Shown here piece after piece: positions 1 to 64,000 of a stretch of DNA of 64,000 bases. The position numbers and the translations under genes are program-made. How positions within the stretch are numbered: the first letter of the stretch is position 1; each line of letters begins with the position of its first letter. The notes below the pieces were generated by a model, which made no database searches, was not told the origin of the DNA, and saw only the letters and a program-made list of their open reading frames with translations. The DNA comes from Candidatus Moraniibacteriota bacterium (GTDB lineage Bacteria; Patescibacteriota; Minisyncoccia; Moranbacterales; UBA1568), in contig JBPOIA010000003.1 in assembly GCA_052034975.1 (NCBI GenBank), positions 49,251 through 113,250 on the forward strand, read 5' to 3'.

Positions 1-1035
1 CCCGAGGAGCGCGAGCGCGGTATCACGATTTCTACCTCGCACTGCGAGTATGAATCCGACAAGCGCCATTATGCGCACGTCGACTGCCCAGGGCACGCCG
101 ACTACATCAAGAATATGATCACCGGTGCCGCGCAGATGGATGGCGCTATCCTTGTTGTATCCGCGACTGACGGTCCGATGCCGCAGACCCGCGAGCACAT
201 CCTGCTTGCCCGTCAGGTGGGCGTGCCGGCCATTGTCGTTTTCTTGAACAAGGTGGATATGGTGGATGATCCGGAACTCATCGATCTCGTCGAGGCCGAA
301 GTCCGCGAGCTTCTCTCCAAATACGAATTTGACGGCGACAATGCCGCTATCATCCGCGGCAGCGCCCTGAAGGCACTTGAGGCCAAAGGCGCCGACGAAG
401 AGACTGCCAAGCCGGTAATCGATCTTATCGCCGCTTTGGACGAGAAGATCCCGGAGCCGGTTCGCGATCTCGACAAGCCGTTCCTGATGCCGATCGAAGA
501 TATTTTCTCGATCGAAGGTCGTGGTACGGTCGTGACCGGACGCATCGAGCGCGGTCAGGTGAACATCAACGAGGAAGTGGAAATCGTCGGTATCCGTGAC
601 ACTGCCAAGACGGTCGTGACCGGTATCGAGATGTTCAATAAATCCCTCGACAAGGGTGTCGCCGGAGACAATGCCGGACTCCTCATCCGCGGTATCAAGA
701 AGGAAGACGTCGAACGCGGTCAGGTACTTGCCAAGACCGGTTCTATCACCCCACATACCGAATTCGAAGGCGAAGTCTACGTCCTTTCCAAGGAGGAAGG
801 CGGCCGCCATACTCCGTTCTTCAAGGGTTACAAGCCGCAGTTCTATATCCGTACCACGGATGTGACCGGCGAAGTGGAACTCCCGGAGGGTACTGAGATG
901 GTTATGCCGGGCGACACCGTGAAACTCAAGATTAAACTCTTGGCCCCGGTTGCTATGGAAGAAGGTATGCGCTTCGCGATCCGCGAAGGTGGTCGTACCG
1001 TCGGTGCCGGCGTGGCTACCAAGATTACCAAGTAA
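1..1035 (+). CDS. tuf: Elongation factor Tu (5' end truncated by window edge)
   Basis: In-frame translation from nt 1 reads [46 protein letters not shown], the canonical EF-Tu G-domain and domains II/III. Stop TAA at 1033-1035. Confidence 0.97.
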
Positions 1036-1123
1036 TCTTGATTCAAGCGAATTGAACGGTGAGCGACCGACGGCGGTCGTTCCCGCGATTGTTCTCTTGA
1101 AAAAAGGGAAACGGAGCAGTATA

Positions 1124-1459
1124 ATGAATGCAATGAAAAAGACGGAAACAGCGCAGACTTTGCGCGTGAGAATCAAAATCAAGGCGTACGATCATAAGGT
1201 GATCGACCAGTCCGCGAGAAAAATCGTGGAAACGGCCGAACGCACGGGCGCGCAGATTGCGGGTCCCGTACCACTGCCGACCGAGATCCATAAGGTCACA
1301 GTCAATCGCTCGACGTTCGTGCATAAGAATGCCCGCGACCAATACGAGATGCGTGTGCATAAGCGCCTGATCGATATTGTGAACCCGACGGGAAAAACCA
1401 TCGATAACCTCACGAATTTGGATTTACCGGCCGGTGTCGACGTAGAAATCAAAATGTAA
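1124..1459 (+). CDS. rpsJ: 30S ribosomal protein S10
   Basis: [73 protein letters not shown]. The ATG at 1124 is in frame within ORF 950-1459. Confidence 0.95.
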
Positions 1460-1461
1460 AT

Positions 1462-1536
1462 TAGAACTTTCGTTTTTGGCAATCTGCGTTTCCGCTGTTT
1501 CCGTTCTGCGCAGTTCATCCAAAAACGAGAGTTCTA
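1462..1536 (+). repeat. 75-nt nested inverted-repeat element inside the rpsJ-rplC spacer
   Basis: Arms TAGAACTTTCGTTTTTGG (1462-1479) and CCAAAAACGAGAGTTCTA (1519-1536) match 17 of 18. Inner stem CTGCG/CGCAG and a GTTTCCG x2 direct repeat. Confidence 0.6.
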
Positions 1537-1686
1537 AAAATAAATACTCGTTCAAGTCTCTCCCGATGTCCGGTATGGGTGCAGGGAAGGGATACTAAGC
1601 GAGCCAGGTTTTGCAAAAGACCGGCTGGGCCTTAGAAGGAACAGCTTTTTGCTTTTCAGTGCAGCGTAAGACATAGTTTCAGAGCA

Positions 1687-2295
1687 ATGAAATTCATCCT
1701 CGGAAAAAAATTGGGAATGACGACACTTTTCGATGAAACGAAGGGTGCGTTGAATATGACACTTATCGCGTGTGGTCGGAATACGGTGATGAGCACTCGT
1801 ACGCTTGGAAAAGACGGATACGTTGCCGTGCAGGTGGAAACCGATAAGACTGCCAAAAAAACCGTCCGTCGGGAATTTCGCCTTGGTAAGACCGCCGATA
1901 CGGAAGGATTGGCATCGATCGAAAAGACGGTGAATGATAAGTTTCCGGCGGCCACCGAATTGAACGTCTCGATATTCTCCGTCGGAGATGTCGTGAATGT
2001 CACCGGTATTACCAAAGCCAAAGGCTTTCAGGGTGTCGTGAAGCGTCACGGTTTCGGCGGATCGCCAGCAAGTCATGGCCGCAAGCACGATATGCGTAAG
2101 CCTGGTTCGATCGGCGCAACGTTCCCTGAGCACGTCATCAAAGGGAAGCGAATGGCTGGACGTATGGGTGGTGTGAATATGATGGCCCGCAATCTTTCCG
2201 TCGTGTATGTGGATGAAGCGGAAGGTCTTATCGGAGTGCGCGGCGCCGTGCCGGGCGTCAACGGTCGTGTTGTGAAGATAATGAGCGCCAAGTAA
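1687..2295 (+). CDS. rplC: 50S ribosomal protein L3
   Basis: MKFILGKKLGMTTLFDE..GFQGVVKRHGFGGSPASHG. Starts with ATG and sits in the expected operon position. Confidence 0.95.
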   Translation: MKFILGKKLGMTTLFDETKGALNMTLIACGRNTVMSTRTLGKDGYVAVQVETDKTAKKTVRREFRLGKTADTEGLASIEKTVNDKFPAATELNVSIFSVGDVVNVTGITKAKGFQGVVKRHGFGGSPASHGRKHDMRKPGSIGATFPEHVIKGKRMAGRMGGVNMMARNLSVVYVDEAEGLIGVRGAVPGVNGRVVKIMSAK

Positions 2296-2302
2296 TTCTC
2301 GT

Positions 2303-2956
2303 ATGCTGAAGATTTCTGTCAAAAATATCTCCGGTCAGGACGTAAAGGAACTTTCCTTGAAAGAGTCTTTGTTCGGCGTGCCGAAGAACGATGCTTTGGT
2401 GCACCAGGTCTATGTCGCGATGATGGCGAATCAGCGTCAGTCGATCGCTCATACCAAGGATCGTGCCGAACGCGCCGGTTCCGGTATCAAGCCCTGGCGA
2501 CAGAAGGGTACCGGTCGCGCCCGTGTCGGCCAAGTGCGTAATCCGATTTGGCGCAAGGGAGGTGTGTCGTTCGGTCCGACCAAAGACCGTAATTTTTCAA
2601 AAGATACGAACGCGAAAATGCGTCAGAAGGCGACTTTGGTTGCATTGAGCGAGAAATTCCGTGCCGGCAAACTCGTCGTTTTGGATGGGTTCACATATCC
2701 GGAAAAGAAGACCCGATTGTTTGTTGAGACACTTCAGCATCTTGATATGAATCAGAAAAGCTTTCTGCTTGGTTTGACCGGTGCTGAAGCGGGTATCGCG
2801 ATTATGGCGCGCAATCTTCCGAAAGCCGATTATACACTCGCTGAGAATTTGAATGTTATGGAGCTTTTGAATAGCGAATACCTGATCCTGACCGAAGACG
2901 GCGTGAAACGACTCGAAGAGCGTTTCGCGAAGTGGGCGGAAACAGCGAAGAAATAA
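2303..2956 (+). CDS. rplD: 50S ribosomal protein L4
   Basis: Contains GTGRARVGQVRNPIWRKGGVSFGPTKDRNF, the conserved L4 core. Confidence 0.95.
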   Translation: MLKISVKNISGQDVKELSLKESLFGVPKNDALVHQVYVAMMANQRQSIAHTKDRAERAGSGIKPWRQKGTGRARVGQVRNPIWRKGGVSFGPTKDRNFSKDTNAKMRQKATLVALSEKFRAGKLVVLDGFTYPEKKTRLFVETLQHLDMNQKSFLLGLTGAEAGIAIMARNLPKADYTLAENLNVMELLNSEYLILTEDGVKRLEERFAKWAETAKK

Positions 2957-2961
2957 CCGAT

Positions 2962-3327
2962 ATGGCATTGTTTGATAAAACAACCGAAGAGAAGAAAGAG
3001 CAGGCTGTGAAGCCGGCAGCGGGAAGAGAGAGCGTGCTGGCAAACCGGCTGCTTTCCCGTCCGCGCATTACCGAAAAGGCATATGCCTTGAATGCGTTAA
3101 ATCAATACGTGTTTGAGGTAGCGAAGAGCGCCAATAAGAAATCCGTGAAGCGCGCCGTGGAAGAAGCCTATGGTGTGACCGTGGAAGCGGTGAATATCGT
3201 ACGTCTCCCGGCAAAGAAGCATTTTACCGGACGGAACCGAACGCTTGGATTTAAGAGTGCGACCAAGAAAGCTGTCGTGACGGTTTCGAAGGGGCAATCA
3301 ATCGAGCTTTTCAAGGGCGGTATCTAA
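2962..3327 (+). CDS. rplW: 50S ribosomal protein L23
   Basis: MALFDK..ITEKAYALNALNQYVFEVAKSANKKSVKRAVEEAYGVTVEAVNIV. The ATG at 2962 is internal to ORF 2932-3327. Confidence 0.9.
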   Translation: MALFDKTTEEKKEQAVKPAAGRESVLANRLLSRPRITEKAYALNALNQYVFEVAKSANKKSVKRAVEEAYGVTVEAVNIVRLPAKKHFTGRNRTLGFKSATKKAVVTVSKGQSIELFKGGI

Positions 3328-3352
3328 ATAAGGAAAAGATTTTCCTGAGATT

Positions 3353-4180
3353 ATGGCAATCAAGATCTACAAAAAGAATAACGCCGGTCGCCGCAATATG
3401 TCGGTCGTGAAGCCGGAAGGCGTGACGGATAAGGCTCCGGAGAAGTCTTTGTTGGCTCCGTATAAGAAAAAAGCCGGCCGTTCGGGCGGAAAGATTTCTG
3501 TCCGACATCAGGGTGGTGGCGCCAAGCGTCGGTTCCGAGTGATTGATTTCCGTCAGGAAAAATATGATATTCCGGGTCGTATCGTGGCACTTGAGAAGGA
3601 CCCGAACCGCTCGTCGCTCATCGCGCTCGTTCAGTATGCCGATGGTGAGAAACGTTACATCCTTGCGACCAACGGTATGCGTGCCGGACAGACGGTCTTG
3701 TCTGGGAAAAGCGCCCCGGTCGTCAACGGTAACCGGATGCTTCTGAAAAATATTCCTGCCGGTACGATCATCTGCAATATCGAGATGAAAATCGGGAGAG
3801 GCGGACAGATCGTGCGGAGCGCTGGATCGCAGGCGACCCTGATGGCGCTTGACGGCGAGTTCGCCCAAGTGAAACTCGCATCCGGCGAAATCCGTTTGAT
3901 TCACTCCGAATGCTATGCTACGCTCGGACAGGTGAGCAATTTCGAACATAGCGCTGAACGTATCGGCAAAGCCGGTCGCGCCCGTCATCTGAATCGCCGT
4001 CCGGCGGTCCGTGGAAGCGCGATGAACCCGGTGGATCATCCGCACGGCGGAGGCGAGGGTCGCCAGCCGATCGGTATGCATCCGAAAACCCCGTGGGGTA
4101 AGCCGGCGCTCGGTAAAAAGACACGGAAACGCAAGAAAGCGAGCAACCAGTATATCGTCCGGCGTCGCTCGAAGAAGTAA
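3353..4180 (+). CDS. rplB: 50S ribosomal protein L2
   Basis: Carries the L2 signature GRNxxGxITxRHxGGG ([19 protein letters not shown]) and C-terminal [13 protein letters not shown]. Confidence 0.97.
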
Positions 4181-4206
4181 TTTCAATCAGAATCCTTACA
4201 CGTTAT

Positions 4207-4548
4207 ATGTCACGCAGTCTCAAAAAAGGCCCATACGTCGATCCGAGGGTACTCAAGAAAATCGAAGGAAAGAGACTTGGCGACCGTACGGTCATCAAGA
4301 CATGGTCTCGTGCCTCTACGATTTCTCCGGAAATGGTCGGATTCACGTTTGGCGTACATAACGGAAGGGATTTTACCTCGGTGTTCGTAACGGAAGAAAT
4401 GGTTGGTCATAAGCTCGGAGAATTCTCTCCGACTCGCAAATTTAACCGTCACGGCGGTAAGATGCAGAAAGAATTGGAAGTTGCTGCAAAACAGCGCGAA
4501 TTGGAAGCCGCCAAAGCCGCCAAAGCTGCCACTACCGATAAGAAATAG
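4207..4548 (+). CDS. rpsS: 30S ribosomal protein S19 with Lys/Ala-rich C-terminal tail
   Basis: [42 protein letters not shown], followed by a [26 protein letters not shown] extension. Confidence 0.95.
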
Positions 4549-4556
4549 GTGAATTT

Positions 4557-5090
4557 ATGAAAGTACGCGCAACCCTCAACAATTTACGGATCACTCCGCG
4601 CAAAGTGCGTCTCGTGACGCATATGATCACCGGGATGGATACCCGTGAGGCCTTGATCCAAATTTCCCGGCAAACCAAGCGATCAGCTCGTCCGATTCAC
4701 GATCTTCTGAAGAGCGCGATTGCTAACGCGACCAATAACTTCGGTTTGGACAGTGATAACCTGTATATTTTAGAGGCTCGTGTCGGTGACGGGTTGCGGT
4801 TGCAGCGTTGGTTGCCGCGGGCGTTCGGACGGGCGACACCGCTTTTGCGCCGAGGTTCGAATGTCACGCTTATTCTCGAAGAACGCATCGAAGGCAAGGG
4901 TCGGACCGCAAAAAAGGAAGCGGTTACGGTTGAGTCGGTAGAATCTGAAACGGCATCCGAAGTGAATGAAGAAAAAGGAGATCATCCGTCTGTAAAACCA
5001 AATGTACAGAAGGAGATCGCGCTTAGCGGAGGGAAAAAGCCGGCCGGAGCCAAGGTAGTCAAGAAAGTGTTCCAGAGAAAGTCCGTATAA
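4557..5090 (+). CDS. rplV: 50S ribosomal protein L22 with long C-terminal extension
   Basis: MKVRATLNNLRITPRKVRLV..ILEARVGDG..RWLPRAFGRATPLLRRGSNVTLILEE, plus a roughly 65-aa acidic/basic tail. Confidence 0.93.
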   Translation: MKVRATLNNLRITPRKVRLVTHMITGMDTREALIQISRQTKRSARPIHDLLKSAIANATNNFGLDSDNLYILEARVGDGLRLQRWLPRAFGRATPLLRRGSNVTLILEERIEGKGRTAKKEAVTVESVESETASEVNEEKGDHPSVKPNVQKEIALSGGKKPAGAKVVKKVFQRKSV

Positions 5091-5112
5091 ATCAATCGAA
5101 GTATCGAACCCT

Positions 5113-5769
5113 ATGGGGAATAAAGTTAATCCAACAGGCATTCGCATCGGCATCACGACGGACTGGCAATCTCGCTGGTTCAGTGATAAGAAGACGTATC
5201 GCGAGCAGTTACGCAAGGATATCGAGATCCGTGATCTGATCACAAAGAAGTGGAAAGCGGCCGCTATCGCGAGTGTCCATATCGAACGTTCCGCGAATGC
5301 TGTGCGGTTGATTATCCATACGTCGCGTCCGGGCGTGCTCATCGGTCGGGGCGGTACGGGTATCGAGGATTTGACGCGCGCGATCAAGAAGCAGTTTTTT
5401 GCTGGCAGGAAAGTTGAGTTGAAAGTGGAAGTGATCGAAGTGAAAAACGCCGATATGAACGCGATGCTGGTTGGCCAACAGGTGGCGGAACAGCTTGAGA
5501 AACGCATCCCGTTTCGTCGCGTGCTCAAGGGAACGCTCGATCAAGTGGAATCGAACAAGGGTGTCGAAGGCGTGAAGATAGAGATCTGTGGTCGCCTCGG
5601 CGGCGCCGAAATGTCTCGTCGCGAATGGTTGTCCCGTGGAAAGATTCCACTTCACACATTACGTGCGGACATCGATTTTGCCCGAACCGAAGCGAGAACG
5701 ACCTACGGTGTTATCGGCGTCAAAGTATGGATCTATAAGGGAGAGAAATTTACCGAAGTGCACGAATAA
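5113..5769 (+). CDS. rpsC: 30S ribosomal protein S3
   Basis: MGNKVNPTGIRIGITTDWQSRWF..KH domain..GAEMSRREWLSRGKIPLHTLRADIDF. Confidence 0.96.
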   Translation: MGNKVNPTGIRIGITTDWQSRWFSDKKTYREQLRKDIEIRDLITKKWKAAAIASVHIERSANAVRLIIHTSRPGVLIGRGGTGIEDLTRAIKKQFFAGRKVELKVEVIEVKNADMNAMLVGQQVAEQLEKRIPFRRVLKGTLDQVESNKGVEGVKIEICGRLGGAEMSRREWLSRGKIPLHTLRADIDFARTEARTTYGVIGVKVWIYKGEKFTEVHE

Positions 5770-5778
5770 AGAACGCGT

Positions 5779-6192
5779 ATGTTGCTCATGCCAAGAAAAG
5801 TAAAACATCGGAAGGTTCAGCGCGGTGGCTGGTCCGGAAGTCCTGCGACCCGTGGCGCCGAAGTTAGTTTCGGAAGCTATGGTTTGAAGTCGCTTGAGGA
5901 AGGCATCATCTCCGCCCGCCAGATCGAAGCGGCTCGGCGCGCGATGACTCGTTCGATCCAGCGCGGCGGAAAAGTATGGATTCGCGTGTTTCCGGATAAG
6001 CCGATGACGAAGAAGGGCGAACAGACTCCGATGGGAAAAGGAAAGGGAAGTGTTGATCATTTTGTCGCCAAAATACGAGCTGGAAAGGTATTGTTTGAGC
6101 TCGATGGTATTGGGAAGACCGCCGCGGCGGAAGCGCTCCGACTCGCAGCTCATAAGCTTCCGGTGAAGACGAAATTCGTAGAGCGTCACTAA
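5779..6192 (+). CDS. rplP: 50S ribosomal protein L16
   Basis: [48 protein letters not shown]. Confidence 0.95.
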
Positions 6193-6219
6193 ATTCGAGA
6201 AGATCCAAGGTATTTTCCT

Positions 6220-6432
6220 ATGAAAGCGAAAGAATGGCGGGACAAATCAGTGGGCGAGCGCGAGAAGGCGCTGACAGAGCTTGAGGACAAGCTTCGGAAG
6301 CTTCGTTTCGATTTGGCTACCCGCGAATCCAAAAATCACAGTGAACACGGAAAGATCCGGAAAGACATCGCTCGATTGCTTACATTGCGTCGTGAAGCCG
6401 AAACGCTTGACGCGAAAGAACATTCGAAGTAA
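6220..6432 (+). CDS. rpmC: 50S ribosomal protein L29
   Basis: MKAKEWRDKSVGEREKALTELEDKLRKLRFDLATRE. Size and operon position fit. Confidence 0.9.
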   Translation: MKAKEWRDKSVGEREKALTELEDKLRKLRFDLATRESKNHSEHGKIRKDIARLLTLRREAETLDAKEHSK

Positions 6433-6455
6433 ACTTCCCTTTTACGGAATTTTTT

Positions 6456-6716
6456 ATGAAGACAATGAATACATCGGAAAAAATGAAGAAAGCTCCCGTA
6501 TGGAAGGGTGTTGTCGTGAGCGACAAGATGGAGAAGACGCTGGTGGTGAAAGTGGATACGTTCAAGACGCATCCGAAATACCAAAAACAATACCGCTCCT
6601 CGAAACGATACAAAGTGCATATTGAAGAGAAGGGCGCGTACAAAGTCGGCGATACGGTTTTGTTCGAGGAGTGTCGACCGATCAGTCGGGAAAAGCGGCA
6701 CAAAATAGTCGGATAA
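6456..6716 (+). CDS. rpsQ: 30S ribosomal protein S17
   Basis: [65 protein letters not shown]. Confidence 0.95.
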
Positions 6717-6729
6717 ATATTCGAAACGT

Positions 6730-7101
6730 ATGATTCAGGCAGAAACATGGTTGAATGTAGCGGATAACACCGGGGCCAAAATGGTCGAGTGTTTCAAGGT
6801 GCTTGGCGGCACGCGGAAACGTTATGCCAAGCTGGGTGATATCATCGTCGCGTCAGTCAAAGTGGCTGAGCCGCGAGGTATGGTGAAGAAGGGCGATAAG
6901 GTGAAGGCGGTCATTGTCCGTCAGGCGCGTGAGCATCGTCGCAAAGACAATTCCTATATCCGTTTCGACGAAAACGCCGCAGTCATCCTTGAAGGGACGA
7001 GCCAGGATCCCAAAGGAACGCGTATCTTCGGACCGGTAGCCCGCGAACTCCGCGAACGGGGATTTACCAAGATCGTTTCCCTGGCACCGGAAGTTTTGTA
7101 A
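6730..7101 (+). CDS. rplN: 50S ribosomal protein L14
   Basis: [42 protein letters not shown]. Confidence 0.96.
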
Positions 7102-7134
7102 AGAATATTGAACGCACTACAAAGGAAGATATTT

Positions 7135-7440
7135 ATGAAGATCAAGAAAGGCGACCAAGTGAAGATCATTGCCGGTAAGGACCGCGGAAAGCAGGGCGAA
7201 GTGTTGCGTGTGTTTCCTGTGGCCGCGAAGGTGATTGTGAAAGGTGCCAATATCCTCAAGCGCCACATCAAGTCTCGTCGGGATGGCCAAAAAGGTGAGC
7301 GTATAGAGAAAGAGTTTCCCATCCATATTTCGAACGTGATGCTCGTTTGTCCGCATACCGGAAAGCCGACTCGGATCGGCCGAAAGATCGAAAGCGGCGA
7401 GAAGATCCGTATCAGTAAGCGTTCCGGTAAAGCCCTCTAA
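7135..7440 (+). CDS. rplX: 50S ribosomal protein L24
   Basis: MKIKKGDQVKIIAGKDRGKQGEVLRV is a KOW motif. The ATG at 7135 is preceded by AAAGGAAG. The ORF-track start at 7108 is a TTG codon. Confidence 0.92.
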   Translation: MKIKKGDQVKIIAGKDRGKQGEVLRVFPVAAKVIVKGANILKRHIKSRRDGQKGERIEKEFPIHISNVMLVCPHTGKPTRIGRKIESGEKIRISKRSGKAL

Positions 7441-7447
7441 AAGAGTT

Positions 7448-8014
7448 ATGAATACCCAGGCAATTAAAACAATCTACGAGAAAAAAGCCGTTTCTGGACT
7501 ACAGAAAGAGCTCGGCATCAAGAATGTGATGGCGGTGCCGCGCATTTCGAAAGTCGTCGTGAATGTTGGCGTCGGGAAATTCCTGAAGGACCAGAAACAC
7601 GTCGAAGAAGTGGTGAATTCGCTGGAAGCGATTACCGGACAGAAAGTTGTGATGACGCGCGCGCGCAAAGCGATCGCCGGATTCAAGACTCGCGAAGATT
7701 TGGAAATTGGTGCCCGGACAACGCTGCATGGCACCCGGATGTGGGCGTTTCTTGATCGTTTGTTCCATATCGCATTGCCTCGGGTACGTGATTTTCAAGG
7801 CATCTCCCTGAGCGCCGTCGATCACAGCGGAAACTGCAATATCGGCATCAAGGACCATACGATTTTTCCGGAAATCATTCCTGAGAAAGTCCAGCACATT
7901 TTTAGTTTCCAGGTCAACGTCGTAACGACCGCCAAAAACAGAGAAGAAGGGGCCGCGCTGTTTCGTTTGTTGGGAATGCCGTTTGAAAACAGCGGAAATA
8001 AGCAGGAATCCTAA
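7448..8014 (+). CDS. rplE: 50S ribosomal protein L5
   Basis: LGIKNVMAVPRISKVVVNVGVG..VVMTRARKAIAGFKTRE. Confidence 0.95.
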   Translation: MNTQAIKTIYEKKAVSGLQKELGIKNVMAVPRISKVVVNVGVGKFLKDQKHVEEVVNSLEAITGQKVVMTRARKAIAGFKTREDLEIGARTTLHGTRMWAFLDRLFHIALPRVRDFQGISLSAVDHSGNCNIGIKDHTIFPEIIPEKVQHIFSFQVNVVTTAKNREEGAALFRLLGMPFENSGNKQES

Positions 8015-8031
8015 ACGCGCACAAATAATTT

Positions 8032-8217
8032 ATGTCTAAGACATCCACATTCGCAAGAGCAGAGAAAACCCCGAAATTTTCGACCCGTATTGTCAGACGG
8101 TGTTGGAAATGCGGTCGGAAGCGGGGGTATTTGCGCCGGTATGCCATCTGCCGCATCTGCTTTCGCGAGCTCGCCTCAACCGGCGAGATCCCGGGAGTGA
8201 AGAAGTCTTCCTGGTAA
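8032..8217 (+). CDS. rpsZ: 30S ribosomal protein S14 type Z (zinc-binding)
   Basis: 61 aa with [25 protein letters not shown], a CxxC..CxxC zinc ribbon. Confidence 0.93.
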
Positions 8218-8248
8218 ACGGATATAAGCTAACAGCGAGAGAAGAATT

Positions 8249-8653
8249 ATGCTCGATCCAATCGCAGAAATGTTAACCAGAATTCGCAACGCGCAGGCCG
8301 CGGGACACGCACGGGTTTCCGTCCGTTTCTCGAAGCTCAAGCAAGCGATCGCTCAAATCCTCGAACGTGAGGGGTTTGTAGCCCGTGTCGAAAAGGAATC
8401 CGACGGCGTGCACGAGACACTTATTCTCTGGCTGAAATACGAGCAGGTTTCTCCGACAAAAAAAGCGCCAGCTATCCGTGAGATCACCCGAATTTCCAAG
8501 CAAGGTCGTCGTATTTATGTGAAAGGCCACGAAATCGAGAGGGTGAAAAACGGATATGGCATCTCGATCATCTCCACTTCTCAAGGATTGATGACTGGTA
8601 TGGAAGCGCACAAACGCAAGCTGGGTGGGGAATACGTGTGTAAGGTCTGGTAA
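8249..8653 (+). CDS. rpsH: 30S ribosomal protein S8
   Basis: MLDPIAEMLTRIRNAQAAGHARVSV..GISIISTSQGLMTGMEAHKRKLGGEYVCKVW. Confidence 0.96.
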   Translation: MLDPIAEMLTRIRNAQAAGHARVSVRFSKLKQAIAQILEREGFVARVEKESDGVHETLILWLKYEQVSPTKKAPAIREITRISKQGRRIYVKGHEIERVKNGYGISIISTSQGLMTGMEAHKRKLGGEYVCKVW

Positions 8654-8663
8654 CGTAAGAGTT

Positions 8664-9200
8664 ATGAGTAGAATAGGAAAAAAACCAGTAGCTATTCCAT
8701 CCGGCGCCGATGTATCCGTACAGGGCAGCGTCGTGATGGCCAAGGGTCCGAAAGGGACGCTTATGTTCACGCACCGTCGTGAAGTAAGTGTCACGGTCGA
8801 AAATGGCGAAGTCCACGTGGCAAAATTGAGCGAAGGGAAAAAAGCATCCGCTATCTGGGGGACGACCGCCAAGGTTATCGCCAATATGCTTTCCGGTGTT
8901 ACAATCGGCTTTCAGAAACAATTGGAGCTAAACGGTGTTGGTTTCCGTATGGCTCTTTCCGGCAAGAAACTCACGTTCGCTCTGGGCTTTTCGCATCCGG
9001 TAGAAAGAATGCTTCCGGAAGGAATCGAAGCGAAGATCGAAAACAACGTGCTCTCGATTACCGGGACGGACAAGCAGAAGGTCGGGGAATTCGCTGCGTT
9101 GGTGCGCAAGTTGAAACCGGTCGAGCCTTACAAAGGAAAGGGATTCCGATATGTCGGCGAAGCGGTCCGTCGCAAGGAAGGCAAGAAAGCCGCCGCATAA
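8664..9200 (+). CDS. rplF: 50S ribosomal protein L6
   Basis: MSRIGKKPVAIPSGADVSVQG..FSHPVE..KGKGFRYVGEAVRRKEGKK. The ATG at 8664 is internal to ORF 8625-9200. Confidence 0.95.
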   Translation: MSRIGKKPVAIPSGADVSVQGSVVMAKGPKGTLMFTHRREVSVTVENGEVHVAKLSEGKKASAIWGTTAKVIANMLSGVTIGFQKQLELNGVGFRMALSGKKLTFALGFSHPVERMLPEGIEAKIENNVLSITGTDKQKVGEFAALVRKLKPVEPYKGKGFRYVGEAVRRKEGKKAAA

Positions 9201-9228
9201 CTAGGACACTAAGCGAGAAGGTACGCGT

Positions 9229-9585
9229 ATGTTGAAACGAGAAGCGAAAAAAGTGAAACGATTCGAACGGAAGCGCCGGGTACGCGCCAAGATTTTTGGC
9301 ACGGCGACTCGCCCGAGACTCTCTGTATTCCGGAGCCTTCGGAGCATTGCGGTACAGGCGATCGACGATCAGTCTGGCCGGACGCTTGATCAGGCGAATC
9401 TTTCCGAAGTTGTCAAAAAATCTGCGCATACGGTCGAGGGCGCCGGAGCGGTCGGCGCGCTCCTAGCGAAGCGCCTGGTGGCGCTCAAGGTTACCGAAGC
9501 GGTCTTTGATCGGTCCGGATACAAATATCACGGCAAAGTGAAAGCGCTCGCCGAAGCGATTCGCAATGGCGGTGTGAAAATGTAA
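9229..9585 (+). CDS. rplR: 50S ribosomal protein L18
   Basis: RKRRVRAKIFGTATRPRLSVFRSLRSIAVQAIDD..GYKYHGKVKALAEAIRNGG. Confidence 0.94.
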   Translation: MLKREAKKVKRFERKRRVRAKIFGTATRPRLSVFRSLRSIAVQAIDDQSGRTLDQANLSEVVKKSAHTVEGAGAVGALLAKRLVALKVTEAVFDRSGYKYHGKVKALAEAIRNGGVKM

Positions 9586-9606
9586 TGTAAGCTTCATAAA
9601 CGACGT

Positions 9607-10134
9607 ATGGCGAAACGAGAACAAGGGAGAAAATCGATGAAACGGGAAAAGCCGGAGTTTGATCAGAAGCTCCTCAATTTGGCGCGCGTGACGCGTGTCG
9701 TGAAAGGCGGCCGTCGCTTCCGTTTCCGGGCGACGCTGGTTATCGGTAATCGCAAAGGAAAAGTGGGTGTTGGTGTTGCGAAGGGCTCTGATGTTTCCGA
9801 TGCGATCCAGAAGGCCTTTAATGATGCGAAGAAGAATCTGATTACGGTTGAGCTTGCCGGAGCGACTATTTCGCACGATGTTTCTGCCAAGCTCGGAAGC
9901 GCCAAGGTGCTCTTGAAGCCGGCTTCTCAGGGTCAGGGCGTGATCGCTGGCGGAGCGGTTCGTTCGGTGGTTGATCTGCTCGGCGTCAAGGATATCGTCT
10001 CCAAATCACTCGGCGCCTCTAATCCGCTGAATGTCGCTCGTGTCACCGTGAAGGCGCTTCAAATGTTGAAGGCTCCTCGTGTCCGCAAGGCGCCACAAAC
10101 GGAAAAGGTTCCGGCGGTTGAAGCGCAGGCGTAA
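9607..10134 (+). CDS. rpsE: 30S ribosomal protein S5
   Basis: LLNLARVTRVVKGGRRFRFRATLVIGNRKGKVGVGVAKG..AGGAVRSVVDLLGVKDI. Confidence 0.96.
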   Translation: MAKREQGRKSMKREKPEFDQKLLNLARVTRVVKGGRRFRFRATLVIGNRKGKVGVGVAKGSDVSDAIQKAFNDAKKNLITVELAGATISHDVSAKLGSAKVLLKPASQGQGVIAGGAVRSVVDLLGVKDIVSKSLGASNPLNVARVTVKALQMLKAPRVRKAPQTEKVPAVEAQA

Positions 10135-10156
10135 GACCTAACGTTCATAAGAAAGT

Positions 10157-10573
10157 ATGCAAATTCACCAGATTTCTGTTGCAGAGAAGAAACGGCGCAA
10201 GCGCATTGGACGTGGCGGCAAGCGTGGTACGACGTCCGGCCGCGGAACGAAAGGGCAAAAATCACGCTCCGGATCTTCCGTTGATCCTCTGTTCGAAGGT
10301 GGTCGTTCGACTTTTACCGAGCGCCTGAAAAAATTGCGCGGATTCAAATCCATCCATCCGAAAAAGCACACCATCACTTTGACTGATCTCGATCGGACAT
10401 TTGCGGATGGCGAGACCGTCACGCTCGCTCTTTTGGCTGAGCGGGGACTTGTTGCGAAGCGGAAACTCGCGCACGGTGCGAAAATCGTCGCGACCGGAAG
10501 TCTCAAGAAAAAGCTTTCCCTCGGGAAAGATGTGACAGCATCCGCGAAAGCACAAGAGGCGTTCGTCTCCTAG
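10157..10573 (+). CDS. rplO: 50S ribosomal protein L15 (directly after rpsE; no L30 gene between)
   Basis: KRIGRGGKRGTTSGRGTKGQKSRSG..LFEGG. Only a 22-nt spacer separates rpsE (ends 10134) from this gene. Confidence 0.94.
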   Translation: MQIHQISVAEKKRRKRIGRGGKRGTTSGRGTKGQKSRSGSSVDPLFEGGRSTFTERLKKLRGFKSIHPKKHTITLTDLDRTFADGETVTLALLAERGLVAKRKLAHGAKIVATGSLKKKLSLGKDVTASAKAQEAFVS

Positions 10574-10628
10574 ACTGAGGGATGCGAGCGCGGTATACTG
10601 CGCTTGTCCCTGATGCAGAAACAGAACT

Positions 10629-11900
10629 ATGCGCGAAATCCTCATCAACATCTTCAGGATATCCGAACTTCGGAATAAGATTTTTTTCATTCTCGGTCTC
10701 CTCGTCATTTATCGTGCGGCAGCGAACATCCCTCTTCCCGGAGTGGATGTTTTGGCATTGAAACAGTTGTTTGAGGACAATGCGTTTCTTGGACTTCTGA
10801 ACATTTTTTCCGGCGGCGGATTATCCAATATCTCCATCGTGCTGCTTGGTGTCGCGCCATATATCACGGCATCGATCATTATGCAGCTGCTCACGACTAT
10901 CGTGCCGGCGCTCGAACGCCTGTACAAAGAAGAGGGTGAACAGGGCCGTCAGAAGTTCAATATGTGGACACGCTTCCTTACGGTGCCGCTTTCGGCGCTT
11001 CAATCGTTTAGTATGCTTTCGTTACTTCGTTCGCAGAATATCCTGGGAGATATCTCGCCATTTTCGATGGCGGTCATCATTATTAGCGCTACGGCTGGTA
11101 CCGTTTTTCTGATGTGGCTCGGCGAACTTATCACCGAAAAGGGGCTTGGGAACGGCGTCTCGATGATCATTTTCGCCGGAATCATCTCGGGATTACCGAC
11201 CGCCTTTTCCCGTTTTATCGCAACGTGGGATCCTTCGCAGATATTCACGTATCTCCTGTTCTTCCTCTTGGCGGCCGTAACGATCGCGGGTGTCATCTTC
11301 ATCAACGAAGGACAGCGGACGATTCCGGTGGCCTATGCCAAACGGGTGCGTGGAGCGCAGGTCTATGGCGGCGCGGCAACACATCTTCCACTCAAGGTCA
11401 ATCAGGCCGGTGTTATCCCGATCATTTTTGCGGTGTCGCTCATTCTGATCCCGACGATGGTGGCCAATTTCTTGGCCCAGAGCGCGAACGGCAAAGTCGC
11501 CAGCATCGCGGTCTCGGTCGGCGGATGGCTGCAAGATCAACTGGTGTACGGAAGCCTCTATTTTTTCCTGGTGGTGCTGTTCACGTATTTCTATACCGCC
11601 GTCGTATTCGATCCGAACAAGATTTCTGAGAATCTCCAAAAGCAAGGCGGTTATATCCCGGGTATCCGACCGGGGCACACGACCGCCGAATATCTGTATC
11701 ATATCATCAATCGCATTACGCTCGCGGGTTCGGTATTCCTGGGCGTTATTGCTGTCCTGCCGTTCGTCGTGCAGGGAATGACAGGAATTCAAGCGCTTTC
11801 TTTGGGTGGTGTAAGTATCCTCATCGTCGTTTCGGTCGTACTCGAGACGATCAAACATATCCAAAGTCAACTTACGATGCGCAGTTACGAATCTTTCTAA
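10629..11900 (+). CDS. secY: Preprotein translocase subunit SecY
   Basis: 423 aa with 10 predicted TM helices. N-terminus LRNKIFFILGLLVIYRAAANIPLPGVD and the conserved LGVAPYITASIIMQLL. Confidence 0.96.
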   Translation: MREILINIFRISELRNKIFFILGLLVIYRAAANIPLPGVDVLALKQLFEDNAFLGLLNIFSGGGLSNISIVLLGVAPYITASIIMQLLTTIVPALERLYKEEGEQGRQKFNMWTRFLTVPLSALQSFSMLSLLRSQNILGDISPFSMAVIIISATAGTVFLMWLGELITEKGLGNGVSMIIFAGIISGLPTAFSRFIATWDPSQIFTYLLFFLLAAVTIAGVIFINEGQRTIPVAYAKRVRGAQVYGGAATHLPLKVNQAGVIPIIFAVSLILIPTMVANFLAQSANGKVASIAVSVGGWLQDQLVYGSLYFFLVVLFTYFYTAVVFDPNKISENLQKQGGYIPGIRPGHTTAEYLYHIINRITLAGSVFLGVIAVLPFVVQGMTGIQALSLGGVSILIVVSVVLETIKHIQSQLTMRSYESF

Positions 11901-11904
11901 CGCG

Positions 11905-12558
11905 ATGTCGAATAAAAACTATATCTTGCTCGGGCCGCCGGGAAGCGGCAAGAGCACCCAAGCGGAGCTTTTGAGGAAGGCATTCAGCCTCGTCCATATC
12001 GATATGGGCTCGGAATTGCGCGCGGCCGCCGAAGAGGATACGCCGCTCGGGCATACGCTGAACGATATCATCAATCGGCGGCGCGATTTGGTGCCGGACG
12101 AGATTATGCACTCAGTTTTAGGGAATGCGATTCGACGTGTTCCCGCTGACCAGGGGATTCTCATCGACGGAGCGCCTCGTCGCGAAAGTCAGATTGATGA
12201 AGTGGTCAGCGTCCTTGGCTCATTCGGACGGACCATCGATAAGGTTATTTTCATACGGTTGTCGGAAGCGGTATCTGTGGAGCGCATTTCCAAGCGCTTT
12301 CTGTGTTTCGGCTGCCATCGGCCGTATATTTTTGGCAAAGACATAACGGAGAAGGACGCGCGTTGCACGGTGTGCGGCGGGAAGATCAGTCAACGAAAAG
12401 ATGATACTGCCGCCGGCGTAAAAAAACGCTTCCAAATTTTCCATTCGGAAACATTGCCAGTCATCAAACATTTTGAACAGGAAGGAAAGCTTCTGTCTGT
12501 TGACGGCGATCGTGAGGCACAGGCGATTTTTGACGATATTGCCCGAGGAATGAATTGA
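11905..12558 (+). CDS. adk: Adenylate kinase with zinc-binding LID
   Basis: P-loop ILLGPPGSGKSTQAE. LID carries CFGCHRPY..CTVCGG (CxxC..CxxC). Confidence 0.95.
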   Translation: MSNKNYILLGPPGSGKSTQAELLRKAFSLVHIDMGSELRAAAEEDTPLGHTLNDIINRRRDLVPDEIMHSVLGNAIRRVPADQGILIDGAPRRESQIDEVVSVLGSFGRTIDKVIFIRLSEAVSVERISKRFLCFGCHRPYIFGKDITEKDARCTVCGGKISQRKDDTAAGVKKRFQIFHSETLPVIKHFEQEGKLLSVDGDREAQAIFDDIARGMN

Positions 12559-12568
12559 TAAGTATCCT

Positions 12569-13339
12569 ATGTCATCGGATTGGATAAAAACCGAAGACGA
12601 GCTTAGGCGCTTTCGCGAATCGGGAAAGCGTTTGGCATACGTATTGTCCGAGATCGGCCGGAATATTCGGCCGGAAATGACGACGTTCGATATCGATATT
12701 CTGGCGGAGCGTCTCATCCGCGAGCAGGGTGGCATCCCGATATTCAAAGGATATGGAACAGGAAAGCCGTTTCCTGCCTCGCTCTGCACATCGCTTAACG
12801 ACGAGGTCGTGCACGGTATTCCGAGGAAGAATCGAACAATCCGAGAAGGAGATCTTTTAAAACTCGATATCGGGATGCGTTTTGATGGTATGGTGACTGA
12901 TATGGCGCGCACGTTTCCGGTTGGTACGGTGTCGGCGGAAGCGATGAAGCTTCTTTCGGTGACCGAAGAGAGTTTGCGGCGGGGTATCGCCGAGCTTCAT
13001 CCTGGTGCACGGATTTCCGCGTATGCGCGAACAGTGCAAGAGTATGTCGAACAGAACGGATATTCGATCGTGCGCGACTTAGTGGGACACGGAGTGGGTC
13101 GCGAGCTTCATGAGGAACCACAAGTGCCGAATTTCGTATCCCGGGATATGTATGATTTCGTCATCGAGCGCGGAATGACGCTTGCGCTTGAACCGATGGT
13201 GAACAAGGGAGCGTTTACCGTGAAGATCGCTCCGGACGATTGGACATTCGTGACTGCTGACGGATCGCTTTCGGCGCACTTCGAAGATTCGGTCATCATT
13301 ATGGAAAATGGCGCGGAGACCGTAACTTTGTTTGATTGA
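12569..13339 (+). CDS. map: Methionine aminopeptidase type I
   Basis: Metal-ligand context LKLDIGMRFDGMVTDMARTF, HGVGRELHEEP, HFEDSVII. Confidence 0.93.
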   Translation: MSSDWIKTEDELRRFRESGKRLAYVLSEIGRNIRPEMTTFDIDILAERLIREQGGIPIFKGYGTGKPFPASLCTSLNDEVVHGIPRKNRTIREGDLLKLDIGMRFDGMVTDMARTFPVGTVSAEAMKLLSVTEESLRRGIAELHPGARISAYARTVQEYVEQNGYSIVRDLVGHGVGRELHEEPQVPNFVSRDMYDFVIERGMTLALEPMVNKGAFTVKIAPDDWTFVTADGSLSAHFEDSVIIMENGAETVTLFD

Positions 13340-13346
13340 GAACTCT

Positions 13347-13763
13347 ATGACAGAGGGGAACGAGCACTATTTGGGCATCGACTGGGGATCAGCAAAAGTC
13401 GGGTTGTCGCTCGCCCATAGCGAAACCGGTCTCGCACTTCCGTATGCCACACTTCCGAATAACAAAGATCTCATTCGGAAGATCGGAGAAATCATCGTGC
13501 GCGAAGAGGTAGGCACGGTCGTGATCGGTATCCCGTCATATGTAAACCGTGAGGAAGTGGAATATCCGGGAGAAGCGTTCGGGAGACTTCTTGCCGGGCA
13601 TTTTCCGGTCCGAATCGCGTATCAAAATGAGATGTTTACAACCAAGTTGGCCAGGGAACACCTGATCGCTGTCGGTGCCAGGAGAATTTCTGAACACGAC
13701 GACGAGGAAGCCGCGAAAATCATCCTTCAGGAGTGGCTTGATAATTTGAAGAAGGATACATAG
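13347..13763 (+). CDS. ruvX: Putative pre-16S rRNA nuclease / Holliday-junction resolvase-like YqgF
   Basis: YLGIDWGSAKVGLSLA..VVIGIP matches the RuvX/YqgF N-terminal RNase-H-like motif. The ORF-track start at 13332 is TTG; first ATG is 13347. Confidence 0.75.
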   Translation: MTEGNEHYLGIDWGSAKVGLSLAHSETGLALPYATLPNNKDLIRKIGEIIVREEVGTVVIGIPSYVNREEVEYPGEAFGRLLAGHFPVRIAYQNEMFTTKLAREHLIAVGARRISEHDDEEAAKIILQEWLDNLKKDT

Positions 13764-13840
13764 ACGCCCGATGCGCGCCTTTTTCTTTTGTGGTACAATA
13801 AAGACGCGATTCCTGAAATGTCATAACCGCTATTTTCCTT

Positions 13841-14611
13841 ATGGAACAGCCATTTTTGTCAGTCATCATTCCTGCCTATAAAGAAGGGGAGCGTATCGGC
13901 CGGAATTTACTCGAGATAGATAAATATCTCAAAGGAAAGAATTACACATACGAGATTGTCGTCGTTGTGGATGGGTCGCCAGACAATACCGCTGAGGTAG
14001 CGCGAAATTATTCGCTCCAAGTGCCGAATTTGCGTGTCATCGAGAATTCGGAAAACCACGGCAAAGGATACGTCGTTCGTCAGGGGCTCCTTGAAGCCAA
14101 AGGAAACCGAAGGCTTTTTCTTGATGCCGACGGTTCGACATCTATCACGCATCTTGACGCTTTCCTTCCGCAGTTCGAGCAGGGTTACGATGTCGTCATT
14201 GGATCGCGGGATATTGAAGGATCATTCATCCAAGTCCACCAGCAGAAGTGGCGTGAGGTTTTTGGTGATATGGGGAATTGGGCCATTCGCATTGTGCTCG
14301 GTCTTTGGAAATATCCCGATACGCAGTGTGGTTTCAAGATGCTTTCCGGGGAAGCTGCCGATCAGGTCGCGAAGCGTATGGTCGTTGACCGGTTCGGATT
14401 CGATTTCGAACTTATCATTCTCGCGATCAAGCTCGGTTTTACGGTGAAACAGATGCCAGTACGCTGGATGAATGAGGAGGGTTCCACGGTAAAGTTGTTC
14501 GGACCAAATGGATACGTGCAGGTGTTCGTCGATCTTTTCAAGACCAAATGGCGATTGCTCACCGGTTCCTATCGTATTCGGGAATATCAGAAGCGAGGAC
14601 CGACAGCGTGA
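13841..14611 (+). CDS. GT2-family glycosyltransferase (polyprenyl-phosphate sugar synthase-like, DPM1/ArnC type)
   Basis: LSVIIPAYKEGERI..VVVVDGSPDNT..LFLDADGST (DxD)..CGFKML, typical of Dpm1/ArnC-like GT2. Confidence 0.85.
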   Translation: MEQPFLSVIIPAYKEGERIGRNLLEIDKYLKGKNYTYEIVVVVDGSPDNTAEVARNYSLQVPNLRVIENSENHGKGYVVRQGLLEAKGNRRLFLDADGSTSITHLDAFLPQFEQGYDVVIGSRDIEGSFIQVHQQKWREVFGDMGNWAIRIVLGLWKYPDTQCGFKMLSGEAADQVAKRMVVDRFGFDFELIILAIKLGFTVKQMPVRWMNEEGSTVKLFGPNGYVQVFVDLFKTKWRLLTGSYRIREYQKRGPTA

Positions 14612-14642
14612 GTGTCACACCGAAATCAGCAAAAAGAAAAAA

Positions 14643-15674
14643 ATGACCGAGACAACCGTCGAAAAAACAAAAAACGCGACGCCGTACGAATCCGAGCTCA
14701 GGCAGGATATCGTGACTGGCGACTGGGTAGTGATTGCGACCGGCCGGGCCAAGCGACCGAACGATTTTGTGAAGCCGGATCATTTTCGGACTATCGATCA
14801 GGACGATCCCTTCGAACATCCCGAATCAAGTGGACAGGAGAAGGACGTGCTCATTTACCGGCGCGACGATGGTGATTGGAGTCTGCGTGTATTTCCGAAC
14901 AAATACCCGGCATTCTCGCGTGGACGCGTAGCCAAAGATCTTTCCGAAGGGCCGTATTTTTCGATGAGCGGATCGGGATATCACGAAGTGGTCGTTACGA
15001 GGGATGCACGGAAATCCATCGCGCTTCTCGAAACGTGGCAGGTTGCCGAGGTGTTGGATGCGTATCAGGAACGATTCCTCGCTCTGATGAACAAGAAAAG
15101 CGTCAATTATATCCAAATTTTCCACAATCACGGCAAGGAGGCGGGGGCATCCATCGCGCATCCGCACTCGCAGCTGATGGCTATTCCTGTTATTTCGCCG
15201 TATATTGATCTCGAATTGCGTGGTGCCGAACAGTATTACAAGCAGAATCGTCAGAAGGTTTTCGGTGTCGTCGCCGAATATGAGGGCGAGTCCCAGAAAC
15301 GGCTCGTGTTTGAGAACGATCACTTCATTGCTTTCTGTCCGTTCGCTTCGCGGGCGGCATTTGAGGTATGGATTGTTGGGAAACGGCCGAACCCGTATTT
15401 CGAACGGATTACTGATGAAGAGAAATTCGCCTGCGCTGAGGCGTTGCGGATGACGCTTCGCTCCGTTTATGACGGCTTGAACGATCCGCCGTACAATTTC
15501 TATATCCATACGGCACCCTGCGATGGTAGGGATTACCCGCAGTATCAGTGGCATATCGAGATCCTTCCGCATACGGCGACATGGGCCGGCTTCGAGCTTT
15601 CCACGGGCATCGAGATTTCCACGATTCAGCCGGAGGCGGCCGCCGAATACCTTCGCTCGAAGATTGCTTCATAA
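14643..15674 (+). CDS. galT: GalT-type HIT-family nucleotidyltransferase (galactose-1-phosphate uridylyltransferase-like)
   Basis: HxHxQ motif IAHPHSQLMAIP. C-terminal half-domain FENDHFIAFCPFASRAAFEVWIV. The 5' part of ORF 14508-15674 overlaps the GT2 gene and was rejected; the ATG at 14643 follows the GT2 stop. Confidence 0.7.
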   Translation: MTETTVEKTKNATPYESELRQDIVTGDWVVIATGRAKRPNDFVKPDHFRTIDQDDPFEHPESSGQEKDVLIYRRDDGDWSLRVFPNKYPAFSRGRVAKDLSEGPYFSMSGSGYHEVVVTRDARKSIALLETWQVAEVLDAYQERFLALMNKKSVNYIQIFHNHGKEAGASIAHPHSQLMAIPVISPYIDLELRGAEQYYKQNRQKVFGVVAEYEGESQKRLVFENDHFIAFCPFASRAAFEVWIVGKRPNPYFERITDEEKFACAEALRMTLRSVYDGLNDPPYNFYIHTAPCDGRDYPQYQWHIEILPHTATWAGFELSTGIEISTIQPEAAAEYLRSKIAS

Positions 15675-15694
15675 ACTCTTTCCGGAAGATTCTT

Positions 15695-16486
15695 ATGCCG
15701 ATACGTACGTTTTATGTTGTGGGAAATCTGAAGATGAATATGCTCTCGCGCGAGGAAGCGGCGCAGTATCTTGCCGTTTTCGATCGGGAAGCGCAGAGCA
15801 AAGAATACGCGAATGTTCTCGGTATCGTGTGTCCGTCGTTCGTGTATATTTCCCAGTTCGATAGTTTGCCTTCTGTCGTCAAAAAGGGTGCTCAGGATGT
15901 TTTTTGGGAAAAATCCGGTGCGTATACCGGAGAGATTTCCCCGGCGATGCTCAAGGATCAGGGTGTCGAATACGTCCTGATTGGCCATAGTGAACGGCGG
16001 ATATACGGTGGAGAAACGAATGAACAGATACGGGAGAAAACGATCGCTGCGCTCAAACATCATTTGACACCGATCGTATGTATCGGCGAAACGGATGCGG
16101 AGCGGCGCAATGAGAAGACCGATGTCGCGATCGCCAAACAGGTGGAAAGCGTTTTTTCTGGATTGTCGAAAGCGCAGGCGGAAAAAATCATCCTCGCGTA
16201 CGAACCGCGCTGGGCTATCGGAACGGACAAAACACCAACGACAGCAGAGATTCTCCAGGTACGCGTCCTTTTACGCAAGATGCTCACGGAATCGTTCGAT
16301 GTTCAGACCGCGGAGAGGATCGCGGTTCTCTATGGCGGATCGGTAAAGAGCGGATTTTTGCCAACGGTATCGTGGGAAGCGCAAATGGATGGCGTGCTCG
16401 TCGGGCGCGAAAGCCTGTTTCCGTACGAGCTTCTAAAAATGATGACGATGTTTCAAGAAGAAGCGGATCGGCAGAAGGGAACATAA
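15695..16486 (+). CDS. tpiA: Triosephosphate isomerase
   Basis: FYVVGNLKMN..VLIGHSERR..IVCIGE..ILAYEPRWAIGT..VLYGGSV. The ATG at 15695 is internal to ORF 15548-16486. Confidence 0.93.
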   Translation: MPIRTFYVVGNLKMNMLSREEAAQYLAVFDREAQSKEYANVLGIVCPSFVYISQFDSLPSVVKKGAQDVFWEKSGAYTGEISPAMLKDQGVEYVLIGHSERRIYGGETNEQIREKTIAALKHHLTPIVCIGETDAERRNEKTDVAIAKQVESVFSGLSKAQAEKIILAYEPRWAIGTDKTPTTAEILQVRVLLRKMLTESFDVQTAERIAVLYGGSVKSGFLPTVSWEAQMDGVLVGRESLFPYELLKMMTMFQEEADRQKGT

Positions 16487-16496
16487 GTGAAAGGAT

Positions 16497-17354
16497 ATGC
16501 TCACGAACGTCAAGGAAATATTGGAACAAGCAAAGACCGGTGGATATGCTGTCGGCGCGTTCAACACGGTCAATCTCGAAACGACGCGGGCGATCCTCGA
16601 GACGGCCGCCGAGCTCTCTTCTCCCGTCATCGTGCAGATGACGGAAAAAACGTTCGATTTCGCCGGTGGACGAGCGATCTTTCATTTGGTAAAAAACATT
16701 GCCGAATTTTACGCCAAGGATATTCCGGTGGGTATCCATCTCGATCACGGGAAGAGTTTCGAAGTCGTGGAGCGGGCGATGGATATCGGTTTTACCTCGG
16801 TGATGTATGACGGTTCACGCAAAGGATATGCCGATAATCTGATGATGACGAAAAGGATCGTGGAAATCGCCCATAGCCGCGGTGTCGTGGTGCAAGCGGA
16901 GCTCGGGAACGTGCCCTATCTCGGAGAAATGCAGATGGATACGATACAATGGGAAAAATATATGACTGATCCCGATCAGGCGGCGCAATTCGTCCGTGAG
17001 ACGGGCATCGATACGCTGGCGGTCGCGATCGGAAATGCGCACGGATTTTTTCGCGAGCGTTCCGAGCCCGATTACGATCGGTTGACGGCTATCGCATCGA
17101 TCGTCGATATTCCGCTCGTTCTGCACGGAGCATCGGATTGGCAAAACGGACGTGTGAAAGAAGTCATCAAGCGGGGGATCAATTGTTTCAACGTCGATAC
17201 TGCCCTCCGGATGGCTTTCATTGGCGGATTGCGCGATGCTCTCCGTTCCGAAGAAGAAATGGATCTGCGCAAGGTAATGGGAAACGCCAAGGAATATACC
17301 AAAAACGCCGTAAAGGAAAAGATGGTCATTTTCGGCAGTGCCGGGAAGGCGTAA
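16497..17354 (+). CDS. fba: Fructose-bisphosphate aldolase class II
   Basis: GGYAVGAFN..VIVQMTE..IHLDHG..LAVAIGNAHG..LVLHGASD. Confidence 0.92.
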   Translation: MLTNVKEILEQAKTGGYAVGAFNTVNLETTRAILETAAELSSPVIVQMTEKTFDFAGGRAIFHLVKNIAEFYAKDIPVGIHLDHGKSFEVVERAMDIGFTSVMYDGSRKGYADNLMMTKRIVEIAHSRGVVVQAELGNVPYLGEMQMDTIQWEKYMTDPDQAAQFVRETGIDTLAVAIGNAHGFFRERSEPDYDRLTAIASIVDIPLVLHGASDWQNGRVKEVIKRGINCFNVDTALRMAFIGGLRDALRSEEEMDLRKVMGNAKEYTKNAVKEKMVIFGSAGKA

Positions 17355-17377
17355 AATATCGTATTAATGGAATTTTT

Positions 17378-18382
17378 ATGACGAAAAAGAGAATCGCTAT
17401 CAACGGATTCGGCCGGATCGGTCGGGCGGCATTCAAGATCGCATTGGAGAAGAACGATCTCGAGATCGTCGCTATCAACGACCTTACGAGTCCGGATATC
17501 CTGGCACATCTCCTCCGTTATGATACGGCGTACGGGCACTATCGTCGGTCGGTTGAAGCGGGAGAAAAGTCTCTTCTTGTGGACAAGACGGAATTTCCGG
17601 TATATGCCGAACCGGATCCGAAGAAACTTCCCTGGAAGGATCTTCGTGTAGATGTCGTCCTCGAATGCACCGGACGGTTTACCGACAAGGGGAGTGCGGC
17701 ACAGCATATCGAGGCCGGTGCCAAGAAAGTCATCCTTTCCGCACCTTCCAAGGGCGATGATGGTTCTGTGCCGACATTCCTTATCGGCGTGAATGATGAC
17801 ACCTACGCGAATGAGACAGTGATTTCCAATGCCTCCTGTACGACGAATTGTCTCGCACCTGTCGCTCAGGTGCTTCACGACGCGTTTGGCATCGAGAAAG
17901 CTATTATGACGACGATCCATTCTTATACCGCCGATCAAAATCTGCAGGATGGTCCGCACAAGGACCTGCGTCGCGCCCGGGCTGCCGCGCAGAATATCGT
18001 CCCGACGACGACCGGTGCCGCCCTCGCCGTAACACAGGTCATCCCAGAGCTTAAAGGACTTTTTGATGGGCTTTCGATGCGCGTTCCAACGATCGTGGTG
18101 TCACTTTCAGATTTCACGTTTGTGCTCAAACAATCGGTAACCAAAGAAGCCGTGAACGAAGCGCTTCGCAAGGCGGCCGCCGAAGTGAAATACAAGAATG
18201 TTTTGGCGGTGACCGATGAGCCGCTCGTTTCGTCAGATTTTATTGGGAATCCATATTCAAGCATCGTGGATTTGTCGCTGACCAAGGTGATCGGAGGCGA
18301 CTTGGTGAAAGTGGTCGCGTGGTACGATAACGAATGGGGGTATTCGAACCGTCTTATCGAGATGGCAGAACGTATCGGATAA
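17378..18382 (+). CDS. gap: Glyceraldehyde-3-phosphate dehydrogenase
   Basis: INGFGRIGR..NASCTTNCLAP..WYDNEWGYSNR. The ATG at 17378 is internal to ORF 17138-18382, whose 5' part overlaps fba. Confidence 0.95.
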   Translation: MTKKRIAINGFGRIGRAAFKIALEKNDLEIVAINDLTSPDILAHLLRYDTAYGHYRRSVEAGEKSLLVDKTEFPVYAEPDPKKLPWKDLRVDVVLECTGRFTDKGSAAQHIEAGAKKVILSAPSKGDDGSVPTFLIGVNDDTYANETVISNASCTTNCLAPVAQVLHDAFGIEKAIMTTIHSYTADQNLQDGPHKDLRRARAAAQNIVPTTTGAALAVTQVIPELKGLFDGLSMRVPTIVVSLSDFTFVLKQSVTKEAVNEALRKAAAEVKYKNVLAVTDEPLVSSDFIGNPYSSIVDLSLTKVIGGDLVKVVAWYDNEWGYSNRLIEMAERIG

Positions 18383-18401
18383 GGAAAAGACAGGCACTCT
18401 T

Positions 18402-19613
18402 ATGAAAAAAAAGGAGGCACGTCCGGCGACGGATGTGGAACAATATAATGTCCGTTTGGAGGAAATCGCTGAAACAAGATTCGGAACGTTTTCCGATGAA
18501 GAAATCGCGGTCATTCTCAATGAGCGCCGGGAAATATCCGATTTTTTGGAACGCGAAGAGACGCGGCGCCGCGAAGAGGAGGCTCGCTTCCAGTCGCTCG
18601 AACGCGAACGATCCGAAATAGAAGAACAGCTCAGTACGCTCAATCGATCCATTTCTCCCGATAAGGATGATGACGAGCTTCTGAAACTGATAGAGGAACG
18701 CCGGACGCTTGAGAAACAGCTTGAACGTATTCGGCAGGAGTTGAGAGCGTCGGAGAACATTGTTTTAGAAAAAGGAGCGGCTGCGCAAGAAGGAGATGTC
18801 CCGTCGACACCGGAGACTTCCGTTTTGGATACCGAAGAAGACAACCGTCCTTCTCGAGAGGAAAAACCGCAGGAAAACCGAAAAGAACCAAAAGAAGAGT
18901 TGACAGAAGAGGCTTCTCCCGAGCCGATTGAATCTTCAGAAACAGTCCCGAGCGTTTCTTTGAAACAGGATTTCGGTGAACAGAAAATCGACATCAATCA
19001 GCTTGAAGAGAGCGCAGAAATGAGAGAATACCTCAAACAGCTGCAAGGGAATGTCGAATCTTTGGGAATGCTGCTTCAGGGGATGCCGGACACGGCCAAG
19101 GCTAATCGCGTGTTTATGCTGAAAGTGGCAGAAATCGACCCGGCGTACGCGATGCACTACGCGAGTGACACGCTCAGGCACGACGAACATTTCAACGTAC
19201 TGGTTGCTGGAATGCCGAATCGGCGCAACTCTGGAAACGCGCTGTCCGAAATGCTTCCTGAAGCACGGACGGCTCCGGTCGTTATGGCCGGTGTCAAGCA
19301 GGATTTCCGGAATATCCGGTTCGCGTCGCCCGATATGGAAGGGTATCGAGAGATGATTGATATCGCGAAAAAAGGCGCCTTGCAGAAACTGAAAGCGTTA
19401 AAGGAAAGTGTCGATGTCACGCTTCTTATCCCGAAGATCCTACAGAAAGATAAGGAATTTATGGGCGAAGCGGAACGATTGGTTATGTCGGGATCTCCAA
19501 AAGACGAGACAGATGCCGAACCGAAAGCGAAAGAAGAGCGTTCTGCGTTGAAAACTCCGGCTTCAACCAAGGAGGAGCGAAGCGTCTGGCGCATCCATCA
19601 TAGCGAGCTATAA
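18402..19613 (+). CDS. Hypothetical protein: N-terminal Glu/Arg coiled-coil, acidic low-complexity linker, C-terminal DUF4116-like repeat
   Basis: RREEEARFQSLERERSEIEEQL coiled-coil. C-terminal VFMLKVAEIDPAYAMHYASDTLRHDEHFNVLVAGM resembles DUF4116 repeat units. No enzymatic motif seen. Confidence 0.55.
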   Translation: MKKKEARPATDVEQYNVRLEEIAETRFGTFSDEEIAVILNERREISDFLEREETRRREEEARFQSLERERSEIEEQLSTLNRSISPDKDDDELLKLIEERRTLEKQLERIRQELRASENIVLEKGAAAQEGDVPSTPETSVLDTEEDNRPSREEKPQENRKEPKEELTEEASPEPIESSETVPSVSLKQDFGEQKIDINQLEESAEMREYLKQLQGNVESLGMLLQGMPDTAKANRVFMLKVAEIDPAYAMHYASDTLRHDEHFNVLVAGMPNRRNSGNALSEMLPEARTAPVVMAGVKQDFRNIRFASPDMEGYREMIDIAKKGALQKLKALKESVDVTLLIPKILQKDKEFMGEAERLVMSGSPKDETDAEPKAKEERSALKTPASTKEERSVWRIHHSEL

Positions 19614-19632
19614 GGAGATAAAGGATACCGTG

Positions 19633-21225
19633 ATGTACGATATCATCATCAAAAACGGGGTCATTGTCGACGGCAGCGGCCGCCCGATGTACCGTGCCGA
19701 TCTCGGTATCCGGGAGGAACGCATCGTCGAAATCGGGGATCTGTCACATACACAGGGCTCGCAGGTTATCGACGCCACCGGACAATACGTAGTGCCCGGT
19801 TTCGTTGATGTCAACAATCATTCCGATACGTACTGGGAATTACTGAGGAATCCGAAGCTCGAAGCGATGCTCGCGCAAGGCGTGACGACTATCGTCGGTG
19901 GAAATTCTGGATCGTCGCTCGCCCCGCTTACTGATCCGGGCGTCATCCGTTCCATCCAAAAATGGACGGATGTTGAGAAGATCAATTTCAACTGGCTGTC
20001 GATGGAGGAATTTTTGCGCGAGGCAGACAAGCGCCGTCCAGCCATAAACTTCGCGACGCTCGTCGGACACGGAACGTTGCGGCGCGGCGCGATGAAGGAC
20101 GAGACACGTACCATCACGCCGGAAGAGATCGCCGTTATGCAGAAAATGCTTCGGCAGGCTCTCAAGGAGGGTGGCATCGGATTCTCGACCGGACTGAAAT
20201 ACACGCACGCCCGTGGCGCCGGTGTACGCGAGCTTATCGCTCTCACAAAAACGGCGCTCGCTCAAAACGGCCTGTATGTCACATATGTCCGCGACGAGGA
20301 AGAGGGGTTGGTGAAGTCGGTCGAAGAAGCGATTCTGGTCGCACGGGAAACCGGCGCCCCGATCCACATCTCTCACCTCAAAGCCGTCGGCGAGAAGAAT
20401 TGGCCGTTGATGGACGATGTCTTCAGTCTGATCGAAACCGCGGCACTAAACGACATCAAAATCACGTTCGATGTGTATCCTTATACGGTGACCGGATCGG
20501 TATTGTATACGTTCCTTCCGGAATGGGTGACACAGGACGGCCGGAAAATGATGCTCGAACGTCTGCGTGACGCCCAGGTGCGGAGTGCCGTACTCCGTGA
20601 TATGCGACGCAAAGACATCGATTATTCGCAGATGCTCATCACCTCATCGTCGCTTTCGAAGATGCTTACGCGCCGGAGGATTTCGGAGATCGCCGAACTT
20701 CAGGGCAAGCCGCCCGAAGAGACTGTTCTCGATTTCCTCATCGCGAGCTCTGGCCGCGCCATCGTCTCGCTCGAAGTGCTCTCGGAAAAGAACGTCCGTC
20801 GGGCGGTGCAGCATCCGTTCTCGATTATCTCGAGCAACGGTGTCGGATACAACATCGCCCACAAGGAGACCGGCGAGCTTGTTCACCCGCGCAATTTCGG
20901 AACGTTTCCGAAAGTATTTGCGGAGTATGTACGCAAGGAGAAATCGCTTGGTTGGGAAGAAGCAGTACACAAGATGAGTGGCAAGCCAGCGCTCAAATTC
21001 GGTCTTGATCGGCGCGGATTTCTCCAAGAAGGCTATTTCGCCGACGTCGTTGTCCTTGATCCGAACACAGTCGAGGACAAAGCGACGATGGAAGATCCGT
21101 ACCAGTATCCGATCGGTATCTCACACGTCATCGTGAACGGCATCGTGGCGCTCGAAAATGGAGCGTTCTCCCCGCGTCGTGCCGGGATGATCCTCAAAAG
21201 GAAGAGCGGTTGGCTCCCGTGGTAG
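19633..21225 (+). CDS. N-acyl-D-amino-acid deacylase (D-aminoacylase) family amidohydrolase
   Basis: MYDIIIKNGVIVDGSGRP..VVPGFVDVNNHSD..TTIVGGNSG..ISHLKAVG. The ORF-track start at 19630 is GTG; the ATG at 19633 has AAGGAG upstream. Confidence 0.85.
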   Translation: MYDIIIKNGVIVDGSGRPMYRADLGIREERIVEIGDLSHTQGSQVIDATGQYVVPGFVDVNNHSDTYWELLRNPKLEAMLAQGVTTIVGGNSGSSLAPLTDPGVIRSIQKWTDVEKINFNWLSMEEFLREADKRRPAINFATLVGHGTLRRGAMKDETRTITPEEIAVMQKMLRQALKEGGIGFSTGLKYTHARGAGVRELIALTKTALAQNGLYVTYVRDEEEGLVKSVEEAILVARETGAPIHISHLKAVGEKNWPLMDDVFSLIETAALNDIKITFDVYPYTVTGSVLYTFLPEWVTQDGRKMMLERLRDAQVRSAVLRDMRRKDIDYSQMLITSSSLSKMLTRRRISEIAELQGKPPEETVLDFLIASSGRAIVSLEVLSEKNVRRAVQHPFSIISSNGVGYNIAHKETGELVHPRNFGTFPKVFAEYVRKEKSLGWEEAVHKMSGKPALKFGLDRRGFLQEGYFADVVVLDPNTVEDKATMEDPYQYPIGISHVIVNGIVALENGAFSPRRAGMILKRKSGWLPW

Positions 21226-21284
21226 GAAAATCCGAGTCTTAAAATAATCGAGGTGTTAAAGACATCAATTTCTAAGGCGGAATT

Positions 21285-22031
21285 ATGGAGAAAAATTTCA
21301 AAAGAATATTGACAATAGGAATTCTCATCATCTTGATATCAGGGATCGTTCTTTTTTTGGTGGGTTTTTTTGAAAAGACCAAGATACAAGAGAACTCTTC
21401 TCGGATTTCGTTATCTGATAGGGGAGATGAACAAAAACGAGCCGAACAAAAAGCAATAGAGGATAAAATCAATCAACTTTCCGATACGAAAGAGTGGCAG
21501 TTATTTACCAGTAGAAAGTGTGACTTTTCTTTTATTTATCCTCCTATTGCAAGTATTAATAGTGCATGGATGAACGTTCTTGACCCTCGAGATGCCTGTG
21601 AGCTTGTGGTATACATTCAAGATGGCGTTGTATCATCGGAATATTTTCACTTTCACATCAGGCCTTTACCCTATCCATCTCCATACGAAAACTTTAATCC
21701 GAACAAATTAACAGAAAATACGGTAAAGGACTGGAACGCAAAAAAAGTAGCAGAAGAACTGTTGAATCTCAACAAAACTGTATTTGTAAAAAAATATAAT
21801 AGAGAAAATACCTTAATTCCTATAGTAGAAATTCCTGTGAATGGGAAAAAGGCATACACGTTTTCACTTAATGACGGCTACTTCAATTGGGCTGGTGATT
21901 CACATAATCTTGAAAATAAAACGAGTTTTGCTTATATAGCAGACAATGAGGGGAAAGTATATGAAATCACCTTTCCAAGCAATGATAGACTTTCATTGTT
22001 AATCCTCAAAAGTTTAAAGTTTTCGAACTAA
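21285..22031 (+). CDS. Hypothetical N-terminally membrane-anchored protein encoded in a low-GC (about 33%) segment
   Basis: ATG with AAGGCGG RBS. N-terminal TM ILTIGILIILISGIVLFLVGFF. Composition is markedly more AT-rich than neighbours. No recognisable domain. Confidence 0.6.
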   Translation: MEKNFKRILTIGILIILISGIVLFLVGFFEKTKIQENSSRISLSDRGDEQKRAEQKAIEDKINQLSDTKEWQLFTSRKCDFSFIYPPIASINSAWMNVLDPRDACELVVYIQDGVVSSEYFHFHIRPLPYPSPYENFNPNKLTENTVKDWNAKKVAEELLNLNKTVFVKKYNRENTLIPIVEIPVNGKKAYTFSLNDGYFNWAGDSHNLENKTSFAYIADNEGKVYEITFPSNDRLSLLILKSLKFSN

Positions 22032-22054
22032 ATCCATAACACAAGAAAAAGAAA

Positions 22055-22088
22055 AACGCCTACCTGCATAATTTTGCAGGCAGGCGTT
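22055..22088. terminator. Bidirectional terminator hairpin between convergent genes
   Basis: AACGCCTACCTGCA-TAATT-TTGCAGGCAGGCGTT, a 13/14-bp stem with A/T-rich flanks on both sides. Confidence 0.7.
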
Positions 22089-22105
22089 CATTGTTTCAAG
22101 AAGTT

Positions 22106-23707
22106 TTATGGGATGGCGCCCATATACTCAAACTTCACCGCATCCACAGTGATAGATTTAGCTGTTTCTCCAGTGTTCCCTTGTAGGCTCACGGTCGAAT
22201 TCCCGGTAGCATAGAGATTGTAAGTCCCTATATCTACCCAGCGGTTAGAGCCTTGGGCAGCCGTGTATTGGTTCACAGTCTGGGAGGTATACGTCGTCCC
22301 GTTACTGCTTACGGTATACGTCGTACTCGTGCTGCTCGCGTATGTCGTGTTGGCAGGAACATATACCCATACCCTGTACTGGCCATTCTTGGGTAGCGCG
22401 GGTGACCAATTGGCGGTTCCCGAAGAGTTGGTTTCCTTGCTGAAGATGATGCCGCTATAGCCCAGCTGCGGAGATCCTGGGTTGAAGTTTGCTCCTTGGC
22501 GGCTCCAGTCGCCGATTGTGCTGGACGAGCCATTGCAAGTGGGAGTTGTGGAATTGAGTTTGAAAGTGCCCGTGCACTCGTACGGATGTACGACTAAACT
22601 AAAGGACGTCGACTCTGCTGAATACCACCCGTTGTTGATCAATTCGGAAGGATCCACTCTATTACTGATTTCAGCCCAGCTATAGGGAGTAGTTAGATAG
22701 CTATTGGGATCATTCTTCCGAATTTCGAAGTGCAGATGGGATACATACTGACCATCACCGGTCCCCACCTGCCCAACGGCTGCCCCCTTGAGAACAGGGC
22801 TGTTTTCAGTGCCTACCAGATCAAGCACTGAGTTATAACCCGTTTGACCGGATTTCAGCAGATGTGCATACATCGCATAGACTGTGGTAAGGAGCTCTCC
22901 GGTACCGGTAAGGAAGTATTTACCGGCCGGTGCGTCATGGCGAATGAGCACGGTCTTCCCCCAACCGTCAGAACTGCTTCCATCATTGATGTCTTCAATT
23001 TTGCCATTAGAAATGGCATAGAGAGCCTCACCAAGATCATCGCTCCCGCTTCCCTTGTTCCAGTCTTCGGCTACATGCGGAACACCGTTTGTGTTGTTGA
23101 GAGATCCGTAGCTTTGTTTTTCTGCGCCCCAACCATTGGGACTGGCTATGGTGTAATCCACAGGGTAGCGCATTGAAACGAAGAAGTATTCAGACTTTGA
23201 GAGAATCTTTTGCCCGCCAGCATCAAAGTTGAAATTGCAGTGATAGTTCGAAGATTGGTAATCAAAGTCTGTTTCTTGGTAGACGTCAACCGATGACTTG
23301 AGGTACGCATCATCGAAACAGATGGGATTTGCCAACCCAAACCAATACGGATCATCAGGGTCTTGCGACTGCGTGTACTCGTAGACGTAGTCATTGCCGT
23401 TTCCGTAGATGTCGTCGACGCTGTTGACGAGCAAGACCTTCGGTGAGCTGAAGAACTTGAAGACAGAATACCCACCGTGGAATTTGGCGGTACCGTTGTA
23501 GAAGTAGGTCGCCGCCTTCTCGGCCCCGTAAGAGTCGTTACTCAAGGTGATGATCTGCAACGCTTTGGTGTAAGTCGTTCCGTTGTGGGTATACGGAAGT
23601 ATGTAGTGCCCCGGACTTGTGGGGGCAGTGGCAAAAGCCGCGATCGAGCAGAGGTTTAACAGGAATACGCCGATGAATTTCATCGGTGCGGACAGAATCC
23701 TTCTCAT
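22106..23707 (-). CDS. Secreted M23-family (LytM-like) metallopeptidase with long Ser/Thr/Asn-rich C-terminal domain
   Basis: AGGAG is 8 nt upstream of the ATG at 23707. Signal peptide MKFIGVFLLNLCSIAAFATA. M23 motif GQVGTGDGQYVSHLHFEIRKN (HxH). C-terminal 170 aa are T/S/N/Y-rich (TTYASSTSTTYTVSSNGTTYTSQTV). Confidence 0.8.
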   Translation of the reverse strand: MRRILSAPMKFIGVFLLNLCSIAAFATAPTSPGHYILPYTHNGTTYTKALQIITLSNDSYGAEKAATYFYNGTAKFHGGYSVFKFFSSPKVLLVNSVDDIYGNGNDYVYEYTQSQDPDDPYWFGLANPICFDDAYLKSSVDVYQETDFDYQSSNYHCNFNFDAGGQKILSKSEYFFVSMRYPVDYTIASPNGWGAEKQSYGSLNNTNGVPHVAEDWNKGSGSDDLGEALYAISNGKIEDINDGSSSDGWGKTVLIRHDAPAGKYFLTGTGELLTTVYAMYAHLLKSGQTGYNSVLDLVGTENSPVLKGAAVGQVGTGDGQYVSHLHFEIRKNDPNSYLTTPYSWAEISNRVDPSELINNGWYSAESTSFSLVVHPYECTGTFKLNSTTPTCNGSSSTIGDWSRQGANFNPGSPQLGYSGIIFSKETNSSGTANWSPALPKNGQYRVWVYVPANTTYASSTSTTYTVSSNGTTYTSQTVNQYTAAQGSNRWVDIGTYNLYATGNSTVSLQGNTGETAKSITVDAVKFEYMGAIP

Positions 23708-23894
23708 TTCAATTCTCCTGATTCATAGAGTGGTAAAACGGATTTGGACAACACTTCTAGCTGTCATTTCATAGCATTTCCCCTTTCGTATTGTTAATGA
23801 ACCGGTTGAGATTATCAGAGGGGTGGTTCCTTGTCAAGTCGTCATTTTTTGTTTTTGACGCTAGAGGGTGTAAAATGGCGGATATCGCACACGT

Positions 23895-25295
23895 ATGCAA
23901 GAATCGTTTTTCAGGGACAAGAAGATCACGGTATTTGGCCTCGGTCTTAACGCGGGTGGCGTTGGCACGGCCAGGTTTCTCGCGGAACAGGGCGCGCGTG
24001 AGATCATCGTGACTGACATCAAGAGTCGCGAAGATCTCGCTTCGTCGGTCGAGAAGCTTGCCAAATACAAGAATATTACCTTCGTGCTTGGTCAACACCG
24101 GCCGGAGGACTTTTCGCGTGTCGATATGGTGATCAAAAATCCCGTGATCCCGTGGACGAACGAATATGTGAAACTCGCCGAGAAGCACGATGTGCCGGTT
24201 GAGATGGATTCCAGCCTCTTTTTTCGATTATGCAGAGCGCCGATTATTGGCGTAACTGGCACGAAGGGCAAGACGACGACTGCGATGCTTATCGCTCATA
24301 TTCTCGAAACTGCCGGCCGGAAAGTTCTTCGCGCCGGTATCGGGCAGATTGGCGTACTTGGTGTGCTGAACAAAATTACACCGGAGACAACGGTAGTATT
24401 CGAACTGTCTTCGTGGCGATTGTCGGCGCTCGCACGCACCAAGAAAAGCCCATCGATCGCGGTCATCACAAATCTTTATCCCGACCATCTTAATTATTAT
24501 AAGACGATGGAGGCGTACGCGGCGGACAAAAAGAATATCTTTTTATTCCAAAAGCGAAACGACACGCTCATCGCGAACGCCGATCAACCTGAAGTCCGCG
24601 AGATGGCGCAGGATGCGCCGGGCGGATGCGTTTGGTTTTCAAATAAACAGGCGATCGATGGTGATGGCGTCTGGCGCGAAGACGGGATGCTCTTTGTGCG
24701 GCAGGGAGGAAAACAAAGCGTGCTTTTGCCGCTTGAACATACCCGACTTGTAGGAGAGCATAATATCGGGAATATCGCCGCGGCCGCCCTCGCCGCCCTC
24801 GTCGCCGGAGTGTCTGCAAAGGAAATCCGTTTTGGCATCGAGAGTTTTTCCGGCGTGCCACATCGATTGGAGTATATAAGGGAAAAAGACAGCGTTCGGT
24901 ATTACAATGATACGGCGGCTACCATTCCCGAAGCGGCGATCGCCGCTCTTCGATCGTTTTCGCAGCCGGTGATTCTCATCTGCGGCGGCAGCGACAAGCG
25001 GCTCGTCTTCGATGCATTCGCTGACGAGATTTTCGCTCATTCCAAAGGAGTGATCTTTCTGAAAGGCGAAGGGACGGATAAACTCGCGTTTTCGCTCTCG
25101 GAACGCTTGGCACGGGAGGGACGGAAGATGAATTTTGAGATCGTGGAAAGTATGGGCAAGGCAGTGGAACTCGCCTCTCGGAGCGCTGAGCCGGGTGATA
25201 TCGTGCTTCTCTCGCCTGGCGCGGCGAGCTTTGGTCTCTTCCGGAACGAATTCGACCGAGGCGAGCAGTTCCGCGTCGCTGTCCAATCACTCTGA
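23895..25295 (+). CDS. murD: UDP-N-acetylmuramoyl-L-alanine--D-glutamate ligase (Mur ligase family)
   Basis: N-terminal Rossmann KKITVFGLGLNAGGVGTARFL. Mur ligase P-loop IGVTGTKGKTTT and DHLNYY. Length 466 aa. Confidence 0.8.
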   Translation: MQESFFRDKKITVFGLGLNAGGVGTARFLAEQGAREIIVTDIKSREDLASSVEKLAKYKNITFVLGQHRPEDFSRVDMVIKNPVIPWTNEYVKLAEKHDVPVEMDSSLFFRLCRAPIIGVTGTKGKTTTAMLIAHILETAGRKVLRAGIGQIGVLGVLNKITPETTVVFELSSWRLSALARTKKSPSIAVITNLYPDHLNYYKTMEAYAADKKNIFLFQKRNDTLIANADQPEVREMAQDAPGGCVWFSNKQAIDGDGVWREDGMLFVRQGGKQSVLLPLEHTRLVGEHNIGNIAAAALAALVAGVSAKEIRFGIESFSGVPHRLEYIREKDSVRYYNDTAATIPEAAIAALRSFSQPVILICGGSDKRLVFDAFADEIFAHSKGVIFLKGEGTDKLAFSLSERLAREGRKMNFEIVESMGKAVELASRSAEPGDIVLLSPGAASFGLFRNEFDRGEQFRVAVQSL

Positions 25296-25308
25296 AATTC
25301 TTGATGGC

Positions 25309-25355
25309 TTGACGGATGTTTGGAAAAGCCCTAATATACCCCCAGAGGGTATATT
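25309..25355 (+). promoter_or_regulatory. Sigma70-type promoter (TTGACG-17-TAATAT) overlapped by a 9-bp perfect inverted repeat AATATACCC-N5-GGGTATATT, a CsoR-type operator candidate
   Basis: -35 at 25309-25314, -10 at 25332-25337. Inverted repeat 25333-25355 spans the -10 and TSS. Lies 17 nt upstream of the CsoR-family gene. Confidence 0.65.
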
Positions 25356-25371
25356 TTAATTTTCTCGGCGT

Positions 25372-25614
25372 ATGAAAACTCAGCGAAACAAAGTGCTGTC
25401 GCGCATCGCCCGTATTGAAGGACAATTGAAAGGTATCCGCCGTATGGTGGAAGAGAAGGAGGAATGTCTCGATATCATCACGCAAGTGAGCGCCATCCGT
25501 GAAGCGGTCGGAATGCTCGGGGTCGAGCTTCTGAAGGATGATATGACGTGCAAATGGGACGGCAAGAAAAAGATCGATGAAGCCTATCTAAAAAACTTGT
25601 TTAAAATGCAATAA
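25372..25614 (+). CDS. CsoR/RcnR/CstR-family (DUF156) metal/persulfide-sensing transcriptional repressor
   Basis: 80 aa. LSRIARIEGQLKGIRRMVEEKEECLDIITQVSAIREA is the family N-terminal helix. Cys at about 32 and about 60 (DMTCK) without the CsoR His ligand, so CstR-like. A palindromic operator lies upstream (see promoter feature). Confidence 0.75.
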   Translation: MKTQRNKVLSRIARIEGQLKGIRRMVEEKEECLDIITQVSAIREAVGMLGVELLKDDMTCKWDGKKKIDEAYLKNLFKMQ

Positions 25615-25619
25615 CGCGT

Positions 25620-26855
25620 ATGAATCAGCCCTTTGAAGCCGCGCAGGCGCAGCTTCGTGCCGTCGAAGAGCTCGTTCGTATCGATCGAAATATCTTCGAG
25701 AGACTCCTCTTTCCGGAGCGCATTATCGAGGTGTCGATTCCTGTCCGAATGGATGACGGTACGACTAAAGTGTTTATCGGGTATCGTGCGCAGTACAACA
25801 GTGCCCGCGGTCCGTATAAGGGCGGGATTCGTTTTCATCCGGGCGTAACGCGCGAAGAAGTGACGGCACTCTCGATGTGGATGACGTGGAAAACGGCGGT
25901 CGTCGATATCCCGCTTGGTGGCGGTAAAGGAGGGGTCACTGTGGACGTGAAAACGTTGTCCGATCGGGAATTGGAAGCGGTGTCCCGAGGATATATCCGG
26001 GCGATTGCGCCGTTCATCGGGAGCGATCTCGATGTGCCGGCACCGGACGTTTCCACTGATGCGCGCATAATGGGATGGATGCTCGATGAGTACGAATCAG
26101 TGACGGGTCGCCACGTCCCGGGTGTCATTACTGGTAAACCGCTTTCACTTGAAGGTTCGCTCGGTCGTGAATACGCGACGGCGCTGGGAGCCTTTTTCGT
26201 GCTAGAACGGGCGCGGGAAGAACTCCATCTGCCGAAGGATGCGAGCGTGGCGATTCAGGGATTTGGGAATGGTGGATCGCATCTGGCACGACTGCTTGCA
26301 GAGAAAGGGTACAGAGTCGTGGCGATCGCGGATTCCAAATCGACGGTATACCGAAGCGATGGTCTCGATGTATCGGAAATCGCCGAACATAAGCGTACGG
26401 CGGGTAATTTGAAAACCTGTACTGGTTGTGAGAAACTGCGAAGCGAAGATGTCCTGACTGTTTCCGCCGATATCCTCGTTCCGGCCGCGCTCGAAGGAGC
26501 GATCCATCGGGGGAATGCTGCTGACATCCGAGCGAAGCTTATTGTCGAGGTGGCGAATGGGCCGGTGACACCTGAAGCGGATGCGATCCTTTATGACCGC
26601 GGTGTCACGGTGGTGCCGGATATCCTCGCTAATGCTGGTGGTGTTACGGTGTCGTATTTCGAACAGGTACAGAATGCGGCACATTATCCGTGGACGGAAG
26701 ACGAGGTGAATCAGCGTTTACAAGAGAAGATGGAATCAGCGTTTCGGGATGTTTCCCGAGCGAAAGAGGAGTATAATACGGATATGCGGACCGCTGCGTA
26801 TACACTGGCCGTGAAGCGTGTAGCGCAAGCGATGCGCGACCGTGGCCGTTCCTGA
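25620..26855 (+). CDS. gdhA: Glutamate dehydrogenase
   Basis: YRAQYNSARGPYKGGIRFHPGVT..KTAVVDIPLGGGKGG..AIQGFGNGGS. Confidence 0.9.
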   Translation: MNQPFEAAQAQLRAVEELVRIDRNIFERLLFPERIIEVSIPVRMDDGTTKVFIGYRAQYNSARGPYKGGIRFHPGVTREEVTALSMWMTWKTAVVDIPLGGGKGGVTVDVKTLSDRELEAVSRGYIRAIAPFIGSDLDVPAPDVSTDARIMGWMLDEYESVTGRHVPGVITGKPLSLEGSLGREYATALGAFFVLERAREELHLPKDASVAIQGFGNGGSHLARLLAEKGYRVVAIADSKSTVYRSDGLDVSEIAEHKRTAGNLKTCTGCEKLRSEDVLTVSADILVPAALEGAIHRGNAADIRAKLIVEVANGPVTPEADAILYDRGVTVVPDILANAGGVTVSYFEQVQNAAHYPWTEDEVNQRLQEKMESAFRDVSRAKEEYNTDMRTAAYTLAVKRVAQAMRDRGRS

Positions 26856-26923
26856 CAAAGGACAAAGGATCGAGCGGAGGTGCAAAATATTTTTTCGATT
26901 TTATAGAGTTTATTTTACGAAGT

Positions 26924-27871
26924 ATGTATGATGTGATAATAATCGGCGGGGGACCGGGAGGAGTGGCGGCGGGCGTGTATGCGGCGCGCAAGCGGATGAA
27001 GACGCTCTTCATCACCGAAAGTTTCCAAAGCCAGTCGGCGGTGTCGGCGAGCATCGAGAATTGGATCGGTACGGTGACGATTCCGGGTTGGGAATTCGCC
27101 GCCGCACTCGAAAAACACCTGCGCGCGCAGGAGGGTATAGAAATCAATACCGGTGAAAAAGTGTCCGGTATCGAGAGGCTTCCCGAAGGCGGATTCGCCG
27201 TTTTGACGGATAGGGGTGGACGTTCCGAAACGAAAACGATCATTGTGGCATCGGGCGGGCGGCACCGGCATCTGGATGTTCCCGGTGAAGAGAAGTTCAA
27301 AGGTAAGGGCGTCGTGTATTGTTCAACCTGCGATGCGCCGTTTTTTCGTGACAAGAGAGTCGTCGTGGTGGGCGGCGGAAACGCGGGACTCGAAGCTGTG
27401 GAAGACTTGCTGCCGTATGCGAAAGAAATTGTCATTCTTGTTCGATCGGGAGAGCTCAAGGGTGATCCGGTAACCAAAGAGAAGGTTCTGGCTGATCCGA
27501 AAGTGAGCGTTGTCTTTTTCGGCCTGACGCAGGAAATTGTCGGTGAACAGAAAGTCGAAGGATTGCGATACGAAGACGCGCAAACCGGTGAAGAAAAAAC
27601 GATTCCGACGGACGGCGTGTTTGTGGAAATCGGTATGGTGCCGAACACGGAGTTTGTGAAAGGTCTGCTCGATACGAATGAGCGCGGGGAAATCAAAATC
27701 GATGGCAAGACGGCTGCGACATCCTGTTCGGGAATCTTCGCGACCGGAGATGCGACCGACGTGCCATACAAGCAGAACAATATTTCCGCCGGTTACGGTG
27801 TGGTCGCTGCCCTTTCGGCGTACGACCTTTTCCGAAAAGCGAAAATATCTGGCGGCATTGACAAGAGGTAG
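26924..27871 (+). CDS. trxB: Thioredoxin reductase-like FAD/NAD(P) disulfide oxidoreductase
   Basis: YDVIIIGGGPGGVAAGVYAAR. Redox motif VVYCSTCDAPFF (CxxC; canonical TrxR is CATC). Second Rossmann VVVVGGGNAGLEA. GIFATGD. Confidence 0.78.
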   Translation: MYDVIIIGGGPGGVAAGVYAARKRMKTLFITESFQSQSAVSASIENWIGTVTIPGWEFAAALEKHLRAQEGIEINTGEKVSGIERLPEGGFAVLTDRGGRSETKTIIVASGGRHRHLDVPGEEKFKGKGVVYCSTCDAPFFRDKRVVVVGGGNAGLEAVEDLLPYAKEIVILVRSGELKGDPVTKEKVLADPKVSVVFFGLTQEIVGEQKVEGLRYEDAQTGEEKTIPTDGVFVEIGMVPNTEFVKGLLDTNERGEIKIDGKTAATSCSGIFATGDATDVPYKQNNISAGYGVVAALSAYDLFRKAKISGGIDKR

Positions 27872-27886
27872 AAAAGATGCTATAAT
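27858..27886 (+). promoter_or_regulatory. Perfect consensus sigma70 promoter TTGACA-17-TATAAT embedded in the last codons of trxB
   Basis: TTGACA at 27858-27863, 17-nt spacer, TATAAT at 27881-27886. Predicted TSS about 27893, 12 nt before a terminator hairpin. Confidence 0.7.
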
Positions 27887-27904
27887 GGATAAAGAATGGA
27901 AAAA

Positions 27905-27944
27905 GCGGGTGGTCCCAAAAGAGGGAACACCCGCTTTCTTTTTC
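27905..27944 (+). terminator. Intrinsic terminator hairpin GCGGGTGGTCCC-AAAAGAG-GGGAACACCCGC followed by TTTCTTTTT
   Basis: 12-bp GC-rich stem plus U-tract. A second hairpin CCAAGCG-ATGGGGAC-GCTTGG follows at 27945-27966. Confidence 0.7.
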
Positions 27945-28077
27945 CAAGCGATGGGGACGCTTGGGGGAAGAAATGGTTCTTTAAAAGAAAAACAAAGACA
28001 AAAATACCAAGACTTTCGTCTGGAAAAATAAAGACAAGTCTCCTTGTCTTCGCCTCCCAGAGAGGCTTTTTGCAACA

Positions 28078-28111
28078 CCGTTGCTAGATAAACGATCAGC
28101 AACGGTTTTTT
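28078..28111 (+). terminator. Terminator-like hairpin CCGTTGCT-N12-AGCAACGG followed by TTTTTT, immediately upstream of murA
   Basis: 8-bp stem and T6 tract. Third hairpin in the 240-bp trxB-murA spacer. Confidence 0.6.
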
Positions 28112-28193
28112 GCTTGAAAAAAAGCCAGTTTTTGGCTACACTGAACGAGATGTTCGAGAAGGGATTTGTGATCCGTTTATGGAAGAAGAGTCT

Positions 28194-29456
28194 ATGGAAG
28201 CATTCGAAATCAAGGGTGGGAAGAAATTGCGAGGAATGATCGCGGTGTGCGGATCCAAGAATGCAGCGACGCCGATATTGGCCGCGACGCTTTTGACGAA
28301 AGAAACGTGTGTAATCTCCAATGTGCCGCGCATCGAGGATGTGTTTCGGATGCTGGAAATCCTTGAAAGTATGGGAGCGGAAGTAAAGTGGCGCGGCGCC
28401 CATACGGTCGCTATCACGGCGAACAATATCGATCCAGAGAAAGTGGATGTGTCGGCGGTGAAGAAACTCCGTTCTTCGATCCTGCTTCTCGGGCCGCTTG
28501 CGGCGCGTTTCAAAATATTTTCTCTGCATCATCCTGGCGGCTGTGTGATCGGCGCACGTCCGGTAGGTACGCATTTTGACGCGCTCGAAAAGCTTGGTGT
28601 GAAGAGCACCGAGAAAGAGAAAGCGTATCGAATTGACGCAAGGAAGCGTCGAGCGGCCGAAGTCGTCTTGCGCGAGATGTCCGTGACGGCGACGGAAAAT
28701 GCGATGATGCTCGCTATATTGTGTCCGGGAAAGACGGTCATCAAAATCGCGGCTGCTGAACCACACGTGGAAGACTTGGGAAAATTTCTCATTTCGATGG
28801 GAGCGCGAATCAATGGTTTGGGAACGCATACGCTCGAAATCACGGGTGTTCGTCGACTTTCTGGCACGAGGCACGCACTTATTCCGGATGCCAACGAAGC
28901 GGCAACGTTTCTTATCCTCGGCGCGGCGACGGGAAGCCCGATCACGGTCAGGAATGCTCGTGAAGAACATTTGGATTTGGTACTCGAAAAGCTCCGCGAA
29001 TTTGGCGCAGAATTTTCCATAACGAAAAATGCCATTACGGTTGTTCCGGCGAAAAAATTATCGGCGGTATCGAAGATCGACACGCGTCCGTATCCTGGTG
29101 TGCCGACCGATGTGCAGGCACCGTTCGGAGTGCTTGCGACGCAAGCTGCCGGCGAGACACTCGTGCACGATTCGCTCTTCGAAGGACGATTCAACTATGT
29201 GTCTGAATTGGAGAAAATGGGCGCCCAGGCGACGGTGCTTAATCCGCATCAAGTCGTCGTACAGGGGAAGACGCCGCTTCACGGAACGGTGATCAAGAGC
29301 TATGATTTGCGAGCTGGTGCGGCGCTTATCATCGCGGCGCTTGTGGCGCACGGAACGACGATCATCGAGGATATCTATCAGGTGGATCGTGGATATGAGC
29401 GGATAGAGGAGCGTTTGCAAAATATCGGTGCGAAGATACGACGGATACACATATGA
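28194..29456 (+). CDS. murA: UDP-N-acetylglucosamine 1-carboxyvinyltransferase
   Basis: MEAFEIKGGKKLRG..K22-like..PGGCVIGARPV..LRAGAAL. The ORF-track start at 28110 is a TTG inside a terminator hairpin. Candidate ATGs are 28179 and 28194. Confidence 0.88.
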   Translation: MEAFEIKGGKKLRGMIAVCGSKNAATPILAATLLTKETCVISNVPRIEDVFRMLEILESMGAEVKWRGAHTVAITANNIDPEKVDVSAVKKLRSSILLLGPLAARFKIFSLHHPGGCVIGARPVGTHFDALEKLGVKSTEKEKAYRIDARKRRAAEVVLREMSVTATENAMMLAILCPGKTVIKIAAAEPHVEDLGKFLISMGARINGLGTHTLEITGVRRLSGTRHALIPDANEAATFLILGAATGSPITVRNAREEHLDLVLEKLREFGAEFSITKNAITVVPAKKLSAVSKIDTRPYPGVPTDVQAPFGVLATQAAGETLVHDSLFEGRFNYVSELEKMGAQATVLNPHQVVVQGKTPLHGTVIKSYDLRAGAALIIAALVAHGTTIIEDIYQVDRGYERIEERLQNIGAKIRRIHI

Positions 29457-30463
29457 TGTTTCTCAGGAAAATCGGCATTGATCTCGGAACGGCGAATACG
29501 CTTGTGTTCGTGCCGGGACAGGGAGTGGTTATCAACGAGCCGTCAGTGGTGGCGATTTCGCTTTTGGAGAACAGGGTGCTTGCAGTCGGGAACGAAGCGA
29601 AGGAGATGCTCGGCCGGACGCCGGACACAATCGTCGCGAGCCAACCGCTCAAAGACGGTGCCATCGCGGATTATCGCATTACCGAGGCGATGCTCAAGTA
29701 TTTTCTAAACCGGGTGGGGGGACGTTTCCGGTTTTTCCGTCCAGAAGTAGTGCTGTCGATTCCGGCCGGCATTACGTCAACGGAGCGGCGCGCCGTGATC
29801 GATGCGGCGCTCAAAGCCGGAGCGAAAGCGGCCTACGTCGTAAAAGAACCGATTTTAGCGGCGATTGGTGCCGGCATTCCTATTCATACGGCACAGGGAA
29901 ATATGATCATCAATATCGGCGGAGGCACCTCGGAGATAGCTATCATTTCCTTGGGCGGAATCGTGGCGGCACACAGTGCGCGTGTCGGTGGCAATCGTAT
30001 CGACCAGGCCATCGCGGATTCTATCAAGCGCAAGTATAGCCTAGCAATCGGCGATCGGACGGCGGAAGAGGTGAAGATGAGAATTGGTTCGGCGATCGCG
30101 CAGGTAAAGGAGGATCATATGGAAGTGCGCGGCCGCGACCTGATGGGCGGACTGCCGAAGACGGTCGTCATCTCGTCGAACGAAGTGACGGAAGCCATCC
30201 AAGACGAACTTCGTGAAATCATCAACGTTATCAAACAGGTGCTTCAGGAAACGCCGCCGGAATTGGCGGCGGACATTATGGACAAGGGAATGGTGCTTTC
30301 CGGCGGGACGGCACAGTTGAAGCATCTCGACCAGCTGATTTCGAAAACGATCAATGTGCCGTGCTACGTGGCGGATGACCCGGCTTTCTGTGTCGTGAAA
30401 GGTACCGGTATCGTGCTTGAGAATCTCGACACCTACAAGCGGAGTATTATGCTCGCGAAGTAA
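29453..30463 (+). CDS. mreB: Rod-shape determining protein MreB
   Basis: IGIDLGTANTLV..NEPSVVA..GGGTSEIAIISLGGIV..GDRTAEEVK. Start ATG overlaps the murA stop (ATATGATG). Confidence 0.93.
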   Translation: MMFLRKIGIDLGTANTLVFVPGQGVVINEPSVVAISLLENRVLAVGNEAKEMLGRTPDTIVASQPLKDGAIADYRITEAMLKYFLNRVGGRFRFFRPEVVLSIPAGITSTERRAVIDAALKAGAKAAYVVKEPILAAIGAGIPIHTAQGNMIINIGGGTSEIAIISLGGIVAAHSARVGGNRIDQAIADSIKRKYSLAIGDRTAEEVKMRIGSAIAQVKEDHMEVRGRDLMGGLPKTVVISSNEVTEAIQDELREIINVIKQVLQETPPELAADIMDKGMVLSGGTAQLKHLDQLISKTINVPCYVADDPAFCVVKGTGIVLENLDTYKRSIMLAK

Positions 30464-30536
30464 TCAGTTAACAAATAACAGAAAATAAAGAAGCGGGCCC
30501 ATACCGGATATTTCTTTGTTTCTTGTTAATTGCTGT

Positions 30537-31640
30537 ATGTTGATTGGAATCGACGCCTCGCGGGCGTTTCTCAGGCGGCGGACGGGTATCGAGGAGTACG
30601 CCTATCAGGTCATTGGCCATCTGCGTTTTGCGCTTCCGGAAGATACCCGTGTCGTGCTCTATGTCCGATCGGATCAGGATGTGACGCTTGATCTTCCGCG
30701 GGGTTGGCAGGCGAAGAAACTTTGGTCGCCACGATTGTGGACTCAGGCGCGTCTGTCGCTCGAAATGTTCCTTCATCCGCCGGATGTCTTGTTCGTGCCG
30801 GCCCATACGGTACCGCTTATCCATCCGAAGAAAACCGTCGTGACGATTCATGGCCTGGAATACGAATTCTGCCCAAAGGCCTATTCGTTGTGGGAGCGGC
30901 TCTATATGAGGTGCTCGATCCGTTTCTCATGCCGCGCGGCTAAGACCGTGGTGTGCGTGTCGGAGAACACTAAGAGGGACGTGATGCGGCTGTATGGCGT
31001 ACGGCCAGAAAAAATAAAAGTCGTATACGAAGGTTACGAAAAAAATCTTCCCGCTCCTCTTTCTCATCTCCCATCAAATCCTCATTCTCAATTTCCAATT
31101 TCCAAACCGTACTTGTTGTTTATCGGGAGGTTGGAGGAAAGAAAAAACATCATTCGGATCATCGAAGCGTTCAAGATATTGAAAGAAAAATACCGGATAC
31201 CGCATCGGTTGGTGCTTGTCGGAAAGCCGGGACACGGATATCAAAAAATAAAATCTAAAATTGAAGATCTCGAATCGGAAATCTGCATCGAAGAACGGGG
31301 ATACGTGACGGAAGAAGAGAAATGGGAGCTGCTTTTGGGTACGGAGGCATTCCTTTTTCCGACGCTTTATGAAGGGTTCGGTATTCCGGTGCTCGAGGCA
31401 CAGTCGGTCGGCGTACCGGTAGTGACATCGGACGTCTCGTCTTTGCCGGAAGTAGGGGGCGAAGGAGCGGTCTATGTCGACCCGAAGGATGCGGAGAGTA
31501 TTGCCGGGGGTATTTGGAAACTTCTTTCGGATGCGGATGTCAGGGATGATATAATGATGAAAGGAAGCGAAAATGCGAAGAAATTCAGCTGGGAAAAGTG
31601 TGCGGTATCGATTGCTGAAATTCTGACGCAGGAGAGATAA
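30537..31640 (+). CDS. GT4-family glycosyltransferase
   Basis: C-terminal GT4 signature FLFPTLYEGFGIPVLEAQSVGVPVVTS (EX7E). The ORF-track start at 30516 is TTG; first ATG is 30537 (MLIGIDAS). Confidence 0.82.
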   Translation: MLIGIDASRAFLRRRTGIEEYAYQVIGHLRFALPEDTRVVLYVRSDQDVTLDLPRGWQAKKLWSPRLWTQARLSLEMFLHPPDVLFVPAHTVPLIHPKKTVVTIHGLEYEFCPKAYSLWERLYMRCSIRFSCRAAKTVVCVSENTKRDVMRLYGVRPEKIKVVYEGYEKNLPAPLSHLPSNPHSQFPISKPYLLFIGRLEERKNIIRIIEAFKILKEKYRIPHRLVLVGKPGHGYQKIKSKIEDLESEICIEERGYVTEEEKWELLLGTEAFLFPTLYEGFGIPVLEAQSVGVPVVTSDVSSLPEVGGEGAVYVDPKDAESIAGGIWKLLSDADVRDDIMMKGSENAKKFSWEKCAVSIAEILTQER

Positions 31641-31659
31641 GAATTGATCGTACAGCGTG

Positions 31660-32787
31660 ATGGAAGTGACACGAACAGCGGGAATAAAAGGAGCTTTGGT
31701 ACACGATTTTTTGGTGTCTTACGGCGGAGCGGAGCGGGCGTTCCAGGCAATTGCCGAATTGTATCCGGAAGCGCCGATCTATACGCTGCTCGCCAGTCCC
31801 GAACTTGTCGAAAAGTATTTCAAGGGACGCGATATCCGCGTCTCGTGGCTTGGGAAACTGCCAAGATGGATCCGCAAGCGTTACCGGTTGTTTTTGCCAT
31901 TTTTCCCGTCGGCGGTCGAGGCGTTCGATCTCCGCGAATTCGACTTGGTCGTGTCGTCGTCTAGCGCATGGGGAAAAGGTATTGTGACACGGCTCAACAC
32001 CAAGCATATCGCCTATCTCCATTCGCCGATGCGGTACGCGTGGGATTATCACGAACAGTACCTCTCCGAGCTCGGCGCTCGGGGGAAGTTTTCTTTGTTT
32101 ACACGGGCGCTTCTTTCGTATCTGCGCGTATGGGACAGGCAGGCAGCGGAGCGACCGGATTTCCTTATTGCGAATTCTCGATACACGGAGGCGCGCATCG
32201 AGAAATATTACCGGAGAGAAAGCGTGGTGATCTATCCACCCGTATCGTTTACCGAGACACCCCGTATCGTAACGGAAAGCATTCGGAAACGGGACTATTT
32301 TTTGGTCGTATCAAGATTAACGCGTTCCAAAAAGGTAGACGTGGTTGTCGAGGCATTTAATAAGCTCGGTCTCCCGCTCGTTATCGTGGGAAGCGGTCCG
32401 GAAGAAGAGAGTCTACGAAAAAAGGCGAACAGGAACATTACGTTTACTGGATTTGTCGAGGATAGTCGACTCGTCGAATTGTATGCCGGAGCGCGAGCAC
32501 TCCTTTTTCCTTCCGAAGAAGATTTCGGTCTCGCGGCGGCAGAAGCGCTCTCGTTTGGGACTCCGGTCATCGCGTTCGAGTACGGCGGAATCCGCGAAAT
32601 CGTGGAGTCTGGTAAGACAGGCGAACTGTATCACGCACAGACGCCGGAGATTGCCGCAGAGGGCGTACGGCGGTTTTTGAAAAATGAGGGGAAGTATGAT
32701 ATCGATTTTATGAAAGCGTCGGTGGCGCATCTGACAAAAGAACGATTTCAGGAAGAGATGAGAAGATTTTTAGAGGAATACGTATAA
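31660..32787 (+). CDS. GT4-family glycosyltransferase
   Basis: LLFPSEEDFGLAAAEALSFGTPVIAFEYGGIREIV (EX7E). The ORF-track start at 31657 is GTG; ATG is at 31660. Confidence 0.82.
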   Translation: MEVTRTAGIKGALVHDFLVSYGGAERAFQAIAELYPEAPIYTLLASPELVEKYFKGRDIRVSWLGKLPRWIRKRYRLFLPFFPSAVEAFDLREFDLVVSSSSAWGKGIVTRLNTKHIAYLHSPMRYAWDYHEQYLSELGARGKFSLFTRALLSYLRVWDRQAAERPDFLIANSRYTEARIEKYYRRESVVIYPPVSFTETPRIVTESIRKRDYFLVVSRLTRSKKVDVVVEAFNKLGLPLVIVGSGPEEESLRKKANRNITFTGFVEDSRLVELYAGARALLFPSEEDFGLAAAEALSFGTPVIAFEYGGIREIVESGKTGELYHAQTPEIAAEGVRRFLKNEGKYDIDFMKASVAHLTKERFQEEMRRFLEEYV

Positions 32788-32911
32788 GAATGTCAAAGTT
32801 CAAATGACAAATATCAAATCAATGATTCAAATCGAAATGTCAAAAGCGCTTTTTAAACATTTGGAAATTTAGATTTGATTTGGCATTTGAAATTTGGATT
32901 TTGAAATTGAT
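32788..32911. repeat. AT-rich about 120-bp imperfect palindrome of CAAAT / ATTTG-type repeats centred on AAAGCGCTTT, upstream of holB
   Basis: Left half carries TGTCAAAG, TGACAAAT, TCAAATC, TTCAAATC, TGTCAAAAG. Right half carries their complements CATTTGG, ATTTGATTTGG, CATTTGAAATTTGG, ATTTTGAAATTGA. Centre AAAGCGCTTT at 32843-32852 is perfectly palindromic. Confidence 0.55.
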
Positions 32912-33820
32912 ATGTTCATCATCGGCCACCAAAAAGAAAGAAAAAAGCTTTCCAACATCGCGAAAAGTAAGAATGTCGCGCAGAGTTATATTTTTACCGG
33001 ACCTCAGGGGGTAGGCAAGGGTCTGTGCGCTCTTGAGTTCGCTTCTCTGCTTGTTGGCGATCCCTTGTTTGAGTCGGTTTCCGAGCGGCCACACCCGTTT
33101 GATGTTATGATCGTCCGTCCCGAAGAGGAGACGAAACGAGGCGTGACAAAAATGAGAAATATCGCCGTCGAGACGGTTCGTGACGCGCTCTTATTTCTCG
33201 GGAATTTTCCGGTTTCCGGAACGTATCGGGTGGTGATCATTGAGGATGCACAGAGGCTTTCGATGACTGCGCAGAACGCTCTTTTGAAGACGCTGGAAGA
33301 GCCGAACGCGTCATCGGTCATCATTCTGGTTACTCATGAGAAGGGAAGCATCGTGCCGACGATTCTCTCACGCACGGAGGAAGTACGGTTCGATTTCGTT
33401 CCTGAACAGGAGATACAAAACGGGATAGAGATGATGGGGTTTCCTGCGGCGGAACGCGAGGCGATTGCCCCATTTTTCTTCTCTCTCGGGCGGCCAGGAA
33501 TGATTCTTCGAGCGCTTTGCGATCCGGAAGCGTTCGCGGCCGATCGGACGATGCTCGCACAGCTTTTTCGTCTTTCGGCGCTTTCCGTGATCGAGAGACT
33601 CGCGCTTTCGGAACGGCTGGGTACAGATGTTCCGTGCGCGATACGATTGCTCGAATGGTGGCTGCCCGGATTACACGCCCAGGCATTCAAGGCGGTCGAG
33701 CGCGGTGGAACAGGGAGATTCTTCCTGCTTTTGGAAAATACCGAGCGAACAGTCGGTCTCCTAAAGACGACCCAGGGCAATGCGCGGCTTCTCCTGGAAA
33801 AACTTTTTCTCGGAGTGTAG
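32912..33820 (+). CDS. holB: DNA polymerase III delta-prime subunit
   Basis: AQSYIFTGPQGVGKGLCALEFA (degenerate Walker A), VVIIEDAQRLSMTAQNALLKTLEEP and ILVTHEKGSIVPTILSRT (sensor / SRC-like). The ORF-track start at 32894 is TTG; ATG is at 32912. Confidence 0.78.
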   Translation: MFIIGHQKERKKLSNIAKSKNVAQSYIFTGPQGVGKGLCALEFASLLVGDPLFESVSERPHPFDVMIVRPEEETKRGVTKMRNIAVETVRDALLFLGNFPVSGTYRVVIIEDAQRLSMTAQNALLKTLEEPNASSVIILVTHEKGSIVPTILSRTEEVRFDFVPEQEIQNGIEMMGFPAAEREAIAPFFFSLGRPGMILRALCDPEAFAADRTMLAQLFRLSALSVIERLALSERLGTDVPCAIRLLEWWLPGLHAQAFKAVERGGTGRFFLLLENTERTVGLLKTTQGNARLLLEKLFLGV

Positions 33821-33850
33821 GTTTTTTGTCTTGGGACGAGAATATTTTGA

Positions 33851-34825
33851 ATGCGTATGCGTTTTCTTTCGAAACCACAACCGAAACGGGAAAAACGCGG
33901 CTGGTTCACGTCGAAAAAAACGCGCCGGGAACAGTTGGAAACGACCAAAAAGGATTCGAAACGGTCTTGTATGGGTATACTTATCCTGTGGGGATTGTTT
34001 TTGGCGACAGCGCTGTATATCGCGTTGTATTCCTCATATATTCGCATCGGACGGATCGCGGTATATGGAACGGAGAAAATCGCTTCGGAAACCGTCCGGG
34101 ACTTCATCGACCGAGAACTTTCGGGAAAGTTTCTTGGCATCGTTCCGCGTGACGGATTTTTTGCTGTGCGTGAGGCGGCGATCGAAGCGGATATCGAAAA
34201 CGCATTCCCGCTGTTTTCAGATGTCTCGATAACGCGCGGATTTCCCGATCGGATCGATGTCAACGTCGTTGAACGGACGAGTATCATGCTTTGGTGTTCG
34301 CAGGAAAAATGTTTCCTACTCGATGAGTCGGGAATGCTTCGAGAAAATGAACGGGTATTTTCCGAAGAAAATTCGACTTTTGTTCTTAAGGTGACGGATC
34401 TGAGCGAGCGCTCCGCTGAGGCGGGCCAAAAAGTTTTTGATTGGGATTTTTCGTCGTTTGTCGGAACGATCCAGTCGGCATTTCTGAACCGGCTTGGCCT
34501 GGGAACGGAAACTTCCTACAAGACGGCATCGCGGTTCGCCGAGGACATCCGTGTAAGAACGGATGAAGGATGGGAAGCATACCTGAGTACGCGTGTCCCG
34601 GCGGAAGTTTCAGCCGGAATACTCAATCTCTTGTTCGAGAAGGAATTGCCGAAAGAAAAACGATCCGGATTGAAGTACATCGATCTTCGGACAGAGAATC
34701 GTATTTATTATGCATTTCAGGACGGTGTCGAACAGGCGGCGGGAACGTCGGGACAGGAAAATGCAGAAAAACAGCCCGATAGTTCGAAAATCGAAAAAAG
34801 CGACAAGAAAAAACCTGATCGATAA
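33851..34825 (+). CDS. FtsQ/DivIB-like cell-division protein (single TM + POTRA-like domain)
   Basis: Basic cytoplasmic N-terminus, TM GILILWGLFLATALYIALY, then IRIGRIAVYGTEKIASETVRDFI, a POTRA-like start. Acidic C-terminal tail. Confidence 0.6.
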   Translation: MRMRFLSKPQPKREKRGWFTSKKTRREQLETTKKDSKRSCMGILILWGLFLATALYIALYSSYIRIGRIAVYGTEKIASETVRDFIDRELSGKFLGIVPRDGFFAVREAAIEADIENAFPLFSDVSITRGFPDRIDVNVVERTSIMLWCSQEKCFLLDESGMLRENERVFSEENSTFVLKVTDLSERSAEAGQKVFDWDFSSFVGTIQSAFLNRLGLGTETSYKTASRFAEDIRVRTDEGWEAYLSTRVPAEVSAGILNLLFEKELPKEKRSGLKYIDLRTENRIYYAFQDGVEQAAGTSGQENAEKQPDSSKIEKSDKKKPDR

Positions 34826-34833
34826 GAAGAGTC

Positions 34834-36726
34834 TTAATCTCCGGCAGCGGGGATGTAGTAGATGAAGAACGCATCGCCGGCCCGAGCGATCGGGGCATAA
34901 TCAGAGAGCCACGCGTAGGTCTGCTTGCCGGACGGATTCGGCTTATAGAGGCTTTCCTGGTAGAAGAATGCTGAAATAGCGTACCAACCGGGTTCAATCG
35001 GACGTTCGTCCCACCAGGGAATATACTTGTCGCCGAGGTAATAGGCTGGTTTTGAGCCGCCGAAGTAATCGACGCGGATTTTGTCGATTGCGGGATAGTC
35101 GGACAGGAGGCATTGATCGGTGGAAGTGGCGCCTCCTGTCGCGCAGCGGTTCTGATCGTCGATGAAGACCTTGAGATGTTTGAGGTCTTGTCCCCAATCG
35201 TAGTTCGAATCAGTGACGTATCGGTAACCTTCCGTATGCCCGCCTGCTGCGGCATTGAAGTACGAGAGATAGCTCGGGTATGAAAGGACCGGGATAGCGA
35301 TGAGCACGAACGAGAATCCGCCGACGATGAGAGAAAAAGCTTTTCGGGTAAGAGGATCGTTCTGATGTTTCAAGAAATCGAAGAGAGTCTTGGCGATGAG
35401 CATATACAGGAAAGGGAGAATCGGAAAGAGGTGTCGGAAGCCAATGGTCAGATTACCGGTAACGCTGACGTATGTGTAAAAGAGAATGAAGAAGACTGAG
35501 AGGTATTGAGCGATCCTGGACTGGAATGATTGGACGAGGAGGGAGAAGAAGGAAGAGGTTTTTACCGAGAGGACTTTGCTGATTCGATACAGGCCATAGC
35601 CGGCCGAGGCGAGGAGAAGAAAGAGGAACGGAAGGGTTTCTTTGAGGAGGAAGACGACCGGGAAGTAGAACATCGAGGCACGATCGGAAACAACGCCGAG
35701 AAAATAATGGACATTTCCGGAGGCGACACGCGCGAAGACCATCGCGACACCGAGGAAGTATTCCGAAAGCGGTTTGAGGAATCGTGAAGCGCTGGTATCG
35801 ACGACGAGCGTATGCGCGAAACGGGCCGGAAGATTGTTTTGGGAAAGATGCTGGTCAGCCAGTTCCACAAGCTTTTCTTCCGGCATATGGAGCGTATTCC
35901 AGGCATAGAGCGACCAAATGAGGGTGAAGCAGACGAGGATGCTTCCGGCATATCGGAAGAGATAGTTTAAAAGTGTTTGAAATTTGAAACGTGCGACGGA
36001 ACGCGTCTCGTAGGATGGTTTTTGTTTGGTCAAAGCGTACAACATCGTGAAGAGACCGAAAATGGGAAACAGGAGTACGGCGGAAAATTTCGTCAGCTCG
36101 GCAAGCCCAAGGAAGATGCCGGCGACGGCCATATTTCTCAGACTTGGATATTTGAGGAACCGGACAAAGAAATAGAAGGCGAAGAAAATGAATGCGGCGC
36201 TGCCAATATCGGTCGTGACGTAGTGGCTGTGTGCGATGATATTAGGATCAGTGACATAAAGAAGGGTTGCGAAAAGCCCGGCGAGCGTGCCACCGAGCTC
36301 GCGTGTCCAAAGGAAAATGCCGATACCGAGGAAAACGGCGATGAGCGTGATCGGCAAGCGTGACCACAGCAGAATGGCATCGGCATCGTTACAGGCCTTT
36401 TTTGGTTCGGTGCAGTTCAAGAAGAGATCGCCGAGCACCCATTGTTCGTTGATACCTTTGCGCCATTCCTTTGCCTTGTACGGAAAAGAGACGGAAAGGA
36501 ATTGGAGCGGGATGCCAGAGAGATCCTTGATGAGCGGCGGATGCTCCGGATTAAGGCGCATATCGGAGGCATCGACATACGTATAGGCCGCGGGAATATG
36601 GGCACGCTCATCGAATGTGGCGGATTCCTGGGAAGAGATGACGGTCGAAAGGATAAAAAATGCGAGTAGGAGGAGAGCGACGATTCGTGGTGCGCAGGTT
36701 CTGAGCGTATCCATAGAGGATTTCAT
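34834..36726 (-). CDS. GT-C fold membrane glycosyltransferase, GT39/PMT-like (phospholipid-carrier-dependent)
   Basis: N-terminal loop motif ATFDERAHIPAAYTYV..RLNPEHPPLIKDL is diagnostic for PMT/GT39-type enzymes. About 11 TM helices plus an extracytoplasmic C-terminal domain of about 180 aa. ATG overlaps the stop of the upstream gene (TAATG). Confidence 0.8.
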   Translation of the reverse strand: MKSSMDTLRTCAPRIVALLLLAFFILSTVISSQESATFDERAHIPAAYTYVDASDMRLNPEHPPLIKDLSGIPLQFLSVSFPYKAKEWRKGINEQWVLGDLFLNCTEPKKACNDADAILLWSRLPITLIAVFLGIGIFLWTRELGGTLAGLFATLLYVTDPNIIAHSHYVTTDIGSAAFIFFAFYFFVRFLKYPSLRNMAVAGIFLGLAELTKFSAVLLFPIFGLFTMLYALTKQKPSYETRSVARFKFQTLLNYLFRYAGSILVCFTLIWSLYAWNTLHMPEEKLVELADQHLSQNNLPARFAHTLVVDTSASRFLKPLSEYFLGVAMVFARVASGNVHYFLGVVSDRASMFYFPVVFLLKETLPFLFLLLASAGYGLYRISKVLSVKTSSFFSLLVQSFQSRIAQYLSVFFILFYTYVSVTGNLTIGFRHLFPILPFLYMLIAKTLFDFLKHQNDPLTRKAFSLIVGGFSFVLIAIPVLSYPSYLSYFNAAAGGHTEGYRYVTDSNYDWGQDLKHLKVFIDDQNRCATGGATSTDQCLLSDYPAIDKIRVDYFGGSKPAYYLGDKYIPWWDERPIEPGWYAISAFFYQESLYKPNPSGKQTYAWLSDYAPIARAGDAFFIYYIPAAGD

Positions 36727-38333
36727 TAAGGGAGACGGATAATTACGAAAGCGCTGTCGGTACCGGGTCGGAGGTCGATCGTCTCAGTACGAGTTCCCGG
36801 AGCTCTTTTGAGGATATTTCCGATGATCTGTTCATCCTGGGAGGCGAAGATGATGACACTGTTGCCTGTTTTGATGTTCACGTCGGAGTCCGGCAGGAGA
36901 TAGGTCAGATTCTCGACCCGGCCGGTCGTGAAAAAGACGATCGGTTGCACGTTGATCGGGAGGCGGTTACCGACAATTTTGCTCCGGTCAGTCGAAACGA
37001 CGTATTTGTGTGTTTCTTCCGGCAAAGAAAGGAGGTATTCGCTGATATTACGGTAGTTGAGATTGAATGATGACGCCTGGCTCGGGCTGTGGGCGAAAAA
37101 AACGAAGTATTTGACGATATTGAAGAGCGCGCTGATGCCGAAAAGGAGGATAAGGATCGAGATGAGTACGCCACGGACGATCGGTGTTGAGCGGAACGTC
37201 TTTCTTATGAGCCAAAGAGCGGGGAGTGTCGCGAAGAGAAAGACCGGCGTCTGGGTGCCGATGGCGCGGAGTGCGTGTGGCAAACCTTCGTTCGTAAGGA
37301 ATTCCGGCATCAGCATTACAAAGAACGACGCGAGCAAAAAGACGTTTCTTGCGAGGCGTGTGTCGCGGTCATTGTTGCGGAAACGTCGTCCGAGGAGAAG
37401 GACGGTCTGCCAGACGACGAAGAGGAATCCGGCCAGGAAAAGCGTTCCGACGACGGGGTCGAGGATCGGGTAGGGCGGGTAATTATGTCGCCAGTTTTGG
37501 TCGCCGAAGAAATTGTATTTGATGAGCGAGAGACCGAAGGTTTTACCGAGCGTGCCCCAGAAATCACCGTGGTTGACGGTTGGCGAGAAAATGGAGACCG
37601 CTGCCGAGCGCGAAGCGAAATCTTCCGGATGAGAGATGAAGAAATGATAGAGCATCGGGGAAGCAGCGACAAAGGCGGCGAAAACGAACACGAGTGCGTG
37701 TTTGAAATAGCGGCGCAAGAATTTCTCATAGGAAAGCATTAGCGCCGGCAAGAGGATGATAAGGATGAGCGGTGCGAGACGAAACGCGACGTAGGTATGC
37801 AGCCCGAAACCGAAGAAAAGTCCGCTCCAGAGGAAGTCTCGGAAACGTTGAGTGCGCAGGCCGCGGAAGAAGAAAAAGAACGAGAAGCTAAGCAGGAAAG
37901 AAGTCATAATCGCGCGGAAACCGATGCGCGAGAAGTTGATGGCCCAGAATGAGGTGGCGGTGATAAAAGCGGCGACGAGTCCCGCGGCGCGGCGTTTGAA
38001 GAGCTCGCTTGCGAGCAGATACAATCCGAGGACGGTCAGAGTGCCGAAGATGACGGACCAAAGTTTGAGGACGGGAACGGTCGGACCGAAGACTTTGAGC
38101 GCGAGCGCCTGCAGATTGATGAAAAGTCCTTCGCGGCCGTAATTGTTTTCGTAGAAGAGGAGGTAGTTTCCGGTCTCGTTGGCATACATCGCGTCGGCGG
38201 CATTGACGGCCTCATCGGGATACAAACCGCTCGGAATATTCGCGATATCATAGCTCCGGAGGAAAAGCGCGAGCAGCAAAAAAAACGCGAGAGCGGCCAG
38301 GGCGAGAGAGCGTGGCGTTTCGTTTTGAAACAT
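36726..38333 (-). CDS. GT-C fold membrane glycosyltransferase, ArnT/GT39-like
   Basis: SGLYPDEAVNAADAMY (DE motif loop) and multiple TM helices. Translationally coupled to the downstream GT-C paralogue. Confidence 0.75.
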   Translation of the reverse strand: MFQNETPRSLALAALAFFLLLALFLRSYDIANIPSGLYPDEAVNAADAMYANETGNYLLFYENNYGREGLFINLQALALKVFGPTVPVLKLWSVIFGTLTVLGLYLLASELFKRRAAGLVAAFITATSFWAINFSRIGFRAIMTSFLLSFSFFFFFRGLRTQRFRDFLWSGLFFGFGLHTYVAFRLAPLILIILLPALMLSYEKFLRRYFKHALVFVFAAFVAASPMLYHFFISHPEDFASRSAAVSIFSPTVNHGDFWGTLGKTFGLSLIKYNFFGDQNWRHNYPPYPILDPVVGTLFLAGFLFVVWQTVLLLGRRFRNNDRDTRLARNVFLLASFFVMLMPEFLTNEGLPHALRAIGTQTPVFLFATLPALWLIRKTFRSTPIVRGVLISILILLFGISALFNIVKYFVFFAHSPSQASSFNLNYRNISEYLLSLPEETHKYVVSTDRSKIVGNRLPINVQPIVFFTTGRVENLTYLLPDSDVNIKTGNSVIIFASQDEQIIGNILKRAPGTRTETIDLRPGTDSAFVIIRLP

Positions 38334-38407
38334 ACGTTTTTGTTTTCTGTTTCTTGTGTTAGAATTATAGCAAATGAGAAGCGTTTCCGAAAGTTAAGAT
38401 ACCTGGA

Positions 38408-45332: not shown

Positions 45333-47789
45333 TTAGGATCCGTTCGTGGTACGGAAAGAAAGGACCGTTTCTGGCGTCAGGACGAAGACTTCGCCAGTTT
45401 TTTCGTTTATAGAAACAGCGAGACCGCTGCCGAACCGTTCCGAGAAGTATTGTGAGAGTATCGTTCCATCCTGGTTCCAGACCACGACACGCTTGTTTTC
45501 TGGATCGAGCACAGAGATGTGTCCGAGTGCTGACTGGACAGAGAGAGATCGTACCTGGAGCGGTGCTGTCGGGGATTCAAGCGTTCCGGTTTCCCGTCCG
45601 CGCGAGAATATCCGCACAGAAGACCGGTCGGTCGAAAGAAAGATGTTTTCGCTGACAGCGAAAGAAGCGGTATCGTCGAGGGAGAGAGAATTTTTTAGCC
45701 AGATGGTTGGCGCTCCAAATCCGCCTTCGGCGCGGGGAAAGCGGTAAATCTGATCGTTTTCGCTGTCGAGGACGTAGAGGTAGGTGAGATAGGTTCCGAT
45801 TGAGCGGATACGGGAATTTTCCGGTAGAGAGAGGTCGTTTCTGACGAATGTCTTGCTAAGAGGGCTCCATGCGAAGAGTCCTCCATCTTCGGTGACGATG
45901 AAGATGAGACGAAGATCCTCCATCGCTGCGGCGAGCAGGGCACGGCGATTATCCGGCAGAGCATAGCGTTTTCCTTCTCTCGGGAAGAAAATGTTTCCGG
46001 AAGAGATAAGGAAGAGATCGTTGTTGAGGATGACGGAAGCCAAGAGGGGTTCGTCTGCGGAGAAAAATTCGGTTATTTCTCCTGTATGTCGGGCATTCTT
46101 CTCGTTTTCGATCGAAAGCGTGGTGACGGCGGGCGATTCTTCCTGTGGTGTTATTGTCGTTTCGTTTTCGGTGATGGAATCGTTCTTAACGAACAAGAAG
46201 AAGAGACCGCTGCAGATGATGAAGAGTCCGATGATGCCGCCGAGGACGATTCTTTTTGAGAGCGGTTCAAGCCGTCCATAGAAGGCGAGGCATCCGTGAC
46301 CGATGGTGCCGACGCTTCTGAGAACGAATCTTGTCCATCGCAAGAGGAAATCACCGGTATGCTTCAGGCCAAAGAGGAATGTCTCGTATGATGAGCGGAG
46401 CGTTTCCGTGAGGGCTTGTCGTGGCGCCGTTGCCGATATTTCGGTTTCCATCGGTTGTTTTGGTGTATTCTTTCGATAAAAAGCTGCCAACCTTTCTTTC
46501 AGGAAAGGAGGAATATCTTCGTTGTCCGGCTGATGATTCGCTTCCGAAGATGCCGAAAAAGCCGGAGATTCAGAAAAAGATTCCTGTCGCAAAGAACCCG
46601 TATGATTTTCTTGTGGCGAAAACGGTCGGATATCAGTCTTTTTTTTCTGGGAGACGCGGTTCTTCCATTGATGACGCAGAGAACGTGCGATAGTCCTGGC
46701 GGCGGACCTGGCTTCTCCGGAAAGGCTTTGCAGCGAAATCGCGCTTTGTTTCCGTGCCTTGCGCAGCCACTTTTTCTGGTTATTGAGGATTCTGCCGGCG
46801 GAAGAAGCCATATCTTGCAGAAGGAGGGACGCGCGTTCCAAAAAAGGATGCGATGCCGGTTCCCCAGGCGTATCTCCTTGGACATAAATATGTCCCGTTT
46901 TGGAATCAACGTATTCGATCGTCTTTTCTGTTGGAAGAGCGGCGGAAGACGGGAGTAAGTGGGCGGTTTCTTTTGGGATGGCCGGTTTGAACGCGGCCTT
47001 GCTGAAAACGTTTTCGATGGCGGAATCGGTCTTCTCAGTTTCTTTTTTTCGGTGAGGTTTTGGAAGAGGGGAAAGTGGTTTTTCAGAGAGATCGACGACG
47101 ATGACTCCCGCCATATCGAGCTCATTTACGATGGCGGTTCTCAGGAATTGCCGAAAACGTTCAGTATCATCCATACGGAGCGCGTTCTTGCGTAGGTCTT
47201 CGGGTGAGAAGAGTCGGAAGATCTCCGGAGAAGCAAGGATGACCTTGTCGTCAGGCAGCAGGCGTCCGCTTGAGATTTCGACGAAGGTCTTGAGCGGATG
47301 AGCGGAAGACTCTTCGGAAGCGAGGCCTTCGGCGATGTCGGAGAGACCCTCGTTTCGCAGCAAGAGAATCTTTCCTTCGCCGGCCGCGGAGAAATGGAAA
47401 TTATTTTTTTCGAACACGCCGATAACGCCATGAAACTTTCCAAGCCAGGCGACGTTGCCATGCTTCACGAGCTCAGCGAGCGCGAGGTTTATTTTGTGGA
47501 GCGCCCCTTCGAAGCTTTCCACGGCGCCGCGTCTCGGATTGATGAAATACTCCTTTTTCGCGACAGAAGCGAGGAAGTTTACGATATAAGCGGAATCTTC
47601 GCTTCGTTCGGAGATCTCAAATACGCCGACGAGCGTTCCGAGGCCGGCTGCCGTGACATTCTCTCCGTTTTGGCGGAATGTCTTGATGTATGGCTCGAAC
47701 GAACGTCCGTTTGCTGCAAGGATTTCAGACACAGAAATTTCGAGCTCAGGAAGCGGTTTGGTTTTTTCCGGGTATCTTTTTTCTGGCAT
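45333..47789 (-). CDS. Hypothetical 818-aa bitopic protein: cytoplasmic N-domain, single TM, extracytoplasmic beta-propeller-like repeats
   Basis: ATG at 47789. TM IVLGGIIGLFIICSGLFFLFV at about aa 520. C-terminal repeats of hydrophobic-strand motifs (LFLISSGNIFF, IFIVTEDGGLFAW, YLYVLDSENDQIYRF, ISVLDPENKRVVVWN, VFVLTPETVLSF). Convergent with, and 24 bp from, the ATPase gene. Confidence 0.6.
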   Translation of the reverse strand: MPEKRYPEKTKPLPELEISVSEILAANGRSFEPYIKTFRQNGENVTAAGLGTLVGVFEISERSEDSAYIVNFLASVAKKEYFINPRRGAVESFEGALHKINLALAELVKHGNVAWLGKFHGVIGVFEKNNFHFSAAGEGKILLLRNEGLSDIAEGLASEESSAHPLKTFVEISSGRLLPDDKVILASPEIFRLFSPEDLRKNALRMDDTERFRQFLRTAIVNELDMAGVIVVDLSEKPLSPLPKPHRKKETEKTDSAIENVFSKAAFKPAIPKETAHLLPSSAALPTEKTIEYVDSKTGHIYVQGDTPGEPASHPFLERASLLLQDMASSAGRILNNQKKWLRKARKQSAISLQSLSGEARSAARTIARSLRHQWKNRVSQKKKTDIRPFSPQENHTGSLRQESFSESPAFSASSEANHQPDNEDIPPFLKERLAAFYRKNTPKQPMETEISATAPRQALTETLRSSYETFLFGLKHTGDFLLRWTRFVLRSVGTIGHGCLAFYGRLEPLSKRIVLGGIIGLFIICSGLFFLFVKNDSITENETTITPQEESPAVTTLSIENEKNARHTGEITEFFSADEPLLASVILNNDLFLISSGNIFFPREGKRYALPDNRRALLAAAMEDLRLIFIVTEDGGLFAWSPLSKTFVRNDLSLPENSRIRSIGTYLTYLYVLDSENDQIYRFPRAEGGFGAPTIWLKNSLSLDDTASFAVSENIFLSTDRSSVRIFSRGRETGTLESPTAPLQVRSLSVQSALGHISVLDPENKRVVVWNQDGTILSQYFSERFGSGLAVSINEKTGEVFVLTPETVLSFRTTNGS

Positions 47790-47874
47790 AGGTTCCTTTC
47801 AGTATAGCACATAAATGTCTTATTCAAGAGCTTTTTCCGTGATTTTCCGACTATTATCGTTATGAATGCGGGTT

Positions 47875-47903
47875 TTGACTTTTTCTCAGCCTTTTCCTAT
47901 ACT
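47875..47903 (+). promoter_or_regulatory. Sigma70-type promoter TTGACT-17-TATACT upstream of the wHTH gene
   Basis: -35 at 47875-47880, -10 at 47898-47903. ATG at 47953. Confidence 0.6.
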
Positions 47904-47952
47904 GCTTAATGAACCGTATCGCTGATATATTTAGGTATCGTCTGAAAACGTT

Positions 47953-48558
47953 ATGTCGCTTGCTCTCTTTGACTCGCTGTTCGGATCGAAAACACGTGCC
48001 CGGCTCATCCGTTTCTTTCTTCTGAATCCCGGAATCGAATTCAGCGCCTCGACGGTTGCTGAAAAAACGCTGGTTCCGAAAACGGAGGCGGCACGTGAGA
48101 TTATCCGTCTGGCAAAGATAAAACTCATCATCGAACACTCCCGTAAAGGCCGGAAGCATTTCAGCGTCAACGAAGAATTCCCGTTCTATACGGAACTGAA
48201 AAGCCTTGTTTCGAAGCTGAATGTTCACGCACAATCGCAAGTGTTCCGTAAACTGAAAACCGTCGGAGAAGTAAAACTCATACTCATCAGCGGACTTTTT
48301 CTGAATTATCCGAAAAGCAAGGTGGATATGATTCTCGTGGTGAACAACGTGAATCGCACGAAGTTGCGGCACGTCGTTACTTCTCTTGAAGCCGAAGTCG
48401 GCAAAGAGATCCGTTTCGTCTTGATGAACAATGAGGAGCTGCATTACCGACTGAATATGCTTGACAGATTCTTTATCGAATTCTTGGAAGGTCCGTATGA
48501 AGAAGTGACAAATAAAGTGCCGGAGCTCAAGCGATTTATCGCAGGACTCAAAAAATAA
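47953..48558 (+). CDS. Hypothetical winged-helix (ArsR-like) DNA-binding protein
   Basis: TRARLIRFFLLNPGIEFSASTVAEKTLVPKTEAAREIIRL, a wHTH N-domain. A consensus promoter lies upstream. Confidence 0.55.
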   Translation: MSLALFDSLFGSKTRARLIRFFLLNPGIEFSASTVAEKTLVPKTEAAREIIRLAKIKLIIEHSRKGRKHFSVNEEFPFYTELKSLVSKLNVHAQSQVFRKLKTVGEVKLILISGLFLNYPKSKVDMILVVNNVNRTKLRHVVTSLEAEVGKEIRFVLMNNEELHYRLNMLDRFFIEFLEGPYEEVTNKVPELKRFIAGLKK

Positions 48559-48586
48559 CGTTTTTTCAAAAAAGAGGCACACCTGT

Positions 48587-49684
48587 ATGTTTTTGTGGGT
48601 ATCCATCGGAATTATCCTTGTCGCGGCTGGCCTTGCAGTATGGCTGGCTCTTTTTTTGCGCGGCCGCTTTGGGATGAAAACGGCGGATCAGGAAGAGTTG
48701 AAGCAGCAGATAGAATCGTTCGATCGGCGTTCTGAAGAGCGCTTGCATTTAGTCGTGAATGCGCTCAATCAGCAACTTTCCAGTTTTCAGCACACACTCG
48801 ATCGACGTCTTGACGACACAGGAAAGCGACTGGATGAACGATTGGACGGCGCGGCGCGATCGTATGCGGATGTCCAAAAGAGCCTCGAGCAGATGAAACA
48901 TTCAAGCGAAAAGATCCTTGAGGTCGGTCGCGAGGTCGCGTCGTTGCAGGAGATCTTGAAGGCTCCGAAGATCCGGGGAGGTTTTGGTGAATTGATGCTC
49001 AAAGACCTGCTTTCCCAAATGCTGCCGAAAGAGCATTTCGCTTTGCAACATCCGTTCAAGAGCGGCGAAGTCGTGGATGCGCTCGTGCTCTTGAAGGGGG
49101 GTTCGGTGAGTGTCGATTCGAAATTCCCACTGGAAAACTTTAAGCGGGTACTGGCGGCCGGAACGGATGATGATCGTCGTGTCGCACGCCGGCAGTTCTA
49201 TGCGGATGTCCGAAAGCATGTCGATGCGATTGCGGCAAAATATATTGTTCCGGAAGAGGGAACGCTCGATTTCGCGCTGATGTATATTCCGGCCGAAAAT
49301 GTATATTATGAAATCATCATTAAGGATGATGACGATCAGGGCCTGCTCGAGTATTTGGCGCGCAAACGCGTGATGCCGGTGTCGCCAAATTCGTTTTACG
49401 CGTATATGCGGACGATTCTGTTCGGTTTGCAGGGGCTTCAGATTGAACGTCGGGCCAAGGAAATTATGGGACAGCTTGAAAAACTGGCACGGGAACACGA
49501 GAAATTCGAGCAGGAATTCGAGACACTTGGTGGCCATATCGGAAACGCGAGGAAGAAGTATGAGGATGCCGAGAAGCGTTTACGTCGGGTGAACGATCAA
49601 ATGGAACATACCCGGATCGGATCAGAAAAGGCGGCGGCTGCCCTGGAGGCGTCTTCAGGGGATCGGCAGGAAGGAAACGAATGA
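48587..49684 (+). CDS. rmuC: DNA recombination protein RmuC
   Basis: N-terminal TM plus coiled-coil. VDSKFPLENF..DFALMYIPAENVYYE..VSPNSFYAYMRTI, the conserved RmuC C-terminal nuclease-like region. Confidence 0.82.
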   Translation: MFLWVSIGIILVAAGLAVWLALFLRGRFGMKTADQEELKQQIESFDRRSEERLHLVVNALNQQLSSFQHTLDRRLDDTGKRLDERLDGAARSYADVQKSLEQMKHSSEKILEVGREVASLQEILKAPKIRGGFGELMLKDLLSQMLPKEHFALQHPFKSGEVVDALVLLKGGSVSVDSKFPLENFKRVLAAGTDDDRRVARRQFYADVRKHVDAIAAKYIVPEEGTLDFALMYIPAENVYYEIIIKDDDDQGLLEYLARKRVMPVSPNSFYAYMRTILFGLQGLQIERRAKEIMGQLEKLAREHEKFEQEFETLGGHIGNARKKYEDAEKRLRRVNDQMEHTRIGSEKAAAALEASSGDRQEGNE

Positions 49685-50106
49685 AGTGGAAACATATGGA
49701 ACATTTTTCCCTCACAACGAATCAAACCGAATGGGAGAGTGATATCGCCGAATCCGGACAGGGGACCGGATTTTTTTGCAATACGATCGTTCGCACACTC
49801 TGCTTATTCGCGGCCGGGATGCTCATTTTAAGCGTGGCGCTCCTGGCTTTTTTCATTCGGCCAACGGAAGCCCTCCTGGTACTCCACTATAATGTCTATT
49901 TCGGAGTGGATCTATTGGGTGCGTGGTGGCAGGCATATATTTTGCCGATGCTCGGCGCAGGGTTTTTTAGTGGACACCTTCTATTAGCCAGTTCCTTCTA
50001 TGGGAGATCCGAACGGATCGCGGCATATCTTTTATTACTCTCGGCCGGTTTGTTGAATTTTGGCATTCTTATTGCCTGCATCGGTACGGTATTTATCAAT
50101 TATTAA
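49681..50106 (+). CDS. Hypothetical membrane protein (3-4 TM)
   Basis: ATG overlaps the rmuC stop (ATGA). Hydrophobic segments LCLFAAGMLILSVALLAFFI, ILPMLGAGFFSGHLLLA, LLLLSAGLLNFGILIACIG. Confidence 0.5.
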   Translation: MKWKHMEHFSLTTNQTEWESDIAESGQGTGFFCNTIVRTLCLFAAGMLILSVALLAFFIRPTEALLVLHYNVYFGVDLLGAWWQAYILPMLGAGFFSGHLLLASSFYGRSERIAAYLLLLSAGLLNFGILIACIGTVFINY

Positions 50107-50127
50107 AGCCATACGGATTTCTGCGGT

Positions 50128-51150
50128 ATGTCCGAACTTTTCCTCCCTCCGTTCCTTATAGCATTCGCGCTTACGGCGGGATGTATTCTTCTTTTTTTGC
50201 TCGTGCCATTGTTCCGACGCACGCTTTGGCGTCTGGATGGCCGCCATAAGCCGAAACGCTCTCTATCCCGTCTAGGAGGCATAGCGATGCTTTCCGCTTT
50301 TCTCATAACGCTTTTTCTCGATCCGCACCTGGTATTGACACGGGAATTTCTCGGTCTTTCGGTCGGTATTATGCTTATCGCATTCTTCGGCTTATGGGAC
50401 GATCTTTCAGAATTGAGTTGGAAAGTGCAGATTTTCTTTCAGGCGGCGCTTACAATCATCGTGTTTATTTTCGGCGTGAGGATTGTTTCTTTGACGAATC
50501 CATTCGGCGGGACGATCGTGTTTCCGGAAGATCATTTCGTTATCCCGGCGTTCCTCATCCTGTTCGTTTGGCTCCTCCTTGTGATGAATGCGATGAATTG
50601 GCTCGACGGGCTCGACGGATTGTGCGGCGGTGTCGCGCTGGTCACATTGGTCGCCATTTTCTTTCTCAGTCTCAAGCCGGAAGTGAATCAGCCGCCGATC
50701 GCCATCATCGCCCTTATTGGGGCAGGCGTCGTTTCGGGATTTCTTTTTTTTAATATCTATCCGGCACGCATTTTAGCCGGAACGTCCGGATCAATGTTTC
50801 TCGGTTTTTTGATCGCCGTTCTGGCGGTTATTGCCGGTACGAAGATTGCGACGGCGCTTTTGGTGCTCTCGCTTCCGATTGCGGATGCCTTCTTCGTGAT
50901 GATGAGCCGTGTGCGCGCCGGCGTGTCGGTGTTTCAGGCGGACCAAAGACATCTGCATTATCGGCTAAAAGCGTTCGGCTGGTCCGAAAGACGGATTGCT
51001 TGGACATTTTTTTTCATAACCGTCGTTATTGCCATCCTCGCGTTGCTCACCGAAGGTATGATGAAATTCGTGGCGATTCTGATTATCCTCTCGGCGGTGT
51101 TCTACGTGCTGTCATTCGTGGAGCGTCGGACAAGAAAAATTTCTCTGTAA
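50128..51150 (+). CDS. Polyprenyl-phosphate N-acetylhexosamine-1-phosphate transferase (MraY/WecA family)
   Basis: 10 TM. GLWDDL, NAMNWLDGLDGL and the cytoplasmic loop motifs of the MraY/WecA superfamily. Confidence 0.82.
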   Translation: MSELFLPPFLIAFALTAGCILLFLLVPLFRRTLWRLDGRHKPKRSLSRLGGIAMLSAFLITLFLDPHLVLTREFLGLSVGIMLIAFFGLWDDLSELSWKVQIFFQAALTIIVFIFGVRIVSLTNPFGGTIVFPEDHFVIPAFLILFVWLLLVMNAMNWLDGLDGLCGGVALVTLVAIFFLSLKPEVNQPPIAIIALIGAGVVSGFLFFNIYPARILAGTSGSMFLGFLIAVLAVIAGTKIATALLVLSLPIADAFFVMMSRVRAGVSVFQADQRHLHYRLKAFGWSERRIAWTFFFITVVIAILALLTEGMMKFVAILIILSAVFYVLSFVERRTRKISL

Positions 51151-51152
51151 AT

Positions 51153-51590
51153 ATGTCTCCAAAGAACCTCATCGGCCTCGTGGTGGTCATTCTCGGATCG
51201 CTTTTGCTGCTCAGTGCTGTTTTTTTGGCACGGCAAGAAGAAGATACGGCATCTGTCTTTGTGGGCGGGAAGACCTATCGGCTCGAAGTTGCCGCGACGC
51301 CGCTTCTGCGTGAGCGGGGGCTTTCCGGTCGAGAGAGTTTGTGCTCAGCGTGCGGGATGCTATTTTTGTTTGAGCGTCCCGGAGCGTATGCTTTTTGGAT
51401 GAAAGGAATGCGTTTTCCTCTGGATATCGTCTGGGTGACAAATGGGAGCATCTCGCATATAGAACGGCGCGTCCCGACTGACTCGAGAGAGGCGCTCGTA
51501 CCCGATCAAGAAGCCGATTTCGTGCTTGAATTCAATGCTGGTGCGATGGATGGTGTGCAGATAGGGGATCATGTCGAATGGCATCGATAG
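51153..51590 (+). CDS. DUF192-family secreted/anchored protein
   Basis: MSPKNLIGLVVVILGSLLLLSAVF, then TYRLEVAATPLLRERGLSG..MLFLFE..YAFWMKGMRFPLDIVWV, typical DUF192. ATG at 51153 is internal to ORF 51000-51590. Confidence 0.7.
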   Translation: MSPKNLIGLVVVILGSLLLLSAVFLARQEEDTASVFVGGKTYRLEVAATPLLRERGLSGRESLCSACGMLFLFERPGAYAFWMKGMRFPLDIVWVTNGSISHIERRVPTDSREALVPDQEADFVLEFNAGAMDGVQIGDHVEWHR

Positions 51591-51606
51591 GACGGATTCC
51601 GAGGAA

Positions 51607-51640
51607 CCAAAAACCCCGCGTTGCGGGGTTTGGTATTTTT
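51607..51640. terminator. Bidirectional intrinsic terminator (CCAAAAACCCCGC-GTT-GCGGGGTTTGG + TATTTTT) shared by DUF192 gene (+) and the 51675-52268 gene (-)
   Basis: GC stem with A-run 5' and T-run 3'. Confidence 0.75.
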
Positions 51641-51674
51641 CAGAAAGAAAGAACGGAATACCTGTGTTTCTCTC

Positions 51675-52268
51675 CTATCGGTAGGCGCTGACGCGCGAGG
51701 AGTATTGCTTGAGATTCTCCAATTGCCGGCTGTTCAGAGTCTTTGATTTCTCGATACCTTGATTGATCAGGGTTTTCGAGAATTCGATGGACGTCTCGGT
51801 CGTTACGGTGCCGCCGGACCACTTCACGTTCTTGCGAAGATAATCCTCGATGTAGACTTTGTGTTCGGCCGTCAGCGAGGAATCGGCGTTCTTCTCGAGG
51901 TAATGGGCGAGCGCACGGCGGGCCAAATGAGTTGTCCCGTTTCCGCGTTCAGCCTGCTCGATGAAGGAGGCTTCGGTCTCGCGGCTGAGTTCCGGCGTCA
52001 CGACGACACTCGGCTTCACTTCCGCTTGGACGTCTTCGAGAGCCGTGTCTGTTTCTGAGATGTCGGCGACGCCTGTCGAGCCTTTCGTTTCGAGTAACGA
52101 GCCGGTCTCATCGGAGGCGATCTGTGAGCGTTGGGAATACGAATAGATTCCGAATGCGATCGCGGCGACGATGAAGACACTGACAATGATGCGGAGATTT
52201 TCTTGGATCCACGCCTTTGCCTGATTGGCGGACGTGTCCTCGAACATCGGATCTTGCTGTTCTGTCAT
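51675..52268 (-). CDS. Hypothetical membrane-anchored protein
   Basis: The ORF-track start at 52277 is GTG; ATG is at 52268 (MTEQQDP). TM IIVSVFIVAAIAFGIYSY. Followed by a shared terminator. Confidence 0.55.
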   Translation of the reverse strand: MTEQQDPMFEDTSANQAKAWIQENLRIIVSVFIVAAIAFGIYSYSQRSQIASDETGSLLETKGSTGVADISETDTALEDVQAEVKPSVVVTPELSRETEASFIEQAERGNGTTHLARRALAHYLEKNADSSLTAEHKVYIEDYLRKNVKWSGGTVTTETSIEFSKTLINQGIEKSKTLNSRQLENLKQYSSRVSAYR

Positions 52269-52680
52269 AGTATGCACCTCTCTTTCTAGATTAAGCTGAG
52301 ATTTTTTAAAGTGCGCTTGCGTTGAAGCCGCTGGCCAGAAAACGCGTGTGCGTTTTCAGCCGTATCGACCCCCGTCTTTCCATAGTAGAGCGCACACTTT
52401 CCACTGTCAACTAGACAAAAATACCGTTTTTCAGCTTAATAAAAGGATTTTTTCCAGAGAAAAAGGAGTTTTTCCGAATGCGATAAGAAACGGCGATTTT
52501 TCATTCGTGCAAAACGGAGGCGCAGAAAATTTTTCTGTCTCGCACGGAGACGATCATCCGTTTTGTTGTACGACGCATCGGAAATATTTTTTGAGAAATT
52601 TTTTTCTATAATTTTTTTAGTCAAGAAAAAAAATTTTGCATTCATCACGCACAGACTCTTGACACGTATTCATTTTCTCT

Positions 52681-52707
52681 TTGCATTTCTGAAAAAAAGA
52701 GTATAAT
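52681..52707 (+). promoter_or_regulatory. Candidate promoter TTGCAT-15-TATAAT driving the micro-ORF leader
   Basis: -10 TATAAT at 52702-52707 is perfect; -35 at 52681-52686. About 150-nt leader with hairpins (ATACGG..CCGTAT at 52716-52736; TCGCATA..TATGCGA at about 52808-52826) before the SD. Confidence 0.5.
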
Positions 52708-52860
52708 AAAAACATACGGAAGAATTTTTTCCGTATCGCGTACAGAAACACAAATGTCGCGTTAAAAAATAAAAAAGAAATTCCTCTTCCCGGATATTCT
52801 GATTCGCATAAACCTATGCGACAGAGAAGAAGGGAAGCGGTTCTGGAGGAGGTGACTATT

Positions 52861-52941
52861 ATGGCAGCCAAGAAAAAAGTAGCGAAGAAGAAGACCGCGA
52901 AGAAGACGACCAAAAAGAAGGCCACCAAGAAGCGCAAGTAA
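52861..52941 (+). CDS. 26-aa lysine-rich micro-protein (MAAKKKVAKKKTAKKTTKKKATKKRK)
   Basis: Not in the ORF track because it is under 60 codons. Strong SD GGAGGAGGTG 7 nt upstream. Its own promoter and structured leader lie upstream, and an intrinsic terminator lies immediately downstream. Confidence 0.55.
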   Translation: MAAKKKVAKKKTAKKTTKKKATKKRK

Positions 52942-52972
52942 TGTTGCCTTCGGTTCTTTTGGTTCGACAAAA

Positions 52973-53005
52973 CAAAAACCCCGAAATCGGGGCTTTTGTT
53001 TTTTT
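52973..53005. terminator. Bidirectional terminator AAAACCCCG-AAAT-CGGGGCTTTTGTTTTTTT between the micro-ORF (+) and prmC (-)
   Basis: Hairpin plus T-tract on plus, A-tract on minus. Confidence 0.7.
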
Positions 53006-53014
53006 AAAGAAACG

Positions 53015-53920
53015 TTAGAGGACGATGACGGCGACGCGATCGCGACCGGAAAGGTCTGGGTATATGGCGATAGTAGCTTTTGGAAAATGTCCTGTGAGGA
53101 TTTTTTTGAGAAGGGGCGTTTGTTCGGGGCTGATTTCAAGGAAAAGAGTGATCGGTTGCTTATGAGAAGTCTGGCTTTTTACGCGATTATGTAAAAAGTC
53201 AGTAGGGATGGATTTTGCTTGGTCGAGCAATCGGAAATAGTGATCCAATCCTTGTTGGGTGCTTACGAGGGCGGTTTTCGGTTCGAATTGTTTCACGTCA
53301 TCTTCGGCGGACTGCCAGATTTCCTCGGAGAGGTAGGGGAGGTTGGCGGCGATGACGATCTCATCCGCTGTCGTGAGTTTTTCTCTTATCGGATCGAGAA
53401 GATTTCCTCCGTGAAACGATATGATGTTTTCAACGCCGTGTTGTTTGGCATTTTCTTGTGCGACGGCAAGTGCTTCTCTGGAGATATCGGTGGCATGGAA
53501 TTCATAGGTCGGATTTCTTATCTCTTTCGCGAGGGTGACAATAATATTCCCGCTCCCCGTTCCGATATCAGCCAAAAATACAACCTGATTTGACGATTGC
53601 CGTTTCGTGTTACAGAGCGCTTTTTTTACAATGAGTTCAACGAGGAGTTCGGTCTCGGGGCGGGGAACGAGCGTCGCGGGAGTGACGAAGAAATCTCGGC
53701 CGTAGAATTCCTTGTTCCCGACGATGTAAGCGACCGGCTCGTGCTTCGAGCGGCGGGTGAAATATTCCCGCGCTTTCATTTCCGTTTCGGTATCAAGCGT
53801 ATACTCCGGATGTGCGAGGAGGAACGTCTTGTCTTTGTCAGTCGCGTGCGCAAGCAATACGAAAAAATCCCAAGGCGCGATGACTGATTGGAATTCTTTA
53901 TGCAATTCGGACAGGATCAT
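53015..53920 (-). CDS. prmC: Release factor glutamine N5-methyltransferase
   Basis: LADIGTGSGNI (SAM binding) and AANLPYL (NPPY-like). The ATG at 53920 is 7 nt after the prfA stop. The 5' extension of ORF 53015-54148 overlaps prfA out of frame and was rejected. Confidence 0.85.
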   Translation of the reverse strand: MILSELHKEFQSVIAPWDFFVLLAHATDKDKTFLLAHPEYTLDTETEMKAREYFTRRSKHEPVAYIVGNKEFYGRDFFVTPATLVPRPETELLVELIVKKALCNTKRQSSNQVVFLADIGTGSGNIIVTLAKEIRNPTYEFHATDISREALAVAQENAKQHGVENIISFHGGNLLDPIREKLTTADEIVIAANLPYLSEEIWQSAEDDVKQFEPKTALVSTQQGLDHYFRLLDQAKSIPTDFLHNRVKSQTSHKQPITLFLEISPEQTPLLKKILTGHFPKATIAIYPDLSGRDRVAVIVL

Positions 53921-53927
53921 AGAATGA

Positions 53928-55013
53928 TTATTGTCCTTGTTTCTCCAGCTTGCGGCGGATGTCTTCCTGTTCGAGGGCGTCGAGGATCCGGTCAAGATTA
54001 CCGTGGAGGATCTGCGGGATGCCGCTCCACGATTCCTTGATGCGGTGGTCGGTGATGCGGTCTTGGGGGAAATTGTAGGTGCGGATCTTCTCGCTCCGAT
54101 CGCCGGTGCCGATCTGGCTTTTGCGTGCGTCACCGAGCTCTTTGGCACGACGTTCTTCTTCTGCCTGATAGAGCCGCGAGCGAAGCACCTTCATCGCTTT
54201 TTCCTTGTTCTTGATCTGCGACTTCTCGTCTTGGCAGGAAACAACCACGCCACTCGGGAGGTGCGTGATACGTACGGCGCTGTAGGTCGTATTGACCGAT
54301 TGGCCGCCGGGTCCCGACGAGCAGAAAGTGTCGATGCGGAGGTCTTGGGGATTGATGACGATTTCCACGTCTTCGGCTTGCGGTAAGACGGCAACGGTCG
54401 CCGTCGAAGTATGGACGCGCCCCATCTTTTCTGTTTCGGGGACGCGCTGGACACGGTGCACGCCGGATTCGTATTTCATTTTGGAATAGACCGGCATTTC
54501 GCTTCCTCCGCGATTTATCTCGAAGACTACTTCTTTGAAGCCGCCTACCTCGGTCTGGTTGGAATGGAGCATCACGGTGCGCCAGCCGCGTGTTTCGGCG
54601 TAGTAAGAGTACATCCGGAAGAGTTCGGCTGCAAAAAGCGAGGACTCGTCGCCACCGGCGCCGGCGCGGATTTCGACGATGATGTCCTTGTTGTCGTTGG
54701 GATCTTTGGGAAGAAGGAGGCGTTTCAATTCTTCTTCGAGCGTGGTTTTTTCTTCGGCGAGCGAGAGGTTTTCTTCCATCGCGAGCGCACGGAGTTCCGG
54801 ATCGTTTTCGTCGGATTGGGTGAGTTCGGCATTGTCGCGCATCGTTTTTTCTACAATCCGAAAACGCCCGATGCGCTCCATAATGACATCGAGTTCTGTC
54901 TTGCGCCGACCGAGAGCGGCGAGTGCTTTCGGATCGCGTACGATGTTCGGATCGCTGAGGCGTGCCGTAATATCCGCGTGTTCACGTTCGATTTCTGCGA
55001 GGAGGTCTTTCAT
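53928..55013 (-). CDS. prfA: Peptide chain release factor 1
   Basis: [12 protein letters not shown] (GGQ) and the PxT-region context. 361 aa. Confidence 0.96.
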
Positions 55014-55202
55014 AGTTTTTAGTTCTTAGCTTGGATTTCTTCTTGCCGGAGCCATACCCGCTCGGCCTTCAAGGCTTCTCTGAAAGATACCGGCTTTGAA
55101 AAAATTTGAGTTTTTTACAAAAAATCCCGTCTGAGGATGAGACGGGAGGCGCTTTCTTCGGGATGAGTGATTTCGGGTACAAGAAAAAAGCGCGAGAGAA
55201 CG

Positions 55203-55508
55203 CTACGCAGCTTTTTTCACGGCTTTCTTTTCCTTTTTCGGAGCTTCTTTTTCGACTTTCACTTTCGGCACTTTCTTGCGGGCGGCCTGGGCGGCGGCGG
55301 ATTTTTCGGCGAGCTTCTTGAAACGGTCGACGCGGCCGGTGGTGTCGATGAGCTTCTTTTTTCCGGTGTAGAGCGGATGGCACTGGGAACAGATTTCCGT
55401 GTGCATTGTTTCCGTGGTTGAGCCAGTCGTAAGCACCGCTCCGCAAGAGCAGGTGATAGTGGCTTTGGTGGAATACTTCGGATGGAGTCCTTTCTTCATA
55501 AGGGTCAT
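55203..55508 (-). CDS. rpmE: 50S ribosomal protein L31 (Zn ribbon type) with Lys/Ala-rich C-terminal tail
   Basis: MKKGLHPKY..ATITCSCGAVLTTGSTTETMHTEICSQCHPLYTGKKK..GRVDRFKK. Candidate starts are 55508 and 55499. Confidence 0.9.
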   Translation of the reverse strand: MTLMKKGLHPKYSTKATITCSCGAVLTTGSTTETMHTEICSQCHPLYTGKKKLIDTTGRVDRFKKLAEKSAAAQAARKKVPKVKVEKEAPKKEKKAVKKAA

Positions 55509-55580
55509 TCACTCATTGATACCCACAGAGTCTATCATAAGCTTTACAAATTGGCAAGACAGGGCGCGACATTGGGGAAA

Positions 55581-55608
55581 ATTGACAATCGGCGAGAAAC
55601 TGATATAC
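55581..55608 (+). promoter_or_regulatory. Sigma70-type promoter TTGACA-16-TATACT giving a roughly 150-nt structured leader for rpsB-tsf
   Basis: -35 at 55581-55586, -10 at 55603-55608. Hairpin TCCGCA-TGTTTTT-TGCGGA at about 55622-55640. Confidence 0.6.
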
Positions 55609-55764
55609 TGGCTCCTGTATTTCTCCGCATGTTTTTTGCGGAAAGTATCAGTCATATTTCCGTTGCGCCTTTTCCTGGCTCCGCGCTTGCGAGGCCCCAA
55701 GGCGATATACGGCGGGAATAGGTGGTCCTTCGGGACGATATAATTAATAAGGAAGAAAACGCAT

Positions 55765-56571
55765 ATGACAGAGACTCAAAACGTCGCTCCGGCACCGGTA
55801 GCGCCAGAGAAGGCCGTCAAAGAGGCGGACGGCGGGTATTTCGCCGATTTCGATTTCGGGAAATTTGTCATCGATCTCGAATCGCTTCTGAAAGCGGGTG
55901 TGCATTTCGGTCATTTGAAATCACGTCGCCATCCGAAGATGGACGAATACGTCTATACGACGCGCAAGAACATCAATATCATCGATTTGGAAAAGACTGT
56001 GGAGCGACTCGACGCAGCTGTGAAATTCCTCTCCTCGGTTGCCGCTTCTGGTAAGCCGATCCTGTTTGTGGGGATGAAGAAACAGACGCATGATACGGTA
56101 CGGTCTTTGGCCGAGCGTCTAGAGCAGCACTTCGTGATTGATCGTTGGCTCGGTGGGACGCTGACGAATTTCAAGATGATCCGCGACCGAGCTCGCTATC
56201 TGAAAGATTCACAGGAAAAATTCGCGCAGGGCGAATTCAAGAAGTACACCAAATTTGAGCAGAGCAAGAAGCTCGAGGAGATCGAGAAACTGGAAAAGAA
56301 AGTCGGCGGTATCAAGCATATGGAGGTTCTGCCGGGCGCGATCGTGATTGCGGACGTGAAAGAGGCCGGTCTCGTGCTTCATGAGGCCCAGAAAATGAAC
56401 GTGCCGGTGGTGGGAATCGTGGACACGAATACCGACCCGTCATCCGTCGACTATCCGATTCCGGGGAACGATGACGCACTGTCTTCCTTGCGGCTCATAT
56501 TCAGCGAGCTTGGCAAGGCCGTTGTCGTCGGAAAGGCTTCAACCAAAGCCAAGGAGACGAAAAGCGCTTAA
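55765..56571 (+). CDS. rpsB: 30S ribosomal protein S2
   Basis: LLKAGVHFGHLKSRRHPKM..ILFVGMKKQ..VDTNTDPSSVDYPIPGNDDA. AAGGAAG RBS. Confidence 0.96.
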   Translation: MTETQNVAPAPVAPEKAVKEADGGYFADFDFGKFVIDLESLLKAGVHFGHLKSRRHPKMDEYVYTTRKNINIIDLEKTVERLDAAVKFLSSVAASGKPILFVGMKKQTHDTVRSLAERLEQHFVIDRWLGGTLTNFKMIRDRARYLKDSQEKFAQGEFKKYTKFEQSKKLEEIEKLEKKVGGIKHMEVLPGAIVIADVKEAGLVLHEAQKMNVPVVGIVDTNTDPSSVDYPIPGNDDALSSLRLIFSELGKAVVVGKASTKAKETKSA

Positions 56572-56622
56572 GAGAAAGTTCTTTTTGCGCTGAAAAAACT
56601 AACATTCGAACGACGTATTTTT

Positions 56623-57207
56623 ATGAGTCAGATGGAACAAGTGAAAGCGCTCCGCGAGAAAACCGGTGCCGGTATCGTGGACGTAAAGAAAGCGCTCGAC
56701 GAAGCGGGTGGCGATGAAGTGAAAGCGATCGAGGTCCTCCGCAAACGCGGCCAGGACAAGGCGCTCAAAAAGAGTGACCGTGAAACGTGCGAAGGTATTG
56801 TCGTGTCGTATGTCCATTCCAATAAGCGTGTCGGTACGCTCCTGAAGCTCTCCTGCGAGACAGATTTCGTAGCCCGCAACGAGGAATTCCAAGAACTCGG
56901 CCGCGATATAGCGATGCACATCACCGCTGCTGCACCGCGATACTTGAAGCCGGAAGATGTGCCGGCTGAGACGGTGGAAGCAGAAAAAAACATTTGGCGT
57001 GAACAGTTGGCGCAGGAAGGCAAACCAGCCGATCTGACCGAAAAGATCCTTGCTGGCAAGGAACAGAAGTTCCGGAACGAGGTTTCGCTTCTCACCCAGC
57101 CATTTGTGAAGGATCCGGAAAAGACCATCGGCGCCCTGTTGACCGAAAAAATCCATAAGATCGGGGAAAATATCCAAATCGGAGATTTTATCCGGTACGA
57201 AATGTAA
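56623..57207 (+). CDS. tsf: Elongation factor Ts (short, about 194 aa form)
   Basis: VKALREKTGAGIVDVKKALDEAGGD..DFVARNEEFQ. Confidence 0.9.
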   Translation: MSQMEQVKALREKTGAGIVDVKKALDEAGGDEVKAIEVLRKRGQDKALKKSDRETCEGIVVSYVHSNKRVGTLLKLSCETDFVARNEEFQELGRDIAMHITAAAPRYLKPEDVPAETVEAEKNIWREQLAQEGKPADLTEKILAGKEQKFRNEVSLLTQPFVKDPEKTIGALLTEKIHKIGENIQIGDFIRYEM

Positions 57208-57258
57208 GTGTTTTCTGCTAGAATAGAGACGAAGAACAGACAGTAACTGCTGACCGTG

Positions 57259-57930
57259 ATGTGGTATCTCATTGTCCCACCGATTATCGTTGTCCTCTCG
57301 CTTTCCTTTTTGCTGTGGTATCTGTCGCGCAAAGGAAGCGATCCTGCCATTGCCGAACAGCTGTCTCATTCCGATGAAACCGCCGGAAAGAATGGAAAAA
57401 TCTCCTTTCTTCGTACGAAGGGGTTTTTTCTCCGACATCTCGAAAAAGCAGCGCAGCATTCCAAGGTGATGTCTCTTCGGGCACATAACGCGCTCCATAG
57501 TTGGTCGCAGTCGATCAAGGCGCGTCGCCATACGGTAGAGCAAGCGAAGGAACAGGAGAAAGAGCCGACTGAAGAACTTTCACCGGTACTGGAAGAATCA
57601 CGGATGGAGATTCGTACTGAAACCAAGGAATCACCGGTGCTTCCGCCTCTTCCGAATCGTCCGATGGTGAGCGAGACGGTGGCACGTCCGGAAATCCGTC
57701 GGAAACGCCATCACAATGCATTGCGGGAGGAAGCGCTGATCGCCCGCATCGCCGTCGACCCGAAAGACTTCACCGCGTACGAAGAACTGGGGGACTACTA
57801 CCTTGAGACTGGTAACGTCAAGGATGCCAAGGAGTGTTATCGCCAGGTACTGAAGCTCTCTCCGATACAGCGGATGGTGAAGATCAAGATTCGCCGCCTT
57901 GAAAAGCTTCTTTCGGAACAAAAAGGTTGA
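57259..57930 (+). CDS. Hypothetical protein with N-terminal TM and C-terminal TPR-like helix pair
   Basis: WYLIVPPIIVVLSLSFLLWYL. C-terminal FTAYEELGDYYLETGNVKDAKECYRQVLKLSP. The ORF-track start at 57256 is GTG. Confidence 0.5.
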   Translation: MWYLIVPPIIVVLSLSFLLWYLSRKGSDPAIAEQLSHSDETAGKNGKISFLRTKGFFLRHLEKAAQHSKVMSLRAHNALHSWSQSIKARRHTVEQAKEQEKEPTEELSPVLEESRMEIRTETKESPVLPPLPNRPMVSETVARPEIRRKRHHNALREEALIARIAVDPKDFTAYEELGDYYLETGNVKDAKECYRQVLKLSPIQRMVKIKIRRLEKLLSEQKG

Positions 57931-57955
57931 AAAACAGGGGAGGCTCATATATGAT
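57927..57955 (+). promoter_or_regulatory. Possible promoter TTGAAA-17-TATGAT for the tRNA-Thr/Tyr cluster
   Basis: Sequence match only; overlaps a short hairpin GATAGACA..TGTCTATC. Confidence 0.3.
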
Positions 57956-57979
57956 AGACAGGCGCGTTTTGTGTCTATC

Positions 57980-58051
57980 GCCACCTTAGCTCAGAGGTAG
58001 AGCAGCGGTTTTGTAAACCGTTGGTCCTCGGTTCAAATCCGAGAGGTGGCT
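57980..58051 (+). tRNA. tRNA-Thr (anticodon UGU)
   Basis: Cloverleaf fits: acceptor GCCACCT/AGGTGGC, D-arm GCTC..GAGC, anticodon stem GCGGT/ACCGT with loop TTTGTAA (U33, UGU, A37), T-arm CTCGG-TTCAAAT-CCGAG, discriminator T. No encoded CCA. Confidence 0.85.
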
Positions 58052-58084
58052 CCGAGTGTTGTAAAGAGAAGAGTATTTTGAAAA

Positions 58085-58167
58085 GGGTAGGTGGCGGAGT
58101 GGTCAATCGCAGCTGACTGTAAATCAGCCGACTTCGGTCTACGGGGGTTCGAATCCCTCCCTGCCCA
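58085..58167 (+). tRNA. tRNA-Tyr (anticodon GUA), type II with long variable arm
   Basis: Acceptor GGGTAGG/CCTGCCC (one G-U), anticodon stem GCTGA/TCAGC with loop CTGTAAA, 14-nt variable arm, T-arm GGGGG-TTCGAAT-CCCTC, discriminator A. Confidence 0.85.
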
Positions 58168-58177
58168 CGAGAATAAA

Positions 58178-58219
58178 CTATAAAAGCACCATTACCGGGT
58201 GCTTTTATAGTTTTGTTTT
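58178..58219 (+). terminator. Terminator hairpin after tRNA-Tyr: CTATAAAAGCACC-ATTACCG-GGTGCTTTTATAG + TTTTGTTTTG
   Basis: 13-bp perfect stem plus T-rich tail. A sequence-related hairpin recurs at 58369-58410 after the second copy of the tRNA 3' end. Confidence 0.65.
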
Positions 58220-58243
58220 GAGGGAGGGATTCGAACGGGCAGG
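58220..58243 (+). repeat. Inverted partial copy of tRNA-Tyr T-arm/3' end (GAGGGAGGGATTCGAAC) followed by GGGCAGG, the complement of the tRNA-Tyr 3' acceptor strand
   Basis: Reverse complement GTTCGAATCCCTCCCTC matches tRNA-Tyr 58147-58162 at 16 of 17 positions. Confidence 0.6.
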
Positions 58244-58349
58244 AACGAGTAGCGAGCGAAGGCGAGCTAAACGAGTGTCGACGGATGCGCGTGAGCAAAC
58301 ATTCGTCGCTGCCCCGGGCAACGAAGTCGTCAGCAGACGACGAGGCGAA

Positions 58350-58366
58350 AATCCCTCCCTGCCCAC
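58350..58366 (+). repeat. Direct 17-bp repeat of the tRNA-Tyr 3' end (AATCCCTCCCTGCCCAC)
   Basis: Identical to 58152-58168. Followed, like the tRNA copy, by a related AT-rich terminator hairpin and TTTTGTTTG-AG(G/T)..GGAGGGAT. Confidence 0.6.
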
Positions 58367-58511
58367 AGAAAGTAAAAAGTACCCTGCGGGGTATTTTTTA
58401 CTTTTGTTTGAGTTGGAGGGATGAAAAGGGCGATAGCTAGACTTTTTGTGAAAAAACGTTAGAATAAGAAAAGTCTCAACGAATAGTTGAGGCTCGTATT
58501 TTTGAAAATAA

Positions 58512-58584
58512 GCCGTTGTAGCTCAGCTGGTAGAGCACCACCATGGTAAGGTGGGGGTCACCGGTTCAATCCCGGTCAACGGCT
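58512..58584 (+). tRNA. tRNA-Thr (anticodon GGU)
   Basis: Acceptor GCCGTTG/CAACGGC, D-arm GCTC-AGCTGGTA-GAGC, anticodon stem CCACC/GGTGG with loop ATGGTAA, T-arm ACCGG-TTCAATC-CCGGT, discriminator T. Confidence 0.8.
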
Positions 58585-58677
58585 CAGAAAGAACGGAAAA
58601 TGAAGGTTCAATGTTGACGGAACGACGGTTTTCGCGTACAGTGAAAAAGCTTTGTAAATCGTTTGAAGGTTGGAGTT

Positions 58678-58839
58678 ATGGGACAAATCAAGGATACGAT
58701 GGTAAAACTCAAATGTTCTTCGTGCAGCCGCATCACGCACTACACCAAGCGGAACAAGAAAAAGGTCAAGGAAAAGCTTGAGCTCTCCAAGTATTGCAAG
58801 TTTTGCAAGAAGAACGTGATACACACCGAGAGCAAGTAG
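58678..58839 (+). CDS. rpmG: 50S ribosomal protein L33 (zinc-ribbon form)
   Basis: Absent from the ORF track (53 aa). ATG with GAAGGTTGGAG RBS. MGQIKDTMVKLKCSSCSRITHYTKRNKKKVKEKLELSKYCKFCKKNVIHTESK fits the L33 pattern C-x2-C..Y..KN..(K/R)LEL.KYC.xC.KH..H.E.K. Lies between tRNA-Thr and tRNA-Trp as in the conserved thr-tyr-gly-thr / rpmG-trp neighbourhood. Confidence 0.85.
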   Translation: MGQIKDTMVKLKCSSCSRITHYTKRNKKKVKEKLELSKYCKFCKKNVIHTESK

Positions 58840-58879
58840 CTCTCGGTTTTTCAGATAATTTGTTACAATAGTCTTGAAA

Positions 58880-58950
58880 GGGAGTGTCGTATAGTGGCAG
58901 TACAACGGTCTCCAAAACCGTTAGCGGGGGTCCGATTCCCTCCACTCCTG
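58880..58950 (+). tRNA. tRNA-Trp (anticodon CCA)
   Basis: Anticodon arm ACGGT-CTCCAAA-ACCGT is nearly identical to the E. coli tRNA-Trp anticodon arm. Acceptor GGGAGTG/CACTCCT (G1-U72), T-arm GGGGG-TCCGATT-CCCTC. The predicted C at position 55 is unusual and should be checked with a covariance model. Confidence 0.75.
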
Positions 58951-59055
58951 CGGAGTAAAATAAAAAATTGAAGAATCAAAGATGGAAATTGATGTGTCTG
59001 CCAAAGGCGGAGAGGACGTTTTTTCATTTTGATATTTGATTTTTTATATTGTTAC

Positions 59056-59127
59056 GGCCCTATCGTCTATCGGCTAGGACATCAGGTTCTCATCCTGGAA
59101 AGCGGGGTTCGATTCCCCGTAGGGCTA
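59056..59127 (+). tRNA. tRNA-Glu (anticodon CUC)
   Basis: TCGTCTA..GGAC D-arm, 4-nt variable loop and GGGGTTCGATTCCCC T-arm, as in bacterial tRNA-Glu. Anticodon loop TTCTCAT. Confidence 0.8.
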
Positions 59128-59132
59128 CAGGT

Positions 59133-59177
59133 ATCAATAAAAATCACCTTTCTTTTTGGAGGGTGATTTTTATTGAT
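59133..59177. terminator. 16-bp perfect hairpin ATCAATAAAAATCACC-N13-GGTGATTTTTATTGAT downstream of tRNA-Glu
   Basis: Perfect 16-bp inverted repeat. AT-rich arms act as U/A tracts in both directions. Confidence 0.65.
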
Positions 59178-59337
59178 ATTTCTATCTCAGGGGAATCCTT
59201 CTCTCTAGCAAGGCTACATTTTGAAAATCCTCGTAGAAGCAGGGATTTTTTGACAAACCTATTTTGATATCTTATCCTGCAAGACCGGTTTTGACCGGTC
59301 TTCTGTCCATTAACAACCGAAGAAAGAGAGGTGGAAA

Positions 59338-60258
59338 ATGGCGACGTTCAATGAGAAGCTGCAAGCGAAGTGGAATGAGGGGAAATTCGTCTGTGTCGGG
59401 CTCGACAGCGAGCTCGGCAAGATTCCTAAATGTGTCAGAGTGCTGGATTCGAGGCACTTGGAACGTGACATAACCTTGTTCAATCAGGTTGTTGTAGATG
59501 CGACGCATGATCTTGCTTGTGCGTATAAGCCGAACCTTGCGTTCTATATCGCACATGGAGATCGTGGCCTTTGGGCTCTGCGTGATACGACGCAGCACAT
59601 CCATACCATTGCCCCTGATGTTCCCGTGATTCTCGATGCCAAGAGTATGGACATCGGCAATACCAATGCCGGTTACGTGCAGATGGCGTTTGAGTATTGT
59701 GGTGCCGATGCAATTACAGTGAATCCCTATCTCGGTATGGAAGCGGCTCAGCCATTTCTCGACCAGAAGGACAAGGGCATCATCGTGCTCTGTCGTACGT
59801 CGAATAAGGGCGCAGGGGAATTCCAGGATTGCAAAGTCCAACTTCCAACCCTGTATCCTGGCGGTAAGCATGAAGAATTCTTGCAGTTTGAGAAGAGGAT
59901 TGGCTATCAGTTGTCCGAAACCTGCGTTCCGCTCTATCAGTATGTCGCTTTCCACGTGGCCGAGCATTGGAACACGAATGGCAACTGTGCGCTCGTCGTC
60001 GGGGCGACGTGTCCGGAAGAGCTTACGCGGGTCCGTCGGATTGTCGGTGATATGCCGATTCTCATCCCAGGTATCGGTGCGCAGGGTGGCGACGTGGAGG
60101 CGACTGTGAAAGCGGGGATAGATAGCCGCGGGCAGGGGATGATCATCAATTCCTCGCGTGGCATCATCTTCGCCTCAGACGGCCCGGATTTTGCCGAAGC
60201 CGCTCGTCGCGAGACGGAAAAGCTTCATAATCTCATCAACCAGTACCGCAACTCATAA
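59338..60258 (+). CDS. pyrF: Orotidine 5'-phosphate decarboxylase, type 2 (long form)
   Basis: AGAGAGGTGG RBS. VCVGLDSE..YKPNLAFY..ILDAKSMDIGNT..PGIGAQGG. Confidence 0.85.
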   Translation: MATFNEKLQAKWNEGKFVCVGLDSELGKIPKCVRVLDSRHLERDITLFNQVVVDATHDLACAYKPNLAFYIAHGDRGLWALRDTTQHIHTIAPDVPVILDAKSMDIGNTNAGYVQMAFEYCGADAITVNPYLGMEAAQPFLDQKDKGIIVLCRTSNKGAGEFQDCKVQLPTLYPGGKHEEFLQFEKRIGYQLSETCVPLYQYVAFHVAEHWNTNGNCALVVGATCPEELTRVRRIVGDMPILIPGIGAQGGDVEATVKAGIDSRGQGMIINSSRGIIFASDGPDFAEAARRETEKLHNLINQYRNS

Positions 60259-60887
<629 letters not shown>

Positions 60888-61122
60888 TCTATATGTTCCA
60901 AAGGGCGCCGAGCGCAACCGCGCCACGGGCCCTTTTTCTTTTGTGCCCGGTAGGAGAACTTCGACTTATGAATAAAAAGTCTCTGTCATAAAGCGGAGGT
61001 TCTGAGGAAATAAACAAGTTTAACTGAGGATTTCAAAGCTTTGAAAAGAACTGTCGAAGTTTCACTACCGGGTGTGCTAAAATAAAAAGGTTCATTGCCG
61101 ATCGTTTATTGATGACTGTTTT

Positions 61123-61836
61123 ATGCCTACTTTGATTTTCGATATCGAGACCGTCGGGGAGGATTTCGATTCTCTCGACGAGACGAGTCAGGATGTGCTC
61201 ACGCGTTGGATCAAGAAGGAATCCGAAAGCGGGGAGAGCTATACGGCGGCCTTGGCTGATCTTAAGAACGGGATGGGCTTTTCGCCTTTGACCGGTCAGA
61301 TCGTGGCGATCGGGATGTACGATGGCGAACGCGCGAAGGGAGCGGTGTATTTTCAGTCCTCGCCCAAGAAAGAAGAGAAAAGTTTTGAGGAAGACGTCTA
61401 CAAGTTCGAAGTGATGACGGAAGAGGAAATGCTCCGGAAATTCTGGGACGTGGTGGAAAAGTATGATACGTTCGTCACCTTCAACGGCCGTCAGTTCGAC
61501 GTACCGTTTCTGATGGTGCGTTCGGCGATTCACGGTATCCGTCCGACAAAAAACCTTCTCGCCAATCGTTATCTCAACCACCACCCGCAGAACGCGCGGC
61601 ATATCGATCTGTACGATCAGCTCACGTTTTACGGGGCGATGCGAAAGAAGGGAAGTCTCCACCTTTGGTGCCGGGCGTTCGGCATTGAGAGTCCGAAAGC
61701 ACAGGGTGTCGATGGCGACGATGTGAAGATGCTTTTTGACAAGGGTCGAAGTGCCGATATTGCGCGTTACAACTCCCGCGACCTCAAAGCGACGTACGAG
61801 CTGTATCGGAAATATGAGGAGTATCTTCAATTCTGA
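61123..61836 (+). CDS. Predicted 3'-5' exonuclease, RNase H-like/DEDDy superfamily (PolB-exonuclease-domain-like)
   Basis: LIFDIETVG (Exo I DxE), TFNGRQFDVPFL (Exo II), YNSRDLKATYELY (Exo III Yx3D). Confidence 0.7.
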   Translation: MPTLIFDIETVGEDFDSLDETSQDVLTRWIKKESESGESYTAALADLKNGMGFSPLTGQIVAIGMYDGERAKGAVYFQSSPKKEEKSFEEDVYKFEVMTEEEMLRKFWDVVEKYDTFVTFNGRQFDVPFLMVRSAIHGIRPTKNLLANRYLNHHPQNARHIDLYDQLTFYGAMRKKGSLHLWCRAFGIESPKAQGVDGDDVKMLFDKGRSADIARYNSRDLKATYELYRKYEEYLQF

Positions 61837-61902
61837 TTTTTTGGCTTGTTTTTGGCGTTATTCCCTGTTATACTCCTACCTGTAATTTTCTCGGATTACG
61901 GA

Positions 61903-62988
61903 ATGACATCCCTCTCCGTCGAAGAAGAACTGAAAGCGTTCAAAGCGCGCTTGGATCCCAAGATCAGCGCGTATTTTGATACGGTACTCAAGCATTCCGA
62001 AAAAGAAGATGATCTGGTAGCGGAGGCGCTTCGGCATACGCGCGAGATCGTACTTTCCGGCGGCAAGCGCCTACGGGCGGCGCTTATGTACTACGGCTAT
62101 ATCGGTGCCGGCGGGACGGAAGAAGAAAAAATTCTCGAAACATCGGTGGCGGTCGAGCTCATTCACGCGTTTCTTTTGGTACACGACGATATCATTGATC
62201 GCGACGAGCTGCGCCACGGCGTACCGACACTTCATCGTCGGTACGCGGATTTCGGCAAACGCTTTTTTCCGAATACGGATACAGAACATTTCGGCGCATC
62301 CATCGCTCTTATTATGGGCGATATGCTCTGCGCTTTCGGAAACGATATTATTTTCCGTTCCGGCTTTCCGCACGAGCGGGTCTTTGAAGCGCTTTCCAAA
62401 CTGCAACACATCGTTTCTTTTACCGTAATCGGTCAGGCACGGGACGTGTATATGGAGTACAAACGTGAAGCGACCGAAGAAGAAATTATCCGGATGTATA
62501 CCAATAAGACAGCCAAATACACTATCGAGGGGCCGCTTCATTTGGGTGCGGTACTTGCCGGCGCGCCGCAGGAACTCCTTGACGCGATTTCACGTTATGC
62601 GGTACCGTTAGGCATCGCGTTTCAGATACAGGATGATATTTTAGGAGTATTTGGTACGGAGAAGCGTCTCGGCAAACCGGTTGGATCGGATATCAAGGAA
62701 GGCAAGATAACGCTTTTGGTGTCGCGCGTTCTTCGTGATGGGACACCAAAGCAACGGAAGCGGATACAGGAGTTGCTTGCGATGGGCGAAGAACTTTCCG
62801 AAGCTGATACGGAGGAATTCCGCTCCGTCATACGGGCATCCGGTGCGCTCGATGGTGCAAAGCAGCTAGCGGCGGAATATGTGGAAAAAGGACGTCTTGC
62901 GCTCGAAGACACGAAGGAAATGTTCGAGCCTTGTGCGTACAATTTTCTCCATTCCATAGCGGAATATATGATCGCACGCGAATACTGA
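61903..62988 (+). CDS. trans-Polyprenyl diphosphate synthase (FPP/GGPP synthase family)
   Basis: First Asp-rich motif LLVHDDIIDRDELRHG and second FQIQDDILG. ATG at 61903 within ORF 61846-62988. Confidence 0.85.
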   Translation: MTSLSVEEELKAFKARLDPKISAYFDTVLKHSEKEDDLVAEALRHTREIVLSGGKRLRAALMYYGYIGAGGTEEEKILETSVAVELIHAFLLVHDDIIDRDELRHGVPTLHRRYADFGKRFFPNTDTEHFGASIALIMGDMLCAFGNDIIFRSGFPHERVFEALSKLQHIVSFTVIGQARDVYMEYKREATEEEIIRMYTNKTAKYTIEGPLHLGAVLAGAPQELLDAISRYAVPLGIAFQIQDDILGVFGTEKRLGKPVGSDIKEGKITLLVSRVLRDGTPKQRKRIQELLAMGEELSEADTEEFRSVIRASGALDGAKQLAAEYVEKGRLALEDTKEMFEPCAYNFLHSIAEYMIAREY

Positions 62989-63002
62989 TTTTTTAAAGAA
63001 AT

Positions 63003-64000: not shown

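Follow-up and report, generated by a model that had tools for sequence, protein, structure and literature searches.

The 64,000-nucleotide stretch of DNA analyzed here (the window) contains two convergent genes between an amidohydrolase gene and murD, with murA, mreB and ftsQ nearby. The first (21285-22031, + strand) is AT-rich and encodes a 248-residue, type-II membrane-anchored protein of predicted PsbP_2/Mog1 fold; we refer to it as the partner gene. The second (22106-23707, - strand) encodes a secreted M23 metallopeptidase of 533 amino acids with Pfam matches to Peptidase_M23 and Golvesin_C. The convergent arrangement described in the first-pass annotation is borne out by these open reading frames. 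The episymbiont (CPR) setting suggested there is plausible; the MreB encoded in the window falls into a cluster with Candidatus Moranbacteria proteins at an identity of at least 90%.

Inspection of the peptidase sequence revealed a signal peptide with a hydrophobic h-region (residues 1-27, 23627-23707, - strand) that ends in SIAAFA, directly before TAP. Signal-peptide ends of this AxA type are conserved in the peptidase homologues of alignment A1. The 24 homologues of the peptidase are all metagenomic or from the CPR. No relative of the peptidase turned up when viral contigs were scanned with its alignment, and a phage origin of the peptidase was therefore rejected. The signal peptide is followed by a hypervariable N-terminal domain (residues 28-179, 23171-23626, - strand), which is only 20-30% identical between lineages and appears to be shuffled. 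The N-domains of the window and of locus L006 are 64% identical, though the catalytic parts share only 55%, and the same domain is also found in P0021, whose M23 domain differs. AlphaFold2 (AF2) confidence was low for this domain and the full-length model reached a pLDDT of 44, so that the structural reading of the peptidase is limited to the C-terminal domain.

The catalytic region (residues 180-363, 22619-23170, - strand) contains H211-x3-D215, H282 and H324-L-H326 (within GQYVSHLHFEIRKN, at residue 319). These residues are invariant in 11 homologues, and we take them to be the equivalents of the LytM zinc-binding and catalytic positions. The match to PF01551 passes marginally (E 9.2e-7, 29.4 bits against a cut-off of 28.7); 108 residues (226-333) span 79 of the 96 model positions, indicating extra sequence inside the catalytic domain. 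Solved structures were searched by sequence with the profile, the catalytic part and the C-terminal part, and none was found (best hit PliG, E 0.39, not significant); the catalytic region alone returned nothing even at E <= 10. The catalytic part is strongly constrained (omega about 0.06). The protein is thus a Peptidase_M23 family member with intact active-site motifs and a putative peptidoglycan endopeptidase, in agreement with its initial description as a signal-peptide M23/LytM endopeptidase with an HxH motif.

The C-terminal domain (residues 364-533, 22109-22618, - strand) matches Golvesin_C (PF25275) over residues 414-527 with an E value of 1.6e-15 (57.8 bits against a cut-off of 31.6). 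Its model is all-beta, with pLDDT values of 55-88 and hence moderate quality in this domain only, and Foldseek retrieved a xanthan lyase (6f2p, 3e-6), CBM6 (2cdp/2cdo) and CBM35 (2w1w/2vzp) structures. InterPro groups golvesin and xanthan lyase in CBM6-CBM35-CBM36_like_2 (PMC9166713). The domain probably targets a glycan, judging from these matches. The Thr/Ser/Asn-rich 170-residue tail noticed earlier is real (44% T+S+N+Y). It had been likened to either a glycosylated linker or a carbohydrate-binding module; the HMM and Foldseek results favor the latter, while the linker was rejected since this conserved region folds as a beta-sandwich.

The partner protein starts with a transmembrane anchor (approximately residues 8-30, 21306-21374, + strand), with a Kyte-Doolittle maximum of 3.1 at residues 8-26 and an AF2 helix at residues 3-30. 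K3, K6 and R7 stand before it, and neither an AxA site nor a lipobox is visible at the N-terminus. According to the positive-inside rule, the protein should have its N-terminus inside and its C-terminus outside. The ectodomain (approximately residues 68-248, 21486-22028, + strand) begins with EWQLFTSRKCDFSFIYP and ends with LLILKSLKFSN. The protein matched no Pfam family at E <= 0.1, the PsbP_2 and PsbP HMMs included, and no NCBIfam entry. Profile comparison nevertheless demonstrated homology to proteins that match PsbP_2 (hhalign of A6 against A7, 96.6%, E 5.4e-10, 194 columns; A7 members match PF18933/PF01789), and a profile search returned 3453 relatives. The predicted fold is an alpha-beta-alpha sandwich, in a model of moderate quality (mean pLDDT 64; one of five models good; alignment of 14 sequences). 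Omega values of 0.14-0.26 identify the partner as a genuine gene on which purifying selection acts.

Between the convergent stop codons lies a palindromic GC-rich hairpin (22054-22089) whose stem measures 15 bp; on the - strand, a run of T residues comes after it. Its MFE is -29.6 in the peptidase sense and -24.0 in the other sense, and from its sequence we read it as a bidirectional intrinsic terminator that is stronger in the peptidase-sense RNA. The pattern CGCCTNC-N8-22-GNAGGCG has a single match within the window, the hairpin itself, ruling out a dispersed repeat. The arms ACGCCTACCTGCA..TGCAGGTAGGCGT are conserved in 10 of 13 spacers, across lineages.

Composition of the partner gene

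The partner open reading frame has a GC content of 0.347 and a GC3 of 0.333. It coincides with the lowest-GC 747-bp interval of the entire 64 kb (mean 0.511, sd 0.030, z = -5.4), and GC3 of the other open reading frames in the window is 0.47-0.70. The deviation lies far beyond the variance within the window and is not a trivial fluctuation. The M23 gene is of ordinary composition (GC 0.504, GC3 0.592), which confines the low-GC stretch (approximately 21230-22100) to one gene and part of the 74-bp spacer. The low-GC islet of two genes proposed in the first-pass annotation is therefore real as a sliding-window minimum, but consists of a single gene. Similarly, the partner gene is far more AT-rich than its flanks, as had been stated, but these are about 51-55% GC and not uniformly 55%. 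The remaining low-GC patches of the window, a tRNA cluster and an ORF-free stretch, are unrelated.

About half of the GC deficit of the partner gene reflects its amino acid composition. The GC content expected from its amino acids with the codon usage of the genome is 0.443, compared to 0.523 +/- 0.012 for reference genes (z = -6.4). The remaining half, approximately, is due to synonymous choice, with a GC3 of 0.333 instead of the expected 0.568 (z = -5.5), confirming the different codon usage noted previously; the rare codons in the gene are TTA, ATA, AGA, CCT, GCA and GTA.

Conservation of the pair and persistence of the AT-rich gene

All 14 partner-family genes with readable context adjoin an M23 gene, 13 of them convergently, although these counts overstate independence since the loci are phylogenetically related (window, L001, L002/L011, L006, L008, L009/L010, the Moranbacteria MAG L012, L022, two pairs each in L028 and L029, L030/L031 and L034; P0051, a 981-bp contig, is without context). 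The succession of small gene, conserved terminator hairpin and M23 gene is found again in 10 or more other loci of Patescibacteria, most of which differ in their outer flanks. Ten of the 11 loci with an M23 and Golvesin_C protein carry the partner; L007 has an orthologous peptidase without it. In some genomes, M23/partner pairs stand in tandem in twos or threes, their N-domains shuffled, and these arrays include M23 subtypes that lack Golvesin_C and are still paired with a partner. Chloroflexi loci (L013-L021) were set aside as orthologues, because their likeness is limited to the Golvesin_C part (24-35% identity).

Partner identity tracks that of the catalytic/CBM part (rho 0.49), but not that of the N-domain (rho 0.07). 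Identity between lineages is 18-39% for partners and 52-64% for the catalytic part of the peptidase, and the rate of evolution of the partner is 2-4 times that of the enzyme. Synonymous divergence between the window and L001 is practically the same for the partner (dS 1.74) and the C-terminal part of the peptidase (1.75). Our best reading is that the two genes form a module of Patescibacteria that has been passed on vertically, in the window on a chromosome resembling those of Candidatus Moranbacteria. A literature search found no description of a pairing of M23 peptidases with PsbP-like partners.

The first-pass annotation had suggested recent horizontal acquisition. That a low-GC donor recently contributed the small gene, or both genes, as a foreign islet could be argued from the atypical GC content (z = -5.4) and codon usage (z = -5.5), and from the fact that only three close partner homologues were found among 5.8e9 proteins. 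However, hits outside the lineage had been expected from such a search, and all three homologues adjoin the same peptidase. Orthologues lie beside this peptidase in relatives and are all AT-rich, and the partner dS of about 1.75 equals that of its native-looking neighbor, so that synonymous sites have turned over without amelioration. The partner stays below host GC even in genomes of 35-39% GC (L008 0.272, L022 0.336), and no donor composition therefore fits. Neither att-like repeats nor integrase or mobility genes nor a tRNA were found near the partner, only short chance repeats; the gene is flanked by the amidohydrolase and M23 genes, and the tRNA nearest to the pair is at 57980. With the pair conserved in relatives, equal dS and no traces of mobility, recent horizontal transfer is not supported, and we regard it as extremely unlikely. 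The annotation had itself named two observations that would speak against transfer: the pair is indeed kept in related genomes, whereas the GC difference exceeds the variance of the window.

In every lineage, partner GC (0.27-0.40) is lower than that of the locus (0.35-0.56), always by 5-17 points. The adjacent M23 genes have GC3 values of 0.55-0.66 in mid-GC genomes, and partner GC3 is near 0.33 in both the window and the L001 lineages despite a dS of about 1.75. The AT-richness is thus a stable, gene-specific and inherited property, not a trace of recent transfer. As to its cause, our preferred guess is that rare codons ending in A or T are selected for their effect on expression. For the composition only, a neutral by-product has to be considered, in which a weakly expressed, fast-evolving gene drifts to an AT-biased mutational equilibrium. 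Fast evolution of the partner, with its higher omega, would be in line with this, as would the AT-richness of other neighboring lineage-specific anchored genes (L002, 380 aa, 0.384; L012, 450 aa, 0.365; the L028 DKNYY protein, 0.372). Fast evolution alone is weakened as a cause by the peptidase N-domain, which is equally hypervariable and not AT-rich (GC3 0.67 in the window, 0.59-0.77 in mid-GC genomes). Moreover, an omega of 0.14-0.26 signifies real constraint, and the GC offset is present in genomes from 35% to 56% GC. A general AT-richness of anchored genes is countered by an anchored protein encoded in the window itself (ORF 51675-52277, GC 0.549). On balance, neutral drift appears unlikely, and we retain selection on expression as our guess.

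The pair is a clean counter-example to equating low GC with recent transfer. Where a strong compositional anomaly is inherited, specific to one gene and retained even as synonymous divergence reaches saturation, one has to ask what preserves it.

Proposed function of the pair

The proposed function follows from the predicted properties of the two proteins. The peptidase would be a Sec-exported zinc M23 (LytM-type) peptidoglycan endopeptidase whose N-terminal domain is exchangeable and whose C-terminal Golvesin_C domain, of CBM6/35-like type, probably directs it to a glycan. The partner would be held in the membrane of the producer by its uncleaved N-terminal helix and display a single PsbP/Mog1-fold domain outside. 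With the conserved terminator hairpin between the two convergent genes, each is transcribed separately. At the producer surface, the PsbP-like ectodomain would most likely bind the cognate peptidase and restrain or position it, in which case the partner would serve for self-protection (immunity) or as a regulator that tethers the enzyme. The fold alone is no sign of immunity, because PsbP/Mog1 is a generic protein- or ligand-binding scaffold that occurs in chaperones, lipoproteins and photosystem subunits. Toxin-immunity pairs are usually co-directional operons; the pair in the window is convergent. The housekeeping neighbors (murD, murA, mreB, ftsQ) fit an autolysin with its regulator as well as a weapon with its immunity factor.

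A conserved module in which a surface PsbP-like protein binds and controls its cognate M23 peptidase, with inherited AT-richness, is a reading that we consider a roughly even call. A more specific version would be an undescribed form of self-protection in the CPR, in which a host- or competitor-directed M23-CBM lytic factor co-evolves with an anchored immunity protein and AT-rich rare codons are selected in all lineages to set expression. We think that this is quite unlikely. If true, it would imply an immunity gene with a GC3 equilibrium 20-30 points below that of neighboring genes.

Alternatively, the enzyme could be a housekeeping autolysin that the anchored PsbP-like protein recruits or activates at the cell's own wall for growth or division, without any inhibition. 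The location beside murD and near murA, mreB and ftsQ is consistent with such a role, the strong conservation of the catalytic part (omega about 0.06) is what a core function predicts, and the pair is seemingly present in most sampled relatives. M23/LytM factors are also commonly controlled by membrane partners, as in EnvC-FtsEX and NlpD. However, the flanks differ between genomes, so that the linkage to murD is not conserved. Loci with two or three pairs in tandem and shuffled N-domains look more like diversifying loci of the conflict type, partner sequences change 2-4 times as fast as the enzyme, and CBM-like targeting together with a hypervariable N-domain would be unusual for a division amidase/peptidase activator system. 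We therefore consider a housekeeping autolysin somewhat unlikely. The two genes might also have no functional link and be mere neighbors through a common terminator, rarely split by rearrangement, and convergent genes are indeed not co-transcribed. Nonetheless, the adjacency persists where all surroundings are rearranged, and it recurs in arrays of tandem pairs that differ in M23 subtype, with 14 of 14 informative contexts showing it, which makes the lack of a functional link very unlikely.

How CPR episymbionts handle their own cell walls and those of their hosts is largely unknown, and most of their surface proteins are unannotated. The recurrent pairing of an M23 peptidase with an anchored PsbP-like protein is a concrete candidate for an enzyme/controller system that can be tested. 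Through it, a family that lacks annotation and has about 3,450 representative relatives also gains a fold and a genomic setting.

Comparison with known families and enzyme/protection pairs

The partner shares the alpha-beta-alpha sandwich with the domains of the PsbP_2 (PF18933)/PsbP/Mog1/DcrB/LpqN superfamily. It differs in being too divergent for the Pfam model itself, in having just one domain, carried by an N-terminal helix that stays uncleaved, in its fixed genomic pairing with an M23 peptidase, and in its persistently AT-rich gene. The window peptidase has HxxxD, the catalytic His and HxH in common with the LytM/lysostaphin-type Peptidase_M23 family (PF01551), but it scores barely above the cut-off and has no solved structure detectable by sequence. 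Its C-terminal domain resembles, by HMM and structure, the Golvesin_C domain (PF25275) of Dictyostelium golvesin and Bacillus/Paenibacillus xanthan lyase; here, the domain is fused to an M23 peptidase and is unusually rich in T/S/N/Y (44%).

Among systems that combine an enzyme with protection against it, Tse3-Tsi3 of Pseudomonas aeruginosa (PDB 4luq) also consists of a secreted peptidoglycan hydrolase and a cognate immunity protein (7% sequence identity). Tse3 is a muramidase delivered by the type VI system, and the genes of this pair are co-directional. In the window, the enzyme is instead a predicted Sec-exported M23 peptidase, the genes are convergent, and the partner is a candidate inhibitor. 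Like an immunity gene of the Tsi3 kind, the partner gene adjoins that of its hydrolase in different lineages (all 14 of the informative contexts), but is not part of a same-strand bicistron, as the terminator lies between the convergent genes.

In lysostaphin/Lif and zoocin A/Zif, the gene of an M23 bacteriolysin lies next to an immunity gene of opposite orientation. These systems resemble the window pair in combining a secreted M23 endopeptidase, a C-terminal wall-targeting domain and an opposite-strand neighbor for protection, which in the window is a putative role. Lif and Zif are cytoplasmic FemABX-type enzymes that alter the cross-bridge, and the targeting domain of the bacteriolysins is SH3b-like; in contrast, the window partner is predicted to be located at the surface, and the targeting domain is CBM6/35-like.

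The Rhs and CDI loci of E. coli show a dichotomy between a GC-rich core and an AT-rich tip and immunity gene. They share with the window pair a sharp and long-lived contrast in composition: a conserved gene, for an enzyme or for delivery, stands beside a small, fast-evolving gene for protection, a role that is putative in the window. In Rhs and CDI loci, however, the variable toxin tip is also AT-rich, whereas the variable N-domain of the peptidase has a normal or high GC3.

Composition of the partner gene

The first-pass annotation described ORF 21285-22031 (forward strand), which encodes a membrane-anchored protein of 248 aa (the partner), as AT-rich with deviant codon usage, and this was correct. 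Its GC content is 0.347 (z = -5.4 against 747-bp windows over the whole 64 kb, mean 0.511, sd 0.030), and the lowest-GC 747-bp window of the entire stretch begins at 21281. In a 300-bp profile, GC falls from ~0.53-0.59 to 0.34-0.38 over ~21200-22100 and is back at ~0.51 by 22100-22400. GC at codon positions 1, 2 and 3 is 0.398, 0.309 and 0.333; GC3 is ~0.52-0.70 in convincing genes of the window. We partitioned the deficit with the codon usage of 32 long window ORFs. The amino-acid composition of the partner alone (N, K, I, F and Y abundant; A, G and R scarce) predicts a GC of 0.443, compared with 0.523 +/- 0.012 for the reference genes (z = -6.4). Synonymous choice lowers the value further to that observed (GC3 0.333 observed versus 0.568 expected, z = -5.5), with frequent use of TTA, ATA, AGA, CCT, GCA and GTA, which this genome otherwise seldom uses. 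The description of the region as a low-GC islet with two genes was not borne out, because the convergent M23 peptidase gene (22106-23707, reverse strand, 533 aa) is of window-typical composition (GC 0.504, GC3 0.592).

Within the window, GC is second-lowest at 52278-53014 (minimum 0.395); this stretch contains low-complexity reading frames only, and neither a convincing ORF nor an Rfam family was found in it. The third-lowest, 58306-59550 (minimum 0.42), overlaps a cluster of five tRNA genes at 57980-59128 (Thr-TGT, Tyr-GTA, Thr-GGT, Trp-CCA, Glu-CTC).

The window is chromosomal DNA of an ordinary kind and encodes GAPDH, an Amidohydro_3 enzyme, MurD, glutamate dehydrogenase, a Pyr_redox_2-family oxidoreductase, an EPSP_synthase-family (MurA-type) enzyme, MreB, glycosyltransferases and an FtsQ-type protein. 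Its MreB clusters at 90% identity with proteins that, where named, all come from Candidatus Moranbacteria/Moraniibacteriota. Together with the origin of a related locus (L012) from a Candidatus Moranbacteria MAG, this makes the presumed CPR (Patescibacteria) context reasonable.

Pairing and co-divergence of the two genes

Recent horizontal acquisition had been proposed for the small gene, with homologues expected outside the lineage. Searched against 5.8 billion proteins, the partner matched only itself and two relatives (64% and 54% identity). At the loci of both relatives (L001 and L002), the small gene likewise converges on an M23+Golvesin_C gene, of 533/541 aa. The outer flanks differ: amidohydrolase and murD in the window; a PKD/LTD protein, DUF4012 and HisRS in L001; DnaJ and RecJ in L002. 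The small gene is AT-rich in both relatives too (GC 0.376 and 0.401, GC3 0.33 and 0.39), and GC3 of their peptidase genes is ~0.6.

Further contexts were fetched starting from the peptidase family (24 homologues). At seven more loci the peptidase is followed by a convergent AT-rich gene that encodes an N-terminal anchor and has no Pfam match. Partner and locus GC are 0.398 vs 0.557 in L006 (279 aa), 0.272 vs 0.350 in L008 (238 aa), 0.400 vs 0.528 in L009/L010 (373 aa), 0.393 vs 0.536 in L012 (233 aa), 0.336 vs 0.388 in L022 (241 aa), 0.385 vs 0.441 for the first pair of L028, and 0.392 vs 0.467 in L030. L007 was the sole peptidase locus without a partner among the contexts fetched. Pairs also exist in which the M23 gene beside a partner-family gene lacks the Golvesin_C domain, and in L028, L029 and L034 the two gene types alternate in arrays (partner -> <- M23). 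An M23 gene adjoins all 14 partner-family genes with readable context, convergently in 13. The partners are homologous at only 18-39% identity and have in common the anchor, a W-x-T/F-Y/F...G-F/Y-x-F-x-Y-P start and a ...(T/S)(F/L)K(F/E)(S/I)N end. The comparison shows that an M23 peptidase, secreted and apparently active, forms a conserved, co-inherited pair with a predicted membrane-anchored PsbP-fold protein.

Two assemblies deserve comment. L011 (CAZATJ010000007.1) is identical with L002, and its MAG is titled 'uncultured Bdellovibrionales'. This label is probably wrong, since its pair is among the closest to that of the window, whose MreB clusters with Candidatus Moranbacteria. From ~9800 to the end of L012, GC leaps from ~0.37-0.54 to ~0.70-0.74, and this contig may be a chimeric assembly.

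Between lineages, partner identity tracks that of the peptidase in its catalytic/CBM part (Spearman 0.49) and not in its N-domain (0.07), with a p-value that is only indicative because lineage pairs are non-independent. Synonymous divergence is similar in both genes: from window to L001, dS is 1.74 (partner) and 1.75 (peptidase C-part), and from window to L002 it is 1.34 and 1.61, as rough NG86 values close to saturation. These tests indicate that both genes diverged together. The partner gene is under purifying selection (omega 0.14-0.26, ~0.06 for the enzyme, likewise rough). Its synonymous sites have largely been replaced, and still GC3 is near 0.33 in both the window and L001. Neither att-like repeats nor mobility genes were found at the module borders in the window, the closest tRNA lies 36 kb from the partner gene, and a scan of viral contigs found no peptidase relatives. 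Recent acquisition is therefore not supported, and low GC is an inherited, gene-specific property of the partner gene. Between L001 and L002, dS is uneven along the module (0.24 in the catalytic part, 0.81 in the partner, saturated in the N-domain), which suggests recombination with breakpoints inside it.

As a cause of the AT-richness, recent transfer is contradicted by the co-divergence and by the AT-rich partners of relatives. Amino-acid composition alone leaves the step from 0.443 to 0.347 unexplained, fast evolution alone does not fit the GC3 of 0.59-0.77 in the equally variable peptidase N-domain of mid-GC genomes, and membrane anchoring per se does not fit the anchored ORF 51675-52277 (GC 0.549). 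Candidate causes are expression selection via rare codons, selection on the AT-rich nucleic acid itself and a class-specific turnover process. The stable compositional dichotomy between partner and peptidase genes is unusual.

Other lineage-specific anchored genes near the pairs are AT-rich too. Just past the partner lie a 380-aa gene in L002 (7942-9084, GC 0.384) and a 450-aa gene in L012 (8000-9352, GC 0.365), both with PsbP-like W..Y...F.YP motifs and without counterpart in the window; the latter also matches the partner profile. The gene for a DKNYY protein in L028 has a GC of 0.372.

Domains of the two proteins and the spacer between their genes

As the first-pass annotation had stated, the peptidase starts with a signal peptide (aa 1-27, by inspection); its hydrophobic N-terminus ends in AFA before T. 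The N-domain (aa 28-179) has no family and a low-confidence model, and is 20-30% identical between lineages. It is 64% identical between window and L006, whose catalytic parts are only 55% identical, and a 'Candidatus Pacebacteria' M23 protein (P0021) has a window-type N-domain but lacks Golvesin_C and differs in its catalytic domain; hence N-domains are shuffled among M23 genes. Near-identical N-termini (MRTFILILCLLCSGLANAFDWSRLPPPKPIPFTENGVTYDAFVQT) were also seen on M23 paralogues with differing catalytic and C-terminal parts (L012 5428-7056; L028 433-762 and 3408-4718; L029 2797-4134).

The catalytic part (aa 180-363) narrowly passed PF01551 (29.4 vs 28.7 bits). The predicted HxH motif was found (GQYVSHLHFEIRKN at residue 319), and H211xxxD215, H282 and H324xH326 are invariant across 11 homologues. 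Sequence searches of solved structures with this part detected none. T, S, N and Y do dominate the final 170 residues (44%), for which a glycosylated linker or a carbohydrate-binding module had been suggested. A domain like such a module is supported: aa 364-533 match Golvesin_C (PF25275, 1.6e-15), and the model resembles xanthan lyase 6f2p (3e-6), CBM6 and CBM35. The linker is ruled out by this match, by conservation together with the catalytic part (52-64% identity across lineages) and by the all-beta model (pLDDT 55-88). The InterPro domain CBM6-CBM35-CBM36_like_2 has two characterised members, golvesin and xanthan lyase (PMC9166713).

In the partner, K3/K6/R7 precede a helix of high hydrophobicity (residues 8-30, Kyte-Doolittle 3.1), and there is neither an AxA site nor a lipobox Cys. 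We take this for a type-II anchor, which would place the C-terminal part outside. The protein matches no Pfam or NCBIfam family and itself fails the Pfam PsbP_2 model. An AF2 model (14-sequence alignment, 1/5 models good; mean pLDDT 64, core 70-90) resembles BT_1490 (10.9; scores on an unlabelled scale), Tsi3 complexed with the muramidase Tse3 (10.1), Apa (9.6), cyanobacterial PsbP (9.2), LpqN (9.0), Mog1 (8.9), TplEi (8.5), PA0094 (7.8), SciW (7.1), Tli4 (7.0) and DcrB (6.9). Sequence comparison supports a PsbP-like fold independently of the model. At E <= 1e-3, a partner profile retrieved 3,453 representative proteins; 2-5 tandem units are present in many, and these relatives match Pfam PsbP_2 (PF18933) and PsbP. 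With hhalign, the window subfamily alone (3 sequences) aligned to 14 PsbP_2-matching proteins with 96.6% probability (E 5e-10, 194 columns). On this fold and profile evidence we file the partner as PsbP_2-like, with a divergent single-unit ectodomain on a membrane anchor.

A near-invariant N-terminal anchor, M[DN]NKKIPTCLGTAILVVIAITAGAFVWVYEK, different from that of the window partner, occurs on otherwise unrelated ectoproteins (L028 2137-3219, 4771-5409 and 5543-6796; L029 1818-2525 and 4323-4835; L034 2038-2697): PsbP-like proteins, the 170-aa protein P0037 and a DKNYY-domain protein, whose version has diverged further. The anchor may serve as a signal for sorting or assembly.

The 74-bp spacer between the genes holds a hairpin with a 15-bp stem (22054-22089) and, on the peptidase strand, a T-run behind it. 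The palindrome ACGCCTACCTGCA-N4-6-TGCAGGTAGGCGT occurs once in the window. Of 13 spacers, 10 conserve it as DNA sequence, even between loci whose partner proteins are only ~20% identical and across genome GC from 35% to 56%. The palindromic terminator was seen in the window and in L001, L002, L006, L008, L012, L022, L028 and L030. The hairpin is more stable as peptidase-sense RNA at seven of eight loci (-29.6 vs -24.0 kcal/mol in the window), because G.U pairs there are A.C mismatches on the opposite strand. We read it as an intrinsic terminator that acts in both directions but is tuned chiefly to the mRNA of the peptidase; partner and peptidase are separate transcription units. The conservation of the hairpin exceeds the strict needs of a terminator, so the palindrome may also be a protein-binding site. 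Inspection by eye of the divergent murD-peptidase intergenic region (23708-23894) showed TTGACA-15 nt-GATAAT, whose spacing falls outside the rule applied in the promoter scan, and GGAGA as a ribosome-binding site ahead of the peptidase ATG.

Possible roles of the partner

The PsbP-like ectodomain would bind the peptidase at the surface of the producer. That the partner is a cognate binding partner restraining or positioning the enzyme has, in our estimate, an even chance at best. Within this binding-partner reading, two possibilities are close. An inhibitor or immunity factor would have fold precedents in Tsi3, TplEi and Tli4, and would accord with the evolution of the partner, 2-4 times faster than that of the catalytic part, and with the tandem arrays; in some genomes the module is tandemly amplified and its domains are shuffled. 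A tether or activator that regulates an autolysin is favored by the convergent gene arrangement, the housekeeping neighbourhood in the window and the strong conservation of the enzyme.

The finding is well founded, lends itself to testing and corrects the reading of low GC as horizontal transfer; the functional claim is inferential. A literature search for the pairing of M23 peptidases with PsbP-like partners found no description of it. Each component is of a kind already known, be it the M23 peptidase, the CBM-like domain, the PsbP-fold protein or the combination of a hydrolase with an adjacent controller.

Follow-up and report, generated by a model that had tools for sequence, protein, structure and literature searches.

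What does a CsoR-family repressor control when no metal-efflux gene lies near it? Characterised members of this family sense Cu(I), Ni/Co, formaldehyde or persulfides. To our knowledge, almost nothing is known about how Patescibacteria regulate transcription or cope with oxygen and thiol stress. A first-pass annotation of a 64-kb stretch of Moranbacteria DNA (the window, meaning the whole stretch that we analysed) had recognised such a repressor with a palindrome over its own promoter, had found no metal-efflux gene nearby and had left the regulon unclear. We confirmed the absence: no metal-efflux gene occurred among the neighbours examined, and no P-type ATPase match emerged among the large window ORFs scanned. 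A similarity-network study of the CsoR family left several of its clusters uncharacterised (PMC8643695).

The regulator heads a compact gene cluster (Table 1). The gap between its stop codon and the glutamate dehydrogenase (gdh) start is 5 nt, and 68 nt separate gdh from the thioredoxin-reductase-like (trxR-like) gene. On the + strand, the only terminator-like site between the regulator start and the trxR-like gene start is a weak 5-pair match inside gdh (25811-25826). From the short gaps, we infer that the three genes are co-transcribed, with a possible additional promoter inside the operon. The hairpin beyond the trxR-like gene may mark the operon end, an assignment made uncertain by a consensus promoter (27858-27886) upstream of it. 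Thioredoxin, peroxiredoxin and glutaredoxin motifs were absent from the 64-kb window, so the partner of the reductase is not encoded nearby.

Table 1 Features of the regulator locus, in window coordinates.
Feature	Position	Strand	Basis or remark
-35 box TTGACG	25309..25314	+	Promoter scan; operon promoter
-10 box TAATAT	25332..25337	+	Promoter scan; overlaps left operator arm
Operator pseudo-palindrome AATATACCC-CCAGA-GGGTATATT	25333..25355	.	Family consensus TAATATACCCCcAgAGGGTATATTTT
Operator search pattern TATACCCC-N3-AGGGTATA			
CsoR-family repressor, 80 aa	25372..25614	+	Pfam PF02583
Glutamate dehydrogenase (ELFV family)	25620..26855	+	Pfam PF00208 + PF02812
AhpF-C-terminal-like / low-molecular-weight thioredoxin-reductase-like flavoprotein, redox-active CSTC	26924..27871	+	Pfam Pyr_redox_2
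Terminator-like hairpin, 16 pairs	27935..27973	+	3' of trxR-like gene

Family membership of the regulator is secure. The 80-aa protein matches PF02583 (CsoR/RcnR) with an E value of 2.6e-19 (69.8 bits; cut-off 22.8) over profile positions 2-60 of 78, and its PDB sequence matches are CsoR, CstR, InrS and FrmR. An AlphaFold monomer (pLDDT 82) predicts helices at residues 2-27, 32-55 and 70-76, the last short and of low confidence, in an all-helical arrangement (alpha1-alpha2-alpha3) resembling that of solved CsoR-family members. The top 18 Foldseek matches in the PDB were all FrmR, CsoR, CstR or InrS (probability 1.00; TM-scores 0.56-0.70), in agreement with the original family assignment. The clade is small and separate, as 1.84 billion representatives yielded no more than 23 clusters at E <= 1e-10, and it appears to be restricted to Patescibacteria.

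Aligning the protein to the W-X-Y-Z fingerprint, as the first-pass annotation had proposed, gave the sensor motif x-C32-D57-C60. C32 occupies X, D57 occupies Y and C60 falls one residue before canonical Z. All 32 close relatives keep both cysteines, which are also at least 90% conserved across ~25 distant clusters, and position 57 is Asp or Glu across relatives. Positions 50-65 contain no His, which bears out the earlier remark that the two cysteines are present and the His of the Cu(I) site is missing. The Cys-Cys spacing is 28 in all 32 family members versus 29 in SpCstR (C30/C59) and in seven control CsoR-like sequences, and is unlike that of every characterised family member. Ungapped HMMER alignments pair D57 with the His of S. 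lividans CsoR and 6ahx and with N55 of SpCstR. Anchoring the alignment on the C-terminal Cys would instead place D56 at Y; we rejected this assignment because D57 results when four solved proteins are aligned without gaps from alpha1 through alpha2. It is also position 57, not 56, that stays acidic in distant relatives. The regulator starts MKTQRN and the N-termini of relatives vary in length and sequence, so we assign no W ligand. C60 sits in a low-confidence loop of a model that comprises a monomer only, and the closeness of C32 to C60' is therefore a prediction.

We then considered the DNA to which this protein might bind. The palindrome arms (25333-25341 and 25347-25355) form a perfect 9-bp inverted repeat, 100% complementary, around a 5-nt spacer. 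A promoter scan placed the left arm over the -10 box of a promoter-like site, TTGACG-17 nt-TAATAT, an overlap that implies autorepression, as had been suggested at first pass. CsoR/RcnR operators are described as pseudo-palindromes that carry a run of at least four C/G and overlap the promoter (PMC10318464). Here, ATATACCCCCAGAGGGTATAT provides a run of at least four C/G in a pseudo-palindrome overlapping the -10 box. Moreover, the arms are identical to those of the published S. mitis cst operator, which CstR binds in vitro (PMC8643695). The best reading of the sequence is that the regulator is autoregulated through a predicted binding site over its own promoter.

How specific is this element? 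Without mismatches, ATACCC-N5-GGGTAT occurs once in 64 kb, against ~0.008 occurrences expected by chance (2 x 64000 / 4^12). Allowing up to 2 mismatches gave 4 matches in the 64-kb window versus 1.04 expected. Of the three additional matches, each with 2 mismatches, one falls within adk, one within gap and one in the promoter region of a small minus-strand gene, presumably for ribosomal protein L31; we regard all three as chance occurrences. Perfect 9-bp inverted repeats with 3-8 nt loops number 8 in the window versus ~1.5 expected. Such a repeat is thus not rare, and the weight rests on the sequence, position and conservation of the operator. The first-pass annotation had pointed to further operator copies in other promoters as a check; we found none in the window beyond the chance-level matches and none in ~380 kb of related DNA (44 8-kb loci), so the evidence so far describes one local operon.

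Conservation of the operator in related genomes, the lack of which the first-pass annotation had named as grounds for refutation, is extensive. All 44 distinct related Moranbacteria promoters keep the palindrome and both the -35 and -10 boxes. Across these promoters, the ATACCCC/GGGTAT arms are nearly invariant and their flanks carry approximately zero information. TTGAC stands at the -35 position in 44/44, the spacer between the boxes measures 17 nt in 33, 16 nt in 7 and 18 nt in 4, and the -10 box reads TAATAT in 32/44 and TAnnAT in 43/44. Each related locus has one operator copy, always at the regulator's promoter. Changes at the outer positions of the arms mostly lack a compensating change, and the ATACCC/GGGTAT core never varies, a pattern that argues for a protein site rather than an RNA stem. 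Where murD does not lie upstream (L013, L034, L044 and L047-L052), the operator still accompanies the regulator, and in Wolfebacteria the same palindrome is placed between the -35 and -10 boxes. Of 120 metagenomic matches to the motif, 81 have a CsoR-family gene within 600 nt. The metagenome-wide scan recovered mostly CsoR promoters of other phyla, which marks the motif as a signature of the family; from Moranbacteria it gave two loci only, and it yielded a single lead (L117). The regulator itself is ~80% identical across hundreds of Moranbacteria contigs; this identity, together with the nearly invariant operator, clearly indicates strong selection.

Gene linkage supplied the answer to what the regulator controls. 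Of the 41 Moranbacteria loci with enough sequence, 40 have a trxR-like gene downstream in the same orientation, at gaps of 9-150 nt; L013 has gdh and no trxR within 4 kb. Between the regulator and the trxR-like gene, Moranbacteria carry gdh, a short-chain dehydrogenase (which takes the place of gdh in 14 loci) or nothing. Partners in Wolfebacteria, L044 and L047, and at the distant loci L201-L205 are trxA, trxR, gdh or malic enzyme. Altogether, 55 of 58 patescibacterial loci have trxR, trxA or gdh next to the regulator, and in the other 3 the contigs end too early. Among 28 CsoR loci of other phyla, by comparison, trxR and gdh were never adjacent (0 each) and trxA was adjacent in 2. The trxR-like gene, which sits one gene beyond gdh in the window, is thus a conserved output gene and a nearly invariant partner of the regulator, and the regulon need no longer be called unclear. 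The gene gdh, at which the first-pass annotation stopped, is itself recurrent, adjoining the regulator in 25 of the 58 patescibacterial loci, distant ones included (L201, L205 and L206/L207). Upstream of the regulator, one distant relative has a YgaP-like transmembrane gene and one a ZIP transporter gene.

The 315-aa trxR-like protein matches Pyr_redox_2 (E 1.7e-37) and shares FAD and NAD(P)H domains and a CxxC redox centre with both the AhpF C-terminal module and low-molecular-weight TrxR. It falls short of the equivalog cut-offs for both, scoring 309 bits against TIGR03140 AhpF (cut-off 503) and 260 bits against TIGR01292 TrxR (cut-off 343). Its best PDB match is AhpF (1hyu, E 5.6e-67), to whose residues 213-520 it aligns over its full length, and it has no counterpart of the AhpF N-terminal thioredoxin-fold domain. 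Its redox motif is CSTC, kept in 39 of 39 Moranbacteria orthologues, rather than CATC or CPHC. For the gdh product, the best NCBIfam model is GdhA_Arch, with a score below the cut-off; glutamate dehydrogenase would be the NAD(P)H source of the operon.

Because the regulator heads an operon with a trxR-like enzyme and glutamate dehydrogenase, its most likely role is that of a cysteine-based redox switch, not of a metal sensor. Considering the observed family membership, operator conservation, promoter overlap and gene linkage, we think it probable, if not strongly so, that the protein is an autoregulated repressor that controls a thioredoxin-system operon through a dithiol switch. Oxidation-controlled DNA binding has precedent within the CsoR family in CstR (PMC8643695) and TTHA1953 (PMC10318464). 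In the mechanism we propose, the reduced repressor would bind ATATACCCC-N3-AGGGTATAT, covering the -10 box and transcription start of its own promoter. CsoR-family repressors bind DNA as homotetramers (dimers of dimers), and by analogy one or two tetramers would occupy this site. The three-gene operon encoding the regulator, glutamate dehydrogenase and the AhpF-like thioredoxin reductase would thereby be shut off. The predicted sensor is the Cys32/Cys60' pair, with acidic Asp57 where Cu(I) sensors have their His ligand. If this pair were oxidised to an intersubunit disulfide, or to a per- or polysulfide bridge, the repressor would release the DNA. The derepressed operon would then supply a disulfide reductase and an NAD(P)H-generating dehydrogenase, and the restored reducing power could re-reduce the repressor and close a feedback loop.

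The thiol chemistry of the switch, the nature of its inducer and the supply of reductant by glutamate dehydrogenase are all inferred in this scheme. The thioredoxin linkage fits peroxide, disulfide stress, persulfides and electrophiles alike and cannot separate these inducers. A wider proposal, which we hold tentatively and place just short of probable, is that these proteins form an unrecognised CsoR subfamily found only in Patescibacteria and defined by C-x27-C and an acidic wedge residue. Its members would serve these reduced genomes as dedicated sensors of disulfide or oxidative stress and would switch on a self-contained reducing module, composed of an NAD(P)H-generating dehydrogenase (glutamate dehydrogenase, malic enzyme or a short-chain dehydrogenase) co-expressed with trxR and/or trxA.

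Several other readings deserve consideration. The most durable is that the regulator is a true CstR-type persulfide sensor, its Cys pair bridged by a di-, tri- or tetrasulfide and its TrxR-like enzyme acting as a persulfide or polysulfide reductase; we regard this as unlikely. The first-pass annotation had leaned towards such a sensor, and some evidence favours it: the protein has two Cys and no His, as do the x-C-x-C CstR clusters, and enterococcal and streptococcal CstR operons include a pyridine-nucleotide disulfide oxidoreductase, CoA persulfide reductase (PMC8643695). The match to the S. mitis cst operator and the YgaP-like gene of one distant relative also fit. Other evidence speaks against it and leaves the likeness to CstR a resemblance only. 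The neighbours examined at 58 loci include no sulfurtransferase-type gene such as rhodanese, nor persulfide dioxygenase, CoA-persulfide reductase, SQR or TauE, and the regulator is partnered instead by thioredoxin, TrxR and NAD(P)-dependent dehydrogenases. At the wedge position stands Asp/Glu rather than Asn, the spacing of 28 replaces 29, and the proteins form their own small clade.

An electrophile or aldehyde sensor resembling FrmR, in which a carbonyl or quinone modifies Cys32 and the dehydrogenases and reductase carry out detoxification, seems quite improbable. FrmR does rank among the best structural and sequence matches, and the short-chain dehydrogenases of the 14 Moranbacteria loci would suit such a role. 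Yet FrmR chemistry requires the N-terminal amine of Pro2, and here the N-terminus is variable. No frmA-type neighbour was seen, the second Cys is conserved here and is not required by FrmR, and thioredoxin itself is the partner in several lineages.

Release by Cu(I) or another metal bound to Cys32, Asp57 and Cys60, as in CsoR, RcnR and InrS, is very improbable. The superfamily consists mainly of metal sensors, source records annotate the protein as a 'metal-sensitive transcriptional regulator', a Cys2-carboxylate site could in principle hold a metal, and one distant relative has the ZIP gene upstream. Against this, Asp/Glu replaces the His of x-C-H-C and no N-terminal His is conserved. The neighbours examined at the 58 loci include no copA, copZ or rcnA-type gene, in line with the lack of P-type ATPase matches in the large window ORFs scanned, and the conserved partners are redox enzymes.

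Finally, we give hardly any credence to the palindrome being mainly the intrinsic terminator of upstream murD with an incidental likeness to a CsoR operator. In favour of this reading, a terminator scan flags the 9-bp stem and the TTTAATTTTCT behind it, the hairpin has an energy of -9.3 kcal/mol, most Moranbacteria loci carry a T-run after the right arm, and the stretch from the murD stop codon to the regulator gene yielded no other terminator-like structure. Against it, the arms are conserved in sequence rather than merely in pairing, overlap an equally conserved -35/-10 pair, follow the regulator where murD is absent (in Wolfebacteria with no T-run) and recur beside CsoR genes in unrelated phyla, and the intergenic region folds with a z-score of only -0.87. 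We rejected RNA structure as the main function of the palindrome on the basis of this z-score and the sequence-level conservation, despite the hairpin energy. A secondary, dual role as the murD terminator is rather unlikely.

Taken as a dithiol-switch repressor, the regulator and its relatives predict a different output for CsoR proteins: a thioredoxin system, and likely NAD(P)H supply, under a modified sensor motif. Our literature search found no report of a CsoR-family regulator of thioredoxin genes or of CsoR in the candidate phyla radiation. If the wider subfamily proposal is correct, the candidate phyla radiation would have its first defined transcriptional redox circuit, and the CsoR family a fifth effector class. 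The repeated pairing of gdh or malic enzyme with thioredoxin reductase offers a hint as to how Patescibacteria make reductant. An 80-aa protein and a 23-bp operator can also be tested easily in vitro without culturing the organism.

Comparison with known systems sets out what is shared and what is new. CstR of S. aureus, E. faecalis and S. pneumoniae/S. mitis (similarity-network clusters 4 and 10; PMC8643695) has the same PF02583 fold, the same two Cys with no His at Y and, in S. mitis, the same operator arms AATATACCC / GGGTATATT. Relief of repression by Cys oxidation is documented for CstR and is predicted here. CstR regulates sulfurtransferases, persulfide dioxygenase and CoA persulfide reductase, whereas the genes here encode a thioredoxin system and NAD(P) dehydrogenases. 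In CstR, Y is Asn and the X-Z Cys spacing is 29, as opposed to Asp/Glu and 28; the C-terminal region here is also shorter and divergent, with the Pfam match ending at profile position 60 of 78.

The Cu(I)-sensing CsoR proteins of M. tuberculosis, B. subtilis, S. lividans and Geobacillus include the best PDB sequence matches (4m1p and 4adz) and have in common the helical fold, a GC-tract pseudo-palindromic operator over the promoter, and autoregulation. They differ in their x-C-H-C fingerprint, in which the Cu-binding His aligns with D57, and in their output genes, copA/copZ being absent among the neighbours examined at 58 loci. The Ni/Co sensors RcnR and InrS have H-C-H-H or H-C-H-C with an N-terminal His, in contrast to the Asp at Y and the lack of a conserved N-terminal His here. 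Formaldehyde-sensing FrmR combines the Pro2 amine, Cys35 and an frmA neighbour; our regulator begins MKTQRN and has no frmA-like neighbour.

A precedent for a redox switch within the family is TTHA1953 of Thermus thermophilus, a non-metal CsoR member whose DNA binding is weakened by an intermolecular disulfide (PMC10318464). It comes from another lineage, regulates the sox sulfur-oxidation genes and has an operator, TACNNTACNNNNGTANNGTA, that lacks a G/C tract. Thioredoxin genes are placed under other regulators elsewhere: Spx for Bacillus trxA/trxB, sigmaR-RsrA for Streptomyces trxBA, and OxyR. Spx is an RNA-polymerase-binding activator, RsrA an anti-sigma factor and OxyR a LysR-type activator; these families and mechanisms are unrelated to the operator-occluding repressor proposed here. 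In each, nonetheless, a thiol sensor responds to disulfide or oxidative stress by inducing the thioredoxin system, which then resets the sensor, the same logic that we propose for the Patescibacteria regulator.

A CsoR-family autorepressor very probably binds the palindromic operator at 25333-25355 and controls an operon that includes the trxR-like gene. The sequence features that the first-pass annotation described at 25309-25614, namely a palindrome, its overlap with a promoter and a CsoR-family ORF, were all borne out. Further upstream, a 248-aa protein without a Pfam match (plus strand) and an M23 peptidase of 533 aa carrying a Golvesin_C domain (minus strand) are encoded between the amidohydrolase gene and murD (window 21285-23707). 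Because these two flanking genes lie only ~70-100 nt apart in most of ~40 related Moranbacteria loci, the two-gene block looks like a lineage-specific insertion.

Features of the regulator locus and its neighbours in the window
Feature	Position	Strand	Description
murD	23895-25295		5' neighbour of the regulator gene
Promoter-like site	25309-25337	+	TTGACG-17-TAATAT; shares bases with the left operator arm
Left operator arm	25333-25341		AATATACCC
Right operator arm	25347-25355		GGGTATATT; fully complementary to the left arm, 5-nt spacer
Regulator ORF	25372-25614	+	80 aa; Pfam PF02583 'metal-sensitive transcriptional repressor', E 2.6e-19
Glutamate-dehydrogenase-family gene (gdh)	25620-26855	+	begins 5 nt past the regulator stop codon
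Pyridine-nucleotide disulfide oxidoreductase gene (trxR-like)	26924-27871	+	next after gdh

The regulator is also on record in NCBI and Logan assemblies. Its source annotations are generic: 'metal-sensitive transcriptional regulator' or 'FrmR/CsoR family'. More than 100 distinct homologues share 75-89% identity with it, and their source names are Candidatus Moranbacteria or Moraniibacteriota (Patescibacteria, candidate phyla radiation). Among 32 aligned homologues, R11, E16, G17, Q18, C32, D56, D57, C60, K61, W62 and much of the C-terminus are invariant, and the N-terminus differs in length and sequence. Searching 1.84 billion cluster representatives with HMMER returned only 23 clusters at E <= 1e-10; about 25 representatives align full-length, with C32 and C60 at least 90% conserved and Asp or Glu at position 57. 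Judged by sequence, the group is a small, distinct subfamily of PF02583. Its nearest solved structures by sequence are Geobacillus and Streptomyces CsoR, S. pneumoniae CstR (SpCstR), 6ahx (deposited as CsoRGz), InrS and FrmR. The AlphaFold monomer model (pLDDT 82) places helices at 2-27, 32-55 and 70-76, and every one of its 18 best PDB matches by Foldseek belongs to the CsoR family.

The sensor residues set the subfamily apart. In ungapped HMMER alignments, C32 pairs with C30 in SpCstR and with CsoR's first Cu ligand, and D57 falls opposite N55 of SpCstR and opposite the His of S. lividans CsoR and 6ahx. In SpCstR, N55 replaces the Cu(I)-binding His (PMC8643695). The canonical second Cys position is K61, and the family's invariant Cys comes one residue earlier, at C60. 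This shift is confirmed by the Cys-Cys distance, which is 28 residues in 32 of 32 family members (27-29 across the wider subfamily) versus 29 in SpCstR and seven control CsoR-like sequences. In the single-protomer AlphaFold model, alpha2 is followed by a low-confidence loop that holds C60. The 32-homologue alignment contains no conserved N-terminal His or Pro. As aligned, the fingerprint reads x-C-(D/E)-C with shortened Y-Z spacing, and it does not match those of Cu(I)-sensing CsoR, RcnR/InrS or FrmR.

Chance alone is no explanation for the operator site. The exact core ATACCC-N5-GGGTAT occurs once in 64 kb. Allowing up to two mismatches yields four hits in the window versus 1.04 expected; the three imperfect ones, within adk, within gap and beside a small minus-strand gene presumably encoding ribosomal protein L31, were treated as chance. 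Perfect 9-bp hairpins with 3-8-nt loops number eight in the window versus ~1.5 expected. A hairpin of this kind is thus unexceptional, and the operator case rests on sequence identity, position and conservation. Such hairpins also lie near a cluster of five plus-strand tRNA genes (57980-59127), at 58182, 58825 and 59281, where they are probably terminators.

We fetched 79 genomic loci encoding regulator relatives and compared 44 distinct Moranbacteria promoters, whose promoter-operator consensus is TAATATACCCCcAgAGGGTATATTTT. TTGAC is kept in all 44, the spacer between the -35 and -10 boxes is 17 nt in 33 (16 nt in 7, 18 nt in 4), and the -10 hexamer is TAATAT in 32 and fits TAnnAT in 43. Information content is approximately maximal in the -35 box and the arms and approximately zero in the flanks. 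Across related loci, changes at outer arm positions are mostly uncompensated and the ATACCC/GGGTAT core is constant. The operator stays with the regulator where the upstream gene is not murD (L013, L034, L044 and L047-L052). In Wolfebacteria (L048-L052, ~3935-3975; regulators 44-57% identical), the palindrome sits between the -35 and -10 boxes, with the -35 TTGACA overlapping or fused to the left arm; the Moranbacteria operator instead covers the -10 box. The Wolfebacteria operator would still occlude the core promoter, an architecture apparently rebuilt around the same binding site. One relative, L046 (57% identical), carries a different upstream site, CATATACTAGGGGGGAGTATAG (~3930-3960), which we take to resemble the TACT-G6-AGTA type of RcnR/FrmR operators; this hints at a switch between operator types inside the subfamily.

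Arms identical to those in the window occur in AAATATACCCTTATGGGGTATATTAAA, the S. mitis cst operator, to which CstR binds in vitro (PMC8643695). CsoR/RcnR proteins generally bind pseudo-palindromes containing four or more consecutive G or C (PMC10318464), and the window site conforms to this. When metagenome contigs were scanned without bias for ATATACCCC-N3-AGGGTATAT, 81 of 120 hits lay no more than 600 nt from a CsoR-family gene and 14 others had one at a greater distance. Because of the uncompensated arm changes, the constant core, the link to the regulator without murD, the Wolfebacteria arrangement, the cst identity, the fit to CsoR/RcnR sites in general and the metagenome linkage, we favour a predicted operator, bound by protein, over an RNA stem. 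The palindrome could additionally terminate murD transcripts: its 9-bp stem (-9.3 kcal/mol) is followed by a U-rich tail conserved in Moranbacteria, and no second terminator-like structure was found from the murD stop codon to the regulator gene. Termination as its sole function is contradicted by the arm changes, the invariant core, its presence without murD and the CsoR linkage. Lying over the -10 box and start point of the regulator's own promoter, the predicted operator implies autorepression by promoter occlusion.

Comparative context also resolved the regulon, which had been called unclear after gdhA. Moranbacteria share the gene order amidohydrolase, murD, regulator, optional gene, trxR-like gene, murA, mreB, and 40 of the 41 loci whose sequence runs far enough have the trxR-like gene downstream of the regulator and in the same orientation. 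Eight loci have nothing between the two (gaps 9-92 nt), gdh intervenes in ~18 loci and the window, and a short-chain dehydrogenase (Pfam adh_short) in 14. L013 (JBAQCV010000055.1) is the sole Moranbacteria locus with 4 kb of downstream sequence to have regulator-gdh without the trxR-like gene; it appears rearranged, its upstream gene also not being murD.

Outside Moranbacteria, the thioredoxin gene itself turns up. Wolfebacteria have regulator, trxA (WCGPC), trxR; L044 has regulator, SBF-family permease, trxA, gdh, trxR; and L047 has regulator, trxA, malic enzyme. Loci of representatives 38-50% identical to the window protein (L201-L207) read regulator-trxA-gdh (L201), regulator-trxA-miaA (L202), regulator-trxA (L203/L204), regulator-gdh-trxR (L205) and murD-regulator-gdh (L206/L207), with the same operator visible upstream of the regulator in L201, L202 and L205. 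Overall, 55 of the 58 patescibacterial loci have trxR, trxA or gdh next to the regulator; in the remaining three, the contig ends <900 nt from it. Among 28 control CsoR-family loci of other phyla, trxR and gdh are never adjacent and trxA is adjacent in two. These two, L055 and L063 (Anaerolineae), are the only controls with a nearby thioredoxin gene and may represent a second His-less, thioredoxin-linked clade; the L055 protein has Tyr in place of the Cu-binding His (…DEYIEQC…).

Related loci carry exactly one operator each, always at the regulator's promoter. A plus-strand terminator scan of the window from the regulator start to the trxR-like start found none but a weak 5-pair match in gdh (25811-25826). 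For these reasons, the downstream genes would most simply be controlled by co-transcription with the regulator. On metagenome contig Ga0334882_1006191 (L117, 6736-8387), an identical operator core, ATATACCCCCAGAGGGTATAT, lies directly 5' of a 217-aa protein that resembles protein disulfide oxidoreductase, with two thioredoxin-fold CxxC motifs (CEFC, CPYC), followed by a CATC thioredoxin reductase. The stretch fetched from this contig showed no CsoR gene, and the site may represent a distant member of the regulon in a different organism.

From end to end, the 315-aa trxR-like protein matches AhpF's thioredoxin-reductase-like C-terminal module (1hyu residues 213-520, E 5.6e-67), somewhat more strongly than it does low-molecular-weight thioredoxin reductases (best E 3.3e-52). 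Its scores against the NCBIfam models for AhpF (309 bits) and TrxR (260 bits) each lie below the equivalog cut-off, and the AhpF N-terminal domain is missing. The redox-active CSTC motif is kept in 39 of 39 Moranbacteria orthologues; Wolfebacteria enzymes have the canonical CATC in its place. A search of the 64-kb window found no thioredoxin, peroxiredoxin or glutaredoxin motifs. Genes inserted between regulator and reductase encode only NAD(P)-dependent dehydrogenases (glutamate dehydrogenase, short-chain dehydrogenase, malic enzyme), and their recurrence suggests that the reductase draws its NAD(P)H from them. The trxR-like gene contains, at its 3' end, a perfect consensus promoter (TTGACA-17-TATAAT, upstream TG), which is followed by a 16-pair hairpin (27935-27973) and a second, terminator-like one (28052-28066) before murA; this region (27858-28110) has no Rfam match and might serve murA as a long structured leader or as an attenuator. 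Elsewhere in the window (39608-47789), two large ORFs without a Pfam match (815 aa, plus; 818 aa, minus) flank a protein of 829 aa that weakly matches TrwB/HerA-type ATPases, and together these could form a secretion, DNA-transfer or pilus-like module.

We propose that the reduced regulator would occupy the operator and block RNA polymerase at the -10 box. Oxidation of C32/C60' would release it from DNA, allowing expression of the regulator, glutamate dehydrogenase and reductase, and restored reducing power would re-reduce the repressor. Oxidation-controlled DNA binding has precedents within the CsoR family in CstR (PMC8643695) and TTHA1953 (PMC10318464). With this dithiol switch added to autorepressor, operator and operon, we consider the full statement somewhat better than an even bet. 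General disulfide or peroxide stress is the inducer that fits the output best. Persulfides are an unlikely inducer, electrophiles a distinctly improbable one, and metals marginally less probable still.

A literature search returned no CsoR-family regulator tied to thioredoxin genes and no report on CsoR proteins in the candidate phyla radiation; several large clusters of the family are still uncharacterised, according to its main survey (PMC8643695). For a poorly understood group, the locus offers a clear prediction that is cheap to test, and not a new principle. Like CstR, the regulator has two conserved Cys and no His in the sensor region, but their spacing is 28 and not 29; its gene neighbourhood is unlike that of CstR. 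Fold, operator and repression mode are ordinary for the CsoR family; the output is not (a thioredoxin system with NAD(P)H dehydrogenases), and neither are the sensor motif and lineage.

Follow-up and report, generated by a model that had tools for sequence, protein, structure and literature searches.

Several described classes of bacterial RNA resemble parts of the region between trxB and murA that is analyzed here. CrcZ and CrcY, associated with Hfq/Crc, and CsrB and RsmZ, associated with CsrA, are non-coding RNAs with a strong promoter and a terminator of their own. Other small RNAs, including CpxQ, SroC, and DapZ, derive from 3′ UTRs. In the lambda pR'-tR' "6S", pyrG, and pyrBI systems, a strong promoter is followed closely by a hairpin and a U-run, and E. 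coli ompA and B. subtilis aprE carry stem-loops that stabilize the 5′ end. Such stabilizer hairpins are usually not conserved in sequence between unrelated genes. Bacteria of the Candidate Phyla Radiation (CPR) have very small genomes and so far cannot be cultivated by themselves, and Moranbacteria are uncultured. To our knowledge, very little has been characterized about the regulatory RNAs of the CPR, and few if any are known in this group.

The segment at 27858-28111 of the window (the whole 64,000-nucleotide stretch of DNA that was analyzed) is probably, though far from certainly, a stand-alone gene for a non-coding RNA of ~220 nt, from a family for which Rfam 15 gives no match. Judged from the available sequences, only Candidatus Moranbacteria and their close relatives (CPR/Patescibacteria) appear so far to have this family. 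The RNA probably does not act as a murA switch.

Architecture of the locus

The window contains a single perfect TTGACA-17-TATAAT sequence, against a chance expectation of 0.01. This sigma-70-type promoter (27858-27886, + strand) comprises a −35 element TTGACA (27858-27863), a 17-nt spacer, and an extended −10 element TGcTATAAT (27878-27886), and it overlaps the last trxB codons and their stop codon TAG (27869-27871). The original prediction had named it the best promoter match in the window, lying over the end of trxB, and both points hold. Dozens of related loci keep TGCTATAMT, with a −35 element upstream, in this position. Transcription is predicted to start at ~27893, from where the promoter would direct synthesis of the RNA.

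Promoter, purine-rich leader, "GGGUG" hairpin, and U-tract form a module, hereafter the cassette. In an RNAalifold consensus, the leader AAGAAUGGAAAAA (27893-27904, +) can base-pair to the 5′ half of the U-tract, which extends the first hairpin to the predicted 5′ end; AU-to-GC changes and their reverse occur in these leader:U-tract pairs. The hairpin itself, P1 (GCGGGUGGUCCC/GGGAACACCCGC, 27905-27934, +), is paired in 92.6% of alignment cells and shows compensatory changes in the consensus fold. The base of its stem, NCGGGUG...CCCGN, is kept in sequence, and its apical part varies from 4 to ~60 nt. A covariance model of the cassette (R1) detects P1 in 20+ loci ascertained through murA. Directly 3′ of P1 lies the U-tract UUUCUUUUU (27935-27943, +), so that 27905-27943 has the form of an intrinsic terminator, a GC-rich stem-loop followed by a U-run. 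The strong hairpin and U-tract announced earlier for 27905-27944, just after the promoter, were thus found, and the consensus fold of the mature RNA has the whole U-tract base-paired. A palindromic DNA operator was ruled out because the spacing between the arms ranges from 4 to ~60 nt. A generic terminator or an uptake-sequence-like repeat was also ruled out: the 64 kb contain a single GGGUG-hairpin/U-tract site, which the pattern matches on both strands, and the one further match to the pattern is unrelated and lies within a coding region.

By its sequence, P1 with its U-tract would be a strong terminator ~50 nt from the transcription start, and an early-terminated species of ~50 nt is possible. 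The hairpin, flush with the 5′ end, probably has a protective effect on the RNA and ends part of the transcripts early; if termination there is efficient, little full-length RNA would be produced. Because no terminator other than P1 was found for trxB, P1 probably ends trxB transcripts too. A role solely as the trxB terminator was ruled out, as the cassette also sits behind other genes; at one locus (L199), the nearest ORF upstream of the cassette is on the opposite strand, in divergent orientation.

The second module, the body, consists of the GUUCUUUAAAA motif, a single-stranded (AAAAC)n tract, the hairpins H3 and H4, and a terminator. In the window, the U-tract also pairs with GGGGGAAGAAA to form a 16-pair helix, P3 (UUUCUUUUUCCAAGCG/CGCUUGGGGGAAGAAA, 27935-27973, +). 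The "second hairpin" of the original prediction therefore exists, but its proposed extent (27945-27966) was too small. P3 is specific to the sub-clade to which the window belongs, in which CCAAG/CUUGG alternates with CCGAG/CUCGG among other compensatory changes. Since both halves of the U-tract are paired in the mature fold, the tract may also have a structural function at the 5′ end. The region 27890-28115 folds at −87.4 kcal/mol, compared with −54.3 ± 4.1 kcal/mol for shuffled sequences (z = −8.0).

The motif GGUUCUUUAAAAG (27975-27987, +), with the family consensus G-Y-N-C-Y-U-U-U-R-A-A-A-A, is kept in ~25 family members although its potential pairing partner is not. It runs into the A/C-rich tract AAAAGAAAAACAAAGACAAAAAUA (27983-28006, +), which is unpaired in the minimum free energy fold and predicted to be single-stranded. 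This tract corresponds to (AAAAC)n in relatives and is the best-conserved stretch of the spacer alignment. Similar A/C-rich tracts form the 5′ UTRs, lacking a Shine-Dalgarno (SD) sequence, of cassette-driven protein genes and of a PMT_2 gene in the window. The conserved single-stranded tract was absent from the earlier description, as were two hairpins, H2 (CCAAGAC-UUUC-GUCUGG, 28007-28023, +) and H4 (GCCUC-CCAGA-GAGGC, 28052-28066, +). H2 keeps its position, varies in sequence and length, and is missing from some relatives. H4 is always present, 0-1 nt 3′ of H3, and is variable in sequence.

H3 (AAGACAAG-UCUC-CUUGUCUU, 28031-28050, +) is the best-supported helix. Its 5′ arm is rich in purines and its 3′ arm in pyrimidines, its tetraloop is of the WUYC type, and its 8 bp enclose the GACAAG-TCTC-CTTGTC hairpin (28034-28049) seen earlier. 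In one alignment, H3 was 99% paired with compensatory changes at 7/8 pairs; on 27 distinct sequences, it is 94.8% paired with compensatory changes at 8/8. Its score on the latter set is 0.608, compared with 0.261 when shuffled and ≤0.21 when slid, and 0/500 shuffles reached it. RNAalifold recovered the helix de novo. The G-U pairs of H3 fit the + strand only, which identifies + as the RNA strand. The last element, the terminator T (CCGUUGCU...AGCAACGG followed by U6, 28078-28111, +), adjoins the −35 element of murA and has the sequence of an intrinsic terminator. Here, the terminator-like stem with T6 previously described was present, and a GC-rich hairpin with a U-run occupies the same position in the family members folded or read. 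H4, H2, and T are backed by the recurrence of a hairpin and not by formal covariation, the alignment of H4 being out of register. Polymerases that pass P1 would make the full RNA and halt at 28111, insulating murA.

Distribution and modular arrangement

Among about 200 related loci, more than 25 from Moranbacteria keep the promoter, the hairpins, and the closing terminator together, with compensatory changes. In the loci that keep this architecture upstream of murA, MurA is only 67-84% identical. All elements of the promoter-hairpin region are kept in related genomes, and the comparison of trxB-murA spacers for covarying stems, proposed with the original prediction, found the hairpins conserved, with H3 varying in a compensatory way throughout.

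The two modules also occur apart. The unrelated gene most often found behind the cassette encodes a secreted CAP-domain protein (12 loci); a family of ~200-aa membrane-anchored proteins (4 loci) and others, including Metallophos genes, follow it as well, and one contig carries two copies of the cassette. A covariance model of the body (R2) matches the spacer between a CAP (or other) gene and murA in L015, L064, L069, L057, L045, L051, L070, L017, L026, L024, and L008. The order is cassette-CAP-body-murA in the L015 clade, L017, and L026, and cassette-CAP-terminator-murA in L029, L046, L085, and L129. In some lineages, the body follows a CAP or other gene, seemingly as its 3′ UTR; inspection of the stretch from the stop codon to the body revealed nothing resembling a promoter in the L015 clade, L017, L026, L024, or L008. 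In the window's lineage, the body comes directly after the cassette, which leaves a transcript without a coding sequence. The cassette pattern, and not murA, led to eight of the loci that bear the body; among these, murA lies downstream in all 5 whose contigs are long enough to show the gene after the body. In L073, the body is not adjacent to murA.

Family identity

At the Rfam gathering thresholds, the whole window yields 5 tRNAs only. A search of 27000-29000 against Rfam 15 at E ≤ 10 gave ncr1175 on the minus strand as its best match (22.5 bits against a gathering threshold of 60, E = 0.37), and seven homologous loci gave no match at E ≤ 0.5. These searches agree with the earlier statement that no known riboswitch class is recognizable. 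A literature search on small RNAs, leaders, and structured RNA motifs of CPR/Patescibacteria found nothing relevant. PyrR binds a conserved loop, ARUCCAGAGAGGYU, of an anti-antiterminator hairpin, and H4 of the window contains the PyrR-site-like sequence CCCAGAGAGGCU. The resemblance (CCAGAGAGGCU) was judged coincidental, since relatives do not keep it and an Rfam scan at E ≤ 10 that is expected to include the PyrR binding-site model gave no such match.

The locus has the features of a stand-alone sRNA gene, namely a promoter, a terminator, covariation, and no conserved ORF, with transcription predicted. Its conservation as a unit supports the "candidate sRNA" of the original prediction.

Relationship to murA

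The murA gene (EPSP_synthase fold) occupies 28194-29456 (+). Its true start is likely the ATG at 28194 (MEAFEIKGG...), as homologues of 420 aa align from query residue 4-6. A promoter of its own, TTGAAA-17-TACACT (28114-28142, +), is conserved as TTGAAn-17-TATACT; essentially every locus, whether or not it bears the RNA, carries it between T and the murA start codon. Genomes that have the murA promoter and lack the RNA include L054, L055, L067, L068, L078, L016, and L001-L010, among others. In most relatives, the −10 element lies 7 nt before ATGGA, a distance that predicts a leaderless murA mRNA. In the window, the promoter is followed by a 44-nt leader that opens with an out-of-frame ATG at 28150.

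Alternative explanations

The original prediction had also offered an attenuator controlling murA-mreB. In such a model, the strong promoter would drive a long structured, perhaps riboswitch-like, leader and regulated terminators (27905-27943, 28052-28071, and 28078-28111) would gate read-through. That the body immediately precedes murA in almost every locus, those found through the cassette among them, agrees with this model, as does the adjacency of T to the murA promoter. Since SD-less translation occurs for many genes of the organism, a read-through murA mRNA could still be translated. However, murA need not depend on the leader promoter: a conserved one of its own, positioned to start a leaderless mRNA, is present even in genomes without the RNA, which leaves the attenuator unsupported and supports the sRNA. 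Nor is the element specific to murA, since the same cassette serves unrelated genes, and the body stands behind other genes as a 3′ UTR and apart from murA in L073. The window sequence offers a 5-bp GCAAC/GUUGC alternative pairing; no conserved antiterminator pairing or aptamer-type junction was apparent in the consensus folds or by inspection, and Rfam gave no match. Attenuation of murA is improbable, and the murA-mreB part of the earlier claim was not supported. A leader-peptide attenuator finds no footing either, as an ATG occurs in some leaders only and in frames that differ relative to CGGGUG. Translation of the RNA itself can be practically dismissed. A 63-codon ORF (27896-28087) that could encode a small basic protein begins almost at the predicted transcription start, its ATG 9 nt past the −10 element, but the 63-aa product has no Pfam match, and the ATG is missing from most relatives, with the frame elsewhere shifted relative to the conserved nucleotides. 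The closest relative has GTG in place of the ATG at 27896 and a stop after 4 codons, and substitutions track base-pairing rather than codons; the ORF product was ruled out.

A functionless relic is unlikely, though it deserves more weight than attenuation. Here, the lineage would have lost a CAP ORF, fusing its 5′ UTR to its 3′ UTR, and the locus would act in cis only, terminating trxB, stopping the strong promoter, and insulating murA. The coexistence of the two CAP arrangements described above, with body and with a terminator only, fits this history, as does the status of P1 as the sole trxB terminator. A relic promoter should decay, but a near-consensus promoter is kept down to 67% MurA identity. 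To the same depth, the A/C-rich tract and H3 are kept with compensatory substitutions; H3 lacks a U-tract and is not a terminator, and a single hairpin suffices in genomes that need just termination and insulation. Still less probable is a Nus-factor reading, in which the hairpin and GGUUCUUUAAAA would form an rrn-type boxB-boxA leader that loads NusB/NusE on the untranslated transcript, either resisting Rho termination or titrating Nus factors. The motif at 27975-27987 resembles the boxA of E. coli, lambda, and Bacillus (GCUCUUUAACAA, GCUCUUAAAAA, GUUCUUUGAAAAC), a resemblance that serves as a lead only. Its sequence is kept independently of its potential pairing partner, L124 reads GCUCUUUAAAAAC, and on this non-coding RNA the motif comes after a hairpin and a promoter of great strength. 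A comparable hairpin followed by GUAUUUUUGAAAA lies before tRNA-Thr, at 58496-58508. boxA elements beyond rRNA operons have been documented (PMC5725501, PMC7665894). Against this, the motif is of low complexity, U-rich and then A-rich, and its degenerate matches in the window number 9 where 2.9 would be expected, most of them at sites that are unrelated. On a short transcript closed by an intrinsic terminator, antitermination would have no obvious purpose, and in 3′ UTR contexts the motif sits behind a coding region. No rRNA gene, and hence no Moranbacteria rRNA leader, was found in the window or the related loci examined.

Possible function of the RNA

For a stand-alone RNA, the best guess is an abundant trans-acting molecule that works through its A/C-rich tract. 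The cassette would be a high-expression module, in which a near-consensus extended −10 promoter precedes a leader and a GGGUG hairpin with a U-tract that folds back onto that leader; relatives also place it before the secreted CAP-domain protein and other envelope-type genes. The A/C-rich tract, predicted to be exposed, resembles the organism's SD-less initiation leaders with no start codon following, which makes a decoy in trans possible. If the RNA is functional, it may tentatively be viewed as a decoy for a leader-binding factor, in the manner of CrcZ or CsrB, or as the carrier of a base-pairing seed; these roles have well under an even chance. In 1.3 Mb of fragments, tblastn with small probes turned up no Hfq, CsrA, NusB, or Rho, a sample too small for a conclusion. 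As the body is only a 3′ UTR in several lineages, cis roles in 3′ stabilization, processing, or insulation are also possible.

A more elaborate proposal, speculative and somewhat less probable than the relic, would derive the transcript from an mRNA minus its coding sequence. The RNA would keep the 5′ cassette and the structured 3′ UTR of the highly expressed CAP mRNA and would have been retained as an abundant regulatory RNA that mimics SD-less initiation regions with (AAAAC)n, titrates a leader-binding factor or, by way of the boxA-like motif, Nus factors, and coordinates a small cassette-driven envelope regulon.

Comparison with described RNAs

The locus provides a well-delimited, covariation-supported non-coding RNA family and a reusable promoter-leader cassette common to a handful of probably highly expressed genes for envelope or secreted proteins. 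The cassette-ORF-body and cassette-body arrangements form a natural series that illustrates how an sRNA gene and mRNA UTRs can interconvert. A tempting annotation as a "murA attenuator" would probably be wrong. The murA mRNA is predicted to be leaderless in most of these organisms.

Beyond the strong promoter, own terminator, and non-coding character shared with CrcZ/CrcY, with their A-rich "CA" motifs, and with CsrB/RsmZ, the RNA resembles CrcZ and CsrB in carrying several short A-rich motifs (AAAAC/AAAAAC, compatible with A-R-N) that look like the sequences flanking mRNA start codons. Unlike in those RNAs, the motifs form one continuous tract and are not spread over loops, and the RNA is much shorter. 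The likeness is a functional analogy and not homology; no Rfam model matches. With CpxQ, SroC, and DapZ, the family shares a body that is seemingly a 3′ UTR with a shared terminator, in the L015 clade and in L017, L026, L024, and L008. There is no sequence relationship to these RNAs, the body has its own promoter in the window, and the change from 3′ UTR to stand-alone gene seems to come with an entire ORF being gained or lost between the conserved UTR modules.

The GC-rich hairpin and U-run within ~50 nt of a strong promoter recall lambda "6S", pyrG, and pyrBI, and here, too, downstream sequence can be expressed by read-through only; unlike in those systems, no Q-like factor, reiterative-transcription signal, leader peptide, or antiterminator helix was found. 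As in rrn and lambda nut leaders, a strong promoter, a hairpin, and a GYUCUUUAAAA motif occur on an untranslated RNA, whereas no rRNA follows and the motif is low in complexity. Like the ompA and aprE stabilizers, P1 is a stable stem-loop at or near the predicted 5′ end, behind a very strong promoter and ahead of an unstructured translation-initiation region. In contrast to those stabilizers, NCGGGUG...CCCGUUUUCUUUU is kept across different downstream genes, a conservation that hints at a specific partner.

A predicted two-module RNA in the trxB-murA spacer

The spacer between trxB, the gene of a thioredoxin-reductase-like flavoprotein (26924-27871), and murA (EPSP_synthase fold), which is followed by mreB, carries an element that is ordinary in kind (a bacterial small RNA or UTR element) but belongs to a new family. 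The closest MurA proteins belong to Candidatus Moranbacteria/Moraniibacteriota metagenome-assembled genomes (Patescibacteria/CPR), a group whose RNA biology is, to our knowledge, largely unexplored. The comparison set (loci L001-L202) comprised 80 murA loci from species-representative genomes, 120 metagenome contigs chosen by their match to the promoter-hairpin pattern, and the window's two closest relatives (L201, L202). By nhmmer and direct reading, the spacer is conserved across many loci; some other trxB-murA spacers hold nothing but a plain terminator and the murA promoter. In the closest relative (84% MurA identity), all elements are kept and the stem sequences are changed. Comparison supports the small RNA candidate of the original prediction and shows conservation, structure, strand and modularity, the transcript itself being predicted.

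The promoter lies on the plus strand, with TTGACA at 27858-27863, a 17-nt spacer and TGcTATAAT at 27878-27886. It had been described as the window's best promoter match, overlapping the end of trxB, and is indeed the sole perfect TTGACA-17-TATAAT match in 64 kb (chance expectation 0.01), with the trxB stop codon (27869-27871) inside it. All hairpins listed earlier are present in the sequence, but the second is larger than described (27935-27973, 16 pairs), and the U-tract of the first "terminator" doubles as its 5' arm. Two further hairpins had been overlooked, H2 (28007-28023), which varies among relatives, and H4 (28052-28066). The region 27890-28115 (226 nt) folds at -87.4 kcal/mol, versus -54.3 +/- 4.1 for shuffles (z = -8.0). 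Since the fold of the minus strand is just as stable, the strand had to be settled by other means.

The body begins with a motif conserved in relatives, G-Y-N-C-Y-U-U-U-R-A-A-A-A (window GGUUCUUUAAAAG, 27975-27987). An A/C-rich tract predicted to be unpaired (27983-28006) follows, then H2, H3 (28031-28050), H4 and an intrinsic terminator (28078-28111) that adjoins the murA -35 element. Among the stems, H3 carries the most weight on the question of covariation in related spacers. Pairing reaches 99% in 13 hand-cut sequences, with double substitutions at 7 of 8 pairs, and RNAalifold finds H3 unguided. In 27 distinct sequences aligned to R2, the covariance model of the body, it is 94.8% paired with compensatory changes at all 8 pairs; fitting to R2 biases this alignment toward pairing, a bias from which the MAFFT-based 13-sequence result is free. 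The covariation score is 0.608, compared with 0.261 +/- 0.024 for shuffles (0 of 500 as high), and falls to at most 0.21 when partners are slid. Read on the other strand, the recurrent G-U pairs of H3 (AAGGCAAG/CUUGUCUU) would become A-C mismatches, so the plus strand is assigned as the RNA strand. In the window's sub-clade, the 5' domain consists of two abutting helices that consume the entire U-tract, whose first half is paired to the purine leader and whose second half, together with CC, is paired to GGGGAAA. This domain has support from compensatory changes (e.g., CCAAG/CUUGG versus CCGAG/CUCGG).

Neither the window nor seven homologous loci match any Rfam 15 family, in agreement with the earlier statement that no known riboswitch class is recognizable, and nothing was found in the literature on this RNA family. 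The H4 sequence with UUUUU in the window (28052-28071, GCCUCCCAGAGAGGCUUUUU) looks like a small terminator and includes a near match to the PyrR-binding consensus; neither feature is kept in relatives. The RNA region is read as non-coding. A 63-codon ORF (27896-28087) was rejected as a protein gene: it has no Pfam match, its ATG is missing in most relatives, elsewhere it falls in another frame relative to the conserved CGGGUG, and in L201 GTG replaces ATG with a stop four codons later.

The promoter-leader cassette

The cassette combines an extended -10 (TGCTATAMT) and a -35 element with roughly 15-25 nt of purine-rich leader and a hairpin (27905-27934 in the window), directly followed by UUUUCUUUUU. 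The stem base is conserved in sequence (NCGGGUG...CCCGN), and the apical part ranges from 4 to about 60 nt. Such variable spacing of the arms speaks against a DNA operator. The helix, 92.6% paired, is mostly invariant, and its leader:U-tract extension shows AU<->GC exchanges. A covariance model (R1) trained on short-loop examples scores 35.3 bits on the window (E=6e-5) and matches more than 20 murA-ascertained loci besides. With loci oriented so that murA is on the plus strand, significant matches fall on the plus strand of each locus; reverse-strand matches are weaker and lie at the same sites.

The cassette is not tied to murA. It lies ahead of a secreted CAP-domain protein (PF00188, ~260 aa) in 12 loci, a ~200-aa membrane-anchored family in 4, and small membrane proteins, a metallophosphoesterase and others elsewhere. 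In the protein-coding loci read, an A/C-rich leader without a Shine-Dalgarno (SD) sequence precedes the start codon, which lies 6-33 nt past the U-tract (farther in a few). In many cases, but not all, the gene upstream of the cassette is trxB, whose last codons then contain the -35; in L199 the nearest upstream ORF is divergent, on the opposite strand. The window has one cassette, and one metagenome contig has two, 2.5 kb apart (L158:523-577 and L158:3008-3064). Downstream of one is the gene of a 798-aa repeat protein; downstream of the other is that of a 209-aa membrane-anchored protein, whose family also occurs in L095, L100 and L115, has no Pfam match and shares a "KKES(N/D)WG...CFNYWGYRG" motif.

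A -10-like hexamer (TAnnnT, TATAAG/A or TACAAG) occurs 1-8 nt past the true -10 in 21 of 45 distinct cassettes, versus 9.2 +/- 2.5 in shuffled ones, the pattern having been picked after looking at the cassettes. Examples are L014, L046, L064, L075, L081 and L113; the strict match is missing in the window. The hexamer lies in the initially transcribed region and may represent a tandem -10 or a pause element that depends on sigma.

Apparent interconversion of mRNA UTRs and a small RNA gene

In the window clade, the body directly follows the cassette (window, L201, L202, L002, L011, L012, L014, L021, L025, L072, L075-L077, L079, L080, L009, L018, L036, L038; metagenome loci L090, L096, L101, L107, L124, L137, L149, L161, L196). 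A CAP ORF lies between the two in the L015 clade (L015, L045, L051, L057, L064, L069, L070, L182), L017 and L026. The body in these loci looks like the 3' UTR of the CAP mRNA, because nothing promoter-like was seen between it and the CAP stop codon. Other genes precede the body in L024 and L008, and in L029, L046, L085 and L129 only a simple terminator follows the CAP gene. R2 hits fall where the body was expected in these loci (E 6e-5 to 0.25). From the cassette-ascertained metagenome contigs (600 kb), R2 recovers the body solely in window-type loci, either read directly or similar to those read (L137, L124, L096, L149, L161, L101). Since the cassette-ORF-body arrangement exists elsewhere, the predicted window transcript is a coding-sequence-free version of what in other loci is an mRNA. 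The shared promoter-leader cassette and this interconversion of mRNA UTRs and a small RNA gene are the notable features of the family.

Relation to murA and possible functions

The proposal that the region is an attenuator controlling murA-mreB fared less well. Read-through of the terminator could add to murA expression, but this is quite improbable: a separate promoter (TTGAAn-17-TATACT) serves murA, both the cassette and the body are found in other settings, and no conserved antiterminator pairing was noticed on inspection of related loci and consensus folds. In most loci, ATGGA stands 7 nt past this promoter (L001-L080, around 2960-3003), which implies a leaderless murA mRNA, and the spacing is the same with or without the RNA. 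The region is thus unlikely to act as a murA attenuator. The window and its nearest relatives (L201, L002) have an insertion between the murA promoter and murA, and an out-of-frame ATG (28150 in the window) now holds the leaderless position. It opens a 29-codon uORF overlapping the murA start; in the window the whole arrangement, murA promoter included, spans 28114-28239. Judging by its homologues, which have 420 aa and whose alignments begin at query residue 4-6, murA probably starts at ATG 28194, not 28179.

The tRNA-Tyr gene (58085-58168) has partial copies of its 3' end downstream (58168-58375), one inverted (GAGGGAGGGATTCGAAC, about 58221-58237) and one direct (AATCCCTCCCTGCCCAC, about 58350-58366), each with a terminator-like hairpin nearby. 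Either an integration scar or the remnant of a tRNA gene could account for them. The leader of tRNA-Thr(GGU) (58440-58511) is arranged much like the 5' end of the RNA, with a purine-rich beginning, then a hairpin (UCUCAAC/GUUGAGG), then GUAUUUUUGAAAA just before the tRNA. The GGUUCUUUAAAA motif of the body resembles boxA of E. coli, lambda and Bacillus. It is of low complexity; boxA elements outside rRNA operons are documented (PMC5725501, PMC7665894). The tRNA-Thr leader hints that untranslated genes here may in general have a leader made of a hairpin and a boxA-like motif.

Transcription would start near 27893 and, given the consensus promoter, the RNA would be abundant. The first hairpin, expected at its extreme 5' end, may protect it, may stop a fraction of transcripts at about 27943 and may end trxB transcripts. 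The A/C-rich tract of the body is similar to the SD-less leaders before start codons of cassette-driven genes and to the leader of a PMT_2-family glycosyltransferase gene in the window (36726-38333, minus strand). Upstream of the latter (38334-38375, minus strand), the -10 element TGCTATAAT precedes a 29-nt A/C-rich leader, UCUAACACAAGAAACAGAAAACAAAAACGU-AUG, in the style of the RNA's tract. In crude gene calls across the window, an SD-like motif lies upstream of only about 13 of the 48 long ORFs. Many starts stand in an "...ACGT ATG" or "...CGT ATG" context, which points to mostly SD-independent initiation in this organism. Because an initiation-like tract without a start codon sits between stable hairpins, our preferred mechanism, though rated well below even odds even for a functional RNA, is a decoy or sponge of the CrcZ/CsrB type or a base-pairing seed.

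What the first reader, a model, noticed from the sequence alone, without database searches (positions are those of the whole stretch)
52278..53005. 580-bp AT-rich non-coding region, promoter and structured leader feeding a 26-codon poly-Lys micro-ORF with a perfect SD and terminator
In a compact genome (most spacers under 60 bp) this 580-bp gene-free stretch is exceptional. It ends in a TTGCAT-15-TATAAT promoter, a roughly 150-nt leader with two hairpins, the strongest SD in the window (GGAGGAGGTG) and an ORF encoding MAAKKKVAKKKTAKKTTKKKATKKRK (14 of 26 residues Lys). A bidirectional terminator follows. The composition resembles the Lys/Ala-rich tails appended to S19, L22 and L31 in this same genome, and very small basic ribosome- or nucleoid-associated proteins. 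The upstream 52300-52400 segment also folds into a closed stem (AAGTGCGC..GCGCACACTT) and may be a separate ncRNA or the leader of the divergent minus-strand gene.
Basis: partly seen in the sequence, partly recalled or inferred. Interest (0 to 1): 0.6.

Follow-up and report, generated by a model that had tools for sequence, protein, structure and literature searches.

The report
Conserved tiny poly-lysine protein gene
A never-annotated gene in a Moranbacteria (candidate phyla radiation) genome encodes a 26-residue protein that is more than half lysine, has its own strong promoter, structured leader and terminator, and is kept in at least 44 related species, so it is most likely an abundant genetically encoded polycation that coats DNA, RNA or other polyanions.

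Summary
Window 52269-52860 is a 592-bp gene-free stretch (39% GC against 51%). It is followed by a 26-codon ORF (52861-52941, MAAKKKVAKKKTAKKTTKKKATKKRK) and a bidirectional terminator (52969-53005).

The ORF is real. 44 of 50 species-level Moranbacteria genomes keep an MA[A/T]KKK… ORF of 22-60 aa in the same place. All 43 analysed have ATG, a GGAGGTG Shine-Dalgarno and a terminator.

The leader has three hairpins, supported by covariation. The long spacer resolves into two divergent promoters, each with a structured 5' UTR, around an unconserved AT-rich core.

It is its own transcription unit, not a leader peptide. It matches no Pfam, NCBIfam, Rfam or PDB family, and gene callers essentially never call it.

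A metagenome scan found at least 120 contigs (26-71% GC) with similar poly-Lys micro-ORFs. In one lineage the ORF sits between ppk1 and ppx.

The best reading is a small, abundant polycation that binds nucleic acids or polyphosphate electrostatically. This resembles histone H1-like proteins and the Lys/Ala tails of ribosomal proteins. The function is inferred, not shown.

The parts
51675..52268 (-). Divergent neighbour gene 'p197'. It encodes a 197-aa single-pass membrane protein with no Pfam family and is the only constant genomic partner of the micro-ORF.
   Evidence: ORF and SD read directly. No Pfam or NCBIfam hit. 1203 homologues, mostly named Moranbacteria. The AF2 model is poor (pLDDT 57): TM helix, disordered linker, helical C-terminal domain. 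The block micro-ORF/IGR/p197 is inverted as one unit in L002 and L011.
52269..52375 (-). Conserved structured 5' UTR of p197. It holds an invariant GCUUCAACGCAAGC (52315-52328), a GGGGUC:GGCUUC helix that encloses a variable hairpin, and the SD AGAAAGAGAGGUG.
   Evidence: Alignment conservation of 85-97%. Individual folds. The motif is unique in the window and occurs once per Moranbacteria locus, always upstream of p197.
52382..52410 (-). Promoter of p197: -35 TTGACA (reverse complement of 52405-52410), 17 nt, -10 TACTAT (reverse complement of 52382-52387).
   Evidence: Consensus scan. Both hexamers are conserved in the alignment.
52421..52655 (.). AT-rich spacer between the two divergent promoters. 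It is 35% GC and rich in A/T tracts. Its sequence is not conserved, but it is always present (86-664 bp in relatives).
   Evidence: No helical phasing of A/T tracts. ORFs inside it are not conserved. No Rfam hit.
52659..52707 (+). Promoter region of the micro-ORF: conserved TTGACA (52659-64), -35-like TTGCAT (52681-86) and -10 TATAAT (52702-07).
   Evidence: TTGCAT keeps a constant distance to TATAAT across relatives. The upstream TTGACA does not.
52714..52860 (+). 147-nt leader. H1 is a 5'-terminal hairpin (52714-36). H2 is at 52737-61. An A-rich linker spans 52762-75. H3 is a long hairpin (52776-52844) with a conserved apical CGCAUAAACCUAUGCG (52805-20). The SD is GGAGGAGGUGA (52845-55).
   Evidence: Fold z = -3.8. 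The same three-hairpin layout appears across most of the 43 relatives' leaders folded separately. Covariation: 91% of cells paired against 22-60% when slid; 14 pairs with double changes against 6 or fewer.
52861..52941 (+). Micro-ORF, 26 aa: MAAKKKVAKKKTAKKTTKKKATKKRK, followed by TAA.
   Evidence: Conserved in 44 of 50 related genomes at 22-60 aa. ATG plus GGAGGTG in 43 of 43. Composition is K 52%, A 20%, V 12%, T 9%, R 3%, with no acidic or aromatic residues in 1695 positions. AAG makes up 77% of Lys codons against 47% in long ORFs.
52969..53005 (.). Bidirectional intrinsic terminator shared with convergent prmC (53015-53920, minus strand).
   Evidence: A comparable terminator-like G+C-rich hairpin with a U-run follows the stop, mostly within about 45 nt, in nearly all relatives.

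Best explanation
The region is a self-contained, strongly expressed transcription unit of about 290 nt. It consists of a sigma-70-type promoter, a leader that starts with a 5'-terminal hairpin and carries two more conserved hairpins, a near-perfect Shine-Dalgarno, a 26-codon ORF and an intrinsic terminator.

The product is a 3-kDa peptide with net charge about +14.5, built only from Lys, Ala, Val, Thr and Arg. Its length drifts between species (22-60 aa) by gain and loss of in-frame 12-nt and 60-nt units.

The most likely function is non-stoichiometric, electrostatic binding and charge neutralisation of cellular polyanions: DNA (nucleoid) and/or RNA (ribosomes), possibly polyphosphate. It would work like the Lys/Ala-rich repeats of bacterial histone H1-like proteins and like the Lys/Ala tails on ribosomal proteins of the same lineage.

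Shown: the gene, its signals, its conservation, its independence from neighbouring genes and the leader structure.

Inferred: high expression, mRNA stabilisation by the 5' hairpin, and the polyanion-binding function.

The rest of the 592-bp 'non-coding' stretch is the promoter and structured 5' UTR of the divergent gene p197, plus an AT-rich spacer of unconserved sequence.
For: - Conservation of position, orientation, ATG, SD and terminator in 44 of 50 species-level Moranbacteria genomes.
- Differences between same-length orthologues concentrate at codon position 3 (154 against 29 and 24; 122 synonymous against 46 non-synonymous).
- Extreme and exclusive composition.
- AAG preference, and A-runs never longer than 8.
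- Repeat-unit length variation.
- The only 9-nt SD match in 64 kb.
- Leader covariation and the same hairpin layout in nearly all relatives.
- Always followed by a terminator, and not followed by a co-directional partner gene in the mapped loci: the next gene is usually convergent prmC.
- Published Ala/Lys-rich uS19 tail in Parcubacteria (PMC9297842).
- Published size variation of Lys-rich repeats in Hc2 (PMC2848022).
- Published polyP binding to Lys-rich sequences (PMC12077175, PMC9239181).
- Similar micro-ORFs in at least 120 metagenome contigs. In one lineage the ORF is wedged between ppk1 and ppx.
Against: - There is no direct evidence of transcription, translation or binding.
- The peptide matches no family, so function rests on composition alone.
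- The codon-position signal cannot separate the sense frame from one antisense frame that shares its wobble positions. Strand assignment therefore rests on initiation signals and residue chemistry.
- The SD is not predicted to be especially open in the ensemble (mean unpaired probability 0.44 against 0.43 for the whole leader). Expression may be regulated rather than constitutive.
- No ppk or ppx is present in this window.
- Homology between the Moranbacteria family and the other metagenomic poly-Lys ORFs cannot be established for such low-complexity sequences.
Confidence: 0.6

Rival explanations
1. It is a genuine, stoichiometric ribosomal micro-protein. It would fill a specific rRNA pocket in the reduced CPR ribosome, like bS22, bL37, bTHX or eL41.
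For: The size and charge match those proteins (literature listed). The gene lies beside rpmE-prfA-prmC and rpsB-tsf in most relatives. CPR ribosomes lack several proteins and rRNA segments and carry Lys/Ala tails (PMC9297842). The expression signals look like those of ribosomal protein genes.
Against: Length varies from 22 to 60 aa between close species by repeat gain and loss. That is unlike fixed-length ribosomal micro-proteins. There is no match to any ribosomal family or PDB chain. The link to translation genes is by convergent orientation only and is broken in L002, L011, L039, L041, L044 and L049.
Confidence: 0.17
2. It is a polyphosphate-granule or polyP-binding peptide, functionally like AlgP.
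For: Eight metagenome contigs of one high-GC lineage place a 19-23-aa poly-Lys micro-ORF next to ppx. Five of them also show a full or large part of ppk1 immediately upstream. PolyP binds Lys-rich sequences, and AlgP organises granules (PMC12077175, PMC9239181).
Against: That lineage is not Moranbacteria, and homology cannot be tested. No ppk or ppx is found in this 64-kb window. Whether this genome makes polyP is unknown. Most other contexts are unrelated to polyP.
Confidence: 0.08
3. It is a regulatory leader peptide or upstream ORF whose translation senses lysine or Lys-tRNA supply.
For: The ORF is 54% Lys, like amino-acid-rich attenuator peptides. A structured leader precedes it.
Against: A strong terminator follows the stop within about 45 nt in most relatives. 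The next gene is convergent or unrelated, and no co-directional downstream partner gene was seen in the mapped loci. The hairpins lie upstream of the ORF, not overlapping it.
Confidence: 0.03
4. The functional product is an RNA, or the hydrophobic antisense ORF (52617-52970, 117 aa), and the poly-Lys frame is incidental.
For: The transcript is highly structured (z = -3.8). The antisense Phe-rich frame is open in 35 of 43 relatives and shares wobble positions with the sense frame.
Against: ATG plus GGAGGTG is present in 43 of 43 on the sense strand. An upstream antisense start exists in only 17 of 43, and an SD-like motif in at most 1. The antisense ORF starts inside the terminator hairpin. Sense K-to-R changes would be F-to-S or F-to-R in the antisense frame. 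A protein that is 50% Phe is implausible. There is no Rfam match.
Confidence: 0.04
5. It is an exported cationic (antimicrobial or cell-penetrating) peptide used by the episymbiont on its host.
For: Short polycationic peptides are membrane-active, and CPR bacteria live attached to hosts. This rests on general knowledge.
Against: There is no signal peptide, no hydrophobic face, no adjacent transporter or processing genes. Similar ORFs occur in very diverse, probably free-living, high-GC soil bacteria.
Confidence: 0.05

Closest known systems
Bacterial histone H1-like proteins (chlamydial Hc2/HctB, Pseudomonas AlgP, Bordetella BpH, Burkholderia H1-like protein; NCBIfam NF038053)
   Same: Lys/Ala(/Val/Thr)-rich low-complexity repeats. 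Repeat number varies between close relatives. The expected mode of action is electrostatic binding of polyanions (DNA, polyP).
   Different: Those proteins are 100-250 aa, whereas this one is 22-60 aa (26 here). There is no significant HMM match (best E = 9.6, far below the cut-off). This gene has a dedicated 147-nt three-hairpin leader. It is unannotated.
Very small basic ribosomal proteins (bS22, bL37, bTHX, eL41)
   Same: 20-45 aa, extremely basic, strongly expressed, and frequently missed by annotation.
   Different: Those have fixed length and a specific, mostly Arg/Lys-mixed sequence. This family is a variable-length repeat. There is no sequence or PDB match.
Ala/Lys-rich C-terminal tails of ribosomal proteins in Parcubacteria (uS19, here also bL31)
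   Same: The same lineage and the same composition (PMC9297842; window 55203-55508).
   Different: Those are appended to folded ribosomal proteins. This one is free-standing with its own promoter and terminator.
Amino-acid-rich leader peptides of attenuators (his, leu, thr, phe leaders)
   Same: A short ORF dominated by one amino acid, preceded or followed by RNA hairpins.
   Different: There is no regulated downstream gene, and the terminator does not compete with an antiterminator that overlaps the ORF.

Membership tests
Histone H1-like / HC2-type nucleoid proteins | Lys/Ala-rich low-complexity repeats | tested here: met
   K 52%, A 20%, V 12%, T 9% over 44 orthologues. Arrays of 12-nt and 60-nt units.
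Histone H1-like / HC2-type nucleoid proteins | Repeat number varies among close relatives | tested here: met
   22-60 aa overall. L036 is 39 aa and L037 is 59 aa, with near-identical flanks.
Histone H1-like / HC2-type nucleoid proteins | Significant match to the family profile (Pfam HC2/Hc1, NCBIfam NF038053) | tested here: not met
   No Pfam hit to HC2 or Hc1. NF038053 gives E = 9.6 and 6.4 bits against a cut-off of 80.
Histone H1-like / HC2-type nucleoid proteins | Binds and condenses DNA | not testable with these tools
   Needs EMSA or in-vivo localisation.
Small basic ribosomal proteins (bS22, bL37, bTHX, eL41) | 20-45 aa and strongly basic | tested here: met
   26 aa, pI 11.65, charge +14.5.
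Small basic ribosomal proteins (bS22, bL37, bTHX, eL41) | Conserved sequence and fixed length; match to family profile or to a ribosome chain in the PDB | tested here: not met
   Variable length. No hit in PDB sequences at E <= 10. No Pfam or NCBIfam ribosomal family.
Small basic ribosomal proteins (bS22, bL37, bTHX, eL41) | Physically part of the ribosome | not testable with these tools
   Needs ribosome purification from a CPR enrichment.
Attenuator leader peptides | Co-directional downstream gene(s) under its control | tested here: not met
   A terminator-like hairpin after the stop in nearly all relatives. The next gene is convergent or variable.
Known RNA families (Rfam 15) | Match at or near the gathering score in 52100-53200 | tested here: not met
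   Only sub-threshold matches to the terminator hairpin.
Type I toxin small proteins | Hydrophobic membrane peptide with an overlapping antisense RNA | tested here: not met
   The peptide has no hydrophobic segment. No conserved antisense promoter or start.

The most novel reading that the evidence does not exclude
Poly-lysine micro-proteins (10-60 aa, MA[A/T]KKK…, strong SD, own terminator) are a widespread and essentially unannotated class of bacterial genes. They are present from 26% to 71% GC genomes. They would act as genetically encoded polycations, that is, minimal histone, protamine or polyamine surrogates, for nucleic acids and polyphosphate. The Moranbacteria member, with its conserved three-hairpin leader, would be one regulated example. 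The ppk1-ORF-ppx arrangement in another lineage would point to polyphosphate as one physiological partner.
Probability: 0.3. Interest if true: 0.8.

Novelty: new variant of a known kind. Interest (0 to 1): 0.65.

Why it matters
If the peptide is made at the level its signals suggest, it could be one of the most abundant polypeptides in these ultra-small cells. Yet it is invisible to standard work for three reasons. Gene callers skip it: 9 of 10 exact sequences are absent from a 15-billion-protein collection. Profile searches reject it as low complexity. Trypsin would cut it into pieces of 1-4 residues, so shotgun metaproteomics cannot see it (this follows from the sequence).

CPR bacteria have reduced ribosomes and few regulators. 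A dedicated polycation would bear on how they compact DNA, stabilise trimmed rRNA or handle polyphosphate.

The metagenome scan suggests the same solution exists in many phyla. That gives small-protein and polyphosphate researchers a concrete, testable gene set.

Tried and rejected
- **Replication origin:** GC skew stays positive across the whole window, so there is no origin here.
- **Known ncRNA in the spacer:** Rfam gathering and E-value scans found nothing.
- **Curved-DNA idea:** A/T tracts are enriched, but there is no 10-11-bp phasing on average.
- **ORFs inside the spacer (70 aa minus strand, 87 aa plus strand):** they are not conserved. The only hits are short pieces over conserved promoter or UTR DNA.
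it is not conserved.
- **The 41-aa version of the ORF (start 52816), as called in the public assembly:** that start lies inside hairpin H3, has no SD, and the extension is not conserved.
- **Homology searches for the peptide:** Pfam, NCBIfam, PDB and the 5.8-billion-protein search all returned nothing. In some searches my 26-aa entry was given with coordinates shifted by 2 nt, so it was out of frame. The in-frame 41-aa entry and the repeat cover this.
- **RNAalifold on plain MAFFT alignments:** it missed H1 and the p197 UTR hairpin because of misalignment. I fixed the leader by anchoring the alignment on the -10 box.
- **p197 structure:** the model was too poor (pLDDT 57) for a fold search.
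- **Viral contigs:** 3 pattern hits, none of them a poly-Lys micro-ORF.
- **Exact look-ups of p197:** none on record. The RF1 look-up returned only a contig identical to the window.

Full report
**What is there.**
The window comes from a Candidatus Moranbacteria (Patescibacteria/CPR) genome. The flanking 197-aa protein has 1203 relatives, and those that carry a name are mostly called Moranbacteria. An identical contig exists in a Logan assembly.

Between the minus-strand gene p197 (51675-52268) and the plus-strand micro-ORF (52861-52941) lie 592 bp at 38.7% GC, against 51.1% for the window.
- TTGCAT, 15 nt, TATAAT (52681-52707).
- A leader of about 147 nt.
- GGAGGAGGTGA (52845-55).
- ATG, 26 codons, TAA.
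- A bidirectional terminator (52969-53005), followed by convergent prmC-prfA-rpmE.

AGGAGGTGA occurs once in the 64 kb. GC skew does not change sign, so this is not an origin. Rfam finds only tRNAs elsewhere in the window and nothing here.

**Is the micro-ORF a gene?**
I used p197 as an anchor and fetched 80 loci from species-level representative genomes. Fifty of them have a full-length p197 and enough upstream DNA.
- 44 carry a Lys-rich ORF in the same place and orientation. L033 is interrupted by masked bases.
- One, L058, carries it relocated next to prmC.
- The five without it have the most divergent p197 (41-52% identity) and different neighbours.

The ORFs begin MA[A/T]KKK, mostly end in KKRK, AKRK or KRRA, and are 22-60 aa long. 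In 1695 residues they contain only K (52%), A, V, T, R and traces of S, G, P, I and L.

All 43 analysed have ATG and GGAGGTG 4-16 nt upstream. In nearly all, a G+C-rich hairpin with a U-run follows the stop, mostly within about 45 nt.

Between same-length orthologues, 154 differences fall at codon position 3, against 29 at position 1 and 24 at position 2. Five species encode the identical 35-aa peptide with up to five differences, all synonymous. AAG is 77% of Lys codons, against 47% in long ORFs of the window. No A-run exceeds 8. This fits avoidance of slippery poly(A) tracts, which I cite from general knowledge.

Length changes come from in-frame tandem units. L037 is a 12-nt x 13 and 60-nt x 2.7 array, and it differs from L036 by one 60-nt unit.

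**A caveat I found.**
One antisense frame is Phe-rich; in the window it is the 117-aa ORF 52617-52970. It shares wobble positions with the sense frame. The position-3 excess therefore does not by itself tell the strands apart. Four other points do:
- The antisense frames are open by composition, but only 17 of 43 have any start codon upstream, and at most one has an SD-like motif. The sense strand scores 43 of 43.
- The antisense ORF would begin inside the terminator hairpin.
- Sense K-to-R replacements would be F-to-S or F-to-R in the antisense frame.
- The conserved promoter faces the sense direction.

**The leader.**
The 5' hairpin H1 starts 6 nt after TATAAT, that is, at the expected transcription start. 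H2 follows directly, then an A-rich linker, then a long hairpin H3 whose tip keeps U[A/G]AAC.

I aligned 24 species with the -10 box as anchor. The three helices are 91% paired, against 22-60% for slid controls. Fourteen of 22 pairs show double (compensatory) changes, against 6 or fewer in the controls. Zero of 500 shuffles reach the observed values.

More distant relatives keep a comparable multi-hairpin layout with different sequences; the two most divergent (L052, L055) do not show it clearly. A 5'-terminal stem-loop is a classic mRNA stabiliser (general knowledge). The conserved H3 loop suggests a specific ligand, so autoregulation is possible but untested. The SD is not predicted to be unusually open.

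**The rest of the 'non-coding' stretch.**
On the minus strand, TTGACA-17-TACTAT (52410-52382) and a UTR of about 105 nt are conserved. The UTR contains an invariant GCUUCAACG[C/U]AAGC, a GGGGUC:GGCUUC helix around a hairpin of variable sequence, and the SD. The 14-mer is unique in the window. It occurs exactly once per Moranbacteria locus, always before p197.

The 235 bp between the two promoters are AT-rich and enriched in A/T tracts in most relatives. They are not conserved in sequence, not phased, and hold no conserved ORF.

**Independence from neighbours.**
The micro-ORF is usually convergent with prmC. In L002 and L011 the block micro-ORF/IGR/p197 is inverted as a unit. In several genomes other genes intervene. 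It is therefore its own transcription unit, not a leader peptide.

**What it is like, and what it is not.**
Pfam, NCBIfam, PDB sequences and a 5.8-billion-protein search give nothing significant. Nine of ten exact orthologue sequences are absent from a 15-billion-protein collection. The one present is the over-extended 41-aa call.

Functionally it resembles three known groups:
- Histone H1-like Lys/Ala repeat proteins, whose repeat number also varies (PMC2848022).
- The Ala/Lys tails of Parcubacteria ribosomal proteins (PMC9297842; L31 tail in this window).
- By size and charge, bS22, bL37 and bTHX.

It fails the profile and length criteria of all of these.

**Beyond Moranbacteria.**
I scanned metagenomes for SD followed by MA[A/T]KKKxxKK. 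My rough estimate is that the pattern holds about 51 bits and should give essentially no chance hits.

About 100 of the hits are ORFs of 10-60 aa made almost only of K, A, T, V, G and P. The contigs range from 26% to 71% GC, and most lack p197 or prmC. Position-3-biased variation is seen there too. Contexts differ between lineages.

In one high-GC lineage a 19-aa ORF has its own SD and terminator and sits next to ppx/gppA in all eight of its contigs. In the five that extend far enough it follows polyphosphate kinase 1 directly. The viral collection gave three hits, none of them a poly-Lys micro-ORF. Homology among these low-complexity ORFs cannot be shown.

**Verdict.**
The gene is real with high confidence (about 0.9). 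Its function as an abundant polyanion-binding polycation is an inference from composition, expression signals and analogies (about 0.6). A stoichiometric ribosomal role is the main rival.

Noticed in passing
window 52269-52410 (minus strand): The divergent gene p197 has a conserved promoter and a structured 5' UTR. The UTR has an invariant 14-mer GCUUCAACG[C/U]AAGC and a helix GGGGUC:GGCUUC that encloses a hairpin of variable sequence. The segment after the 14-mer (ACUUUC, or UCCUUUC in another clade) seems to change together with the SD region (GAAAGAG, or GAAAGGA). This hints at SD sequestration. It has no Rfam family.
   Followed up: partly
L114, L115, L121, L169, L178, L189, L198, L162 (metagenome contigs, GC 0.66-0.70): A 19-23-aa poly-Lys micro-ORF (MATKKKAAKKAGKKKAAKK) has its own SD and terminator and is followed by convergent ppx/gppA in all eight contigs. 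In L114, L115, L121, L189 and L198 it sits 100-140 nt downstream of a full or largely complete polyphosphate kinase 1 (L169 and L178 show only a short ppk1 end; L162 shows none). PPK identity between these contigs goes down to 75%.
   Followed up: partly
About 100 are 10-60 aa. A dozen are 84-174-aa proteins (most of them H1-like) that begin with the same residues, so micro and long forms form a continuum. Recurrent neighbours include a RecA-fold protein, a PolB-type exonuclease, a class II aaRS, a CCA-adding enzyme and an unannotated 443-aa protein.
   Followed up: partly
L134 4764-4847, L152 1292-1375: Two poly-Lys micro-ORFs end in …GKSSCKSC and lie between a LarC-like nickel-insertion gene and queC. 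This is a different C-terminus from all the others.
   Followed up: no
window 52659-52664: A perfectly conserved TTGACA lies 37 nt upstream of the TATAAT, too far to be its -35. Its distance changes (to about 29 nt) in another clade, while TTGCAT keeps its spacing. Its role is unexplained; it could be a second promoter, an UP-like element or a regulator site.
   Followed up: partly
L001 5215-5340 and 5511-5720 (= window 52816-52941 plus strand, 52436-52648 minus strand): In the public assembly the micro-ORF was called with an over-extended 41-aa start inside hairpin H3. A 69-aa gene was also called in the AT-rich spacer, and it has no conservation in relatives.
   Followed up: yes
L002, L011 versus the other loci: The unit micro-ORF/IGR/p197 is inverted as a block relative to the flanking GT4-DUF192 and prmC-prfA-rpmE genes. 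In L058 only p197 is flipped, and the micro-ORF stays convergent with prmC.
   Followed up: partly
record titles of L002, L008, L010, L014 and others: Many contigs that share this Moranbacteria-type synteny and have 60-79% identical p197 are titled 'uncultured Bdellovibrionales bacterium'. One is titled 'Minisyncoccota' and one 'Candidatus Fimivivens'. These are probably mislabelled MAG taxonomy.
   Followed up: no
window 52617-52970 (minus strand): The 117-aa antisense ORF is a compositional shadow of the Lys codons and the A-rich leader. Its reading frame shares wobble positions with the micro-ORF, which can fool codon-position tests.
   Followed up: yes
window 55203-55508 (minus strand): Ribosomal protein L31 carries a C-terminal extension of about 35 aa rich in Lys, Ala and Glu (…RKKVPKVKVEKEAPKKEKKAVKKAA). 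It is the only such tail within this window.
   Followed up: partly
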